Shown piece after piece: positions 1 through 42,494 of a stretch of DNA of 42,494 bases. Source of the stretch: a virus. A program made the translations under genes and the position numbers. The notes beneath the pieces are model-generated. The model made no database searches. It was not told where the DNA came from and saw only the letters and a list, made by a program, of their open reading frames with translations. Each line of letters opens with the position of its first letter. Positions within the stretch are counted from its first letter, which is position 1. The stretch lies in IMG/VR virus record IMGVR_UViG_3300045988_020762. The stretch is one strand, 5' to 3'.

Positions 1-77
1 GAGACGGCGGTGCTGGCGGTGGACGTCCACGGCCAGAGCTGCCTACAGGCGGCGGCGCTGCTCCACGTCAGCGTGGA
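1..77. repeat. Terminal direct repeat identical to 42418..42494 (circularisation overlap)
   Basis: Read directly: bases 1-77 (gagacggcggtgctgg...cacgtcagcgtgga) recur exactly as the last 77 bases. Confidence 0.97.
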
Positions 78-138
78 TGGCCTCGCCAAGATCCGGCGAA
101 GGGCCTACGCCAAGATCGCGGATGATATGCAGGGATAG
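1..138 (+). CDS. 3' part of junction-spanning gene: sigma-70 region-4-like HTH protein (continues from 42319..42494)
   Basis: Frame 1 is open from base 1 to TAG at 136-138. It joins in frame with the ORF starting at ATG 42319. The translation ...EETAVLAVDVHGQSCLQAAALLHVSVDGLAKIRRRAYAKIADDMQG resembles a sigma region 4 HTH. Confidence 0.6.
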   Translation, partial: ETAVLAVDVHGQSCLQAAALLHVSVDGLAKIRRRAYAKIADDMQG

Positions 139-140
139 AG

Positions 141-169
141 AGAGCCGTGTCCGATTCGGACACGGCTCT
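141..169. terminator. Hairpin between convergent genes (bidirectional terminator candidate)
   Basis: Perfect 13-bp stem agagccgtgtccg / cggacacggctct with loop att, followed by T-rich ttctctatcttt. It sits between the stop at 138 (+) and the stop at 173 (-). Confidence 0.7.
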
Positions 170-172
170 TCT

Positions 173-412
173 CTATCTTTCCAGTTCATTTTCGAGCGCT
201 TCAATAATGAATTGACGCTTAGAAATTCTTCTGCTGGCGGCGGCATCGGCGATCTTCTGCATCATTTCTTTAGGGATGTCAGCCGTTAGTCTGGCATAGT
301 TCTCAGCACGCCACCGCTTTTTCGCCTGGTCCTCTTTCTCAACGGCGGCATCTGACATGATATAGTGATAGATCTTCCCGTCAGGCATCCGCTTTGCTCG
401 CTCACGTGTCAT
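173..412 (-). CDS. Ribbon-helix-helix (CopG/Arc/MetJ-like) DNA-binding protein, 79 aa
   Basis: ATG at 412 is preceded by GGAGGTGGAG. The C-terminal pattern RLTADIPKEMMQKIADAAASRRISKRQFIIEALE fits strand-helix-helix. Confidence 0.7.
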   Translation of the reverse strand: MTRERAKRMPDGKIYHYIMSDAAVEKEDQAKKRWRAENYARLTADIPKEMMQKIADAAASRRISKRQFIIEALENELER

Positions 413-578
413 TCCGCTCCACCTCCAGACCCTTTCTGATGAGCCGCTTGATTTCCGTCTGGCGGGCTTTGCCTTCCAGCGCGGCGAGGATATCAGCATC
501 GGTGTTGTTGTTCAGTTTCAAGCCGATGAAGGTGGTGTTTTGCGCCATCCACTGGCGTTTCGCTTCACTATCCGGCAT
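402..578 (-). CDS. Small ribbon-helix-helix-like protein, 58 aa (below ORF-track cutoff)
   Basis: Hand translation: MPDSEAKRQWMAQNTTFIGLKLNNNTDADILAALEGKARQTEIKRLIRKGLEVERNDT. Its end overlaps the start of the next gene at 412. Confidence 0.6.
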   Translation of the reverse strand: MPDSEAKRQWMAQNTTFIGLKLNNNTDADILAALEGKARQTEIKRLIRKGLEVERNDT

Positions 579-581
579 GGC

Positions 582-785
582 TTAAAACAGGCTCTTGAAG
601 GTTACCCCGAACTTCTCGGCGGCTTCGGCTTTGAAGCGCTTTATATTTTCGTGGTAGTCCTCGCTGAAATACTCATTTGCCGCACCAGCGGAAATCATCC
701 GGGATTCCTGATCGTTGATGTAATCGGCAGCGGCTTCTGCGTTCTCTCCTAAAATTTTGTAAGTGTCCATCAAAATAGTTTTCAT
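582..785 (-). CDS. Hypothetical protein, 67 aa
   Basis: AAGGAGG lies 8 nt upstream of ATG 785. The gene is tightly packed with the downstream RHH genes. Confidence 0.6.
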   Translation of the reverse strand: MKTILMDTYKILGENAEAAADYINDQESRMISAGAANEYFSEDYHENIKRFKAEAAEKFGVTFKSLF

Positions 786-797
786 AATTTTCCTCCT

Positions 798-1016
798 TTA
801 CGCCTCAACCACGTTTTCAACACAGGACTTGGGGCACCAGATCGTCACATTCTTTTCGCCGCTCATGAAAAGAGCTTCAACGGACAGCTTATAGGCCTTT
901 TCAGTTTCGCCGATGATCTCCCCGAAAGCATCCAGTCTCTGGCAGTAATAGCGATCGTTGAGCTCCATCTTTTTTTCGATCTGGAACCATCTTTTCATGT
1001 TAGCGAACTTCTTCAT
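798..1016 (-). CDS. Hypothetical protein, about 73 aa (ORF open to 1031)
   Basis: ORF 798..1031. ATG at 1016 (MKKFANMKRW...) has GGGGA upstream. No family recognised. Confidence 0.5.
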   Translation of the reverse strand: MKKFANMKRWFQIEKKMELNDRYYCQRLDAFGEIIGETEKAYKLSVEALFMSGEKNVTIWCPKSCVENVVEA

Positions 1017-1050
1017 ATTTATGATCCCCATTTATCAAAATATTTTTTAA

Positions 1051-1091
1051 GGCAGTTTGAGGGCAGAATACAGGCAGTTTCCGGGCAGTTT
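1051..1091. promoter_or_regulatory. Four direct GGCAG(T/A)(T/A)T repeats at exact 11-bp phasing in a divergent promoter region
   Basis: GGCAG starts at 1051, 1062, 1073 and 1084. The last copy abuts a possible -35 TTGGTT (1091-1096), followed by a 17-nt spacer and CATAAA, upstream of the + cassette. Confidence 0.6.
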
Positions 1092-1139
1092 GGTTGTCCG
1101 GATTTTTTGTATCATAAAAGTGTAAAGGAGGCGCACACA

Positions 1140-1277
1140 ATGTACGAACGGCTTTTGGCCTGCGGGTATCCGACGGATTTGGCGCGAGATATTGTTGCGC
1201 AGACCGATCCGGCGGAGCTGGAACGCTGTGTGCGCATGATCGAGTTGCTCTACGATGACCGGAGGGAGTATGTATAA
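1140..1277 (+). CDS. Hypothetical protein, 45 aa (below ORF-track cutoff)
   Basis: Hand translation MYERLLACGYPTDLARDIVAQTDPAELERCVRMIELLYDDRREYV. AAAGGAGG RBS upstream. The 3' end overlaps the next gene's start. Confidence 0.5.
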   Translation: MYERLLACGYPTDLARDIVAQTDPAELERCVRMIELLYDDRREYV

Positions 1278-1647
1278 CCATTTTAACCCCAACCCCTGCG
1301 GGAAAAATGTGGGGGATTGCACTGTGCGGGCAATCGTCAAGGCTACCGGCAAGGATTGGGGCGAAATTTATTTGTTGCTCTGCATCCAAGGGTATCTTGA
1401 TGGGGATATGCCGTCAGCCAACGCTTGCTGGGGGAGGTATCTGCGGAGCATCGGATACCGGAGGTACATCGTGCCGGATACTTGCCCGGATTGCTACACG
1501 GTGGGGCAGTTTGCGGAGGATCACCCGGTAGGCACGTATATTCTGGCCCTGTCCGGCCATGTGGTCTGCGTGCAAGATGGCACGATCTGGGATAGCTGGG
1601 ACAGCAGCAACGAAACAGTATTGTATTTTTGGGTCAAGGAGGACTGA
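1270..1647 (+). CDS. Hypothetical protein with Cys...His signature (possible papain-like/C39-like peptidase fold), 125 aa
   Basis: Internal ATG 1270 follows GGAGGGAG. Motifs GDCTVRAI and LSGHVVCV...DSWDS suggest a Cys/His/Asp arrangement. The family is not firmly recognised. Confidence 0.55.
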   Translation: MYNHFNPNPCGKNVGDCTVRAIVKATGKDWGEIYLLLCIQGYLDGDMPSANACWGRYLRSIGYRRYIVPDTCPDCYTVGQFAEDHPVGTYILALSGHVVCVQDGTIWDSWDSSNETVLYFWVKED

Positions 1648-1649
1648 TT

Positions 1650-2090
1650 ATGGCTTACACACCTTACGGATGGCAAAATCCCTATTACGCACCGCCTATG
1701 CCGGATAACCTCATGCAGATGCGCCAGCAGCAGATGCAGCCCATGACACCCCAGATGCCGCAGGCCCCGCAAAACCCGGTGGCGCAGAGCGGTGTGCAGT
1801 GGGTCAGCGGCGAACAGGAGGCCCGGAACTGGATGATTGCGCCCAATGCCGCCGTGGCTTTGTGGGACAGCTCCGCGCCTACGGTGTACCTCAAGAAGGC
1901 GGATGCCAGCGGTAAACCGTCCCTCACGATTTATGACCTCGTAGAACGCGCAGAAACGCCCCGTACAGCCACGCAGGAAAAGGGCGTGGAGTTTGTCACC
2001 AGAAAAGAATTCGACGCACTAGCGGCGCTTGTGGGCGAATTGAAGGGCAAGAAGAAGCGCAAGGTAGAGGAGGAAGAGGACGATGAATAA
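1650..2090 (+). CDS. Hypothetical protein, 146 aa, with P/Q/M-rich N-terminus and acidic-basic tail
   Basis: AAGGAGG RBS before ATG 1650 (MAYTPYGWQNPYYAPPMPDNLMQMRQQQMQPM...). Confidence 0.65.
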   Translation: MAYTPYGWQNPYYAPPMPDNLMQMRQQQMQPMTPQMPQAPQNPVAQSGVQWVSGEQEARNWMIAPNAAVALWDSSAPTVYLKKADASGKPSLTIYDLVERAETPRTATQEKGVEFVTRKEFDALAALVGELKGKKKRKVEEEEDDE

Positions 2091-2304
2091 CAATCCGTTT
2101 TTCAATGCGTTAGGTGGCGGACAGATGCCGGGGTCGATGAGCGGCTTTCCTCAGCTTTTACAGCAGTTCAAGCAGTTCAAGGCAAGTTTTAAAGGCGACC
2201 CAAAAGCGGAAGTGGAGAAGATGCTGCAAAGCGGCAAAATCTCACAAGATCAGTTAAACAAGATACAGTCAATGGCAAACCAATTTCAGGGGCTTTTCAA
2301 GTAA
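2083..2304 (+). CDS. Hypothetical small protein, 73 aa
   Basis: ATG 2083 overlaps the previous stop. Q/K-rich helical sequence. Confidence 0.6.
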   Translation: MNNNPFFNALGGGQMPGSMSGFPQLLQQFKQFKASFKGDPKAEVEKMLQSGKISQDQLNKIQSMANQFQGLFK

Positions 2305-2357
2305 TCAAAATCGTGGCCACGGTTTGATATAAATATTTTTTCAAAAGGAGTGATACT

Positions 2358-3074
2358 ATGTCTCTTTCCTCTGACGGCACCATGCTGACTATGCCTGTGG
2401 CTCCTGCCAACACCGGAAACGGTAACGGCTTCGGCTGGGGCGGCGATGGCGCATGGTGGATCGTGCTGTTCCTCATTTTCGCTGCGTTCGGTGGCTGGGG
2501 TAACGGCTTTGGTTTCGGTGGCGGCGGCAACGGCGTGATGGACGGTTATGTCCTGACCTCTGATTTTGCCAATGTCGAGCGCAAGATCGACAGTGTAAAT
2601 CAGGGTCTTTGCGACGGATTTTACCAGCAGGCGCAGCTTATCAACGGCACCAACATGGCGATGGCAAACGGCTTTGGGCAGGCTGAGCTTTCCCGCAGTA
2701 ACCAGCAGGCGGCTCTCATGCAGCAGTTGACTGCCATGCAGATGCAGGCCGCTGAGTGCTGCTGCAACACCCAGCGCAGCATCGAGGGCGTGCGCTATGA
2801 TATGGCGGCGCAGGCTTGCGATACCCGGAACACGGTGCAGAACGCCACCCGGGACATTATCGACAATGCCAACAGCAACAGCCGCGCGATCCTCGATTTC
2901 CTGACCCAGAGCAAGCTGCAGGATCTCCAGAGCGAGAACCAGAGCTTGAAGCTGGCCGCATCTCAGGCGGCGCAGAACAGCTATCTGGTGTCCCAGCTCC
3001 GGCCTTCTCCCATTCCGGCCTACACGGTGCAGAACCCCTATTGCTGCAACCAGTTTGCCGGATGCGGCTGCTGA
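2358..3074 (+). CDS. Hypothetical membrane-associated protein: Gly/aromatic-rich N-terminus with one TM segment, Q/N-rich coiled region, CC/CCC motifs
   Basis: AAAGGAG RBS. The N-terminus GNGNGFGWGGDGAWWIVLFLIFAAFGGWGNGFGFGGGGNG resembles YjcZ-type sporulation peptides. Cys clusters are AECCCN and YCCNQFAGCGC. Confidence 0.7.
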   Translation: MSLSSDGTMLTMPVAPANTGNGNGFGWGGDGAWWIVLFLIFAAFGGWGNGFGFGGGGNGVMDGYVLTSDFANVERKIDSVNQGLCDGFYQQAQLINGTNMAMANGFGQAELSRSNQQAALMQQLTAMQMQAAECCCNTQRSIEGVRYDMAAQACDTRNTVQNATRDIIDNANSNSRAILDFLTQSKLQDLQSENQSLKLAASQAAQNSYLVSQLRPSPIPAYTVQNPYCCNQFAGCGC

Positions 3075-3156
3075 CAACTGCATAGCGTAGCTTTTTGTTG
3101 GCAATGTTTTGTTGACGCCAACAAAATGTTCGGCCCCGTGCCGATACTGATGACAA

Positions 3157-3190
3157 AGCGGCGGGGCAGTAGCCCTGCCGCTGATTTTAT
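3157..3190 (+). terminator. Rho-independent terminator candidate inside the cassette
   Basis: 11-bp stem agcggcggggc / gccctgccgct (one G-U pair), loop agta, followed by gattttat. It lies immediately upstream of the RBS of the 3205 gene. Confidence 0.65.
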
Positions 3191-3204
3191 GAAAGGAGAT
3201 TTCT

Positions 3205-3630
3205 ATGCCTGAATACACTGCCATTGCCGCACAGACCGTAGCGGCAAACCAGAACGTGCTTTTTACGGAAGCACCGATTCCCTGCACTAAGGGCCTTGTG
3301 ACGCACCGCACTGGCTCTGGCCTGTTTAACCTCCGTGGTAACTGCTCCCAGTGCCGTGTCCGCTACAAGGTGGACTTTATTGGCAACATCGCCGTAAGCA
3401 CCGGCGGGACACCCGGTCCCATCTCCGTTGCCATTGCGGTTGACGGTGAGCCGCTCCCGTCCTCCGTTGCGACGGTGACGCCCACGGTTGCGGGGGCATT
3501 TTTTAACGTGGCTGCATCCGAGTACGTTGACGTTACAAAGGGTTGCTGCGCGTCGCTGTCCATCCGCAACGTTAGTGGCGAGGCCATTGACGTGAGCAAC
3601 GCGAACCTTATCATTACCAGAGTTTGCTGA
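3205..3630 (+). CDS. Possible C1q/TNF-like jelly-roll protein resembling BclA C-terminal (exosporium) domains, 141 aa
   Basis: GAAAGGAG RBS. The pattern NQNVLF...GLFNLRG...YKVDFIGNIA...ISVAIAVDGEPLP...LSIRNVSGEAIDVSNANLIITRV parallels BclA-CTD-type sequences. Terminal and internal Cys residues are present. Confidence 0.55.
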   Translation: MPEYTAIAAQTVAANQNVLFTEAPIPCTKGLVTHRTGSGLFNLRGNCSQCRVRYKVDFIGNIAVSTGGTPGPISVAIAVDGEPLPSSVATVTPTVAGAFFNVAASEYVDVTKGCCASLSIRNVSGEAIDVSNANLIITRVC

Positions 3631-3644
3631 GAAAGGAGAACACA

Positions 3645-4010
3645 ATGGGAATGAAATCTATGTATGAACTGCGGGATATGCTCTGCAAGGAGCTGGAAGA
3701 AATCACCCGCAAGGGCGAGCTGGGCGCCGGGGATCTGGACATTGCCCACAAGCTGACGGACACCATCAAAAATATCGACAAAATCGAGGCAATGGACGAG
3801 CGCGGCTATTCCGGGCGCTATCTGGATGATGACCTGCGTGGCTATGGCCGTGGCAGCTCCTATGCCCGTCGGCATTACGTCCGTGGCCATTACAGCCGCA
3901 CGGACGCCACTGAGCATCTTCGTAGCCAGATCAACGATATGATGCGGGAGACCGACGATGATCGCATCAAGGATGCCCTGCGCCGCGCAATGGACATGAT
4001 GGAGGACTAA
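3645..4010 (+). CDS. Hypothetical protein, 121 aa (helical N-half, R/Y/G-rich middle)
   Basis: GAAAGGAG RBS 3631-3638 and ATG 3645 (MGMKSMYELRDML...). Confidence 0.65.
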   Translation: MGMKSMYELRDMLCKELEEITRKGELGAGDLDIAHKLTDTIKNIDKIEAMDERGYSGRYLDDDLRGYGRGSSYARRHYVRGHYSRTDATEHLRSQINDMMRETDDDRIKDALRRAMDMMED

Positions 4011-4024
4011 GGGGGTAGGCCCCA

Positions 4025-4327
4025 ATGATTGACGATCGAGAAGTGGCGCTATGGATCAAGCGGTTAGAGACGGAAGAATCCAGCTGGGCAAACTATGAAA
4101 AGCTGGCGGCGCTGTATACCATCCAAAACCAGAACCGAGAGCCGGTGAGGGAAAGCCGTATGATCGATGCGTATTCTGCGGCTCCCGCGCATGACAGCGA
4201 ATTCCTTCGGGCGGTGTCCAACGTTGACCCAGCTCGTGCGTGGGAGGTCATGGACGAGCTGATGGACAACTTGCAGGTGATAAACGAGCGGGTTTACAAT
4301 AGCGTCATGCGAAAATTGGAAAGCTAA
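4025..4327 (+). CDS. Hypothetical protein, 100 aa
   Basis: AAGGGGG RBS before ATG 4025. Last gene of the + cassette. Confidence 0.65.
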   Translation: MIDDREVALWIKRLETEESSWANYEKLAALYTIQNQNREPVRESRMIDAYSAAPAHDSEFLRAVSNVDPARAWEVMDELMDNLQVINERVYNSVMRKLES

Positions 4328-4331
4328 ACTT

Positions 4332-4370
4332 AACCCCTCGGCAAATGCCGGGGGGTTAGTTATATTTTAA
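4332..4370. terminator. Terminator hairpin between the convergent cassette and the integrase gene
   Basis: Stem aacccctcggc / gccgggggtt (11 bp including one U-G pair), loop aaat, then agttatatttt. Confidence 0.65.
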
Positions 4371-4397
4371 CGTTAGCGTTGCGACATGAAAATAAGA

Positions 4398-5738
4398 CTA
4401 ACTTGGCGTTACAAAAAACGCACCGTCATTGTCTGCGTCGATGCGCTGGATTGTGCGTACCCAGAATTCCTTTTTTGCCTGCCGGTCTAAATCAGGATAT
4501 TCCTTCAATTCCCGCCGTAATGTTTCAAGGTCAAATTCTTTTATAGGCTCCGGGTTTATTGCCGCGAGCTGCTGTTTCAATTCCGTATAGTCTTTTTTGT
4601 ATTCTTCGATTTCAATCAAATCCGACAGATACAGGTCTTTCAGTTTTTGCATTTTCCGCTTGATTTGTTCCGCCGTTTTGGGCGGCTTTTTTTCTGCGGT
4701 TTTTGATTTGGAGTAATACTTTTTTGCGATCCCCTCAAATTCCCGCAGAAGGTAATCCTCCAGCACATCTTCCCGGATCCTGAGAATGTGCGGGCAGTCG
4801 GCTGGGTCGAGTGTGTGCGTTCTGCATCGGTAGTACTTGTACACCTGCTTTACAGTCTCCGGCTGCATATTTCTACCGCACTCCCGGCAACGGAGAATTC
4901 CGGTAAACAAATATATTCGATCCGCACTGGCGTTCCGCTGGCTTCGCCGTTCCAAGATTTTCCCAGCAAGGTCGAAGGTTTCTCGATCGACGAGTGCGGG
5001 CAATGCGTTTTCCACGCCGAACGCCTCACCTAAGTACAGGCGGCTTCTCAACGCATCCTTGTATTTGTTGTACGAGCGTTTGATCCCCCACTCCGTTGCC
5101 ATATACCGCCTTAGCGCAAGGATGCTTTGCAGCCGTATAAAGGCTGGGAACATATCTCGCGCTGCAGCTGCGGTTTCTTCATCAATGGCGTAGCGCCGGT
5201 TCTTCACGCAGATTCCGATAGGAGTTTTCCCGTTAGTGGGCTGGCCCTTTGCCCTCTTGCCCTCGTTGATGGCCTTAATGCGCTCCGATGTGCGGTCAGC
5301 TTCGTCCTGCGCTACCGACAACATAATATTGACCTTCAATCGCCCTGATGCAGTCCGCGTTTCGTAGTCCTCTCTAATGGCCTGCCAATCCACATGATTT
5401 TTGTCGAGAACCTCTTGCACGGCGTAGTACCCCGCCACATTCCGAAACCACCTATCCAGCTTGACAAAAAGGATGGTGTCGATTTTCCCGGCGCGGCAAT
5501 CATCAAGCAGGCGCATCAAGGCCGGACGCTTTTTATACGGCTTTCTGGCGCTGATTCCGGCGTCCTCGTAAATGCCCACAACCTCCATGCCGTGTGCGGC
5601 GGCATATGCAATCAGAGCCTCCCGCTGGTCTGCCAGGGACAGGCCGTGCTTCGCCTGTTCTTCGGTCGATACCCTGATGTACAGTGCTACACGGATGCGT
5701 AGATTATTTGGTAGAGTGACCACTATTTTTTGGCACAT
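4398..5738 (-). CDS. Large serine recombinase (phage integrase)
   Basis: N-terminal resolvase domain (ALYIRVSTEEQ...GLSLADQ), recombinase domain and zinc ribbon (CRECGRNM...YYRC). ATG 5738 is preceded by GGAGGGG. Confidence 0.9.
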   Translation of the reverse strand: MCQKIVVTLPNNLRIRVALYIRVSTEEQAKHGLSLADQREALIAYAAAHGMEVVGIYEDAGISARKPYKKRPALMRLLDDCRAGKIDTILFVKLDRWFRNVAGYYAVQEVLDKNHVDWQAIREDYETRTASGRLKVNIMLSVAQDEADRTSERIKAINEGKRAKGQPTNGKTPIGICVKNRRYAIDEETAAAARDMFPAFIRLQSILALRRYMATEWGIKRSYNKYKDALRSRLYLGEAFGVENALPALVDRETFDLAGKILERRSQRNASADRIYLFTGILRCRECGRNMQPETVKQVYKYYRCRTHTLDPADCPHILRIREDVLEDYLLREFEGIAKKYYSKSKTAEKKPPKTAEQIKRKMQKLKDLYLSDLIEIEEYKKDYTELKQQLAAINPEPIKEFDLETLRRELKEYPDLDRQAKKEFWVRTIQRIDADNDGAFFVTPS

Positions 5739-5739
5739 G

Positions 5740-6174
5740 TTATCCCCTCCAAAATCCATAGTTGGCACAATGGATGTCAACCCAAACGCACCAGGCAAAA
5801 AGCCCGATGATCAATAGTGACAAACCGAGTATGATCCACCTGTATAGCTTCACGGAGTGCCAAAGATTGCACAGTTCTGTGTCCATCAGGCCGATGGTCT
5901 GCCGTTTGTTCTCAAGGCGGTGTTCTAGTCCGTCCTTTTCCGCTTGCAACGTTTCCTCACTGGCCGTCAGATGATCTCCGATGCCGTAAAATTCATCCAG
6001 CGACACGCCAAGGACGGCGCATATTGGCCCAACCGTGGAGATATAGGGGGCCTTGGAAGCATGGGTAAAGAAATTGTTGACGGTAGACGGCGGAATCCCC
6101 GATGCTTCAGCTATGTCCTGAATGGTCATACCCAAAGCGTTACGTTTCGCCTTACAAACTTCCTGAATTGTCAT
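5740..6174 (-). CDS. XRE-family HTH protein with C-terminal transmembrane anchor, 144 aa
   Basis: AAGGAGG RBS before ATG 6174. HTH: MTIQDIAEASGIPPSTVNNF. C-terminal hydrophobic segment: WIILGLSLLIIGLFAWCVWV. Its stop abuts the integrase start. Confidence 0.8.
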   Translation of the reverse strand: MTIQEVCKAKRNALGMTIQDIAEASGIPPSTVNNFFTHASKAPYISTVGPICAVLGVSLDEFYGIGDHLTASEETLQAEKDGLEHRLENKRQTIGLMDTELCNLWHSVKLYRWIILGLSLLIIGLFAWCVWVDIHCANYGFWRG

Positions 6175-6378
6175 AAAAAGTGCCTCCTTACCCCCAAAAT
6201 CAAAATATGGGTAAAGGCGGCACAAACTTTTAAACGGCTGAAAATGCCAAAAACCAAGCTTTGGGACTTGCCCACCCAACCCTGTTTTTGCTACGCTTTG
6301 ATTACGGCAAGCCGACGTCCCCAGGCTTGCTCCCGGCTCCGCCGTTTGTTGCAGAGGCGGCGGGGCCGGGTTTTTCAC

Positions 6379-6627
6379 TTACTTTATTTCCCAAGAGTTT
6401 CCGCAATTCTGGCAAAGGCAAATCTTTTGATTTTTTACAACGGTCTTTTCGCCACCTTTGCTTTTCTTCCACACGAGATTAGACATGCCAAGGGTTGATA
6501 CCGCCATCAAGCCGCGAGCAGCATTGTTGATATGGCCTCCGATACCGTTCCCGTGCTTTTTGGTTTTACTTGACACTTGCCCCATAGAGATTGTTACATT
6601 TTCGCTTCCGCAATTAGGGCAAACCAT
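6379..6627 (-). CDS. Double zinc-ribbon protein, 82 aa
   Basis: AAAGGAG RBS. CPNCG at the N-terminus and CQNCG at the C-terminus. Confidence 0.6.
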   Translation of the reverse strand: MVCPNCGSENVTISMGQVSSKTKKHGNGIGGHINNAARGLMAVSTLGMSNLVWKKSKGGEKTVVKNQKICLCQNCGNSWEIK

Positions 6628-6711
6628 AGTGAAGCTCCTTTCATTCTTTTATATGCGTATATGTAAATATTCAATATGTGCGGTCAACCGTCATGCCCCC
6701 ATATCTTGCGG

Positions 6712-6739
6712 TTGCAAAATCATGGTGGTGTGCTATAAT
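6712..6739 (+). promoter_or_regulatory. SigA-type promoter candidate with extended -10
   Basis: TTGCAA (6712-6717), 16-nt spacer, TGcTATAAT (6731-6739). Confidence 0.5.
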
Positions 6740-6789
6740 AATCGAACAGGCGTTCTATTCGCAAATGATGAACGGAGGATACATAGATG

Positions 6790-6818
6790 TTGGATTTACC
6801 GGCAAACTGTGATATAAT
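6790..6818 (+). promoter_or_regulatory. Second SigA-type promoter candidate with extended -10
   Basis: TTGGAT (6790-6795), 17-nt spacer, TGaTATAAT (6810-6818). Confidence 0.5.
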
Positions 6819-6925
6819 GGCAACAGAACAGCTTGAAGAAATTCGCAACAAACTGATGCATGCCGTACTGCTTTTGCCGCAAGAGGAACAGGTAGAATTG
6901 CTGCGAATGATTAAAGGAGGAAACG

Positions 6926-7195
6926 ATGGTGTATAATCAATTGTGGTATGAAAATCCCAACGTCCTTAAAGCCGTAAACGCGTGTCTCAACGTATTGGAA
7001 GCGTCTGGCATTTCGGCGGAATGCGCTACGCTTGTTCCGGGCTGTTTGGCGGAGGCTATTAAATGCAGCAATTATGAAACGCTAAAGCAAGGAGCATTCA
7101 AGAGCGCTCCCATTTCTGTAACCGCCAATAATGACGGCGGGTACAGTATTATGCCTGAAAGCCTGCAATGTATTGATCTACTATGGCCGAAGTGA
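6926..7195 (+). CDS. Hypothetical protein, 89 aa
   Basis: AAAGGAGG RBS before ATG 6926, downstream of the two promoter candidates. The 3' end overlaps the convergent DUF2513-like ORF. Confidence 0.55.
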   Translation: MVYNQLWYENPNVLKAVNACLNVLEASGISAECATLVPGCLAEAIKCSNYETLKQGAFKSAPISVTANNDGGYSIMPESLQCIDLLWPK

Positions 7196-7591
7196 TACCC
7201 TTTGCCACCGTTTCAATTACCGATAGAGATATTGACTTCAAGGATTTTAAAACAGCGTTTGTTTTTGCCCAGCTTTCTTTTCCCCCAATGTTTGCGATAA
7301 AGTCATGGCCTTTTGGCGTGATGTGATAAATTGTATTCAAGTAAAAATATCCAAACATTTCGCTTGTTGCAAAGGAAAATCTGTTTTTAAGTATCCGCTT
7401 TCTGAAAGCTGTACAACATGATATATGATCTCTTCTCTTGAATAGTTGCCAGAAAGCAAGCGCACCAAACAGGGAATGCTGACATAGCTAAATTTTCTTA
7501 GCCCATTTGGATTTTCAACCGCAGTTTCAACGGAAATACGATCTTCGACCAAAAGCATAATATCCCGTAAGCAATCTGGGTTCAGTTTCAT
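7149..7591 (-). pseudogene. DUF2513-like gene interrupted by a 1-nt frameshift in a homopolymer run
   Basis: ORFs 7337..7591 (MKLNPDCLRDIMLLVEDR...) and 7149..7358 (...IYHITPKGHDFIANIGGKESWAK...) form one DUF2513-like protein if one extra T is added to the T5 run (A5 at 7343-7347 on the + strand). Confidence 0.6.
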
Positions 7592-7989
7592 TCCGTGCCC
7601 CTCTTGCTTTTCAGATACCCGATATACCGGCATACTTCCGCCAGTTCGGCGGGTGTCGCGTCCCGGATATAATCTAATATTTCCTGCGCTTCCGCACTCA
7701 CACCCTCGATCTTCGGATCGGGGGTTTCTTTTGCGCCATTTTCCAGCAGCCCAATTACCCTCTCAATATCCACCGGTTCCGTGAGGATTTCCTCCGGCTC
7801 TACGCCGAGCAAAGTACACATCTTCGCGGCTTCTTCTGGGGATGGGAGATTTTTCCCACGCCTTACTTCACTTAACCATCTCTTGTGTTTCCCGATCATT
7901 TTCGAAAATGATGCTTCGCTCCAGCTTTTAGCCGAAACTTTTTCTGCTATCGAATCTACGTTTGGTTGGACTGTATCTCTTTTTGGCAT
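7588..7989 (-). CDS. XRE-family HTH regulator, candidate CI-like repressor, 133 aa
   Basis: AGGAG RBS. The HTH region lies around ASFSKMIGKHKRWLSEVRRG. ATGA overlap with the downstream DUF2513-like gene. Divergent from the Cro-like gene. Confidence 0.75.
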   Translation of the reverse strand: MPKRDTVQPNVDSIAEKVSAKSWSEASFSKMIGKHKRWLSEVRRGKNLPSPEEAAKMCTLLGVEPEEILTEPVDIERVIGLLENGAKETPDPKIEGVSAEAQEILDYIRDATPAELAEVCRYIGYLKSKRGTE

Positions 7990-7991
7990 AT

Positions 7992-8702
7992 CTACTCCTG
8001 AATAAATCGTAATGCAGCAGCGTGTAAGTCATGCTCAAATTTTTCGTTTTCAACAGATATCCGTCTATTCCGTTTGTGCTTGTTGTTCTTGATTACGTCA
8101 ATTTTTCTTTTCTTTATTTTATTGATTCTCTCTGCAAAATACTTGTTGTTTAATCCGCCACGGCGAATCGCCTTTTTTAACCAAAATATGGCGTTGTCAA
8201 ATTCCCACTCTTGCTCGTATAACTTGGAAAACATATTGCATGTAAACGCAAAGTTTAATGATGCAAATTTGTCTAAAACTGTGAATGGTATCTTCTCTAT
8301 TGATTCCTCGAAAGCACCAATCGCCGCAAGTCTAAAATCTGCGCCCTTGCAAGCAAGGGCATAAGCCACTGCAAATTTATCAAAATCAGATTTCGAATTT
8401 CTATACTTTGTTGCTGCGATTTCAAAAAGGACATATCGCGGTTTGTATGTTATTACATATGCCTCATTTACAAGCCCCAAAGCCTGATATTTCGCAGGGT
8501 ACTTTGTTTTAACGATGGATAGCACTTCTCTAATGACATCCACCTCATGTGGCGAAAAACGGGTTAAATCATACTTTCTGTTTACCGCAATAATACTTTG
8601 CGACGAATCTTGTTCATACTGTTCTGGATAATAAACATATGGGTTACCCAGACCTTTAGGCCGTGCAAGAATTAAGTCAATATCTAAAAACATATCTACC
8701 AC
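7992..8702 (-). CDS. Hypothetical protein, 236 aa, AT-rich, first gene of the leftward immunity operon
   Basis: Long ORF ending 2 nt before the repressor gene start. Visibly AT-richer than flanking phage genes. Lys/Arg-rich C-terminus. No family recognised. Confidence 0.65.
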   Translation of the reverse strand: MVDMFLDIDLILARPKGLGNPYVYYPEQYEQDSSQSIIAVNRKYDLTRFSPHEVDVIREVLSIVKTKYPAKYQALGLVNEAYVITYKPRYVLFEIAATKYRNSKSDFDKFAVAYALACKGADFRLAAIGAFEESIEKIPFTVLDKFASLNFAFTCNMFSKLYEQEWEFDNAIFWLKKAIRRGGLNNKYFAERINKIKKRKIDVIKNNKHKRNRRISVENEKFEHDLHAAALRFIQE

Positions 8703-8758
8703 AAAAACAAGAAATTTTTGTGCAACTCTACAAAACTTACAAAACGGTCGTGTTTCAC

Positions 8759-8787
8759 TTTACAACGTACAAAGCGTGCGCTATAAT
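8759..8787 (+). promoter_or_regulatory. Near-consensus rightward promoter in the lysogeny switch region
   Basis: TTTACA (8759-8764), 17-nt spacer, TATAAT (8782-8787). The -10 is embedded in the palindrome CGCTATAATAGCG. Confidence 0.55.
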
Positions 8788-8918
8788 AGCGTTACAGAAC
8801 TTGATTGAGGCAACAAAAAACCAAGCCCCCAACGTATTCCCCGTTTTTGCGGACTTATAACCGATATTTTGTTGGCTGACACTTACATAATAGCGGTGTT
8901 GGTTGCGTTTGTCAATAT

Positions 8919-8933
8919 AAAGTTCTGAACTTT
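8919..8933. promoter_or_regulatory. Perfect 15-bp palindrome (operator candidate) just upstream of the Cro-like gene RBS
   Basis: AAAGTTC-T-GAACTTT read directly. A related half-site AGAACTT occurs at about 8797. Confidence 0.45.
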
Positions 8934-8951
8934 GTAAGGAGGGGAGAATGC

Positions 8952-9185
8952 TTGGAATTAAAGGCAATCCGAGAAAATGCCGGTTTGCGGCAGGCAGACG
9001 TAGCAAAGAAACTCCGTGTAAGAGTTTCCGCGGTGTCGAACTGGGAACGCGGTGTGAATGGTATCGCAAGCAAGTACATTAGACCGCTGACCAGATTGTA
9101 CGGCGTGACCGAGGCAGAGGTCAGAACAGCATCAGAAGCCGCCCAGATCGCAAGGGAAGATGCGGAATCCAGCGATGGGGAATAA
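8952..9185 (+). CDS. Cro-like XRE-family HTH protein, 77 aa (TTG start)
   Basis: AAGGAGGGGAG RBS about 5-7 nt upstream of TTG 8952. HTH: LRQADVAKKLRVRVSAVSNWERG. Confidence 0.75.
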   Translation: MELKAIRENAGLRQADVAKKLRVRVSAVSNWERGVNGIASKYIRPLTRLYGVTEAEVRTASEAAQIAREDAESSDGE

Positions 9186-9190
9186 AAAAT

Positions 9191-9221
9191 GCCCCGCCCG
9201 GTGTTGCAGACCGGGCAGGGC
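9191..9221. terminator. GC-rich hairpin after the Cro-like gene
   Basis: gccccgcccggt / accgggcagggc (one mismatch), loop gttgcag. The A-run lies on the 5' side, so the U-tract exists only for the minus sense. Likely weak or leaky on the + strand. Confidence 0.45.
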
Positions 9222-9289
9222 GGCGGAACAAATCTTAGGCTCAGATATGTGTCCTGTGGCTATTTTAGCACAGGGGAAAGGAAAAGGCA

Positions 9290-9442
9290 ATGGCGAAGAA
9301 ACGAAAAATCGAATACCGGATCATCTGGGTATCCCCGCCTGACCCGGTGAAGATCATGACGGAGTTCGGCAAGATCTGGTCGAGGGAAAACGGTCTTGAG
9401 TTTGACGGTGTTTACACCAAAGAGGGGGACATCAAACAATGA
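9290..9442 (+). CDS. Hypothetical small protein, 50 aa (below ORF-track cutoff)
   Basis: Hand translation MAKKRKIEYRIIWVSPPDPVKIMTEFGKIWSRENGLEFDGVYTKEGDIKQ. Purine-rich stretch upstream. Confidence 0.4.
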   Translation: MAKKRKIEYRIIWVSPPDPVKIMTEFGKIWSRENGLEFDGVYTKEGDIKQ

Positions 9443-9546
9443 GCTGGAACCTGTTTTTTATGGATCTGGGCGTGGCGTATGCGGCCACTTGGGTATTCAA
9501 GATCGTTGACCTAATCGAAGGAGGGAATCCGCATAAGAAAGCATGA
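9439..9546 (+). CDS. Possible small hydrophobic peptide, 35 aa
   Basis: ATGA overlap with the previous ORF. MSWNLFFMDLGVAYAATWVFKIVDLIEGGNPHKKA. Weak support. Confidence 0.3.
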   Translation: MSWNLFFMDLGVAYAATWVFKIVDLIEGGNPHKKA

Positions 9547-9654
9547 ACGGCGCACCAGAGAGCAGCGGAAGGCGGACGCCTCCGCATGGATGGGCTTTTT
9601 GAGTTTCCTGGCCCTGCTGCTGATCGCCAGTGCGTACATGGTGGTGAGCGCGCG

Positions 9655-9855
9655 ATGAACAGAGCAAATCGGCATGAGCGCCATCCGCTGGATCTCTGCC
9701 CGGTGTGCGGCATGGACAGCGGTGAGCGGGTGCAGTCCACGGACGCACCGTTTAAGCACTATGTACGGTGTTCCACCTGCGGTGCTATCACAGCGGGTTA
9801 CGCCCAGCAATCCAACGCCACGAAGGCGTGGAAGAGAGGGGATGCGTGGAAATGA
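9655..9855 (+). CDS. Lar-family-like zinc-ribbon protein (restriction alleviation family), 66 aa
   Basis: Internal ATG 9655 (MNRANRHERHPLDLCPVCG...VRCSTCGAITAGYAQQSNATKAWKRG). The CxxCG...CxxCG...A..W pattern is typical of Lar-family proteins. Confidence 0.6.
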   Translation: MNRANRHERHPLDLCPVCGMDSGERVQSTDAPFKHYVRCSTCGAITAGYAQQSNATKAWKRGDAWK

Positions 9856-10055
9856 AGATCTATCCGGTGTGCGCGAGATGTTCCATCGTCATGAACCCCA
9901 ATGCGTTTGACGATGTGGCTCCGGGGTTTTTGATCAACGGCGAGTGCTACTGCCCGGAGTGCGCGAAGGATTGGCTCAAGGATGAGGTTGACAGCGATCC
10001 GGAAGCTGTGGCACGGGCCATGGGGATTGCGATCATCGAAATCCCGGAGGGCTGA
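9852..10055 (+). CDS. Small zinc-ribbon protein, 67 aa
   Basis: ATGA overlap with the previous gene. MKIYPVCARCS...CYCPECAKDW. Confidence 0.55.
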   Translation: MKIYPVCARCSIVMNPNAFDDVAPGFLINGECYCPECAKDWLKDEVDSDPEAVARAMGIAIIEIPEG

Positions 10056-10056
10056 T

Positions 10057-10284
10057 ATGAACCAGTGTGAGCGGATCTTGAAGTATCTGGATGAACACGG
10101 CAGTATCACACGGGCCGAGGCCATGAGCGAGTGCGGGATCGCCAATTTCACGGCGCGGGTCTCTGACTTGCGGCGGGACGGCGTGGCGCTGGACGTGGAG
10201 ACGGTCACACAGAAGAACCGCTACGGCGAGACCGTGCGGTTTGCGAGATACAGGAGGAAAGAAAATGGCACTGAAATCATTTAA
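10057..10284 (+). CDS. Winged-helix DNA-binding protein, 75 aa
   Basis: GGAGGG RBS. MNQCERILKYLDEHGSITRAEAMSECGIANFTARVSDLRRDG is typical of small phage wHTH proteins. Confidence 0.65.
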   Translation: MNQCERILKYLDEHGSITRAEAMSECGIANFTARVSDLRRDGVALDVETVTQKNRYGETVRFARYRRKENGTEII

Positions 10285-10912
10285 CGAGTTAATTAAAATC
10301 GATGTGCGTCCACAATGCGATATGCGGGATGCCAAAGACGAAAACGGGAAGATAATCAAAGTCCCGTATTTGAGCTGGGGCAAATGTGTGAAGCTGTTGC
10401 ACGAAAACGGAGCAAATGATGTGTGGTATGCGCCGGTGGAGTGCCCAACCACTCACACTTATCTTTGGCCCCAAGCAAAAGTGTCCACCAGCAAGGGGCG
10501 AGATACGGAATGCTGGTTTGTGCGGGTGTTGATCCACATTGACGACTTGGAATTTGTATACGATACGCCGCTGCTGAATGGATCCCTGGTGGTTTACACT
10601 GACACTCTGAACCAGCTGCGGATCAACAATGCCCTTGCCAGAGCATTTGTGAAGGGCGTTGCCATCCGAACCGGATTAGGATTTGACCTGTGGGCAGAAT
10701 CGGACGCTGACGATGGCGAGGACGATTTGAGCCGTCACAATATTTGGGCGATCAAAGAGCGGATCGAACGGCTGATTACCGTGAAGGAGCAAAACGGGCT
10801 TGACCACAGCGATCTGCTGCGTGGTATCGGAATCGGGGATAGAGAGCTGAATAAGTTGATGGGCTATTTCTCCACGATTGATAAATTTGAAAAGGCAGTG
10901 AGCCGGTTATGA
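10265..10912 (+). CDS. Single-strand annealing protein, Sak/DUF1071-like (Rad52 superfamily)
   Basis: AGGAGG RBS before ATG 10265. Motifs ...VPYLSWGKCVKLL... and ...ARAFVKGVAIRTGLGFDLWAESD match the DUF1071 pattern. Followed by an exonuclease gene. Confidence 0.65.
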   Translation: MALKSFNELIKIDVRPQCDMRDAKDENGKIIKVPYLSWGKCVKLLHENGANDVWYAPVECPTTHTYLWPQAKVSTSKGRDTECWFVRVLIHIDDLEFVYDTPLLNGSLVVYTDTLNQLRINNALARAFVKGVAIRTGLGFDLWAESDADDGEDDLSRHNIWAIKERIERLITVKEQNGLDHSDLLRGIGIGDRELNKLMGYFSTIDKFEKAVSRL

Positions 10913-11496
10913 TCCACAACCATGATCGGAGCGGCTGGTTTGGAGCGTCGGACACCTCAACCATCATGGGGAACTGGGCGACAGAGACCTTCCGGAAGTG
11001 GTGGCTGGAGAAGCTGGGATTACGGGAAAACCGATTCCATACCCCCGCTATGCAGGCGGGGACAGCTTATGAACACCGGATTTTGGAGCGCATTTGCGTC
11101 CCGAAGATGGACAGGCAGATACGCATTCCGCGGCTGCGCCTGCGGGTGAACTATGACGGTGAATTTCCAAGGACGATTATAGAGGTCAAGACACACAGTA
11201 AGCCGGGGTTTAAAGTCAGCAAGGCATATTGGCAACAATGCCAAGTGGAGATGTTTGCCAGCGGTTACGGATTCTGGAGAAAGCGGAAAACGTGTTACAT
11301 CGTGGCGTACCAACTGACGGATGCCGAAATGCAGAACTACTTTTTACCAGTAGATAGCAGACGGCTATCACACCACGAAGTCCGGTATGACGCTCAGTGG
11401 GTGAGAGACGCATATTTGCCGCGGCTGCGGTATTTGGCGAAATGTCTGAAAATAGGACATTGGCCGAGGATGGAGGAACTTTATGGAGCGGGTTAA
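10909..11496 (+). CDS. YqaJ-like viral recombinase exonuclease (PD-(D/E)xK)
   Basis: WFGASDTSTIMG N-terminal motif, YEHRI, and IIEVKT catalytic E-x-K. ATGA coupling to the SSAP gene. Confidence 0.8.
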   Translation: MIHNHDRSGWFGASDTSTIMGNWATETFRKWWLEKLGLRENRFHTPAMQAGTAYEHRILERICVPKMDRQIRIPRLRLRVNYDGEFPRTIIEVKTHSKPGFKVSKAYWQQCQVEMFASGYGFWRKRKTCYIVAYQLTDAEMQNYFLPVDSRRLSHHEVRYDAQWVRDAYLPRLRYLAKCLKIGHWPRMEELYGAG

Positions 11497-12016
11497 GGCG
11501 TCAGGGTTCCGCTGGACAATGGATGCGGCCGGTGATTGGTTGTGCGTCCAGACCAACAAGGCTCGACAGGTGCTTGACGCGCTGAAAGAGGGTCAAGTCT
11601 ATGACGTGGAGATCAAGGAACACCGGGAGAAGCGGAGCCTCGACGCGAATGCGTACTTCTGGGTTCTGGTTGACCGGCTGGCCGAAAAGCTGCGGATTCC
11701 CAAAACGGAAATCTATCGACGGTATATCTGGGAGATCGGCGGGAACCATGAAATAGTCTGCGTGCTCGATTCAGCCGTGGAAAAGCTGCGGAACGGGTGG
11801 GAACACAATGGGCTGGGCTGGCAGACGGATACCATGGCAAGCAGGATCCCCGGCTGCACCAACGTGATTTTGTATTACGGCTCCAGCACCTACAACACTC
11901 GGCAAATGTCACATTTGATCGATATGGCGGTGCAGGACTGCCAGGAGCAAGGTATTGAGACCCTGCCTTCGGACAAGCTGGCAGGGATGATGGAGGAATG
12001 GGGATGCACAAAATGA
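11483..12016 (+). CDS. NinB/Orf-like recombination mediator
   Basis: REKRSLDANAYFWVLVDRLA and YYGSSTYNTRQMSHLIDMAVQDCQEQGI parallel lambda NinB (RNRSLDQNRKLWACL; GQSTSRMRVGEFAELLE). Confidence 0.6.
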   Translation: MERVKASGFRWTMDAAGDWLCVQTNKARQVLDALKEGQVYDVEIKEHREKRSLDANAYFWVLVDRLAEKLRIPKTEIYRRYIWEIGGNHEIVCVLDSAVEKLRNGWEHNGLGWQTDTMASRIPGCTNVILYYGSSTYNTRQMSHLIDMAVQDCQEQGIETLPSDKLAGMMEEWGCTK

Positions 12017-12321
12017 CAAAGGCCACGTCCATTCCACAATCCGTGAAGGTTGTTGTATGGGCACGTGACAATCACCAGTGCGTGATCTGTGGGTCTCCCG
12101 CAGGCGCGCCGGTGGCCCATGTGGTACGGCGTTCGCAGGGCGGCAGAGGGATCGAGCAGAACATTGCAACCCTCTGCCCCCGCTGCCACCGCCTATTTGA
12201 CGAGGGGCCATTACGAGACCGCGAGCGCATCTACGTGCGGCTGGTGGCGTACATGAAAGCATTTTACCCGGATTGGAACCGGGAGGACATGATTTACAGA
12301 AAGGGAGCTATTTCATGCTGA
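12013..12321 (+). CDS. HNH endonuclease
   Basis: ATGA overlap. DNHQCVICG...HVVRRSQGGRGIEQNIATLCPRCH is an HNH motif. Confidence 0.8.
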   Translation: MTKATSIPQSVKVVVWARDNHQCVICGSPAGAPVAHVVRRSQGGRGIEQNIATLCPRCHRLFDEGPLRDRERIYVRLVAYMKAFYPDWNREDMIYRKGAISC

Positions 12322-12713
12322 ACAGAATTATTGTGATGGGCCGGATGACCCGTGACCCTGAATTGCGCCGCACCAACAGCGGCACGGCGGTGGCATCTTT
12401 CACCGTGGCGGTTGATCGGGACTTTAAGTCCCTGTCCGGCGAGAAGGAAATGGATTTCATTGACGTGGTGGCTTGGCGCAACACCGCCGAATTTGTAAGC
12501 AAGTACTTCTCTAAGGGCCGCATGGCCGTAGTGGAGGGCCGCTTGCAGCTGCGTGACTGGACGGACAAGGACGGCAATAAACGCCGCAGCGCCGAGATCG
12601 TGGCCGACAGCGTGTACTTTGGCGATTCCAAGCGAGACGGCGGGGACGCGGCGCAGAGCGAACCGCAGGGCGGTTTCAGTGAGATCGAGGATGATGGGGA
12701 CTTCACGTTCTAA
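12315..12713 (+). CDS. ssb: Single-stranded DNA-binding protein
   Basis: MLNRIIVMGRMTRDPELRRTNSGTAVASFTVAV...VVAWRNTAEFVSKYFSKGRMAVVEGRLQLRDW is an OB fold. Acidic tail DDGDFTF. Confidence 0.9.
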   Translation: MLNRIIVMGRMTRDPELRRTNSGTAVASFTVAVDRDFKSLSGEKEMDFIDVVAWRNTAEFVSKYFSKGRMAVVEGRLQLRDWTDKDGNKRRSAEIVADSVYFGDSKRDGGDAAQSEPQGGFSEIEDDGDFTF

Positions 12714-12725
12714 GGCGGTGGGCGA

Positions 12726-13466
12726 ATGCCGAACAGGATCATCAAGGATAGCATCAGGACGAGCAAAAGCATCAACGCAATGTCGGATTTCCAATTCCGA
12801 TTGTGGACGTACCTGATCACCTATGTTGATGATTATGGGCGCGGCAGCGCAGACCCGGAATTGCTCAAAGGCTTTGTATTCCCCCGCAGAAAAGGTGTGA
12901 CTGAGGGAACGATCAGTAAGACGCTTGCAGAATTGGCGACCATAGGCTCTGTGATCCTCTATGAAGTTGACGGAGAACCGTACCTATGTTTTCCAAACTG
13001 GAGCGAGCACCAGACGGTGAGGAACAAAGTAAGCAAATTCCCGGCACCTGCTGACGGATCGATTACATCTGAAATCAATTGCAATCAATTGCAAGCAGGT
13101 GAAAGCAAATGCGCCCGTAATCCAATCCAGAATCCAGAATCCAGAATCCAGAATCCAGAAGAAGTAGGCGGCGAGCCGCAAACGGCATCCCCGCCGGTGG
13201 TTTCCATCCCCCTCAATGACGGCACTGAATATCCGGTGTCTCAGGAGCAATGCCAGGAATGGGCGGGCGTGTACCCTGCTGTCGACGTGATACAGCAGTT
13301 GCGGGAGATGCGGGAATGGTGCCTGAATAACCCGGCGAAGCGGAAAACGGCGCATGGTGTGCGCGGATTTATCACCCGCTGGCTGGCGAAAGAACAGGAT
13401 CGCGGTGGCCGTAAGGGCGCAAAAGGCCCCGGCAACAAATGCGAGGACGCTTGGGGGTATGTGTGA
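12726..13466 (+). CDS. Phage replisome organizer (DnaD-like N-terminal domain)
   Basis: MPNRIIKDSIRTSKSINAMSDFQFRLWTYLITYVDDYGRGSADPELLKG is typical of the replisome organizer N-terminal domain. Internal DNA iterons are present. Confidence 0.7.
   Translation: MPNRIIKDSIRTSKSINAMSDFQFRLWTYLITYVDDYGRGSADPELLKGFVFPRRKGVTEGTISKTLAELATIGSVILYEVDGEPYLCFPNWSEHQTVRNKVSKFPAPADGSITSEINCNQLQAGESKCARNPIQNPESRIQNPEEVGGEPQTASPPVVSIPLNDGTEYPVSQEQCQEWAGVYPAVDVIQQLREMREWCLNNPAKRKTAHGVRGFITRWLAKEQDRGGRKGAKGPGNKCEDAWGYV
13074..13158. repeat. Iteron cluster inside the organizer gene (candidate origin of replication)
   Basis: atcaattgca x2 (13074-13093). Then aatcca, atccag and four perfect aatccag heptamers (13119-13158). 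Confidence 0.55.
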
Positions 13467-13603
13467 TGATGCGGCTTGTGATTGATATTTACGATGGCGA
13501 GGACGCGCAGGGCACGAAGGAGGCGGCAGCCATGCTGCTGGAGCCTCTGGGCCGCGTCCGGGTGGTGCAAGTCATCATTGACGGAAAGGAAGAAAAACGA
13601 TGA
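13466..13603 (+). CDS. Hypothetical small protein, 45 aa (below ORF-track cutoff)
   Basis: The start overlaps the organizer stop (TGATG) and the stop overlaps the next start (ATGA). MMRLVIDIYDGEDAQGTKEAAAMLLEPLGRVRVVQVIIDGKEEKR. Confidence 0.45.
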   Translation: MMRLVIDIYDGEDAQGTKEAAAMLLEPLGRVRVVQVIIDGKEEKR

Positions 13604-14154
13604 AGATTGATAAACTGTTTAAAGGCTTGAAGCGCATTGCCAGCGGCGACTATGTGTTGGAAGGGGATTTGATCTCCGAGGAAACGATTGAAATTGATCT
13701 GGATGATCGCTTTGTGGTAAAAGGCAGAATTGAATCCAAGAAAAGTGTCATTATTCGCTGTGGCATCGAGGCTGGCTGTGGCATCGAGGCTGGCTGGGGC
13801 ATCAAGGCTGGCTGGGGCATCGAGGCTGGCTGGGGCATCAAGGCTGGCTGTGGTATCGAGGCTGGCTGGGGCATCAAGGCTGGCTATGGTATCAAGGCTG
13901 GCTGTGGCATCGAGGCTGGCTGTGGCATCGAGGCTGGCTGGGGCATCGAGGCTGGCTGGGGCATCGAGGCTGGCTGGGGCATCAAGGCTGGCGCTTTTAT
14001 CAGCGTCAAAAAACGGATTTTTGCAGGGATATCCATTTATCGCACCAGCAAAGATTGTGATAAAACGATCTGCTGCACAGAACTGCGGGATGGAGAGGTC
14101 TGCTATGGAGACCTGATCCTGACAGGAAGCGAGGAAAATCCTGATGAAGATTGA
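13600..14154 (+). CDS. Hexapeptide-repeat protein (13 x [C/W/Y]-G-I-[E/K]-A-G), probable beta-solenoid, 184 aa
   Basis: Translationally coupled on both sides. The central 78 aa are a perfect-period hexapeptide array flanked by 53-aa N- and C-terminal regions. Confidence 0.8.
   Translation: MKIDKLFKGLKRIASGDYVLEGDLISEETIEIDLDDRFVVKGRIESKKSVIIRCGIEAGCGIEAGWGIKAGWGIEAGWGIKAGCGIEAGWGIKAGYGIKAGCGIEAGCGIEAGWGIEAGWGIEAGWGIKAGAFISVKKRIFAGISIYRTSKDCDKTICCTELRDGEVCYGDLILTGSEENPDED
13759..13992. repeat. Tandem repeat, 18 bp x 13, near-identical units
   Basis: Units tgYggYatcRaggctggc counted directly. Five unit variants differ only in the first codon (tgt/tgg/tat), the synonymous third base of the second codon (ggc/ggt) and the first base of the fourth codon (gag/aag). 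Confidence 0.95.
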
Positions 14155-14551
14155 ATTTACGGTCCCCGGTATTCCGGTGGGCAAGGGCCGTCCACGGTTT
14201 ATGAAAAACGGCCACACTTACACCCCGCAGAAAACGCGGGACTACGAGGACAAGGTGGTCCAGTGCTGGAAGCGCCAGAGCGGCAAGGGCTTTGCGGCGG
14301 GTGTGCCGCTCAGGGCCACCGTCACGGCGTTCTTTACGGTACCCAAGAGCACATCGAAGAAGAAGGCCGCTGCGCTGGACGGTACACCACACACCAAGCG
14401 CCCTGACGCTGACAACGTAGCGAAGGCCATCCTGGATGCGCTGAACGGCCACGCCTACAACGATGACAGCGCAATCGAAGCTTTGACGGTGCGAAAGTAC
14501 CAGACAACCGGAGCCTCCCGCGTGGAGGTCGCCATTGAGGAGGCAGAATGA
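14144..14551 (+). CDS. rusA: RusA-family Holliday junction resolvase
   Basis: MKIEFTVPGIPVGKGRPRF...KRPDADNVAKAILDALNGHAYNDDSAI is a canonical RusA pattern. Confidence 0.9.
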   Translation: MKIEFTVPGIPVGKGRPRFMKNGHTYTPQKTRDYEDKVVQCWKRQSGKGFAAGVPLRATVTAFFTVPKSTSKKKAAALDGTPHTKRPDADNVAKAILDALNGHAYNDDSAIEALTVRKYQTTGASRVEVAIEEAE

Positions 14552-14895
14552 TGGATGCTATGGAGTTTTTGAAAACATTGCGCAGAATGTGCAACTGTGA
14601 GTGCTGCAACTGCGAGTTCAAGAAAAGGCTTGGCGTGTTTGAAACCTGCACAGCCTGGAGAAAAACCCACCCGGACGAGGCCGTTGCTATCGTCGAAAAG
14701 TGGGCAAAGGAGCACCCCATCAAAACCCGCCAGAGCGTTTTTCTGGAACAGTTTCCAAATGCGCCAATATATACGAACACACATAACGTTGCTTTAGACC
14801 CATGCCTTGTTGATACAACGTTACGCGGACATTGCCCGACTGGAAGAGGTTGTGATATTTGCCGCCGCGAGTTCTGGATGCAGGAGGTGGAATGA
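14548..14895 (+). CDS. Cys-rich hypothetical protein, paralog A
   Basis: MMDAMEFLKTLRRMC...HPIKTRQSVFLEQFP...CDICRREFWMQEVE. ATGA coupling. Confidence 0.7.
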   Translation: MMDAMEFLKTLRRMCNCECCNCEFKKRLGVFETCTAWRKTHPDEAVAIVEKWAKEHPIKTRQSVFLEQFPNAPIYTNTHNVALDPCLVDTTLRGHCPTGRGCDICRREFWMQEVE

Positions 14896-15254
14896 TGGAT
14901 GCGTTGGAATTTTTAAAAGCAAGAAAACGGATGTGCGAAGCAACGAAATGCGCCAGTTGCAAACTGTGTCATATGCAAAGAGGTTGTTTTATCGCTCCGG
15001 AGAACGAAGAGATTGACGCCTGCGAAGAAGCTATTGCCATTGTAGAGCAGTGGGCCACCGCGCACCCCGTTAAAACCCGCCAGAGCGTATTCCTTGAGCA
15101 ATGGCCAGAGGCGTTTTACAGCGACGGGCTTTTGCAGATCTGTCCTGCCTGCGTGACACGCAGCTTTAGGGGACGCGTCGGCGAATGTGTTGTGGAGCCT
15201 AAGAATTGCCAGAAGTGCAAAAAAGATTTCTGGCTTGCGGAGGTGGAGGAATGA
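14892..15254 (+). CDS. Cys-rich hypothetical protein, paralog B (tandem duplicate of 14548..14895)
   Basis: MMDALEFLKARKRMC...HPVKTRQSVFLEQWP...CQKCKKDFWLAEVEE is colinear with paralog A. Confidence 0.7.
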   Translation: MMDALEFLKARKRMCEATKCASCKLCHMQRGCFIAPENEEIDACEEAIAIVEQWATAHPVKTRQSVFLEQWPEAFYSDGLLQICPACVTRSFRGRVGECVVEPKNCQKCKKDFWLAEVEE

Positions 15255-16960
15255 CCCACTTAGGTGACATAACGAAAATCAATGGGGCGGAAGCGCCCGT
15301 TGTGGACGTGGTGATCGGTGGCAGTCCGTGCCAGGACCTTTCCATTGCCGGAAAACGGGCAGGGCTTTCCGGGGCGCGTTCCGGCCTGTATATGGAGCAA
15401 ATACGGATTATCAAGGAGATGAGAGAACGTGACATGGCAAGCGGGCGAACAGGTGAGTTTGTGCGACCTCGGTATATGGTCTGGGAAAATGTTCCCGGAG
15501 CCTTCTCAAGCAACGGCGGAAAAGACTTCGCAGCCGTCCTCGAAGAAGCAATCCGGGTCGCAGAGCCGGAAGCCCCCGATATTGATGTGCCTGAAAAAGG
15601 TTGGAACACCTGGGGGGGGTACCACGATGAAATGGGAGGACGATGGAGCGTTGCGTGGCGAGTGCTCGACGCGCAACACTGGGGAGTCCCCCAACGTCGC
15701 CGTAGAATCGCGCTTGTCGCAGATTTTGGAGGCGACACCGCATGGGAAATATTGTTTGAGCGGCAAAGCATGTCAGGGTATCCTGCGGAGAGCGGAGCGG
15801 CGGGGGAAGGCCCTGCCGCCGGTGCTGAAATCGGTACTTCTTACGCAGTCAGGATCAGGGGAGGATGCGACGGAGGCGGAAAAGGAGCCTTAGTCCAGAC
15901 GGAGAAAAGCGGGACGATTAAGGCAGGGAATGACCAGACGGTTTTCTGCCTTAAAGGCAACGCCATTGACCGAGACACAGCGCAAAATGGCAAATGGTAT
16001 CAAGAAGATAAGAGTTACACGCTGGATGCAACAGACCGGCACGGCGTATGCGCCGGGTTTAAGCTGGGGAACAGCGAACACGCTCGGAGCATCGGATACG
16101 CCGAGGAACAGGCCCCTACGCTGAACGCAGAGTGCGGGGGGAACAAGCCAGCGGTGATGTGCTTGAACGATCAGGGGGGGGATGTGATGGGCGTGAGCCA
16201 TGATGTGTCCGGGACGCTGAGAGCACAGGAGCATGGGCACCAGCCCTCCATTCTGGATATGAGCCACGCCTGCGACGTCATCCGAGACTGCGGCGAGGTT
16301 GCGCCCAGTCTGCAAGCCCGTATGAGAACCGGCGGCAACCAAATCCCGCTGACGTACCAAATGCAGGGATTTGGCGATTACCGCGAGGGGGACGTTGCAA
16401 GCAGCTGCAAGCAAAGAGACTTCAAGGATAACACAGACCTTGTATGTTCCGTAGACTGCCGAAACTTTACAGAGGGTGGAGAAACAAACGGCACGCTACA
16501 AGCAAAGGAAAGCGGTGGGCAAAGCCTGAACCTGAACAATACGATCCGGCAGAATCGAGTGGTTCGCCGTCTCACCCCGCTGGAATGTGAACGGCTTCAG
16601 GGGTTCCCTGACCACTGGACCGACTTGGGCGAGTGGACGGACAGCAAGGGCAAGCGCCATAAGGACGCGGACAGCCCCCGGTATAAGGCACTGGGCAACT
16701 CCATCGCCCTGCCGCCGTGGAAATGGCTGCTGAAACGGCTGTGCGGTAACTACGAGCGGGACACCACAATGGCGAGTTTGTTCGATGGAATAGGTGGTTT
16801 CCCGCTGATCTGGGAGCAGTTGAACGGACGCGGAACGTGCCTATGGGCCAGCGAGATTGAAGAGTTTCCCATCGCAGTGACCAAACGGCGGTTCGGCACG
16901 GTAGAGAAACCAGGAGACATGGGGCGCTTTTTGTTCCCATACGGAAAGGATGAATTATGA
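15251..16960 (+). CDS. DNA (cytosine-5) methyltransferase with circularly permuted motif order and enlarged TRD region
   Basis: From ATG 15251 (GGAGGTGGAGG RBS): GGSPCQDLS (IV), WENVPG (VI), PQRRRR (VIII), about 300-aa variable region, RRLTPLECERLQGFP (IX), LGNSIALP (X), then MASLFDGIGGFPL...WASEIEEFPIAVTKRRF (I-II) at the C-terminus. Confidence 0.85.
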   Translation: MTHLGDITKINGAEAPVVDVVIGGSPCQDLSIAGKRAGLSGARSGLYMEQIRIIKEMRERDMASGRTGEFVRPRYMVWENVPGAFSSNGGKDFAAVLEEAIRVAEPEAPDIDVPEKGWNTWGGYHDEMGGRWSVAWRVLDAQHWGVPQRRRRIALVADFGGDTAWEILFERQSMSGYPAESGAAGEGPAAGAEIGTSYAVRIRGGCDGGGKGALVQTEKSGTIKAGNDQTVFCLKGNAIDRDTAQNGKWYQEDKSYTLDATDRHGVCAGFKLGNSEHARSIGYAEEQAPTLNAECGGNKPAVMCLNDQGGDVMGVSHDVSGTLRAQEHGHQPSILDMSHACDVIRDCGEVAPSLQARMRTGGNQIPLTYQMQGFGDYREGDVASSCKQRDFKDNTDLVCSVDCRNFTEGGETNGTLQAKESGGQSLNLNNTIRQNRVVRRLTPLECERLQGFPDHWTDLGEWTDSKGKRHKDADSPRYKALGNSIALPPWKWLLKRLCGNYERDTTMASLFDGIGGFPLIWEQLNGRGTCLWASEIEEFPIAVTKRRFGTVEKPGDMGRFLFPYGKDEL

Positions 16961-17334
16961 GAGATACAAACCTCGTAAATGCTCTGCGTGAGCACGCAGA
17001 ATGGGCGCAGGCAAATGAGTGGGAAACGCCGATCACGCTGGGCGATGATCTGGCGGAGGCCGCTGACCGGATCGAAGCGCAGGCGAAAGAAATTGAGAAA
17101 CTGCGGGGGCAGGTGCCCCACTGGATCCCGGTGGAGGAGCGGCTACCGGAGAATTTTCGGAAAGTGCTGTGTTGGGGTGAGTATTTCCGCTATGGAGACT
17201 TTAATGGAATGTTTGTAAATTACGCACTCGGATATCAAAACAACGGGATCTGGGGCGGTGAAGTTGCCAATGGAACAAATGCTCGTGCTTTGGCGTGGAT
17301 GCCGCTGCCGGAGCCGCCGAAGGAGGAAAGGTAA
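16957..17334 (+). CDS. DUF551-like protein
   Basis: WIPVEERLPE...LAWMPLPEPP is the DUF551 signature. ATGA coupling. Confidence 0.6.
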   Translation: MRDTNLVNALREHAEWAQANEWETPITLGDDLAEAADRIEAQAKEIEKLRGQVPHWIPVEERLPENFRKVLCWGEYFRYGDFNGMFVNYALGYQNNGIWGGEVANGTNARALAWMPLPEPPKEER

Positions 17335-18009
17335 ATGAAAAGACTGACAACTAATTGCCCGGATAACAACCTTGATGCCGCTCTGAATTTGTTTTACATC
17401 AAAGATTTCGAAACGTGGGTGCGGGGCGGAGGTGATGGCCCGGATTACCCGGACATCCGGCTCTACGATTTTATCCGCAAAGCCGCAAAGATTTTACTGC
17501 CGGACTTGGACTTTCCAATGGATGATGATGGCGTAGACTATGCGATGGGTGAACTTTTGCTGGACGGTCCTGATGAGCCGACAGGCCTGCTTGCCCTGCT
17601 CTATACAGCAGCATGGTCATACGCAGAACTGCGTGGCAGGCTCATGCAATACGAGGACACGGAGATGACGCCCGGGGAAGTCAAGTCAATGCAAGAGGAG
17701 CACTTTAGCGGTCTGGAAATGGCAAAATTGCACAGCGCGCTCATGGAACTTAAAAAATATCAAGAAGCCGACAAGGACGGGCGGCTGGTGGTGCTGCCAT
17801 TTACCAGTGGGCGCACTTTGCTATGCAAGGAAAACATCGACAGTCCGCGACTTATGAAGGATGTAGAGCTTGCAATTCGCTATTGCAGCAGTTGCGGAAT
17901 TGTGTTTCACATGGATTACAATGTATTCTGTGATCTGGTAAAACAGGGGAGAATTACTGCGGTAAGCGAAGAGGCGGAGAAAGTATTGGGGGCGAAGAAG
18001 GATGAGTAA
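17335..18009 (+). CDS. Hypothetical protein, 224 aa
   Basis: Long ORF packed in the operon. No family recognised. Confidence 0.65.
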   Translation: MKRLTTNCPDNNLDAALNLFYIKDFETWVRGGGDGPDYPDIRLYDFIRKAAKILLPDLDFPMDDDGVDYAMGELLLDGPDEPTGLLALLYTAAWSYAELRGRLMQYEDTEMTPGEVKSMQEEHFSGLEMAKLHSALMELKKYQEADKDGRLVVLPFTSGRTLLCKENIDSPRLMKDVELAIRYCSSCGIVFHMDYNVFCDLVKQGRITAVSEEAEKVLGAKKDE

Positions 18010-18511
18010 AGCCGTACTTATCAGCATCCGCCCCAAGTGGTGCGCGAAAATCATCATTGGCAGAAAAACTATGGAATTGCGCAAGTCCGTGCCGAAACTG
18101 GAGGTACCGTTTAAGTGCTATATCTACTGCACAAGTGGTCATCCGTATATCTCCGTAAAGGGTGGAAATCTGGACAGGGATACCGTCCGGACCAATACGG
18201 CCGGCAGATGCAACGGCAAGGTTATCGGCGAGTTTGTGTGCGACTACATCCTACAACGATGTGAGATGGCAAATGCAGACATTGCCGAACAGCAATCCTG
18301 TGTTCGCCGCGAAGATATCTATTTCAAATATTCCGAAGAGGGAAAACGCTATATTTACGGCTGGCATATCTCCGACCTGCTGATCTATAACCAGCCAAAG
18401 GGGTTGGACGAGTTTACTCGGCTGCGTGAAACGAAATTTGGCTCGGAGCCGGTGACAATCAAGCGCCCGCCCCAAAGCTGGTGCTATGTGGAGGCGATGA
18501 AGAATGGCTGA
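18002..18511 (+). CDS. ASCH-domain protein
   Basis: MSKAVLISIRPKWCAKIIIGRKTMELRK matches the ASCH N-terminal pattern. Confidence 0.65.
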   Translation: MSKAVLISIRPKWCAKIIIGRKTMELRKSVPKLEVPFKCYIYCTSGHPYISVKGGNLDRDTVRTNTAGRCNGKVIGEFVCDYILQRCEMANADIAEQQSCVRREDIYFKYSEEGKRYIYGWHISDLLIYNQPKGLDEFTRLRETKFGSEPVTIKRPPQSWCYVEAMKNG

Positions 18512-18679
18512 CCTAAAATCGTGCCCGTTTTGTGGATATAAGGGCGTTATGCAGAGAAACGGTCACTGCTATCGAGCATGTTGCCCAAATAGAGACTGTC
18601 CAATCGAACCGAGAACACATTGGTTTTTGAATCATCTATTAGCAATCGAAGCATGGAACAGGAGGGCTGACAATGGCTG
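18503..18679 (+). CDS. Lar-family restriction alleviation-like protein, 58 aa (below ORF-track cutoff)
   Basis: Hand translation MADLKSCPFCGYKGVMQRNGHCYRACCPNRDCPIEPRTHWFLNHLLAIEAWNRRADNG. The CPFCG...EAWNRR signature is present. Confidence 0.65.
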
Positions 18680-18972
18680 ACCAAATGCAGTTATATGACA
18701 CATCGGAGAAACAATCAAGTAACAACACAGGTAAAGCTAAACGGAAGTGGGAAAATGGTTTCCAGAGATGGAGCAACCGGCACAGTGCAGATGGTGGTAG
18801 CTCTTTTGGGTGCTGTGGATTCGGCAGTATGTGTGACTATTGTGAGGATAATTCGTATGGACGCCCGTGTGTCAGGGCGCTGAACGCCATGATCCGCGAA
18901 AAGCGTCTGAAAATCGATTACGAAAAGACTGGTTATGAAGAAGTATGGGAGGGGATTTTTGACGATGGCTGA
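18673..18972 (+). CDS. Cys-rich hypothetical protein, 99 aa
   Basis: Coupled start. FGCCGFGSMCDYCEDNSYGRPC. Confidence 0.6.
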   Translation: MADQMQLYDTSEKQSSNNTGKAKRKWENGFQRWSNRHSADGGSSFGCCGFGSMCDYCEDNSYGRPCVRALNAMIREKRLKIDYEKTGYEEVWEGIFDDG

Positions 18973-19309
18973 ATACATTAAGCGGGAAGCAACGATTAAG
19001 GCGATTGTTGACAGCAGAAACAGGTATTATAACAGTGCGAGCAACCAATATTTAGTCGGGCGTTGTGATGGCTTGGATATTGCGGCCGGACTGCTTCGCG
19101 TGGCCCCCGCCGCCGACGTGGCCCCGGTGGTGCATGGGCGGTGGATACATAGCCGATACGAGGACTGTTCTGAACAGTTTGAGCTTGTGAAGTGCTCCCA
19201 ATGTAATCATGAGGCGTATGCGATGGCCATCTATGTTCACGACGGCAATTACTGCCCCAACTGCGGGGCCAAGATGGACGGAGGTGACAGCGATGCGAAA
19301 TCCGTGTAA
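18965..19309 (+). CDS. Hypothetical protein with C-terminal zinc ribbon, 114 aa
   Basis: MAEYIKREATIKAI...KCSQCNH...YCPNCGAKM. Confidence 0.6.
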   Translation: MAEYIKREATIKAIVDSRNRYYNSASNQYLVGRCDGLDIAAGLLRVAPAADVAPVVHGRWIHSRYEDCSEQFELVKCSQCNHEAYAMAIYVHDGNYCPNCGAKMDGGDSDAKSV

Positions 19310-19460
19310 GGACTGCATTTATTACCACAAAAAGAATAAAACTTGTCAGTCAAAGAAATGCGCCACTGGTAGAAATGGAAAAGTGTCTTGGATTGATAGA
19401 TTGTTTTGTTCTCCATGCAAGAAGATGGACGGCGAGAGAAAGGACGGCGGGGATGGCTAA
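19293..19460 (+). CDS. Small Cys-rich protein, 55 aa
   Basis: GGAGGTGA RBS. MRNPCKDCIYYHKKNKTCQSKKC... Confidence 0.45.
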   Translation: MRNPCKDCIYYHKKNKTCQSKKCATGRNGKVSWIDRLFCSPCKKMDGERKDGGDG

Positions 19461-19791
19461 ACAATCCGGGTATTTGCAGCGGCGGGAGGCGGAGCTGGAT
19501 GCCACCTTCAACGCCGGGGCGGCGATGGCGATGCAATTCGCCATGGACACGCTCCAGATGGCCCTCCACCAGACGGAGGGCTGGGGCTACGATCGGATCA
19601 TGCGGATCACCCATAACGGGGTTGCCGTTCAGCGGGAGTACAAACCGGCGCTGGACTGCCGGAACCCGGAGGCGGACGTCCGACGGGTGCACATGGACAG
19701 GGTGCTGGCGCAGATCATCAACGGGAAGGCGGAGCTGATCCCCTTTGAATCCAGATACCCGGAAATCAAAAAGATCAAATATAGGAGGTAA
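19453..19791 (+). CDS. Hypothetical protein, 112 aa
   Basis: Coupled start (MAKQSGYLQRREAELD...). Confidence 0.6.
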   Translation: MAKQSGYLQRREAELDATFNAGAAMAMQFAMDTLQMALHQTEGWGYDRIMRITHNGVAVQREYKPALDCRNPEADVRRVHMDRVLAQIINGKAELIPFESRYPEIKKIKYRR

Positions 19792-19795
19792 GAAA

Positions 19796-20101
19796 ATGTA
19801 TAATTCAAACAATGGGAACGTGGGCGTTGCGCCAACTTGCAACTCGGCCTATGAGCCGAATTGTGTGAAGGAACCCCGATTAGTTGGGATGAACGAATCA
19901 CTTTTAGTCCTGCAGGACCGTAATAAAAAAATGCGTGAGCTAATCTGTGAAATTCGAAGTGGGCTGTTTGGCCTTAACCAGCCGGAATGGAACACGCCTG
20001 AATGCAATTGCGCTCAAGATGTTACGAATGATTGCAATGCGATTTCCACGCAAAGCATTGAACTTCTAATGGACATCCTGCGAGGGCTAAACGGTGATTG
20101 A
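19796..20101 (+). CDS. Hypothetical protein, 101 aa
   Basis: AGGAGG RBS before ATG 19796. Confidence 0.6.
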   Translation: MYNSNNGNVGVAPTCNSAYEPNCVKEPRLVGMNESLLVLQDRNKKMRELICEIRSGLFGLNQPEWNTPECNCAQDVTNDCNAISTQSIELLMDILRGLNGD

Positions 20102-20113
20102 TGGGAGGTAACT

Positions 20114-20305
20114 ATGCAGAAGGAAGATATATCGCTCCTGCGCATCTACGCGAAGAATGATATGAATTGCGTGAAAACCGCAAAGGAGATGAATATCCAT
20201 CAAAGCAGCGTGATCTATCGGTTTGGGAAGATCAAGACAGAAACCGGGCTGGATGCGCGGAAGTTCTGGGACTTGGTGAAGCTGCTGGAAATGGAGGAGT
20301 CATGA
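20114..20305 (+). CDS. Small HTH protein, 63 aa
   Basis: CVKTAKEMNIHQSSVIYRFGKIK is an HTH pattern. Confidence 0.55.
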   Translation: MQKEDISLLRIYAKNDMNCVKTAKEMNIHQSSVIYRFGKIKTETGLDARKFWDLVKLLEMEES

Positions 20306-20508
20306 AACTTGGACAGGTGGTTCGGGCCAGATTCAAGTCCATACCGTCGCAGCTGGAACGGCAGCACCTGACGTATGAGCAACTGTATCCGTTCCGGCGT
20401 GGAGAGGTAATTTACATCCACCCAAAGGGCCGATTTGTCAGTGTGCGGACAGAAACGGCGGGCGGCCCCGTGGTAGAGAATTTCCGGCTATGTGAGGTGG
20501 TTATGTGA
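20302..20508 (+). CDS. Hypothetical protein, 68 aa
   Basis: ATGA coupling (MKLGQVVRARFKS...). Confidence 0.5.
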   Translation: MKLGQVVRARFKSIPSQLERQHLTYEQLYPFRRGEVIYIHPKGRFVSVRTETAGGPVVENFRLCEVVM

Positions 20509-20726
20509 GTACATTCCCGGAACGGCTGCAGCGGCTTCGAGAAAGCAGGCACCCGGTTGTCAGCCGGTATGTAGCATCCGAACTGATGGGGCTGAGCCGG
20601 GATGCATTGAGACGGTACGAGCGAGGCACGCGAGAACCGGGGCTGTCGGAGCTGAAACAGATCGCTGAGTATTACAACGTCAGCCTTGACCAGCTCTGCT
20701 GGGACGAGGGTGAGCGAAACACTTAA
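20505..20726 (+). CDS. XRE-family HTH protein, 73 aa (GTG start)
   Basis: GTGA overlap. ELMGLSRDALRRYERGTREPGLSELKQIAEYYNVSLDQL. Confidence 0.65.
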   Translation: MSTFPERLQRLRESRHPVVSRYVASELMGLSRDALRRYERGTREPGLSELKQIAEYYNVSLDQLCWDEGERNT

Positions 20727-20750
20727 TTGTACAGAAAATAAATATTTCAA

Positions 20751-20770
20751 ATTCCTCCATTTGGAGGAAT
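20751..20770. other. Perfect inverted repeat attcctcca/tggaggaat (hairpin)
   Basis: Read directly. A T-rich tract is present only for the minus sense. Confidence 0.4.
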
Positions 20771-20872
20771 GTTGACGAACAGATGTGCGAGAATGAGGGT
20801 GCGGGGTTATATCCGTATCCTCATTCTTTCCATCCCTTCTTTCCTCCTGACCCCGGCGGACGCCGGGGGTAT

Positions 20873-20950
20873 GCAGGCGTAGCTCAGTCGGTAGAGCACC
20901 GGACTTCGTGAGCCGGTATGTCGTGGGTCCGAGCCCCACCGCCTGTGCCA
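20873..20950 (+). tRNA. tRNA gene with encoded CCA and an atypical 8-nt anticodon loop (isotype ambiguous, UCG or CGU core)
   Basis: Acceptor GCAGGCG/CGCCTGT, D-arm GCTC-AGTCGGTA-GAGC, T-arm GTGGG-TCCGAGC-CCCAC, discriminator G, CCA. The anticodon arm CCGG(A)-CUUCGUGA-(G)CCGG is one nt too long, and the variable loop is also 1 nt longer than usual. Total length is 78 nt. Confidence 0.7.
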
Positions 20951-30128: not shown

Positions 30129-30556
30129 CGGTCTACAATCCGGTCAAAGAAACCGACAAGGAGACGTTTCAGGAAACGCAAAAGCTGTATGTGACCGTAC
30201 TTCGTGGCGTGATGCTGCAAGCGTCTAAGGCGGTTAACGTGCGCGAGAGCGGCCTTGCCGGAGCGGATGCGGTTGACCTCTACATTCCGTTTGACGTGGA
30301 AGCCGTGGACGGCTTTACTGGCAAGGCAAAAACCTATGCCGGTCCGCAGCGGTTTTACGCAGCGGAGGACAAAACCGACCTGTGGACGCTTTCTGTCAAA
30401 GGCAACGGCGGGACAACGTTTTTCATCAAAGGCGAGTTTGTGACGGATAACGAAACCGTGGCGCTGGCTCAAGACAACTGCTACACCGTGACCAAGGTTG
30501 ACGAAAAGGATTTCGGCAGCGTTGATATGCAGCACTGGCAGGTCGGAGGCGTGTGA
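30107..30556 (+). CDS. Head-tail joining protein (head closure-like)
   Basis: Assigned from position and size in the connector block. Confidence 0.6.
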   Translation: MYAPHTVTVYNPVKETDKETFQETQKLYVTVLRGVMLQASKAVNVRESGLAGADAVDLYIPFDVEAVDGFTGKAKTYAGPQRFYAAEDKTDLWTLSVKGNGGTTFFIKGEFVTDNETVALAQDNCYTVTKVDEKDFGSVDMQHWQVGGV

Positions 30557-30557
30557 T

Positions 30558-30968
30558 ATGGCGTTGAAATTTTCCGTTCAGACGGACGGCATGGACGCTG
30601 TAAAAGAGGCTGTTTCCAAGGGCTGTGATCGCGCAGAACACGTTCTGGCGGTGCAGGTCGCCAAAGATACCGCTCCGTTTGTGCCTATGCTCACAGGCTC
30701 TCTTAGGACGCGTACAAGGGTAACGGGAAACACGGTTGTTTATCCAGGGCCGTATGCCAGATATCTGTACTACGGCAAACTGTACGTTGACCCGCTGACC
30801 GGAAGCTCTTATGCACGGAAGGGCGTTACAAAGGTTCCGGCAGTGCCAGAAAAGGATTTGATTTTCCACAGACCGGGAACCCGCTCCCATTGGTTCGAGG
30901 CGTCCAAGGCTCAGAACATGAAAAAGTGGGTGCGTGTAGCAGAAAAGGCGGTGAAGCATGATCTCTAA
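30558..30968 (+). CDS. Tail/neck protein (HK97 gp10-like minor structural protein)
   Basis: GGAGG RBS. DTAPFVPMLTGSLRTR...GPYARYLYYG is the family pattern. Confidence 0.6.
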   Translation: MALKFSVQTDGMDAVKEAVSKGCDRAEHVLAVQVAKDTAPFVPMLTGSLRTRTRVTGNTVVYPGPYARYLYYGKLYVDPLTGSSYARKGVTKVPAVPEKDLIFHRPGTRSHWFEASKAQNMKKWVRVAEKAVKHDL

Positions 30969-31422
30969 AGAAAAACCTGTGATGCTGGCATCCAGCAGCG
31001 AAAAAGCAGATCTTGACCGCCTGATGCTGATTTGGGCAAACCGCTTTCCCGGTATCCCGGAGAATGTGGATCTGATCAAATACGAGTATTTCGCGGCGAA
31101 AACGGTAGGGATGGCGCTTTCCTCCGTTCAGGGGGCCGTTATCACCAAGAAGTATATCTGCGGTGGATATCAGGCGGAGTATTCGTTTGAAATCCACTAC
31201 CAGATTGCACCACCCGGCAAGAGTGACGATACACGCTTGAAGGCGGTTGAAGTGCTGAACAAATTTGCGGACTGGGCGCAGATGCAGCGACCGGACATTG
31301 GAGAGGGCAGGCGCGCCCTCCGCGTTGAGACTTCTGCGTTTGCATCGTATCTCGGCGCGACAAGCGACCAATACGAGGACTACATGGTCCCGCTAAAACT
31401 GATTTACGAGGTGAATGTATAA
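30958..31422 (+). CDS. Tail terminator-like protein
   Basis: Assigned from its position directly before the major tail protein gene. Confidence 0.55.
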   Translation: MISKEKPVMLASSSEKADLDRLMLIWANRFPGIPENVDLIKYEYFAAKTVGMALSSVQGAVITKKYICGGYQAEYSFEIHYQIAPPGKSDDTRLKAVEVLNKFADWAQMQRPDIGEGRRALRVETSAFASYLGATSDQYEDYMVPLKLIYEVNV

Positions 31423-31943
31423 TGGCAGATTTAACTTTTGCGACGCCCGAAGGTCAGACCATTGACCGCGAGCTTTTGATCGCGTATCTGAATACCGGCT
31501 CTAAGGAAGCTCCCACTTGGAGCGCCATCGGTAAGCGCGTAGAGGATTCCAGCGAAGAGATGGACTGGGGTCAGGAGAGCAAACAGGACATCCTGGGCAA
31601 CACCTTCACCACCATGAAGAAGCCCGTTATTTCCCAGACCTTTGATCCCATCCCTCTGGATGCTGGTGACGCTGCTGCGGTGAAGATGTGGAACCTTGCC
31701 GTCAAGGATCATGACGCGCAGGCTCTTGCCAATCAGGACATGATGATTGGACACTTCTACGCTACGTCCGGCGAGGCGAAGTTTGCCGAGCGGTATGATT
31801 CCTGTGCTATTGCCGTGACGGGCATAGGCGGCGACGGCGGCGGTACGCTCAACATCACGAGTGAGATCACCTACGGCGGCAATCGTACCCTGGGCACCAT
31901 TACCAAGGATACCAGTGGTGTGACCTTTACGGCAGGGGTTTAA
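31422..31943 (+). CDS. Major tail protein
   Basis: 173 aa, followed by a strong terminator and then the chaperone genes. Confidence 0.75.
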   Translation: MADLTFATPEGQTIDRELLIAYLNTGSKEAPTWSAIGKRVEDSSEEMDWGQESKQDILGNTFTTMKKPVISQTFDPIPLDAGDAAAVKMWNLAVKDHDAQALANQDMMIGHFYATSGEAKFAERYDSCAIAVTGIGGDGGGTLNITSEITYGGNRTLGTITKDTSGVTFTAGV

Positions 31944-31950
31944 AAACAAA

Positions 31951-31977
31951 GGGGCGGGCGCAAACCCGCCCCAATTT
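31951..31977 (+). terminator. Rho-independent terminator after the major tail gene
   Basis: ggggcggg-cgcaaa-cccgcccc followed by aattt. Confidence 0.65.
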
Positions 31978-31988
31978 CGGAGGCTATT

Positions 31989-32408
31989 ATGAAAGACCTG
32001 ATTTTCGATACCGGTTTAGTTACCTACAACATCAACGGAAAATGCGAATTCTCCTTTAACCCCACCGACAGCGCTTTTGTGGAAAAGCTGTTTAACGCCT
32101 TTGACATCCTCGACAAGAAGCAGGATGCGTACAAGGCAGAGGTGGAAAAGACTGCCAACAAGCGGGAAGTTTTTGAAACCGCCCGGAAGATGGACGAGGA
32201 AATGCGCGAGATCATCAACGATGTGTTCGGCTTTGACATTTGCTCTGCCCTGTTTGGCGAGATGAACGTATATGCGCTGGCGGACGGCCTGCCTGTGTGG
32301 GCGAACCTGATGCTTGCCATCATGGATGAGGTTGACACCACCTTTGCCCGTGAGCAGAAAGCCACCAACCCCCGCGTGAGCAAGTATACGAAGAAGTACC
32401 ACAAATGA
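31989..32408 (+). CDS. Tail assembly chaperone
   Basis: Acidic 139-aa protein between the major tail and TMP genes. Confidence 0.7.
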   Translation: MKDLIFDTGLVTYNINGKCEFSFNPTDSAFVEKLFNAFDILDKKQDAYKAEVEKTANKREVFETARKMDEEMREIINDVFGFDICSALFGEMNVYALADGLPVWANLMLAIMDEVDTTFAREQKATNPRVSKYTKKYHK

Positions 32409-32953
32409 GGTACGATCTGCCGACTGCCGTAGAGGTAAACGGCACTGAGTACCAGATACGCTCTGACTATCGCGATATCCTAACGATCATTGAGGCACTG
32501 TCTGACGCTGAGTTGTCGGAGGAAGAAAAGGCCGAGGCCATGCTTGACATTTTCTATCCAGACTTCGCGGAAATGCCGCAGAGCTACTACGAGGAAGCGA
32601 TCAAGCAATGCGCAAAATTCATCAACTGCGGCGAAGAGCAGCGTGAAGAAAAGCGTGGGCCGAAGCTGATGGATTGGCAACAGGACTTTCCCCTGATCGT
32701 TGCCCCAGTCAACCGCGTTCTGGGACAAGAAGTCAGATCTGTTGAGTATCTGCACTGGTGGACGTGGGTATCCGCGTATCAGGAAATCGGGGATTGCACC
32801 TTTGCCCAGGTTGTGGGAATCCGCAACAAAAAGGCAAAGGGGAAGAAACTGGATAAAAGCGAACAGGAGTTTTACAAGCAGAACCGGCACCTGGTTGACT
32901 TCAAGCGGCAGTATACGGAACAGGACGAGGACGTTATCAGCAAATGGATATGA
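32405..32953 (+). CDS. Gp15-family tail assembly protein
   Basis: MRYDLPTAVEVNGTEYQIRSDYRDILTIIEAL is typical of phage Gp15 proteins. ATGA coupling. Confidence 0.7.
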   Translation: MRYDLPTAVEVNGTEYQIRSDYRDILTIIEALSDAELSEEEKAEAMLDIFYPDFAEMPQSYYEEAIKQCAKFINCGEEQREEKRGPKLMDWQQDFPLIVAPVNRVLGQEVRSVEYLHWWTWVSAYQEIGDCTFAQVVGIRNKKAKGKKLDKSEQEFYKQNRHLVDFKRQYTEQDEDVISKWI

Positions 32954-32957
32954 AAAC

Positions 32958-32975
32958 CGCCCTCCGGAAAGGGCG
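32958..32975. terminator. Short hairpin between convergent genes
   Basis: cgccct-ccggaa-agggcg with A/T-rich flanks. Confidence 0.4.
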
Positions 32976-32987
32976 CTGATTGGTGGC

Positions 32988-33653
32988 TTATTTTTCTACC
33001 AATTCTGCATCAATGCTGACTGTTTTGGGGTCAAAAGTCAATTTATATGTTTTTGACTCGCAAACATTCAGCTTAAATTTTTGGCTTGAAACGCATCCGC
33101 GAGCAATCGAAATTGTGTGGAAGCCAAAATCGAGACGTAGAGAAACGGGCGCGTCCAAATTATACCCGGTTTTTTCTCCATCAATAATTAAAATTGATTT
33201 CCCCTCCATAACTGAACGAGGGCGTTCACATTCCACATAAAAGTTTGGCGAGTTTGAACTATTGGCATTTACCAAATTAGACATTTTCTCCACTAAGGAT
33301 TCCGATCTCTTTTGGAATAATTCATCTGGGATTATACCAGAATCGTGCAAATCTTTTAGTTTTTGCAATTCGTCCAAAATTGACCCGCTTGTTTGAGTAT
33401 CATCACTTTTGTTCTGGCTTGTTTGGTTTGAAATTGCAATTAACTTATCAAACAATTCTTTTTCCTTTTTCTTGTTTCCTGTGGGGGGAGTCGGCGTACA
33501 TTCAATTACAGCGGTAGTCCCGTCTGCATATTCGACAAAAAAACTATAAAGAGAAAAGTTTGAGGTATGAAACAACAAAGTTTCTTCCGCTTGTCTAACG
33601 CCAAGGAGCTTTGCGGATTTAATTTTGCTTGGTTTTTTGCTAAAAAGGCTCAT
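32988..33653 (-). CDS. AT-rich reverse-oriented moron: protein with central SHOCT-like motif, 221 aa
   Basis: AAGGAG RBS before ATG 33653. ILDELQKLKDLHDSGIIPDELFQKRSESLV resembles a SHOCT motif. This is the only minus-strand gene in the structural region. Confidence 0.7.
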   Translation of the reverse strand: MSLFSKKPSKIKSAKLLGVRQAEETLLFHTSNFSLYSFFVEYADGTTAVIECTPTPPTGNKKKEKELFDKLIAISNQTSQNKSDDTQTSGSILDELQKLKDLHDSGIIPDELFQKRSESLVEKMSNLVNANSSNSPNFYVECERPRSVMEGKSILIIDGEKTGYNLDAPVSLRLDFGFHTISIARGCVSSQKFKLNVCESKTYKLTFDPKTVSIDAELVEK

Positions 33654-33682
33654 TATATCACTCCTTAACAATTGTTTCATTC

Positions 33683-33711
33683 AATATAACATATAAAATT
33701 GCACATTTCAA
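33683..33711 (-). promoter_or_regulatory. Dedicated promoter for the reverse-oriented moron
   Basis: On the minus strand: TTGAAA, 17-nt spacer, TGtTATATT (extended -10). Confidence 0.55.
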
Positions 33712-33733
33712 GCAATAGAAAGAGGGTGATTGC

Positions 33734-36154
33734 ATGGCGGATGGTTCCGTTATTATCAAGGCGGATGTTGATGACAAACAAGCGCAGGCTGAATTAAACC
33801 GGCTTACTAAAAAAATAGATTCGCTCAATGAAAAAATCAGCGATAAAAAGCAAGAGCAGATGCCACTGGTTGAGCAATCAAAACAATTAGCGGCTGTTCT
33901 CGATGACGCAAAGGCGAAACTGGACTATATGAAAAGCGGCGATGCGTTTTTTACATCCAGCTCTATAAAGGAGCAGGAGCAGACAGTAGCATCATTGCAA
34001 AAAGAATGGGACGGTGTGCAAAAAAAGGTTGAGGCAATGGATACGTCCATCGCCAAAGATACCCGAAGCCTTGAACGAATGAGCACCCGGGCGGGAGAAC
34101 TTTCTGCACAGCTCGCGGGAGCCAAAAGACACACTCAGGGGATGTCACCCGCAGCCCAAGAAGCGGCAAAGCAGATGGAAAAATTCACCAACCGCATCAA
34201 GGGCCTTGCTCGACGCGTTTTTGTTTTTACGCTCATCACAAAGGCACTTCGCGCATTGAAAGATTATATGTGGAGTGCCATTCAAACAAACGAAAAGGCC
34301 ATGAAGGCGGTTTCAAAGTTAAAAGGTGCTTTGCTGGTTTTAGCACAGCCCATTTTGAATGTGCTTATCCCTGCGTTTACTGTTTTTGTAAATGTGCTGA
34401 CACGTATAGTCAATACAATTTCCGACCTTGTTTCAAAAATATTTGGGACAACGGCAGAAGCATCTGCGGAAGCTGCTGAGAATCTATACGAAGAAAGCAG
34501 TGCAATGGATAAAACCGGGAAAGCTGCAAAGAAAACAAGTAAATCTTTAGCATCTTTTGACGAAATCAATAAGCTTTCCGGCAGCAATGACAAGGCCAAA
34601 AATGGGCCGGATTTTACAACGGGAATAAACGATCAACTTAGCGCAATCATGGAACTATTTACCGGTGCGCTTTTGCTTGCCATCGGCGCAATTTTAACGT
34701 TTTCCGGCGCTAATATTCCGGTTGGCATTACCCTGATGGCTTTAGGCGCTGCGGCGATCTGGGGTGCTGTAAAGACAGACTGGGGGGCAATCGCAAAACT
34801 GCTGCAAGGCCCAATCGGGGTTGTTACTGCGATCCTGTCGGTTGCGTTGCTTGCCATCGGTGCAATTATTTTGTTCTCCGGAGCAAACATACCATTGGGC
34901 TTGGGGTTGATGGTTGCTGGAGCAATCGGTCTTGCGTCTGTTGTTGCAGCTAATTGGGATACTGTTAAAAAGATGCTGCAAGGCCCAATCGGAGCCGTTG
35001 TTGCTCTTTTGAGTTTTGCGCTACTCGTAATCGGTGCAGTGATTCTGTTTTCTGGCGCAAACATCCCGCTTGGCCTTGCGCTAATGGCTGTTGGTGCTGC
35101 TGGGATGGCAACGGTCATTGCGGCAAATTGGGATACAATTAAAGAAGCACTGCAAGGCCCAATCGGAGCCGTTGTTGGCCTGCTTTCTGGCGCGTTGTTG
35201 GTTTTGGGTGCAATCTTGGCGTTTAGCGGTGCAAGTGTTCCGCTCGGTTTAGGGCTAATGGTTGCTGGCGCAATTGGGCTTGCGACTACGGTTGCGGCGA
35301 ATTGGGATACAATTAAAACCTTGCTGCAAGGCGCTATTGGCGGCGTTGTTGCCGTGGTTAGCAGCGCACTATTGGTTATCGGCGCAGTCTTAGTATTCAG
35401 CGGAGTCGCACTTCCTCTCGGGATTGGATTACTTATTGCCGGAGCTGCCGGTCTTGCGGCAACGGTGATTGCAAACTGGGATACAATAACAAATCTGCTG
35501 GGTGGCCCCATCGGAGCAATCACGGCTATGATAAGCGGCGCTTTGCTTGTCTTGGGCGTAATCCTTGTGTTTACCGGAGTTGGTATCCCTCTTGGTTTGG
35601 GAATGATCGTAACCGGAGCGGCTGGACTTGGCTCTGTGGTGGCACTCAACTGGGACTATCTGAAAGAAAAATTAAGCGAAACGTGGGAAAGTATCAAATC
35701 TTGGTGGCAATCAAGCGTTGCAAAGTATTTCACCGTTGAATATTGGCAAGACCTTGGCAAAAACATTATTGATGGGTTGCTCAATGGTTTGAAGTCAGCG
35801 TTTGAAAGCGTGAAATCTTGGGCTTCTAATGCAATGGGGAGCATCAAAAATGCATTTACAGGCGGCGGTAACGTCCGCACACCTGCCATCAATTCCGCAT
35901 CCGTTCCCCGTTTGGCGACCGGCGCAGTGATTCCCCCGAACCGTGAGTTTTTGGCGGTGCTGGGTGACCAGAAGCTGGGGAACAACATTGAAGCCCCTGA
36001 ATCTGCTATCGAGGCAGCGGTGGCCCGTGGCATGGCTCAGTATGGTGGAGGCAATCAGACGGCAATCCTTAAAATCGGCGAACAGGAATTGGGCCGCATT
36101 ATCTTCAAGCTGAACAAAGACCAGACGCAGCGCGTTGGCATTAAAGTGACCTAA
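33734..36154 (+). CDS. Tape measure protein
   Basis: 806 aa. Coiled-coil N-terminus, repeated hydrophobic central region, position after the chaperones. Confidence 0.9.
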   Translation: MADGSVIIKADVDDKQAQAELNRLTKKIDSLNEKISDKKQEQMPLVEQSKQLAAVLDDAKAKLDYMKSGDAFFTSSSIKEQEQTVASLQKEWDGVQKKVEAMDTSIAKDTRSLERMSTRAGELSAQLAGAKRHTQGMSPAAQEAAKQMEKFTNRIKGLARRVFVFTLITKALRALKDYMWSAIQTNEKAMKAVSKLKGALLVLAQPILNVLIPAFTVFVNVLTRIVNTISDLVSKIFGTTAEASAEAAENLYEESSAMDKTGKAAKKTSKSLASFDEINKLSGSNDKAKNGPDFTTGINDQLSAIMELFTGALLLAIGAILTFSGANIPVGITLMALGAAAIWGAVKTDWGAIAKLLQGPIGVVTAILSVALLAIGAIILFSGANIPLGLGLMVAGAIGLASVVAANWDTVKKMLQGPIGAVVALLSFALLVIGAVILFSGANIPLGLALMAVGAAGMATVIAANWDTIKEALQGPIGAVVGLLSGALLVLGAILAFSGASVPLGLGLMVAGAIGLATTVAANWDTIKTLLQGAIGGVVAVVSSALLVIGAVLVFSGVALPLGIGLLIAGAAGLAATVIANWDTITNLLGGPIGAITAMISGALLVLGVILVFTGVGIPLGLGMIVTGAAGLGSVVALNWDYLKEKLSETWESIKSWWQSSVAKYFTVEYWQDLGKNIIDGLLNGLKSAFESVKSWASNAMGSIKNAFTGGGNVRTPAINSASVPRLATGAVIPPNREFLAVLGDQKLGNNIEAPESAIEAAVARGMAQYGGGNQTAILKIGEQELGRIIFKLNKDQTQRVGIKVT
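34628..35671 (+). repeat. Six tandem 174-nt (58-aa) hydrophobic repeats inside the TMP gene
   Basis: The marker ctgcaaggcccaatcgg, or a variant of it, recurs at 34802, 34976, 35150, 35324 and 35498, exactly 174 nt apart. The first unit (34628) is degenerate. Confidence 0.85.
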
Positions 36155-36165
36155 AGGCGGTGTAT

Positions 36166-36564
36166 ATGAATTACATCAAAATTAACGGGACATCGTTTGA
36201 TGTGAATGTAGCGATCTCTAAGTACAATGAAAATTTCAGCGTTCTCGATGGAGAGAACGCTGGGAGATCAAAGGACACAGGCCGGATGATCCGGGATGTT
36301 CTGGGAACGTACATTGGGCATAAGGTGACTGTTTTCCGCAGAGGGGACGATTACAGAAGCTACGATGCGTTCTGGAACTATCTCAAAGCCCATTCCGTTG
36401 ACGATTCTGTTTTGCTTGAAGCTGCGGACGGAAACACAACTATTTCCTATCGCGCATATTACACCAGCGCATCGCACGATATTGAAAAGGTTGAAAACGG
36501 AGTCAATTATTGGGGAGAAATTGAAATCCATTTCATCCCAATCGCACCGCAAATCACGCGGTAA
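36166..36564 (+). CDS. Distal tail protein-like small protein
   Basis: Assigned from its position after the TMP gene (MNYIKINGTSFDV...). Confidence 0.6.
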   Translation: MNYIKINGTSFDVNVAISKYNENFSVLDGENAGRSKDTGRMIRDVLGTYIGHKVTVFRRGDDYRSYDAFWNYLKAHSVDDSVLLEAADGNTTISYRAYYTSASHDIEKVENGVNYWGEIEIHFIPIAPQITR

Positions 36565-36573
36565 GGAGGGCGT

Positions 36574-38703
36574 ATGGATTATATCATGATCGGCCCCTAC
36601 CAGTTTGATCGGGATGCATCTAAGGACGATATGCGGTTAGACTACTGCTCATCTTTTCAAGAAGTTGCATTGGATGAAAGCAGCCTTTCGTTCGATACGG
36701 TCAGCGTAGAAGTTTGCACCACAACAATAGGCGCACAGCTTTCTGCACTCCCCAATAATACCCCCATCATTGTTTACAGAGGCGGCGAAATCAAAGCAAG
36801 ATTTGTAAGCAGCGGCGTTTCCCGTATCGGGCCTGTCACTTATCAACTTACAGGGCGGTCTCCTATGGGCGCGCTTACCGGCATGGTGCATACTGGCGGC
36901 ATTTACACAGGCCAGACCGTGGAAGAGGTTGTAAAAGAAATCTGCGGCAACATCCCTTCGCTGATAAAAAGTGTATATGCCGGAGTTAAACTTTATGGCT
37001 GGCTTCCTTATGCGGATGGGAAAGAACGCTCTGCACGAGACAACCTCGCACAAGTTCTTTTCGCCATTGGGGCCTATCTTTGTACGGACCTAAACGGCGT
37101 TTTGAGAATTGAGCCATTGTGGGACGGTACGGCATCACTAATTGAAGTTGACCGCTCTTACACCGGGGGAACTGTGAAATATGATTCTCCCATCTCCGCC
37201 GTGACGGTGACAGAGCACCAGTATGTGGCGGGGACGGAAACGAAGGAGTTGTTTTCCGGCACGGCGCAGAATGGCGATATCATCACAATCTCTGAGCCGA
37301 TGCACTCCCTCTCCGCAACCGGCTTTACCATTCTGGAAAGCGGCGCGAACTACGCAAAGATTTCCGCAGGAACTGGCGCACTGACCGGAAAGGCGTATAT
37401 CCACAACACCCGCTTAATCACTCAGCCCGTGACGGCAGGCGCGGCGGAAAACGTGAAGTCGGTTACGGATGCCACACTGGTATCTCTGGTAAACTCCTAC
37501 GCCGTGGCGAAGCGTCTTGCAGACTATTACCGATGCCGCGAAACTATCACCAATGACATTGTAAGCGGACATGAGAAACCGGGCCATGTTGTGAGCGTAT
37601 ATCATCCGTATGACAAGAAAATGGTTTCTGCGTGTATCCAGTCTTTGGACACCACCATGAGCGCGACGCTAAAAAGCAGCATGGAGGCGCTGGTTGGATT
37701 CACCCCGGCACAGCCGGAATCTGCGGAGTATTTTGACGAGCGGGTTCTGCTGACCGGATCGGGCACGTGGACGCCGCCGGAAGGCGCCGAAGCACTGACG
37801 GTGGTCCTGATCGGAGACGGGCAGGACGGCACTGCCGGGCAGAATGGTGAAGGCGTGGCACTCACGGGCCAGACGATCCCAAACACCTGTTCCGGCTCCT
37901 TTCCCAGTGCGCCCGCCGGAAAAGGCGGCAAGGCAGGTGCTCCCGGCTCCGGCGGCAAGATTTTTCAAATCACCATAGACATCACCCCCGGCATGAGCTT
38001 TTCCTATGCCACCAGCCAAAACGGCGAGGCCGTATTCGGAAGCCATTCCAGCGCGGAAGGCTCTGCGTCTGCCAGTGGTTACTATGATGACGTCACCGGG
38101 AAAACCTATGCCCGGCAGGGCGCGGTTGGCTACGACGGCGGTGACGGCGGCGCTCCCGGCGCATCCGGCGGGTCTGTGGCCGGCTACAAAGGCGGCTACG
38201 GATACAAACCGGCGGAATACACCATGCGGATGACCGAGGACAACATCCGCTATACGCAGACCTTCAAGCACCAGGGCATCGGCGGACCCGGCGCGGCGAT
38301 GGGGACAGAAGTCACATGGGGGCCGTCTGTTTTCTCTGTCGGCCTGCCGACATTTATTCCCAATATCGAAATCAAAGGCAGTGCCCCCGGCGCATCGGCA
38401 GTTCCCGGCGCTGACGGCGAAAACTACGGCGATGGCGGCGGAGCCGGGCACGGTGGCGGCGGTGCAGGCGGAATTGGCAGTTGTAGCATCTCAATGTCTC
38501 CCACGCCCCCGTCCACGCAGCACCAGTCTATCAACTTTTCCGGCGACCTCCAGCGCGGCGGCTCCGGCAGCAAAGGCGGCAAAGGACAGCCCGGCTGCAT
38601 CATCCTGTTTTACGGGAAGAAGAAAACCATCAAGTCTGGCCCATTGGTACAAAAGGGCGGCGGGTTGTTTTTCGACCGCCTAAACAAACTTTTCATCGTG
38701 TGA
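36574..38703 (+). CDS. Tail-associated/baseplate protein with C-terminal glycine-rich domain
   Basis: 709 aa. The N-terminal ~390 aa are tail-tip-like. The C-terminal region starts at TGSGTWTPPEGAEALTVVLIGDGQDG and has many GG runs. Confidence 0.75.
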   Translation: MDYIMIGPYQFDRDASKDDMRLDYCSSFQEVALDESSLSFDTVSVEVCTTTIGAQLSALPNNTPIIVYRGGEIKARFVSSGVSRIGPVTYQLTGRSPMGALTGMVHTGGIYTGQTVEEVVKEICGNIPSLIKSVYAGVKLYGWLPYADGKERSARDNLAQVLFAIGAYLCTDLNGVLRIEPLWDGTASLIEVDRSYTGGTVKYDSPISAVTVTEHQYVAGTETKELFSGTAQNGDIITISEPMHSLSATGFTILESGANYAKISAGTGALTGKAYIHNTRLITQPVTAGAAENVKSVTDATLVSLVNSYAVAKRLADYYRCRETITNDIVSGHEKPGHVVSVYHPYDKKMVSACIQSLDTTMSATLKSSMEALVGFTPAQPESAEYFDERVLLTGSGTWTPPEGAEALTVVLIGDGQDGTAGQNGEGVALTGQTIPNTCSGSFPSAPAGKGGKAGAPGSGGKIFQITIDITPGMSFSYATSQNGEAVFGSHSSAEGSASASGYYDDVTGKTYARQGAVGYDGGDGGAPGASGGSVAGYKGGYGYKPAEYTMRMTEDNIRYTQTFKHQGIGGPGAAMGTEVTWGPSVFSVGLPTFIPNIEIKGSAPGASAVPGADGENYGDGGGAGHGGGGAGGIGSCSISMSPTPPSTQHQSINFSGDLQRGGSGSKGGKGQPGCIILFYGKKKTIKSGPLVQKGGGLFFDRLNKLFIV

Positions 38704-38713
38704 GGTGTGAAAA

Positions 38714-40087
38714 ATGACGATTGAACAGAGAGTCGCAGTCTTGGAGGAAATTTTCTCCAAGCTGAACGACTATTACACATCCGCCTACTCCGGCGAGGAA
38801 ATTGACGCGCGGCTGGCGTCCGCCGGTGTGCCTATCGGCATCACCAAGGAGTACAAGAGCGTGGCCGAAATGAACCAGGACTTCACCGGTACGGACGTCC
38901 AGCGCGGCCAGTTCGTCCTGATCCTGCCGGACAGCACGGCCTCCGCGGACTATGGCAAGGTGTACCTCAAGGGCACGGCCAACTGGGTGCCTGCCTTTAC
39001 GCTGACCACGCTCACGTCCATCAAAGGTCCCATTGGCCCTCCCGGCAAAAAGGGCGACAAGGGCGATCCCGGCGAGGCCGGTTCCAGCTTCGTCATTCTG
39101 GGCTACTTCGACACGCTGGACGCCCTCAAGGCAGCCGTCCTAAATCCCAAGGCCGGTGACGTGTACGGCGTGGGCACTGCGCCTCCGTACAACATCTACA
39201 TCTGGGATTCCGTCCACGGCAAGTGGGTGGGCAACGGCAACCTGCAAGGCCCGCAGGGCGAGCAGGGCATCCAAGGCCCCGAAGGGAAACAGGGGCCGGA
39301 GGGCAAGCAAGGCCCGGAAGGCCCCGTGGGCGGTTCCAGCAACTTCGTCCGCTACGATGCGCCCCAGAACCTCACAGACGAGCAGAAGGCGCAGGCGCGG
39401 AAAAATATCAACTCCGCCCCCGGCGGGTTTGGGTGGGGTGAAGCGATGAAAGATGTGCTCGCATCCGAGGTCGAAGACACCTATAAAACATACTGTGGCA
39501 AGCTTGATATGCTGCTTGCCGATATGCCAGACGGAACATCGCAACTTATTTATACACGTGGCCCAGTTTCAACGGGCCAATATTCTGGGGCCGGGAATAT
39601 CGTTGCCGTTCTATCAAAAATATTGGGGACGAGCGCATCACTGATCGGCCTTTCGCCTGATCCGAGAGGCACTACCAACGGATTGTGGCGAATGCTGAAG
39701 GATAACGGGAATTGGCAGCCCGTCGAATGGATCAATCCTCCCATGCAACTGGGCGTAGAATACCGCACCACGGAGCGGTATCTCGGAAAGCCGGTGTATG
39801 TGAAAACCATAAACATGGGGAATCTTCCGGGCAATGCCGTAAAAATGGCCAGTTTCCAATCAAATAACGTTGTCGATAAAATCGTGTCCGTAACCGGGCA
39901 ATGCACTACCGACTCAGGAGTGAACGTGTCCATGCCTTACCACGCAGGGTCTGGTCCGAACTGGAACACTGTAATTTTAATTGGCGCAGATGGGTCCGGA
40001 GCAGCTCAGATTGTCACATTTGCCCCAGATTTCTCCGAATACAAGAATGCATGTATTACGGTGAAATACACCAAGCTGGCAGATTAA
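38714..40087 (+). CDS. Tail fiber / receptor-binding protein with two collagen-like G-X-Y tracts
   Basis: GPIGPPGKKGDKGDPGEAG (nt 39026-39082) and GPQGEQGIQGPEGKQGPEGKQGPEGPVGG (nt 39248-39334). Confidence 0.8.
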   Translation: MTIEQRVAVLEEIFSKLNDYYTSAYSGEEIDARLASAGVPIGITKEYKSVAEMNQDFTGTDVQRGQFVLILPDSTASADYGKVYLKGTANWVPAFTLTTLTSIKGPIGPPGKKGDKGDPGEAGSSFVILGYFDTLDALKAAVLNPKAGDVYGVGTAPPYNIYIWDSVHGKWVGNGNLQGPQGEQGIQGPEGKQGPEGKQGPEGPVGGSSNFVRYDAPQNLTDEQKAQARKNINSAPGGFGWGEAMKDVLASEVEDTYKTYCGKLDMLLADMPDGTSQLIYTRGPVSTGQYSGAGNIVAVLSKILGTSASLIGLSPDPRGTTNGLWRMLKDNGNWQPVEWINPPMQLGVEYRTTERYLGKPVYVKTINMGNLPGNAVKMASFQSNNVVDKIVSVTGQCTTDSGVNVSMPYHAGSGPNWNTVILIGADGSGAAQIVTFAPDFSEYKNACITVKYTKLAD

Positions 40088-40099
40088 AGGGGCGGCTCT

Positions 40100-40189
40100 A
40101 TGGAAAACACCTGCATCTGTTGCGGGGCAGTCATCCCCGAAGGCCGTCAAGTGTGCCCAATTTGTGAGCGACAATGGCCTGAATTTTAA
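40100..40189 (+). CDS. Possible 29-aa zinc-ribbon peptide
   Basis: MENTCICCGAVIPEGRQVCPICERQWPEF with AAGGGG upstream. Short, so weakly supported. Confidence 0.3.
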   Translation: MENTCICCGAVIPEGRQVCPICERQWPEF

Positions 40190-40191
40190 TC

Positions 40192-40238
40192 TGCACGAAA
40201 CCAAGTCGGACTTTTGACTTGCACGAAAGCAAGTCGGA
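40192..40238. repeat. Two 19-nt direct repeats TGCACGAAA(C/G)CAAGTCGGA
   Basis: Copies at 40192-40210 and 40220-40238 with one mismatch, in the gap before the lysis genes. Confidence 0.9.
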
Positions 40239-40275
40239 ATTACCCTAAAAACTGCAACTTTTTAAGGGGTGTGAA

Positions 40276-40581
40276 ATGGAAATTTTACAAATTGTATTAA
40301 CTGCCGCCACCGGCTCCGGCGTGACCGCCATCATCCTCGCGATCCTCCAGCGGAAATGGGCCAAGGATGACAAGCGGGACGCCATCGTGGACGCGCTGAA
40401 AGTGCTGCTGATCGACCGGGTGCGCTATCTGGGCCAGCATTACATTGCAGACGGCAGCGTCAGCCTGTCAGACAGGGAAACGCTGGACGAGATGCATCAG
40501 GCGTATAAATCCCTTGGCGGCAACGGACACCTGAAAATCATCATGGCCGAGGTCGGCGAGCTGCCGATCCGGAAAGAGTGA
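40276..40581 (+). CDS. Membrane protein with single N-terminal TM (possible holin-associated)
   Basis: MEILQIVLTAATGSGVTAIILAILQRKW... Lies upstream of the holin. Confidence 0.55.
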   Translation: MEILQIVLTAATGSGVTAIILAILQRKWAKDDKRDAIVDALKVLLIDRVRYLGQHYIADGSVSLSDRETLDEMHQAYKSLGGNGHLKIIMAEVGELPIRKE

Positions 40582-40593
40582 AAGGAGAACGCT

Positions 40594-40785
40594 ATGGAAA
40601 ACATCAAGAAACGGCTGGGCAATCTGCTTGCGGTGAAGTCTCTGGTGACCATCACCCTGACTGTGATCTTCGCGGTGCTGGCCCTGCGGGGTGACATTTC
40701 CGGAACGGAATTTTTGACGATCTTTACCACCGTGATCGCGTTCTATTTCGGGACGCAGCGAGTGGCAGAAGATAAAAACGGTTGA
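40594..40785 (+). CDS. Holin (two TM segments), 63 aa
   Basis: Hydrophobic segments LLAVKSLVTITLTVIFAVLAL and FLTIFTTVIAFYFG, a charged C-terminus, and position before the endolysin. Confidence 0.7.
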   Translation: MENIKKRLGNLLAVKSLVTITLTVIFAVLALRGDISGTEFLTIFTTVIAFYFGTQRVAEDKNG

Positions 40786-40826
40786 ATAATCAACCGAACA
40801 GTTAAAACCGGTTGAAAAATCAACCG
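40779..40826. promoter_or_regulatory. Two copies of an 18-bp palindrome CGGTTGA-N4-TCAACCG, 30 bp apart
   Basis: 40779-40796 (loop ataa) and 40809-40826 (loop aaaa). The first overlaps the holin stop codon. Confidence 0.5.
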
Positions 40827-40848
40827 TAAATTTGAAAGGGGACATATT

Positions 40849-41232
40849 ATGAACAAGATCTACGAAAACATCATCACCGAGGGCAAGCAGAACGGCAAGC
40901 CCATCGAGGCCATCAACACCGAGCTGAAGGATGCCGGAGCAAACTTCCACCTGAATCCCGACGGCGGCGTGGCCGGGTGGACGGAGCAGGAGATGAGAGA
41001 GGGATTCATCCCGGCTGCGGATGACGGGAAGGACGGCATCTACAAGATCGCCAGCGATGGCAAGCCTGTCCGCTACTCCAACATGGCGCCCGGCGGTGGG
41101 GTCTACGGCACTGCCATCCCCGTGATGGATCGGGACAAGAGCCGCGCCGATACTGTCATCACCGTGGGTCGCTGGGAGCTGTCTTATGATAGTCTGGGTT
41201 GCTGCTACAGCCGCAAGTATCTGAGAAAATGA
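40849..41232 (+). CDS. Hypothetical protein, 127 aa, between holin and endolysin
   Basis: GAAAGGGG RBS. No family recognised. Confidence 0.6.
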   Translation: MNKIYENIITEGKQNGKPIEAINTELKDAGANFHLNPDGGVAGWTEQEMREGFIPAADDGKDGIYKIASDGKPVRYSNMAPGGGVYGTAIPVMDRDKSRADTVITVGRWELSYDSLGCCYSRKYLRK

Positions 41233-42245
41233 CCAGAGCGGGGACAGTTCCGCTTCAGGACCTCCAATGGGTGCGGATTTATTTGAACAGAAAACGTCTC
41301 CGCTCCACCAAGGCCAACCTCAAGAAGATGCTGGCGGAGACAGGCGGAGACGCGATCTGTAACGGCTCCATTTTCCTACGGAACCAGCAGCCCGCCTGCC
41401 ACCTGAAGGCAGACGGAAAGGTTTACAAGGCCCCGGACTATCGGGCATGGGCCATCAGCTGGAACACCCCGGAGGATTTCGGCGTAAAAACAGTACCCAA
41501 CGGGGACGCGAACTACATGGAGTGTGTCCACCTAATCGTCGGCGGGAAGAAGATCAGCCCCGTCACCTGCGGAGCGGATATGCGCTACCGTGCGCCCCGA
41601 ACGGCCATCGGCACCAAGGACGGGCGGTTTGCCTACTATGTGAGCAAGGACCGGCGGTCGCCGGAACAGCTCCGTGATTTGCTGGTATCCTCCGGCTGGG
41701 ACAACGCCATTATGATGGACGGCGGCGGAAGCACCTGCTTCATGGACAAGGACGGCAATGGTTTTACCGGGGACGGGCGGGTGATCCCGTTTTTCCTCGT
41801 CTGGAAACTGAAAAGCGGGGACGCATTTGAACCGGAAGGAGAAAAACCCATGGTAGAGATCAACGCTTATTCCAAGGCGAAGGACGGCGGCAAGAAACTG
41901 TCCACAAACTTTGCAGTGAAAGAATTTGCCTGCAAGGACGGCTCCGATGCCGTGCTGGTAGCGCCCCGGCTGGTGATGGTTTTGCAGAGCCTCCGCAGTC
42001 ACTTTTGCGCGGCTGTGACCATCAACAGTGGGTATCGGACGCCCCAGTACAACGCCAGAGTGGGCGGCGTGACGGACAGCCAGCACTGCTACGGCACGGC
42101 GGCTGACATTGTGGTGCGGGGCAAGACCCCGGCGCAGGTGGCGGCTTATGCACGGCAGCTGATGCCCGATTGGGGCGGCGTGGGGGTTTATGACAGCTTT
42201 TGTCATATCGACGTGAGAGAGGCCAAGGCTGACTGGAAAGGATAA
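41229..42245 (+). CDS. Two-domain endolysin: phosphodiester glycosidase (NAGPA/DUF2233)-like N-domain plus peptidase M15-like C-domain
   Basis: GGDAICNGSIF and AIMMDGGGSTCF (NAGPA-like). FAVKEFACKDG...INSGYRTPQYNARVGGVTDSQHCYGTAADI...FCHIDVR (M15 zinc peptidase H..D..H pattern). Confidence 0.8.
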   Translation: MTRAGTVPLQDLQWVRIYLNRKRLRSTKANLKKMLAETGGDAICNGSIFLRNQQPACHLKADGKVYKAPDYRAWAISWNTPEDFGVKTVPNGDANYMECVHLIVGGKKISPVTCGADMRYRAPRTAIGTKDGRFAYYVSKDRRSPEQLRDLLVSSGWDNAIMMDGGGSTCFMDKDGNGFTGDGRVIPFFLVWKLKSGDAFEPEGEKPMVEINAYSKAKDGGKKLSTNFAVKEFACKDGSDAVLVAPRLVMVLQSLRSHFCAAVTINSGYRTPQYNARVGGVTDSQHCYGTAADIVVRGKTPAQVAAYARQLMPDWGGVGVYDSFCHIDVREAKADWKG

Positions 42246-42318
42246 AACCGAAAGGAGGGCCAGAAGATGGCAACAACATCCACGCGGTTAATCCGCGCTC
42301 TGCAAGTCTGGGAAACCT

Positions 42319-42494
42319 ATGGAAAAAGAACACCGGGAGATCCGGGCGCTGTTGTCATCCATGGCCCCGGCCCGGGCGGCGCAGGCCGTCCGGCTGGTAG
42401 GCTTGCCGCCTGACGAGGAGACGGCGGTGCTGGCGGTGGACGTCCACGGCCAGAGCTGCCTACAGGCGGCGGCGCTGCTCCACGTCAGCGTGGA
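42319..42494 (+). CDS. 5' part of junction-spanning sigma-70 region-4-like HTH gene (continues at 1..138)
   Basis: ATG 42319 (MEKEHREIRALLSSMAPARAAQAVRLVGLPPDEETAVLAVD...). The frame runs off the window end and matches frame 1 at base 1. Confidence 0.55.
   Translation, partial: MEKEHREIRALLSSMAPARAAQAVRLVGLPPDEETAVLAVDVHGQSCLQAAALLHVSV
42418..42494. repeat. Second copy of the 77-nt terminal overlap
   Basis: Identical to 1..77. Confidence 0.97.

Follow-up and report, generated by a model that had tools for sequence, protein, structure and literature searches.

We identified in a gut phage a strongly conserved module of eight genes that is built around a cysteine-rich membrane protein, here called g5, and that matches no described system. 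The stretch of DNA analysed (the window; 42,494 nucleotides, IMG/VR record IMGVR_UViG_3300045988_020762) is a circular 42,417-bp genome with a 77-bp terminal overlap. We read the module as acting at the cytoplasmic membrane, usually next to lysis genes, and as serving the phage's own life cycle rather than as cargo for the spore surface (probability about 0.7). The fuller explanation, in which a self-contained, horizontally mobile module works together with an adjacent sigma-like gene in the productive cycle, is more tentative and falls somewhat short of even odds.

The eight tightly packed genes (g1-g8) occupy positions 1140-4327 of the plus strand and encode products of 45, 130, 146, 73, 238, 141, 121, and 100 amino acids. 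A preliminary description had placed there a co-oriented block without recognisable virion, lysis, or replication function, and that observation is confirmed. None of the eight proteins had a match in Pfam, NCBIfam, PADLOC, or PDB (matches of the g6 AlphaFold model are given below), and the PHROG families of the cassette are all of unknown function; the reading as an undescribed, phage-borne, co-regulated block is supported. Median dN/dS against relatives was 0.07-0.23 for seven genes (g1-g3 and g5-g8; for g4, no pair fell within the usable range of divergence). The seven tested are real genes under purifying selection. All eight genes were present in 44 of 44 integrase-selected loci with enough sequence, while about 75 of 80 IMG/VR loci found via g5 kept the g2-g8 order. 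The same order recurs in more than 100 contigs and persists across g5 identities of 48-100%.

Since the genome is circular, the endolysin at the window's end truly lies just upstream of the cassette. Its NAGPA and Peptidase_M15_3 domains bear out the endolysin neighbour originally reported. A 78-aa gene with a sigma-70 region-4-like HTH spans the circular junction (plus strand; 5' part 42319-42494, 3' part 78-138). The sigma resemblance held as a Sigma70_r4_2 match in Pfam (E 1e-4), but its 22.3 bits fall under the 25.7 cut-off. In relatives, this gene is the last one 5' of the cassette (more than 40 loci and phage Ceridwen). It is followed by a terminator-like hairpin with a 14-bp stem (plus strand, 140-170; perfect 14-nt inverted repeat at 141-169), which relatives keep. 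A second hairpin, trailed by T6 (plus strand, 1080-1102), stands directly upstream of the g1 ribosome-binding site (AGGAGG, 8 nt 5' of the ATG). The four small minus-strand genes between the two hairpins (173-1031) are missing in most relatives and lie outside the module; they had been taken for RHH regulators flanking the block, a label that their lack of any Pfam match leaves unsupported. Four GGCAG boxes with exact 11-bp spacing (plus strand, 1051-1088) could serve as the cassette's operator or activator site. This array occurs once in the window, its count was reached in 0 of 100 shuffles, and it sits at the same position in 10 close relatives. Such a control region of its own, comprising GGCAG boxes and flanking hairpins, favours a self-contained module.

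At its other end, the cassette is closed by a terminator-like hairpin with a 13-bp stem (plus strand, 4330-4359), about 20 bp short of the prophage junction (attP side, 4370-4381). Similarity to an integrated copy, L006, stops at about 4380. The cassette is the extreme end of the integrated prophage, with host genes coming after g8 in L006, and the host flank has SleB-like and GerM-like genes. Beyond the junction, outside the module, lies the convergent integrase that had been noted, a large serine recombinase on the minus strand (4398-5798; Resolvase and Zn_ribbon_recom).

The preliminary description took this position as typical of lysogenic-conversion cargo and proposed a module that modifies the surface of the host cell or spore. 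On this view the prophage would express the genes, perhaps in the mother cell, and the products would be built into that surface or reshape it. Its place as the last block before the junction with its own terminator is consistent with this idea, as are the SleB-like and GerM-like neighbours and the exosporium proteins that are the best solved-structure matches of g6. Cys/Tyr/Gly/Gln-rich compositions and a papain- or transglutaminase-like triad further recall coat chemistry, and the absence of signal peptides from the soluble members fits assembly in the mother-cell cytoplasm; coat and exosporium proteins likewise lack them. However, cargo genes are usually variable, whereas this cassette shows no loss within its lineage. 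Moreover, the cultured Butyrivibrio phage Ceridwen carries the complete cassette with the sigma-like gene and terminator, yet it has no integrase, only lytic growth has been observed, and its host, B. fibrisolvens, is non-sporulating. Genomes labelled Subdoligranulum, Agathobaculum, Lachnospira, and Ruminococcus bicirculans also harbour relatives, and none of these taxa is known to sporulate. The head-module position in some lineages, the failure to find a sigma-70-type promoter upstream of g1, and the lack of a YjcZ or BclA match in Pfam also argue against cargo of this kind, which we consider very unlikely. The original interpretation is thus borne out in part, but the support does not extend to most of its biological reading. 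In hosts that do sporulate, a side role connected with spores is possible; it cannot be the general function of the module.

The core of the module, g5 (2358-3074; phrog_16490), fits its first characterization as a Gly/aromatic-rich transmembrane protein with CC/CCC motifs. Within the block, strong hydrophobicity is confined to residues 32-48 of g5 (KD17 1.81), which belong to a single membrane helix (approximately residues 32-55) flanked by Gly and aromatic residues. The protein has a long helical domain (180 aa, Q/N-rich and Cys-rich). It contains nine cysteines, with CCC134-136, C154, and C236 invariant; further motifs include RPxPxPAY and a CxC tail. The family comprises 1,755 clusters at 50% identity. 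Homologs occur in crAss-like Steigviridae and Suoliviridae, in the plaque-forming Bacteroides uniformis phage C3_41T2LP, and in predicted viruses of Methanomassiliicoccales (host as written in the database record). HMM matches were nearly full length in the bacterial phages (E 2e-34, 7e-34, and 3e-33) and covered most of the length in the archaeal virus (E 2e-16). Neighbours of g5 in the Bacteroidota and archaeal versions showed no profile similarity to g3 or g6, and g5 is the only component that the present cassette demonstrably shares with them, a point against our reading. None of these hosts is known to form spores, and the cytoplasmic membrane is the sole envelope layer they have in common, which favours action there. 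That g5 is found in predicted archaeal viruses and in phages whose bacterial hosts do not sporulate makes a role in the viral life cycle more likely than spore decoration, and the complete module of the lytic-only, integrase-less Ceridwen points to the productive cycle.

Among the soluble members, the 45-aa helical g1 (1140-1277) is the least conserved and occurs in a subset of loci (dN/dS 0.14). The next gene, g2 (1255-1647; phrog_3754), encodes 130 residues from 1255, although most homologs start at a Met equivalent to 1270, the likely true start. It is a small Cys-His-Asp protein of papain-like topology, with Cys22, His102, and Asp113 invariant in 121 sequences. The Cys opens a helix, the His opens a beta-strand, and the Asp closes the strand after it. 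An additional invariant pair, C77 and C80, has a CPxC arrangement. The invariant triad agrees with the earlier proposal of a Cys/His peptidase, but the AlphaFold model (pLDDT 91.6) has only weak structural neighbours, nearly all papain-like (best E 0.33, TM 0.31 or less), and no structural or sequence match was significant. Homologs of g2 are found in Bacillus Tsamsa-like, Geobacillus GBK2, Lak, and Ceridwen phages. The P/Q-rich character ascribed to g3 (1650-2090; phrog_21718) resides in its P/Q/Y-rich N-terminus, which precedes a small beta domain, a helix, and an acidic tail; the protein carries an MPDQLAQLRQ motif and had no PDB or Pfam match. Translationally coupled to it is g4 (2083-2304; phrog_22984; family alignment), which is small and Q-rich as reported (73 aa, Q/M-rich, 23% Q+N).

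The g5-g6 spacer holds a GC-rich hairpin with a U-tract (plus strand, 3157-3182) that may be an internal attenuator. Beyond it, g6 (3205-3630; phrog_20016) is a stand-alone TNF/C1q-type jelly roll of the BclA-CTD/ExsFA kind, as had been suspected. Its AlphaFold model (pLDDT 86.4) best matches the exosporium proteins F-BclA (E 2.5e-8), ExsFA/BxpB, and BclA (TM 0.71-0.77), superposing on the solved structures 9h38, 7r1m, 8d02, 9h3d, and 1wck. Closer structural relatives are uncharacterised gut-phage proteins of about 135 aa (TM 0.77-0.87). A GCC motif is invariant. In g7 (3645-4010; phrog_28802), helical N- and C-terminal parts flank R/G/Y/S-rich "YSR" repeats, and g8 (4025-4327) is a 100-aa helical protein; its counterpart in C. 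perfringens phage CPD1 carries a g7-like N-terminus as a fusion.

Many viruses also use the g6 fold in fibre knobs and collagen-like heads, raising the alternative of a virion-associated accessory structure whose components come together in the cytoplasm and exit the cell with the particle. Here g5 would be a Cys-stapled coiled-coil shaft or an ejected membrane-inserting protein, g6 a knob, g7 and g8 assembly chaperones, and g2 a maturation peptidase. Soluble members without signal peptides, co-orientation with the late genes, strong ribosome-binding sites, fixation in the lineage, and exchange of g1 and g3-g6 alleles among close relatives would all suit such a structure. So would some genomic settings. 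In two lineages (Dulem virus 35 and L156) the cassette lies within the head-morphogenesis operon, after minor capsid protein 2 and ahead of the scaffold, and in cr52_1, cr53_1, and vir215 it adjoins tail and DGR-target genes. Third-party records that call g5 homologs spike or fibre point the same way, but these labels are not experimental. In contrast, a conserved, strongly hydrophobic membrane-type helix would be unusual in a fibre, and the tail-fibre genes in the retrieved flanks (as much as 10 kb on each side) yielded no g6-like domain. The cassette is set apart from the structural operon by a control region of its own and two terminator-like hairpins, and in C3_41T2LP its surroundings are recombination (early-type) genes. 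We regard a virion structure as unlikely.

The mosaic alleles are also compatible with a conflict module that excludes superinfecting phages or serves inter-phage competition, in which membrane-anchored g5 and its partners would block the DNA entry or assembly of competitors. Its autonomy, a regulator of its own, its shifts between genomic positions, and its presence in both temperate and virulent phages speak for this. In addition, homing endonucleases were repeatedly inserted next to g5, a sign that phages bearing the module may often infect the same cell; in relatives, one such endonuclease occupies the g5-g6 spacer, which is empty in this genome. Nevertheless, there was no PADLOC match, seven or eight genes without a nuclease or ATPase are unlike known exclusion systems, and universal retention under strong purifying selection is atypical of accessory defence cargo. 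A conflict function therefore appears quite unlikely.

For the membrane module that we favour, the proposed course begins late in infection, when a regulated promoter of its own would switch the cassette on; the adjacent sigma-4-like HTH protein may be the regulator, acting on the GGCAG boxes. The g5 protein would enter the cytoplasmic membrane and oligomerise through its long helical domain, stapled by metal or disulfide through the invariant Cys layers and CxC tail. Cytoplasmic partners (the g6 trimer, g3, Q-rich g4, and helical g7 and g8) would gather on it, and the predicted g2 peptidase would process one low-complexity partner. The anchored assembly would most likely act at the end of the cycle, in the control or execution of lysis and egress, and by its architecture might be an accessory membrane lysis factor like XhlA or the class III holin T.

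Gene neighbourhoods bear on this last step. The first large gene upstream encodes an endolysin, from one of seven catalytic families depending on the locus (M15, GH25, Amidase_3, Amidase_2, glucosaminidase, PGRP, and C39-like), and many unrelated phages have g5 homologs next to holin and endolysin genes. In crAss cr1_1, the g5 cluster is found between pholin and an L,D-transpeptidase-like lysin; in cr52_1 and cr53_1 it comes after holin and a LysB/FtsL-like gene. However, accessory genes in general tend to collect at the end of the late operon, and closeness to lysins may therefore reflect position rather than function. The phage already encodes two holin-like genes (40276-40785) as well as its endolysin, a soluble TNF-like trimer and low-complexity cytoplasmic proteins are unexpected in a lysis device, and the capsid-scaffold and recombination-gene locations also count against it. 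A specific role in lysis or egress is possible but doubtful.

Among known systems, the Cys-His-Asp placement of g2 resembles that of papain-like (clan CA) peptidases (such as C39-like, YopT/AvrPphB, and Tae4), although g2 has only 125-130 aa, the extra C77/C80 pair, and no significant match. Likeness of g5 to small YjcZ-type sporulation membrane peptides, suggested in the preliminary description, extends to a Gly-rich, aromatic-flanked short hydrophobic core. It did not hold further: Pfam gave no match even at E of 1 or less, and g5 is a 238-aa protein, most of it the helical Cys-rich domain, found in phages of non-sporulating hosts. Similarly, g6 shares with the TNF/C1q-type trimers of the Bacillus exosporium (F-BclA, ExsFA/BxpB, and BclA) its fold, and with ExsFA/BxpB its stand-alone form of about 140-170 aa without a signal peptide. 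Yet its sequence identity to them is only 13-18%, with no Pfam match, it lacks a collagen-like region and an exosporium-targeting N-terminus, and it is phage-encoded, including by a phage of a non-sporulating host. The position between lysis genes and attP and the terminator recall moron or lysogenic-conversion cassettes (such as the lambda b region and staphylococcal immune-evasion clusters). In contrast to these, the present cassette has no known effector domains, is invariable in its lineage, and also occurs in integrase-less phages and head operons. Finally, we liken g5 to T4 holin T, PBSX XhlA, and the i-spanin Rz, accessory lysis proteins that combine a single membrane helix with a large domain outside the membrane. 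Its N-proximal membrane helix, long helical Cys-containing domain, and frequent holin or endolysin adjacency fit this comparison. Nonetheless, g5 has no sequence match to these families, no outer-membrane lipoprotein partner was visible near g5 in the sequences inspected, its hosts include monoderms and, by prediction, an archaeon, and the clostridial version is accompanied by five soluble partners and a peptidase.

The eight plus-strand genes at 1140-4327 belong to a phage genome that closes into a circle of 42,417 bp, as its ends repeat exactly over 77 bp (1-77 = 42418-42494). All eight open reading frames listed in the preliminary description were present, with the sizes and compositions reported there: g1 (1140-1277), g2 (1255-1647), g3 (1650-2090), g4 (2083-2304), g5 (2358-3074), g6 (3205-3630), g7 (3645-4010), and g8 (4025-4327). 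The pairs g1/g2 and g3/g4 overlap, g2 and g3 are separated by 2 nt, and strong Shine-Dalgarno sequences occur at g1, g5, and g6. Median dN/dS values against relatives were 0.07-0.23 across the seven testable genes, with g4 left out for having zero usable pairs.

Upstream in the circular order are the tail fibres (36574-40087), one of which (38714-40087) contains collagen-like G-X-Y runs (e.g. GPIGPPGKKGDKGDPGEAG). These are followed by two holin-like genes and a 127-aa gene, and then by an endolysin with NAGPA and Peptidase_M15_3 domains (41199-42245). The endolysin is a single fused gene in the window and in L006, a relative on a 170-kb contig; several close relatives have it split into 226-aa and 133-aa genes (e.g. 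L003 7278-8352). Next comes a 78-aa gene (42319 to 138) that spans the circular junction (1-77/42418-42494). Its description as sigma region-4-like agrees with a Sigma70_r4_2 match (E 1e-4), although the score falls slightly under the cut-off. On the other side of the cassette, a hairpin (4330-4359) follows g8, a large serine recombinase (4398-5798) is convergent with the cassette, and an XRE-type repressor lies beyond it in circular order. A tRNA-Thr (CGT) is located mid-genome (20873-20950).

Between the sigma-like gene and g1 are a strong hairpin (140-170) and four small minus-strand genes (173-1031). Most relatives do not have these four genes, and there the sigma-like gene is followed by two tandem hairpins and then g1. 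They look like a recent insertion between two terminator-like hairpins, which lie side by side in most relatives. Their assignment as RHH regulators was not upheld: two appear RHH-like by eye, but Pfam gives no match. Four GGCAG boxes with an exact 11-bp spacing (1051-1088) lie directly 5' of g1, between the hairpins, and the last box overlaps a hairpin that is followed by T6. This array occurs nowhere else in the genome, its count was reached in 0 of 100 shuffles, and it is kept in ten close relatives. It is probably an operator or activator array, and the adjacent 78-aa sigma-4-like HTH protein is a candidate to bind it. Upstream of g1, no sigma-70-type promoter scored above the scan threshold, and comparison by eye with the sporulation-type consensus was unconvincing. 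Because of the hairpins and the conserved GGCAG array, the cassette appears to be insulated from the late operon and to have its own candidate control region.

An IMG/VR scan based on a g5 alignment recovered 80 loci of 48-100% identity, and the order g2-g3-g4-g5-g6-g7-g8 was the same in about 75 of them. A one-genome-per-species scan yielded 80 further loci, mostly from Oscillospiraceae, Ruminococcaceae, Lachnospiraceae, and Acutalibacteraceae, many of which keep this order. Distant lineages have a core reduced to g5, g6, and g7, sometimes with g2 behind g7. Homing-endonuclease genes are inserted directly beside g5 or g6 in unrelated phages of at least five lineages (L006 10888-11559, L001 7280-7831, L002 7044-7667, L175 6270-6890, and L249 7518-8312); the ~131-bp g5-g6 spacer of the window (3075-3204) is an uninterrupted empty site for such a gene. 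A Lachnospira intestinalis locus (L163) encodes a 162-aa sigma-70 region 3+4 protein (8173-8661, minus strand) directly upstream of a divergent g3-like/g5/g6 cluster, another case of the module associated with a sigma-type regulator. With host genes on one side, this locus was considered as a non-prophage chromosomal copy and rejected; because a Rha regulator and a sigma-like gene surround it, it is probably a prophage edge.

A second, independent set of loci was chosen by integrase (85-100% identity). All 44 with enough sequence carried all eight genes, with no losses. The sole apparent disruption among about 55 loci was a g5 split into two ORFs by a frameshift or insertion in one close relative (L241, about 10116-10980). 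The idea that g6 is the only hypervariable gene was rejected, since g1, g3, g4, and g5 are mosaic too in the integrase-matched set; g6 has the deepest split among them (46% identity). In L006, host genes directly follow g8, the integrase is absent from that side, and similarity to the phage form stops at about window 4380. No other block thus stands between the cassette and attR, and this junction, together with the hairpin at 4330-4359, bears out the att-proximal position first proposed for it. The host flank includes TSCPD, a SleB-like hydrolase, PBP5, and a GerM-like protein.

The preliminary description took this position to mark lysogenic-conversion cargo that alters the host cell or spore surface. 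Of three moron traits tested, the att-proximal position with a terminator was found, whereas variable presence and restriction to temperate phages were not. The pattern of dispensable cargo was sought in the 44 integrase-matched loci and no losses were seen. As for temperate phages, the module is present in Butyrivibrio virus Ceridwen, and g5 in a plaque-forming Bacteroides phage and in crAss-like phages. Ceridwen carries the complete module after a glucosaminidase endolysin (HMM E 1e-18 to 1e-54), in the order 73-aa sigma-4-like gene, annotated terminator, g2, g3, g4, g5, g6, homing endonuclease, g7, g8, and it has no integrase. This phage was obtained from plaques on B. fibrisolvens DSM 3071, has no excisionase, was observed in lytic growth only, and was judged probably virulent by its authors (PMC7372960). 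Because g5 occurs in Ceridwen, in crAss-like and Bacteroides phages, and in viruses assigned to Methanomassiliicoccales, a spore- or lysogeny-tied function cannot be general for its family. Surface conversion is left at most a side role where the host sporulates, and we regard it as highly improbable.

The protein with the widest distribution, g5, contains the only strongly hydrophobic segment of the block, a membrane-type helix (residues 32-48, KD 1.81) with Gly and aromatic flanks. A Q/N-rich predicted helical domain of ~180 residues follows it. Residues CCC134-136, C154, and C236 are invariant, and the protein also has an RPxPxPAY motif and a CxC tail. A phmmer search of 1.84 billion representatives, with the family clustered at 50% identity, gave 1,755 g5 clusters, 840 of them at E <=1e-10; because all are ~90-330 aa, there were no informative fusions. 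The exact g5 sequence of the window was by itself found on 198 contigs, and in human-gut Oscillospiraceae the phage ranks among the commoner prophages. A g5 HMM matched, at near full length, proteins from crAss-like Steigviridae and Suoliviridae and from the plaque-forming Bacteroides uniformis phage C3_41T2LP (E 2e-34, 7e-34, and 3e-33), which database records label as 'spike protein/glycoprotein' or 'outer capsid protein/viral fiber'. For viruses that the records assign to Methanomassiliicoccales, the match spanned most of the HMM (E 2e-16); host labels of archaeal viruses, like those of metagenomic bins (several clearly mis-binned), are as written in the records. In crAss cr53_1 (L173 5530-6444) and cr52_1 (L246 3983-4906), the g5 homologs and their neighbours have in-frame stops under table 11, as would fit the stop-codon recoding that has been reported in certain crAss-like phages.

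The genes after g5 in Bacteroidota phages encode a beta-rich Cys protein, a beta-domain-plus-coiled-coil protein, an R/D/E/Y-rich peptide, DUF7841, and small HExxH peptidases. As candidate homologs of g6 or g3 they were rejected (hhalign <=1%), being alike in size and composition only. Because these neighbours have no profile similarity to g6 or g3, any claim of the same module in Bacteroidota is limited to g5. The DUF7841 protein accompanies g5 at L247 3192-3935 (E 1.7e-39) and L175 9357-9758 (E 5e-16), and small HExxH proteins, one annotated as a PolyVal metallopeptidase, stand in place of the putative Cys-peptidase g2. The idea that g4 is the N-terminal extension of the long crAss-type g5 in detached form was also rejected (hhalign probability 0.3%).

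The nearest large gene upstream of the module is an endolysin, of a different family in each independent lineage. Seven families were represented: M15 in the window, PGRP in Dulem virus 33, C39-like in bajarodcaudo virus 5, glucosaminidase in Ceridwen, and GH25, Amidase_3, and Amidase_2 at genome loci. In crAss cr1_1, the g5 cluster sits between a pholin and an L,D-transpeptidase-like lysin, and the clusters of cr52_1 and cr53_1 come after a holin and a LysB/FtsL-like gene. Exceptions are Dulem virus 35 and L156, with the cassette between minor capsid protein 2 and scaffold, Dulem virus 39, with the cassette after the integrase, and C3_41T2LP, with its version among recombination genes. Thus g5 combines a membrane helix with endolysin linkage, as expected of a holin or accessory lysis protein; Pfam gave no match to known holin families. 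A spanin was not supported, as inspection of the neighbouring genes found no lipobox-type N-termini for an outer-membrane lipoprotein partner and most hosts are monoderm Clostridia. A role of the module in lysis or egress is possible, and we propose it tentatively.

The jelly-roll fold first suggested for g6 was correct. Its AlphaFold model, from a 105-sequence alignment that, like the one behind the g2 model, holds little diversity, is all-beta (pLDDT 86.4) and has the ten strands of a BclA-CTD/C1q-TNF superfamily jelly roll. Foldseek comparison with the PDB placed the exosporium proteins first (F-BclA C-terminal domain, ExsFA, BxpB, and BclA; TM 0.71-0.77, E 2.5e-8 to 4e-6), followed by TNF ligands, Pgp3, and phage fibre knobs. 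The closest predicted viral structures were stand-alone ~135-aa proteins of gut phages, with all three tail types represented (TM 0.77-0.87), and after these came collagen-like proteins with C1q heads. Sequence searches gave zero matches in Pfam and NCBIfam, and a profile found none below E 0.3 among PDB sequences. By its predicted structure, g6 adds a new member, divergent in sequence, to the TNF/C1q/BclA-CTD fold class. Homologs in the phage of B. fibrisolvens, a species not known to sporulate, argue against an exosporium location as a general property of g6.

The knob-type fold of g6 bears on the main rival explanation, that the products form a virion-associated fibre or ejection complex. 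Also in its favour are the absence of signal peptides (only g5 has a strongly hydrophobic segment), the head-module locations in some lineages, and the exchange of alleles. We consider this explanation unlikely, and favour a membrane module that acts in the phage life cycle.

The model of g2 is confident (pLDDT 91.6). All 121 sequences compared share C22, H102, and D113; Cys22 starts helix 22-31, His102 starts strand 102-107, and Asp113 ends strand 110-113. This is the clan CA arrangement, with a conserved Cys at a helix N-terminus and conserved His and Asp on the following strands. The best Foldseek match had an E value of 0.33, and the weak matches were nearly all papain-like (AvrPphB, USP, PLpro, and Tae4; TM <=0.31); Pfam and PDB sequences gave no match. 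The conserved papain-like catalytic arrangement agrees with the earlier Cys/His peptidase-like reading, and similarity to any family stayed below significance. As g2 has no significant PDB neighbour, it cannot be named a 'C39 peptidase' or a 'transglutaminase'. Bacillus Tsamsa-like phages, Geobacillus GBK2, and Lak megaphages each carry a g2 homolog as a lone gene. In Bacillus phage Tsamsa (gp15-gp16; L250 3983-4839), as in large Bacillus siphophages, the g2 family occurs without g5, and the next gene encodes a 127-aa protein that resembles g8 weakly (E 0.003). Together, g2 and g8 may be a smaller unit of their own. Among the remaining soluble proteins, g3 is P/Q/Y-rich at the N-terminus, where it carries an MPDQLAQLRQ motif; it also has a small beta domain and a helix, and its tail is acidic. 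Helical ends flank R/G/Y/S 'YSR' repeats in g7, and g8 is fused with a g7-like N-terminus in C. perfringens phage CPD1.

Searches of Pfam, NCBIfam, and PADLOC (the last at E <=1) gave zero matches for all eight proteins, and PHROGs assigned six of the eight to families of unknown function; the curated libraries thus offer no functional handle on any of them. Profile searches of PDB sequences with g2, g3, g5, and g6 found none below E 0.1. No PADLOC model of a known anti-phage defence system matched a cassette protein, and we judge a role in exclusion or conflict to be quite improbable. Literature on the module, the g5 family phrog_16490, C3_41T2LP, and C. perfringens phages yielded no account of function. 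Because the membership tests failed and no described system or paper was found, we rate the gene set as matching no known kind; none of the described phage, defence, or sporulation systems contains it.

Our data indicate that the module behaves as a horizontally moving unit that is kept once acquired, has its own putative regulator, and occurs in virulent and temperate phages. Because it is mobile, retained, and at work in both kinds of phage, with a putative regulator of its own, we conclude that it probably serves the productive cycle. We infer function here as throughout, and assign a probability of about 0.7 to the general statement that this is a phage life-cycle membrane module. Its universal part is the membrane protein g5, which has lysis genes as its most frequent neighbours; of the envelope layers, only the cytoplasmic membrane is common to all hosts. 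In the proposed mechanism, g5 would nucleate a membrane-anchored, Cys-stapled assembly. In Clostridia, a g6 trimer and low-complexity partners would decorate this assembly on the cytoplasmic side, g2 would process it, and its task would be in lysis or egress, as the infection ends.

A broader joint reading, which we consider unlikely as a whole, is that g5 represents an unrecognised class of phage membrane protein across Bacillota, Bacteroidota (including crAss-like phages), and gut methanogen viruses, and nucleates a cysteine-stapled, self-assembling membrane layer as a new egress component. In Clostridia, it would recruit partners built on exosporium principles, namely an ExsFA/BclA-fold trimer, Cys-/Tyr-/Gln-rich proteins, and a papain-like or transglutaminase-like enzyme. 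If true, this would link a phage module to spore-surface architecture in evolution. In crAss-like phages, too, g5 adjoins genes for lysis. If the function is shared, it would close a gap in understanding how abundant gut phages finish their cycle. Ceridwen and its host Butyrivibrio fibrisolvens DSM 3071, both in culture, offer the complete module for study.

Compared with known systems, g5 is like holin T, XhlA, and i-spanins in architecture and neighbourhood only. The proposed resemblance of its N-terminus to YjcZ did not hold, with zero Pfam matches at E <=1; YjcZ and other tiny sporulation membrane peptides have a few tens of residues, whereas g5 has 238. BclA proper has an N-terminal exosporium-targeting motif and a collagen-like GXY region before its C-terminal domain. 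In contrast, the 141 aa of g6 are all globular domain, and because it has neither the motif nor the repeats, it was ruled out as BclA. In Bacillus, an ExsFA-type protein anchors collagen-like filaments, and the collagen-like tail-fibre gene (38714-40087) may conceivably be linked to the ExsFA-like g6. A partner with the ExsFA/BclA fold links phage dark matter to exosporium structural biology, whichever way ancestry runs.

Follow-up and report, generated by a model that had tools for sequence, protein, structure and literature searches.

A Clostridia phage gene with a concertedly evolving hexapeptide array is predicted to encode a beta-solenoid

A phage of gut Clostridia, temperate in type and roughly 42 kb long, has a small early gene with 13 in-frame 18-bp repeats encoding the hexapeptide xGI(E/K)AG. 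By sequence similarity, the 184-aa product of this gene belongs to an unnamed family found in phages and prophages of these bacteria. The protein is predicted to fold as a beta-solenoid with about three hexapeptides per turn, and the array evolves in concert. Taken together, we consider it fairly probable that the gene specifies an early phage beta-solenoid whose concerted array makes it a fast-retuned protein-binding scaffold. The stretch of DNA analysed here, referred to as the window, is the full 42,494 nucleotides of the IMG/VR virus record IMGVR_UViG_3300045988_020762.

The gene, its neighbours and its repeat array

The solenoid gene occupies positions 13600-14154 of the plus strand, an assignment that draws on the open reading frame (ORF) list, an AF2 model, 1228 homologues and the dN/dS of the caps. 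It looks like a translated early gene: read from the sequence, a Shine-Dalgarno-like GGAAAGGAAG lies at 13583-13592 (+) and ends 7 nt before the ATG. The product (19.5 kDa, pI 4.9, charge -7.5) looks cytoplasmic, with no signal peptide or hydrophobic segment found by eye. It comprises three parts, all encoded on the plus strand: an N-terminal conserved cap with degenerate solenoid rungs (13600-13758, aa 1-53; family conservation, AF2, dN/dS), the hexapeptide array (13759-13992, aa 54-131), and a C-terminal conserved domain (13993-14151, aa 132-184; alignment, AF2, dN/dS) that consists of the last rungs, AFISVK KRIFAG ISIY.., and a Cys-containing beta cap. Residues R139, I140, F141, A142, G143, C159, G165, G170 and L172 of this domain are invariant among the 100 close relatives in alignment A1. 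The cap comparisons reach dS 1.8 and yield dN/dS values of 0.05-0.33 in six comparisons and 0.63 in one (L031) for the N-terminal cap, and 0.09-0.27 for the C-terminal domain. These values indicate purifying selection on the caps and thus argue for a real coding gene.

The gene overlaps both of its neighbours. Upstream, the stop codon of a 45-aa ORF (13466-13603, +; gene calls in L001-L008, tblastn) overlaps the solenoid start (ATGA); this ORF is found upstream of the solenoid gene in close relatives only and has no match in Pfam, PHROG or PADLOC. Downstream, a RusA Holliday-junction resolvase gene (14144-14551, +; Pfam RusA E = 7e-31, phrog_140) shares 11 nt with the solenoid end. The operon order is SSB, replication initiator, 45-aa ORF, solenoid gene, RusA and DNA methylase. 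Inside the replication-initiator gene, 7-bp iteron-like repeats are present at 13124-13160, with the array 599 bp downstream of them; these are the repeats that the preliminary description took for the origin. Synteny was tried as a clue to function and failed: RusA is the downstream neighbour in only ~10 close relatives in our neighbour census, and across the family the neighbouring genes are moron-like and unconserved, and 76 of the clusters formed by roughly 150 neighbour ORFs are singletons. All contexts examined are early or accessory regions of phages or prophages.

Tandem Repeats Finder places the repeat at 13757-13992 of the window (period 18, 13.1 copies, score 374). Read in the frame of the ORF it consists of exactly 13 units at 13759-13992, a delimitation to which a unit census, AF2 and a 77-array comparison also contribute. 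The units fall into five DNA variants: TGTGGCATCGAGGCTGGC and TGGGGCATCAAGGCTGGC account for 4/13 units each, TGGGGCATCGAGGCTGGC for 3/13, and TGTGGTATCGAGGCTGGC and TATGGTATCAAGGCTGGC are single-copy variants (1/13 each). Among these 13 units only positions 2, 3, 6 and 10 vary. The preliminary description was exact on both counts, having reported 13 in-frame units with five variants at these coordinates and variation confined to codon 1 and to single bases of codons 2 (the third) and 4 (the first). It had also noted that the repeat is open in several frames, and indeed all three plus frames (3/3) and one minus frame are stop-free across the array, while a second minus frame has one stop only; these alternative ORFs are by-products of the repeat. 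A 15-nt backbone of the unit occurs 13 times in the window, each time within the array, against a chance expectation of 0.24.

Assembly collapse or expansion had been named as a possible source of the array, and the public assemblies speak against it. The array in the window is not an assembly artefact: an index of public assemblies lists the exact 184-aa product in 76 blocks, the identical array recurs in four independent contigs (L001-L004) whose flanks are 100% identical, and the longest exact repeat within the array measures 47 nt. The largest default SPAdes k-mer is 55 and thus exceeds this repeat.

The protein family and its predicted fold

Homologues of the window protein number 1228 at E <= 1e-3; they have the caps in common and contain 2 to about 21 units. 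A search for such arrays in other phages, as had been proposed, uncovered a large family, comprising 240 clusters at 50% identity by phmmer, and 417 IMG/VR loci encode a relative. The hosts are Ruminococcus, Lawsonibacter, Oscillospiraceae and Eubacteriales MAGs. Family proteins are 117-290 aa long with 2 to 35 units per array; some carry a fused HTH, RNA-polymerase alpha-CTD or Lar restriction-alleviation domain, and some have an alternative N-terminal domain (precomputed PF27195) for which no PDB relative was found. The window protein has no match among Pfam, PHROG, NCBIfam or PADLOC models. The family is absent from 50,697 deposited phage genomes and from the PDB, megablast and tblastn searches of INPHARED phages found no relative, and literature searches on the motif, on DUF342/FapA and on phage bactofilins turned up no account of it. 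The size of the family, its concerted arrays and the apparent diversification of two exposed positions per unit had been missed in the preliminary description.

AF2 run with a 100-sequence alignment returned a model with pLDDT 94.9 and pTM 0.87; from the single sequence pLDDT was 30.5, and only the alignment-based run is informative. In this model, strands of 3 residues recur about every 6 residues from residue 10 on, with a longer strand at every third position (residues 79, 97, 115 and 133), which implies an 18-residue coil. Each hexapeptide would supply one strand, I-E/K-A, with I pointing in, E/K out and A in, and a turn, G-x-G; the codon-1 and E/K residues would be solvent-exposed. The conserved N- and C-terminal caps, the latter modelled as a beta cap at residues 156-174, would close the rod, so that the 13 repeats would add ~4.3 coils. 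A Trp/Cys ladder with alternating charges had been proposed for the array. The ladder did not hold, as position 1 displays no lag-3 correlation, whereas the alternation of charge is weakly borne out by an anticorrelation of E/K at lag 3 (z = -4.4) and lag 1 (z = -3.8), z values that are inflated by the pooling of related arrays. Foldseek found no convincing analogue in the PDB (best E = 0.045) and only uncharacterised phage proteins in BFVD, and a sequence search of the PDB gave low-complexity matches only (5vj4, a LIM-domain protein).

Diverged relatives link the protein to known solenoids. Among 146 of them, 39 match the Pfam FapA beta-solenoid (PF03961, formerly DUF342) at E <= 0.01, with a best E of 3.5e-9, and P0147 (33.0 bits) and P0158 (31.7 bits) exceed the FapA gathering score of 31 bits; MinC_C (PF03775) is matched by 7/146 and Bactofilin (PF04519) by 3/146 (best E = 1.4e-5). 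These matches fall in the array-equivalent region. Since the window protein itself has no direct match to the FapA, MinC_C or Bactofilin models, its link to FapA is best described as transitive and at superfamily level. The likeness consists of an all-beta solenoid with short strands and Gly-rich turns, and the known domains serve as scaffolds for protein interaction or assembly. Unlike FapA, MinC_C and bactofilins, however, the window protein has its own conserved caps and near-identical instead of degenerate rungs, and unlike FapA it is phage-encoded and without the FapA N-terminal domain. The gene neighbourhood of FapA is flagellar/sigma-28 (PMC11607428), and no flagellar/sigma-28 or division gene neighbourhood was found among the phage and prophage contexts examined. 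The preliminary description had suggested a left-handed beta-helix or bactofilin-like solenoid: the beta-solenoid is supported by the AF2 model, and the bactofilin-like reading points in the right direction because of the Pfam matches of the relatives, while the canonical left-handed helix is not retained. Qnr and MfpA, pentapeptide-repeat DNA mimics, are likewise small, cytoplasmic and beta-helical, and they exert their effect on a target protein to which they bind. They have a period of 5 and a quadrilateral coil, in contrast to the period of six here, and DNA mimicry by the window protein is unlikely, given that it is only mildly acidic.

Concerted evolution and changes in array length

We compared 77 arrays containing 1090 units. 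Synonymous third-position diversity is 0.008-0.087 within arrays versus 0.29-0.60 between arrays. Codon 1 has a within-array diversity of 0.28-0.51, and the first base of codon 4 one of 0.41, which is 10-20 times the value for synonymous sites. Most codon-1 variants (77%) have a one-nucleotide neighbour in their own array; the commonest codons are TGG, GAG, TGT, GAT, TCG and TTG, and all four bases occur at variable positions. The array evolves in concert: gain, loss and reshuffling of units outpace the accumulation of point mutations, which leaves synonymous codons uniform within an array and different between lineages. Codon 1 and the first base of codon 4 nevertheless remain highly polymorphic in each array. 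This turnover could proceed via replication slippage or unequal recombination between units, and selection may keep the two polymorphic residues diverse; a mutational hotspot at codon 1 and codon 4, instead of selection, is possible. An origin through a diversity-generating retroelement was rejected, as all four bases vary and no RT domain was found among the Pfam-annotated genes around the locus.

Copy number, which had been suggested to be potentially variable, does differ between close relatives. Unit counts are 17 vs 24, 13 vs 23 and 15 vs 19 in pairs of phages that are 99.3-99.8% identical; one clean block indel accounts for the difference in each of the first two pairs. Close relatives of the window have 4, 16 and 20 units. 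All assemblies read from the window's own lineage, however, have the array unchanged. The length-variant arrays of the near-identical phages come from short-read assemblies and contain exact repeats of 61-71 nt, so that part of the variation in unit number could be explained by short-read collapse.

A similar combination of features is known from fungal NLR WD40 sensors, in which the recognition domain is made of homogenised repeats with few hypervariable sites and length polymorphism (PMC12222747). The window family has three features of high-internal-conservation (HIC) repeats, namely homogenised units, which in such repeats are at least 80-100% identical, hypervariable codons (here 1 and 4) and unit-number polymorphism, and it shares with the HET-D/HET-E WD40 repeats the gain, loss and shuffling of units. 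The two systems are non-homologous: HET-D/HET-E are fungal beta-propellers with a ~42-aa unit, whereas the phage protein is a viral, predicted solenoid with a 6-aa unit. A recognition function is proven for the fungal HIC proteins; for the phage solenoid it is suggested by analogy.

Candidate functions and implications

The most likely function is that of an evolvable cytoplasmic binding scaffold. The solenoid would be made early in infection and bind a protein, and quick retuning of its surface and length would let it keep up with a variable partner, for which a host factor or a defence protein is the most plausible candidate. We infer this from the MinC beta-helix module, the fungal HIC sensors, the moron-like neighbours and the domain fusions. 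The MinC beta-helix domain is a two-faced protein-interaction module, with MinC_C both dimerising and binding MinD (PMC6771821). More tentatively, the solenoid of these gut phages may be a reprogrammable recognition module, equivalent in viruses to the HIC-repeat sensor domains of fungal NLR immune receptors. Rod length would change and rungs would be reshuffled through slippage or unequal recombination, and two exposed residues in each rung would be diversified by selection. If this is true, a phage could quickly retarget a variable host protein, for example a component of a defence system.

The solenoid could instead be a bactofilin-like, self-assembling polymer, with the repeat number setting subunit length and end-to-end filaments that organise replication or perturb host division or polarity. 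The Bactofilin, MinC_C and FapA matches of the relatives and the position of the gene within the replication module are consistent with this idea, and bactofilins are reported to be small beta-helical filament formers (bioRxiv 10.1101/617639). Bactofilins polymerise through exposed solenoid ends, however, whereas conserved structured caps are predicted at both ends of the phage protein. Hypervariable lateral residues and a range of 2-35 units fit a regular lattice poorly, and the window protein lacks a direct Bactofilin match, so we regard a polymer as unlikely.

We are slightly more sceptical of a role as partner of a small HTH protein, either as co-regulator or sensor or as the toxin-like half of a toxin-antitoxin or abortive-infection pair; its function would then be regulatory or defensive for the lysogen and not directed at the host. 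In one lineage (L103/L104) the solenoid gene overlaps a 72-aa HigA-like HTH gene (dnstrm_HI1420 / HTH_37), and this pair adjoins a Gp49-HTH_37 toxin-antitoxin pair and an Mrr_cat nuclease. The related phage L106 encodes solenoid and HTH in one fused protein (P0051), and further fusions are found in P0133 (C-terminal HTH_3), P0145 (N-terminal HTH_3) and P0158 (RNA-polymerase alpha-CTD). No HTH gene adjoins the window gene, however, whose neighbours are the 45-aa ORF and RusA. HTH neighbours occur in a minority of loci, phage early regions often contain HTH genes in any case, and a PADLOC match is absent.

It is very improbable that the DNA array is itself the functional element, as origin iterons or as a homology hotspot for module exchange, and the protein incidental. 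In its favour, the array lies close to the iteron-like repeats in the initiator gene, and the unit backbone is identical across lineages with 6-20% flank divergence. The synonymous divergence of the N- and C-terminal parts is also discordant (dS 0.66 vs 0.059 in L014 and 0.097 vs 0.495 in L008), suggesting recombination inside the solenoid gene. An effect as recombination hotspot may nonetheless be a side effect, and it leaves the protein unexplained. The reading frame, caps and fold are conserved, and folding of the single strand is unremarkable (z = 0.05). The earlier suggestion of a protein-binding DNA array is not supported, on three grounds: the synonymous codons of the unit differ freely between lineages, the gene upstream of the identical backbone can be a DNA methyltransferase or either of two kinds of replication gene, and the motif is found nowhere else in the window.

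The last alternative, a canonical left-handed beta-helix (hexapeptide-repeat) protein resembling acyltransferases, is the least credible. With LpxA, LpxD and GlmU the window protein shares a six-residue period of Ile and small residues, a coil of about three repeats and an inward-facing aliphatic residue; NCBIfam LpxD matches it weakly (E = 3e-4, 20 bits, against a cut-off of 207), and GlmU, LpxA and LpxD top the Foldseek PDB list. The hexapeptide-transferase consensus (PS00101) is [LIV]-[GAED]-x2-[STAV]-x. With the Ile of the unit as position i, the repeat phase violates this consensus, because i+4, which should be S/T/A/V, is hypervariable (W/C/E/D/S/L); in addition, i+1 is K in 39% of units. 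Pfam Hexapep (PF00132) does not match the window protein at E <= 1, the Foldseek matches have E >= 0.045 with TM about 0.2 and rmsd about 12 A (GlmU: E = 0.045, TM 0.21, rmsd 11.8 A), a catalytic or substrate-binding appendage is missing, and the relatives match FapA, MinC_C and bactofilin instead.

The locus shows a mode of rapid phage-gene diversification distinct from diversity-generating retroelements and from tail-fibre module swapping, in which an in-frame micro-repeat array encodes a predicted solenoid that changes in length and surface within very short evolutionary times. In phage genome catalogues these arrays are probably misreported, since short-read assemblies break at them or may collapse them. 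The family is frequent among uncultivated phages of gut Clostridia and constitutes an unannotated block of gut virome dark matter, as it is absent from Pfam (by direct match), PHROGs, NCBIfam, PADLOC, the PDB and the deposited phage genomes. Should host defence or takeover targets be what the variable surface binds, these proteins would supply arms-race effectors of a new class and, for binder engineering, a compact natural scaffold, offering a minimal framework of 6 aa per rung for a binder library.

The repeat array and its gene

The single strong array that Tandem Repeats Finder reported in the window spans 13757-13992 (period 18, 13.1 copies, score 374) and lies within a plus-strand ORF of 184 aa at 13600-14154, hereafter the solenoid gene. 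Read in frame, the array holds exactly 13 units of the hexapeptide xGI(E/K)AG (13759-13992) in five DNA variants, whose differences are confined to positions 2 and 3 (codon 1: TGT, TGG or TAT), 6 (GGC/GGT) and 10 (GAG/AAG), exactly as the preliminary description had it. In the window, all 13 occurrences of the 15-nt backbone fall inside the array; 0.24 would be expected by chance. Four of the six frames are stop-free across the array, and the long ORFs in its other frames are by-products of the repeat. The same description had raised the concern of an assembly artefact, which the window array is not: an identical array with 100% identical flanks is present on four independent contigs (two with NODE_ and two with scaffold names), and public assemblies contain the exact 184-aa product in 76 indexed blocks, 47 of which come from 20-50 kb contigs. 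Since the longest exact repeat within the array (47 nt) is shorter than the largest default SPAdes k-mer size of 55, the order of the units should be resolvable with short reads.

ORF 13600-14154 is a genuine gene. The 3' end of a Shine-Dalgarno-like GGAAAGGAAG lies 7 nt upstream of its ATG, the start codon and the stop of a preceding 45-aa ORF overlap as ATGA, and its stop sits 11 nt within the RusA gene that directly follows (E = 7e-31). In the conserved caps flanking the array, dN/dS against close relatives is 0.05-0.33 (dS up to 1.8), with one exception, the N-terminal part of L031 (0.63). The neighbourhood runs HNH, SSB (Pfam E = 4e-33), replication initiator (phrog_2149, 12726-13466), 45-aa ORF, solenoid gene, RusA, two small Cys-rich ORFs and DNA methylase, an early replication/recombination operon of a phage of ~42 kb. 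The predicted product has a mass of 19.5 kDa, a pI of 4.9 and a net charge of -7.5, and no hydrophobic segment is visible in its sequence.

Several neighbours have features of their own. Translation of the 45-aa ORF (13466-13603; MMRLVIDIYDGEDAQGTKEAAAMLLEPLGRVRVVQVIIDGKEEKR) is coupled to that of the solenoid gene; the ORF retains 62-96% identity in close relatives and matches no family; in relatives L014 and L031, inserted DNA separates the two. The adjoining Cys-rich ORFs 3' of RusA (14548-14895 and 14859-15254; 115 and 131 aa) resemble tandem paralogues, both carrying an MMDA(M/L)EFLK start and a ..HP(I/V)KTRQSVFLEQ(F/W)P.. motif, and have no Pfam or PADLOC match. Within the initiator gene, AATCAATTGC is repeated 2.2 times (13073-13094) and AATCCAG 5.3 times (13124-13160, 100% match); these iteron-like repeats (13073-13160) are probably the phage origin, which resembles lambda-type origins in lying inside the initiator ORF.

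Predicted fold and protein family

AF2 supplied with a 100-sequence alignment predicts the fold of the window protein with high confidence (pLDDT 94.9, pTM 0.87), compared with a pLDDT of 30.5 from the single sequence. In the model, strands of three residues recur at six-residue spacing from residue 10 to 142, formed in the array by I-(E/K)-A with G-x-G as the turn, and a beta cap spans residues 156-174. One strand in three, at residues 79, 97, 115 and 133, is extended by a residue, indicating an 18-residue coil of three hexapeptides per turn. The solenoid anticipated from the repeat is thus upheld at the level of a model. Independent support for the solenoid comes from 105 arrays, in which the position-4 charge shows negative correlation at lag 3 (z = -4.4) and lag 1 (z = -3.8), as stacking of E and K along one face would produce; the mutual relatedness of the arrays inflates both z values.

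No model in Pfam, PHROG, NCBIfam or PADLOC matches the window protein, the PDB contains nothing related to it in sequence, and tblastn returned zero matches in 50,697 deposited phage genomes. The protein nonetheless belongs to a large unannotated gut-virome family, with 1228 homologues among metagenome proteins (E <= 1e-3) and relatives at 417 IMG/VR loci. A phmmer search with a two-repeat member as query gave 240 clusters at 50% identity, and at 90% nearly all homologues are singletons. Carrier genomes are gut-sample MAGs of Ruminococcus, Lawsonibacter, Oscillospiraceae, Ructibacterium and Eubacteriales. Those close homologues that were inspected have in common an N-terminal cap (~53 aa; MKIDKLFNGLKRIANGDYVLEGDLISEETIEIDLDDRFVVKGRI...), a run of 2 to 35 xGI(E/K)AG units and a C-terminal domain (~50 aa; ..KRIFAGISIY....C.K.I.C.EL..GE.CYGDL); in a few, the N-terminal cap is swapped for another domain or an additional domain is fused. 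Three proteins (P0066, P0116 and P0119) carry in place of the usual cap an ~85-aa domain (MKITKELLKEKGAC..GYRDFLKEYP..), which has the precomputed assignment PF27195 and for which no PDB relative was found.

Direct Pfam tests of the window protein all failed, and its placement comes through diverged relatives. Among 146 family representatives, the FapA beta-solenoid matches 39 (best E = 3.5e-9), MinC_C 7 and Bactofilin 3; P0147 (33.0 bits) and P0158 (31.7 bits) exceed the FapA gathering score of 31 bits. The FapA-matching members have degenerate rungs, and the match spans the region equivalent to the array. These matches place the window protein among solenoids of the FapA / MinC_C / bactofilin kind, as a branch whose repeats are homogenised, unlike the degenerate rungs of those relatives.

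Array evolution and unit number

A comparison of 77 distinct arrays (1090 units) shows that any one array keeps essentially to a single synonymous codon at each backbone position, and that the choice varies by lineage (for example GGA-ATT-GAA-GCA-GGA in L048 versus GGC-ATC-AAG-GCC-GGT in L087). Diversity at synonymous third positions is 0.008-0.087 within arrays and 0.29-0.60 between them, against 0.28-0.51 and 0.30-0.48 at codon 1 and 0.41 and 0.48 at the first base of codon 4. The pattern is one of concerted evolution with diversity maintained at two positions. Position 1 is occupied by W (364), E (156), C (147), S (106), D (83), L (74), Y (46), R (36) and T (35), and position 4 by E (574), K (426) and N (81). 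Codon 1 variants are mainly one-step neighbours (TGG, TGT, TAT, TCG, TTG, GAG, GAT), and for 77% of variants the same array holds another that is one nucleotide away.

Unit number varies as well, as had been foreseen. Near-identical phages differ by a clean block of 7 units (L060/L084, 24 versus 17; 99.4% identity over 4.4 kb), by a clean block of 10 (L042/L053, 13 versus 23; 99.8%) or in having 15 versus 19 units (L045/L051; 99.3%), differences to which assembly collapse may have contributed in part, since these arrays hold exact repeats of 61-71 nt. In close relatives of the window, 4, 16 and 20 units lie between flanks that are 83-94% identical. Several IMG/VR contigs have both ends within the solenoid array, as do IMGVR_UViG_3300031555_001083 (L020/L025) and IMGVR_UViG_3300045988_050603 (L034/L065). 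Elsewhere in the family, arrays break assemblies, with circular or permuted genomes cut at the repeats; catalogued gene copies are consequently often truncated, and counts for long arrays may be unreliable.

The two ends of the gene may have different histories. Relative to the window, dS is 0.66 in the N-terminal and 0.059 in the C-terminal part of L014, and 0.097 and 0.495 in those of L008. Together with L031, these strongly discordant values suggest recombination breakpoints in or beside the array, and that the shared array may sometimes act, as a side effect, as a crossover point between phages.

Putative role of the solenoid

The structural and evolutionary description of the array is well supported; for its function we put forward a hypothesis. 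Known domains with a related fold serve in protein interaction or assembly; MinC_C, for instance, dimerises and binds MinD (PMC6771821). In fungal NLRs, the WD40 recognition domains combine repeat homogenisation with hypervariable sites and polymorphic length (PMC12222747), an evolutionary signature that the phage arrays have in common with them. This mode of diversification is described for the fungal sensors, and our literature search found no description of it in phages. On these two grounds, the solenoid is most likely a cytoplasmic binding scaffold produced early in infection.

Synteny gives little guidance: RusA lies 3' of the solenoid gene only in ~10 close relatives, 76 neighbour clusters are singletons, and another context runs Sipho_Gp157 ... 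DUF1064. One rival, a bactofilin-like polymer, would draw on the assembly side of the same fold relationships. Another, an HTH partner or toxin-antitoxin-like module, would draw on an accessory island of one phage lineage (L103/L104, 7001-8081) in which the solenoid gene and a HigA-like HTH gene accompany a Gp49/HTH_37 toxin-antitoxin pair and an Mrr_cat nuclease. The solenoid gene (289 aa) and the HTH gene (72 aa) overlap there by 8 nt, and a sister phage (L106, 5004-5825) encodes both as a single fused protein of 273 aa. Additional fusions in the family involve HTH_3, an RNA-polymerase alpha-CTD and a Lar restriction-alleviation domain. In P0158 (L105, 3995-5317; 440 aa) a degenerate FapA-like solenoid is joined to the alpha C-terminal domain (Pfam E = 3e-26); its gene adjoins SmpB and TIR/LRR protein genes on a short, bacterial-looking contig.

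A DNA-level element, such as the protein-binding array previously suggested, fares worse, and the array DNA is probably not functional in itself: synonymous codons of the unit are unconstrained across lineages, an identical backbone lies behind three distinct upstream genes (phrog_2149 initiator, DUF6291 and N6_N4 methylase), no dispersed unit motif was found in the window outside the array, and single-strand folding of the array is no better than that of shuffles. The weakest rival is a left-handed beta-helix enzyme, whose fold was one of two first proposed: such enzymes are the best solved Foldseek matches, none convincing (E >= 0.045, TM ~0.2, rmsd ~12 A), and the matches in BFVD are uncharacterised phage proteins only. 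Hexapeptide-transferase repeats follow the consensus [LIV]-[GAED]-x2-[STAV]-x. The window protein is not a canonical transferase of this type, as it has no Hexapep match and its repeat phase breaks the consensus, a hypervariable residue occupying the small-residue position.

As a binding scaffold, the solenoid would have its surface and length retuned, tracking a variable partner. If breakpoints do fall at the array, it would also be a mosaic junction of phage modules.

Follow-up and report, generated by a model that had tools for sequence, protein, structure and literature searches.

A predicted phage DNA cytosine-5 methyltransferase with a circular permutation between motifs II and III, and its relatives in gut phages and prophages

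A single open reading frame of 569 aa plus stop (15251–16960; all features described here lie on the plus strand) in the viral DNA analysed, a stretch of 42,494 nt called the window in the following, encodes a DNA cytosine-5 methyltransferase (C5-MTase) in which the AdoMet-binding motifs I and II do not open the chain but close it. Judged from its sequence the protein is circularly permuted, and the cut separates motif II from motif III within the Rossmann-like catalytic domain, which is the topology defined as "Type B" in PMC5944983, and by the same kind of evidence this topology defines a large family in gut phages and prophages. With a probability of about 0.8 we expect the gene to encode a functional single-chain enzyme of this type with predicted methyltransferase activity, in which motifs I and II complete the AdoMet pocket and which would serve an anti-restriction role.

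Gene, motif order and break point

The gene is complete and runs in one uninterrupted frame from motif III through motif II, as seen in the ORF listing and the sequence. Its ATG at 15251 overlaps the stop codon of the preceding ORF (ATGA, 15251–15254) and stands 7 nt downstream of a Shine–Dalgarno sequence read from the sequence (GGAGG, 15239–15243), while its stop codon (16958–16960) overlaps the ATG of the next gene. A TTG at 15206 was ruled out as start in favour of this ATG because more than 90 family representatives begin with M-x-H-[LY]-G-D. The PF00145 profile matches the protein in four stretches with 126.7 bits (cut-off 22, E = 1.8e-36) and the TIGR00675 (dcm) profile with 124 bits (cut-off 100.65), and by these curated cut-offs the product is a member of the DNA cytosine-5 methyltransferase family.

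In a phmmer search against the PDB, segments of the protein match M.HhaI in a changed order. Residues 5–61 match M.HhaI 59–115 (motif III GDIT and motif IV PCQ), 133–157 match 146–170 (motif VIII), 434–456 match 267–289 (motif IX) and 508–553 match 15–56 (motif I FxGxGG and motif II), which places the break of the permutation between M.HhaI residues 56 (aa 553) and 59 (aa 5). This comparison had been proposed in an earlier note made from the sequence, and together with both profiles it bears out the claim of that note that the uninterrupted ORF encodes a genuine circularly permuted C5-MTase. The motif order had been given there as IV to X followed by I; the linkage of X to I stands, but motif III (GDITK) and not motif IV comes first and motif II is also C-terminal and comes last. 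Instead of the canonical order from I to X the protein thus reads III-IV-VI-VIII-TRD-IX-X-linker-I-II.

The N-terminal catalytic block (aa 1–169, 15251–15757; pLDDT above 90) aligns to M.HhaI 59–170 and carries motif III (HLGDITK, 15257–15277), motif IV (GGSPCQDLS, 15317–15343, with GGSPCQ at aa 23–28 and the catalytic Cys27), motif VI (WENVPG, 15482–15499, ENV at aa 79–81) and motif VIII (PQRRRR, 15689–15706, QRRRR at aa 148–152). It is followed by a variable region of low pLDDT (aa 170–435, 15758–16555) and a block with motifs IX and X (16556–16708), in which motif IX (RRLTPLECERLQGFP, 16565–16609) and motif X (YKALGNSIA, 16682–16708, G482-N483) are separated by a stretch that includes a 10-aa insertion (WTDSKGKRHK, 16634–16663). 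The spacing between IX and X amounts to 39–40 aa in permuted members as against 29–30 aa in canonical relatives.

Motif X is connected to motif I by the linker LPPWKWLLKRLCGNYERDTTMAS (aa 487–509, 16709–16777), whose length of about 23 aa and whose position match the canonical tail plus N-terminus in a virtual-circular alignment with canonical relatives. The linker would correspond to the ancestral C-terminal tail fused head to tail with the ancestral N-terminus, the start Met of which seems to be retained at 16769–16771. That a Met at nt 16769 opens the C-terminal segment had been stated correctly before; it is residue 507. As this Met is frequently replaced by Leu in relatives, among them Toutatis (...KDKPTLGSLFDGIGG), P0126 and P0187, it is not a separate start, and inspection of the sequence before 16769 revealed no Shine–Dalgarno sequence. 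The C-terminal AdoMet-binding segment itself (16778–16894), which contains the match to M.HhaI 15–56, consists of motif I (LFDGIGGF, 16778–16801, FDGIGG at aa 511–516), helix A, motif II (WASEIEEF, 16844–16867, with Glu535 corresponding to Glu40 of M.HhaI) and helix B ending in VTKRRF. Its AdoMet-site residues FDGIGG and E535, together with D6 from the other end of the chain, align to F18–G22, E40 and D60 of M.HhaI. Both features of Type B are therefore present, as the break falls between II and III and the native C-terminus continues directly into the native N-terminus ahead of motif I.

The protein ends with a lineage-specific tail of 21 aa (GTVEKPGDMGRFLFPYGKDEL, 16895–16957; pLDDT below 50), and in most family members the chain end lies 1–6 residues past RF. 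In tblastn a canonical N-terminus extends through this tail with the same F-to-GD spacing as motif III, a match that is weak and statistically unconvincing. A relic of motif III in this tail is thus poorly supported, with GD at this place in only two of 26 longer tails and most members ending shortly past RF. A tblastn search of the 42,494-nt window found one copy of each motif block and no second copy of motifs I–II; a supply of these motifs in trans by another MTase piece was discarded, there being no such piece in the window.

AlphaFold predicts the C-terminal block with a pLDDT of 91–97 (about 95) as a β-α-β-α unit (strand 507–510, helix 516–525, strand 530–534, helix 538–548). For a compact homologue of 374 aa a pTM of 0.78 was obtained and the C-terminal segment reached a pLDDT of 94–98. 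The top Foldseek matches are M.HhaI, M.HaeIII and M.MpeI, and the TM-scores to M.HhaI of 0.31–0.47 cover the collinear part only, because Foldseek aligns sequentially and the permuted C-terminal segment cannot enter the alignment. Going by the confidence values, the C-terminal segment is predicted to dock against β-4 and motif X. The chain would then start at strand β-3 (motif III), continue through motifs IV–VIII, the multi-module TRD region and IX–X, and pass via the linker into β-1, helix A, β-2 and helix B, so that motifs I and II, now C-terminal, would complete the AdoMet pocket.

A family with a modular variable region

The earlier note had suggested searching protein databases for homologues that start with M-x-HLGD and end with an FDGIGG segment, and this search led to a large gut-phage and prophage family, so that the arrangement is not unique to the window. 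The identical protein was found on 53 contigs from ENA, Logan, JGI and nr, and more than 120 clusters with 73–100% identity are full-length and permuted. Of the 150 best representatives in a library clustered at 50% identity, about 127 place motif II no more than 60 aa from the C-terminus, and a strict filter for full-length Type B proteins leaves 95; the X-to-I junction is also present in hundreds of diverged sequences. In all, the protein has roughly 33,000 homologues. The arrangement occurs in prophages of the cultured strains Acutalibacter sp. 1XD8-33 (L009) and Intestinibacillus massiliensis (L030) as well as in the Faecalibacterium phages Toutatis and Lelie, and in 60 of the 63 IMG/VR relatives that could be classified a single intact ORF extends from motif IV to motif I. 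A tblastn hit matching query residues 1–560 does not imply collinearity, and most of the Lachnospiraceae loci matched in this way turned out to be canonical in order.

Conservation was analysed in 98 family members with 46–93% identity to the window protein; in motifs I, II, IV, VI, VIII, IX and X the key residues are either invariant across this set or conserved to at least 90%. In the N-terminal block P26, C27, Q28, E79 and V81 are invariant and N80, Q148, R149, R150 and R152 at least 90% conserved; in the C-terminal segment the same applies to L510, F511, G513, F517, W532 and E535 (invariant) and to D512, I514, G515, G516, P518, S534 and I536 (at least 90%).

A regular expression search of the variable region revealed six TRD-like modules with [ST][LI]xA cores at aa 222, 257, 290, 322, 353 and 415, spaced by about 31–35 aa with one gap of 62 aa. 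Relatives at 73–100% identity differ by insertions or deletions of whole modules and vary in length from 541 to 723 aa. Each module might represent a separate target-recognition domain, and from the six TL-type modules and the modular indels among relatives the enzyme probably recognises several target sequences. Tandem TRD modules between motifs VIII and IX are known from the multispecific orphan C5-MTases of the Bacillus phages SPR, phi3T, rho11s and H2, described in the literature of the Trautner group, and enzymes of this SPR type protect phage DNA against several host restriction systems. Like them the window enzyme is phage-encoded and may carry several TRD modules between VIII and IX, but they have the canonical order from I to X whereas the window protein is permuted.

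The element carrying the gene, about 42.4 kb long, is a complete temperate phage with a 77-nt terminal overlap, encoding a serine integrase, a Sak-like annealing protein, a RecE-like exonuclease, NinB, a replication initiator, RusA, a terminase and a major head protein. The C5-MTase gene is located in the early region together with the recombination, replication and RusA genes. None of the scanned flanking ORFs matched a restriction-endonuclease family, and four of them had no match to any family. Most likely the protein acts as an orphan phage MTase, by which the phage would methylate its own DNA at several targets in order to escape host restriction.

Known permutations and alternative readings

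C5-MTases are a textbook example of a uniform motif order, and the only known natural permutation in prokaryotes, Type H, keeps both structural domains intact, which had been read as a constraint on the possible evolutionary paths. Type H (M.BssHII, M.Alw26I, M2.Eco31I, M.Esp3I, M2.BsaI and others in REBASE) also joins X to I, but its N-terminus lies in the variable region and IX–X precede I–VIII, whereas the window protein is cut between II and III and has motif III first; within its clade the Type H order is confined to relatives such as P0211 and P0126. Type B had been engineered in M.MpeI and M.SssI, where it gave the most active permutant (PMC5944983, 2018). In that work it was stated not to occur naturally, a REBASE search having found only variable-region (Type H) permutants, and its absence from nature puzzled the authors since the II/III permutation was the best tolerated of all; a weakened AdoMet binding was put forward as a possible reason. 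We found no earlier description of a natural Type B enzyme in our literature searches or in the CIRPIN permutation survey. The idea of a new permutation class, put forward in the earlier note, thus holds insofar as the order differs from M.BssHII and was not known from nature according to the literature, but the topology as such had already been built in the laboratory.

The engineered enzymes have the same topology as the window protein, with the N-terminus between II and III and X followed by I–II, but they are CG-specific, derive from mycoplasma and spiroplasma and contain a single TRD, whereas the window protein is natural, phage-encoded and multi-module. Its identity to M.MpeI over the aligned core is about 23%, and the region between II and III, a long non-conserved insert in M.MpeI, is a short loop with a conserved Met at the cut in the clade of the window protein. 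In the earlier note M.BssHII was the only C5 permutation named, which overlooked plant DRM2, a natural C5-MTase with motifs VI–X before I–V. DRM2 is eukaryotic and has another break point, its motif IV lying at chain positions ~304–348 of 352 in a PDB alignment, and the window protein does not share its order. It also differs from the split C5-MTases M.AquI and M.EcoHK31I, in which the catalytic domain is distributed over two polypeptides, by being encoded in a single ORF.

An unusual architecture on a metagenomic contig could be an assembly chimera or the product of two adjacent genes fused by a sequencing error that erased a stop codon, and the prior that such architectures are sometimes artefacts is all that speaks for it. 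The same junction is present on all 53 contigs with the identical protein, in genomes of cultured strains, in isolated phages and in the hundreds of diverged sequences, and the exchange of the junction Met for Leu in many members shows that the C-terminal segment is not separately initiated, so that this reading is effectively refuted. A biological alternative is that the permuted chain is unable to complete its own fold and acts as a domain-swapped dimer or oligomer, motifs I–II of one chain completing III–X of another. Such docking of a separate segment has a precedent in M.MpeI, whose fragments [1–61] and [62–395] complement each other in trans (PMC5944983). However, the N- and C-termini of C5-MTases are close together, their direct fusion without linker is tolerated in the engineered enzymes (PMC5944983), the natural linker equals in length the canonical tail and N-terminus taken together, and the compact homologue is predicted as a confident monomer; we therefore regard a swapped assembly as improbable.

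The gene could also be a decaying or inactive remnant of a tandem duplication with vestigial motifs I–II, a view which would be favoured by the frameshifted copies of Toutatis and Lelie and of about 13 prophage loci, by the four extra nucleotides (TAGA) that 14 relatives have at the codon of the catalytic Cys, and by two G8 runs in the gene itself. Against it stand the invariance of motif I and II residues across about 100 clusters of only 46–70% identity, the intact gene in 60 of 63 viral relatives, the intact window copy with its good ribosome-binding site and the lack of an alternative source of motifs I–II in the phage, which make a remnant similarly improbable. We thus prefer the functional single-chain enzyme. 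On the sequences collected here, a permutation between motifs II and III occurs in nature, and widely so, in phages and prophages of gut Clostridia, which would remove the supposed constraint on permutation. The hundreds of natural Type B sequences offer a test of the weakened-AdoMet-affinity idea, and Type B, its Type H sister and the canonical forms together allow the duplication-and-truncation model to be tested on natural proteins. In annotation pipelines, and in screens of motif order in the style of REBASE, Type B proteins currently pass as generic or split methyltransferases.

Origin of the permutation and frameshifted copies

Relatives with canonical order are found in Clostridia prophages (P0229, P0258 and P0216, as well as loci in Anaerotruncus colihominis, Sellimonas catena and Chakrabartyella piscis). 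They are 50–59% identical in the core and have TRD module types in common with the window protein, but their motifs I–II are N-terminal, they are without the 10-aa insertion between IX and X, and after motif X they read IPCVDFV instead of the LPxWxW of permuted members. Across the break canonical relatives read RFPxM|xHLGDITK with the Met exactly at the cut point. The expectation that the break falls exactly where related enzymes join VTK.RFP to M.HLGD.TK was confirmed, since P0229, P0216, P0258 and many prophage loci read VTKxRFPxMxHLGDITK. As a minor sister group the clade further includes BssHII-like (Type H) forms (P0211, P0126 and about 15 clusters), which have the X-to-I linker and the 10-aa insertion between IX and X in common with Type B members. 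In a neighbour-joining tree of the de-permuted cores the canonical forms are located outside, and Type B and Type H group together; as the H members are dispersed over short internal branches, the tree is compatible with either direction between these two.

The permutation may have originated when two gene copies were fused in frame, head to tail, after which the first copy would have lost I–II and the second copy III–X; the new start would be a Met that canonical relatives already have in the interior of their chain. At somewhat less than even odds, we propose that the clade is a record of permutation by duplication, in which one X-to-I fusion was trimmed in two ways, and that some lineages may gate the expression of the enzyme. 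Type B, cut inside the catalytic domain, would be the dominant product and the BssHII-like Type H the minor one, with the canonical ancestors still circulating beside them. Gating would proceed via homopolymer frameshifts and possibly via a programmed +1 frameshift directly after the catalytic Cys codon.

Two G8 homopolymers are present in the gene, one coding for W-G-G between motifs VI and VIII (15612–15619) and one for Q-G-G in the variable region (16174–16181). GGG accounts for 30% of the Gly codons, and GGG-GGG is used in three of the 14 GG dipeptides where about 1.3 are expected; as this enrichment is not significant, selection for poly-G tracts was dismissed. The Toutatis gene, annotated as two CDS, leaves the frame at the site homologous to the first tract. 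All out-of-frame prophage loci have G/C runs of 8–11, and the loci without such runs are all in frame, as might be expected of slipped-strand switches in phase-variable methyltransferases; however, a change of +1 G at the first tract was observed in only one of 39 close relatives. With the gene split by a frameshift in Toutatis and Lelie and several prophage copies out of frame, it is dispensable or switchable in some lineages.

Motif order and predicted fold of the methyltransferase

As claimed from the sequence alone in the earlier note, the cytosine-5 methyltransferase (C5-MTase) is encoded by one uninterrupted ORF (15251-16960, + strand; 569 aa counted from the ATG). A GGAGG (15239-15243, +) precedes the ATG, which overlaps the stop codon of the upstream ORF (ATGA), and the MTase stop codon in turn overlaps the ATG with which the following ORF begins. 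The protein exceeds the curated cut-offs of Pfam PF00145 (four stretches) and TIGR00675 (three stretches). In a phmmer search of PDB sequences M.HhaI matched in four separate, non-collinear pieces: residues 5-61 of the window protein correspond to HhaI 59-115 (motif III GDIT and motif IV PCQ), 133-157 to HhaI 146-170 (motif VIII), 434-456 to HhaI 267-289 (motif IX) and 508-553 to HhaI 15-56 (motif I FxGxGG and the acidic residue of motif II). The motif order is thus III-IV-VI-VIII-variable region-IX-X-linker-I-II, with the break at HhaI residues 57-58 in the loop preceding strand beta-3, and we refer to this arrangement (III...X-I-II) as Type B. A six-frame search of the 42.5-kb window found each motif block once and no second copy of any. 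The permutation seen in the earlier note is therefore confirmed and its interpretation supported apart from two details, as the HhaI alignment places motif III (GDITK) and not motif IV at the start, and motif II besides motif I in the C-terminal piece.

Across 98 aligned Type B sequences, whose identity to the window protein is 46-93%, the residues invariant or at least 90% conserved include G24, P26, C27 and Q28 of motif IV, E79, N80 and V81 of motif VI, Q148, R149, R150 and R152 of motif VIII, R439-P443 and E445 of motif IX, G482 and N483 of motif X, and L510, F511, D512, G513, I514, G515, G516, F517, W532, S534, E535 and I536 of the C-terminal segment. With the same alignment AlphaFold2 gave a block-mean pLDDT above 85 (mostly above 90) over most of residues 1-170 except for the loop at ~21-50, and a pLDDT of 91-97 over residues 441-550, with low confidence in the variable region and over the 21 C-terminal residues. 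The C-terminal piece is predicted as strand 507-510, helix 516-525, strand 530-534 and helix 538-548, which together make up the beta-1/alpha-A/beta-2/alpha-B unit in the half of the fold that binds AdoMet, and the compact 374-aa family member P0183 (pTM 0.78) reached a pLDDT of 94-98 over the corresponding segment. The best Foldseek matches in the PDB were M.HhaI, M.HaeIII and M.MpeI; these alignments are sequential, so docking lies outside their reach. The structure prediction proposed in the earlier note thus yielded the expected unit with confidence, and the confidence values, together with what has been published on engineered equivalents, lead us to infer that this segment probably docks into the fold. 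Residue conservation and the model both suggest that the enzyme is probably functional.

Occurrence in phages and prophages

Misassembly, which according to the earlier note would have undone the claim, is opposed by the recurrence of the permuted order on many contigs, in prophages of cultured strains and in phages. The identical 569-aa protein is carried by 53 contigs of up to 78 kb (ENA, Logan, nr), its name in nr being 'MAG TPA: Cytosine specific methyltransferase [Caudoviricetes sp.]'. After clustering at 90% identity all of the best 120 clusters were 73-100% identical to the query, and the eight inspected in full, including two at 61-62% query coverage, all had the same N- and C-termini. 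A library clustered at 50% identity contained 33,541 matching proteins. Homologues starting with M-x-HLGD and ending with an FDGIGG segment, for which a search had been suggested, were indeed found: 95 of the best 150 representatives passed a strict full-length filter (start M-x-H-[LY]-G-D, PCQ near residue 24, FDGIGG ~40 residues from the end), and in ~127 of these 150 motif II lies at most 60 residues from the C-terminus. In 60/63 classifiable IMG/VR relatives a single intact ORF spans motif IV through motif I. When one genome per species was scanned, prophages with an intact Type B gene turned up in Oscillospiraceae, Ruminococcaceae and Acutalibacteraceae, among them those of Acutalibacter sp. 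1XD8-33 (L009) and Intestinibacillus massiliensis (L030), both cultured strains. Using tblastn the permuted order was also detected in the Faecalibacterium phages FP_Toutatis, whose X-I junction reads ...KDKPTLGSLFDGIGG and has no Met, and Lelie. The PHROG family phrog_16427 aligns collinearly with residues 430-550, through IX-X-I-II, so phage databases have already contained the arrangement without its being recognised. In FP_Toutatis (NC_047915; locus L001, 3001-4412) the permuted MTase is annotated as two 'DNA methyltransferase' CDS (gp14 and gp15) because of a frameshift in a poly-G tract, and Lelie shows the same three-piece match as Toutatis.

Relation to canonical, BssHII-like and engineered enzymes

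Relatives with canonical order were also recovered (P0216, P0228, P0229, P0230 and P0258), and many more reside in prophages of Lachnospiraceae and other Clostridia. Their break region reads ...VTKxRFPxMxH[LV]GDITK..., and the permuted ORF opens exactly at its conserved internal Met, just where the break had been placed in the first reading (RFP/M-x-HLGD), with most Type B proteins stopping 1-6 residues past RF. In a 'virtual circle' alignment the linker between motifs X and I, LLKRLCGNYERDTT-MASLFDGIGG in the window protein, matches a canonical C-terminal tail joined directly to a canonical N-terminus with the old start Met kept, as expected if two gene copies had been fused head to tail in frame. 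Five representatives (P0211, P0126, P0176, P0268 and P0270) instead show the order TRD-IX-X-linker-I-II-III-...-VIII, which is the BssHII-like Type H with its break in the variable region. P0211 (L002, 1707-2876) and P0126 (L003, 1637-3259; on three contigs) are complete ORFs inside their contigs, and a search with P0211 as query gave ~15 clusters at 90% identity that have this order. P0126 has TRD modules at both ends, and the minor BssHII-like sister group also lists P0271-P0283. Types B and H have in common the X-to-I linker, a 10-aa IX-X insertion (WxDSKGKxHK; IX-X spacing 39-40 aa versus 29-30 aa in canonical proteins), LPxWxW following motif X and 2 extra aa inserted in helix A, and the canonical proteins fall outside the B+H group in a rough NJ tree. 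One fusion event followed by different truncations, in either order, could have led to both types, similar to the duplication model of permutation, which is cited in PMC5944983 as tested experimentally on M.HaeIII.

Of 21 circular permutants constructed from M.MpeI and M.SssI (PMC5944983, PLoS One 2018) the active ones represent ten types, and those of 'Class B' (cp62M.MpeI and cp58M.SssI), whose chains now begin between motifs II and III, were by far the most active, cp62M.MpeI being similar to the wild type; the native termini were fused directly and needed no linker. In the same work a REBASE screen for motif X before motif I retrieved 27 proteins, each with its permutation point in the variable region (Type H; M.BssHII, M.Alw26I, M2.Eco31I, M.Esp3I, M2.BsaI and others), weaker AdoMet binding was offered as a possible reason for the lack of natural Type B enzymes, and it was concluded that nature favours pathways keeping the two domains intact (PMC5944983). 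The window protein is a natural Type B permutant with exactly the topology of these two laboratory-made enzymes; the protein family, circular permutation in C5-MTases and, in engineered form, the topology itself are all known, and it is not categorically new. A third known rearrangement is that of plant DRM2 with VI-X before I-V, and in the PDB matches its motif IV is located at chain positions ~304-348 of 352. A later description of natural Type B enzymes was not found in open-access literature text, REBASE being outside the scope of this search. A natural class explicitly reported absent by the specialist literature is abundant, and the sister topologies alongside it bear on how permutations arise.

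Sequence variation and phage context

The only G/C homopolymers of at least 7 nt in the window are two G8 runs (15612-15619 and 16174-16181), both within the MTase gene. Phase variation of the MTase via these tracts is possible. Toutatis has a G9 at the first site (L001 ~3311-3319) and loses the frame exactly there, G/C runs of 8-11 occur in 13/13 out-of-frame Type B loci (Toutatis and the prophage loci L013, L018, L020, L027, L034, L037, L040-L042, L049, L059 and L069), and loci without such runs are all in frame. Against phase variation count the +1 G at the first tract in just one of 39 close relatives and the codon usage of the MTase gene, in which no selection for poly-G runs is visible.

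Fourteen relatives from two diverged lineages carry a 4-nt TAGA insertion immediately downstream of the catalytic Cys codon (CCT TGT TAGA CAG GAT; L090 (1576-1590), L006, L091, L092, L094, L096, L100, L104, L106, L117, L126, L147, L159 and L165). The upstream 27-codon motif III ORF is intact in these alleles, and at ten of the loci a +1-frame ORF of 471-640 aa runs through motifs X, I and II. These alleles may use a programmed +1 frameshift at UGU-UAG-A or give a Cys-less protein, or they may represent a null allele that is spreading. At the same Cys codon position the Type H protein P0270 has an intein (residues ~167-325, GGSP[CFPAGT...VVHN]CQDLS) with precomputed Pfam matches to PF14890 and PF13403.

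The variable region (265 aa) contains six [ST][LI]xA-centred modules (aa 222-415) with the cores TIKA, TLDA, TLNA, TLRA, SLQA and TLQA, which we take to resemble the conserved Thr-Leu core of C5-MTase TRDs, e.g. T250-L251 of M.HhaI. Because of these TRD-like cores, and since whole modules are gained and lost among close relatives, we think that the enzyme may be multispecific like those of the Bacillus phages SPR and phi3T.

The first and last 77 nt of the window are identical (1-77 and 42418-42494), which makes it a complete circular assembly of ~42.4 kb and together with a serine integrase gene (4398-5798, -) indicates a temperate phage. It also encodes a Sak-like annealing protein, a RecE-like exonuclease, NinB, a replication initiator, RusA, a terminase and a major head protein. 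The MTase gene is preceded by RusA and then directly by two paralogous Cys-rich small ORFs (14548-14895 and 14889-15254; 40% identical, E=4e-25), neither with a Pfam or PHROG match and the second translationally coupled to the MTase start, and is followed by a DUF551 protein gene. None of the flanking ORFs scanned matched a restriction-endonuclease family, four of them having no family match at all, and the setting is the usual one of an orphan phage methyltransferase. The ORF 13600-14154 contains 13.1 copies of an 18-nt unit (91% matches; 13757-13992), which encode a hexapeptide repeat (GIEAGW/GIKAGW) in a protein without family match. The replication-initiator gene (12726-13466) contains a perfect 7-nt repeat (AATCCAG, 5.3 copies, 13124-13160), possibly the iteron array of an origin.
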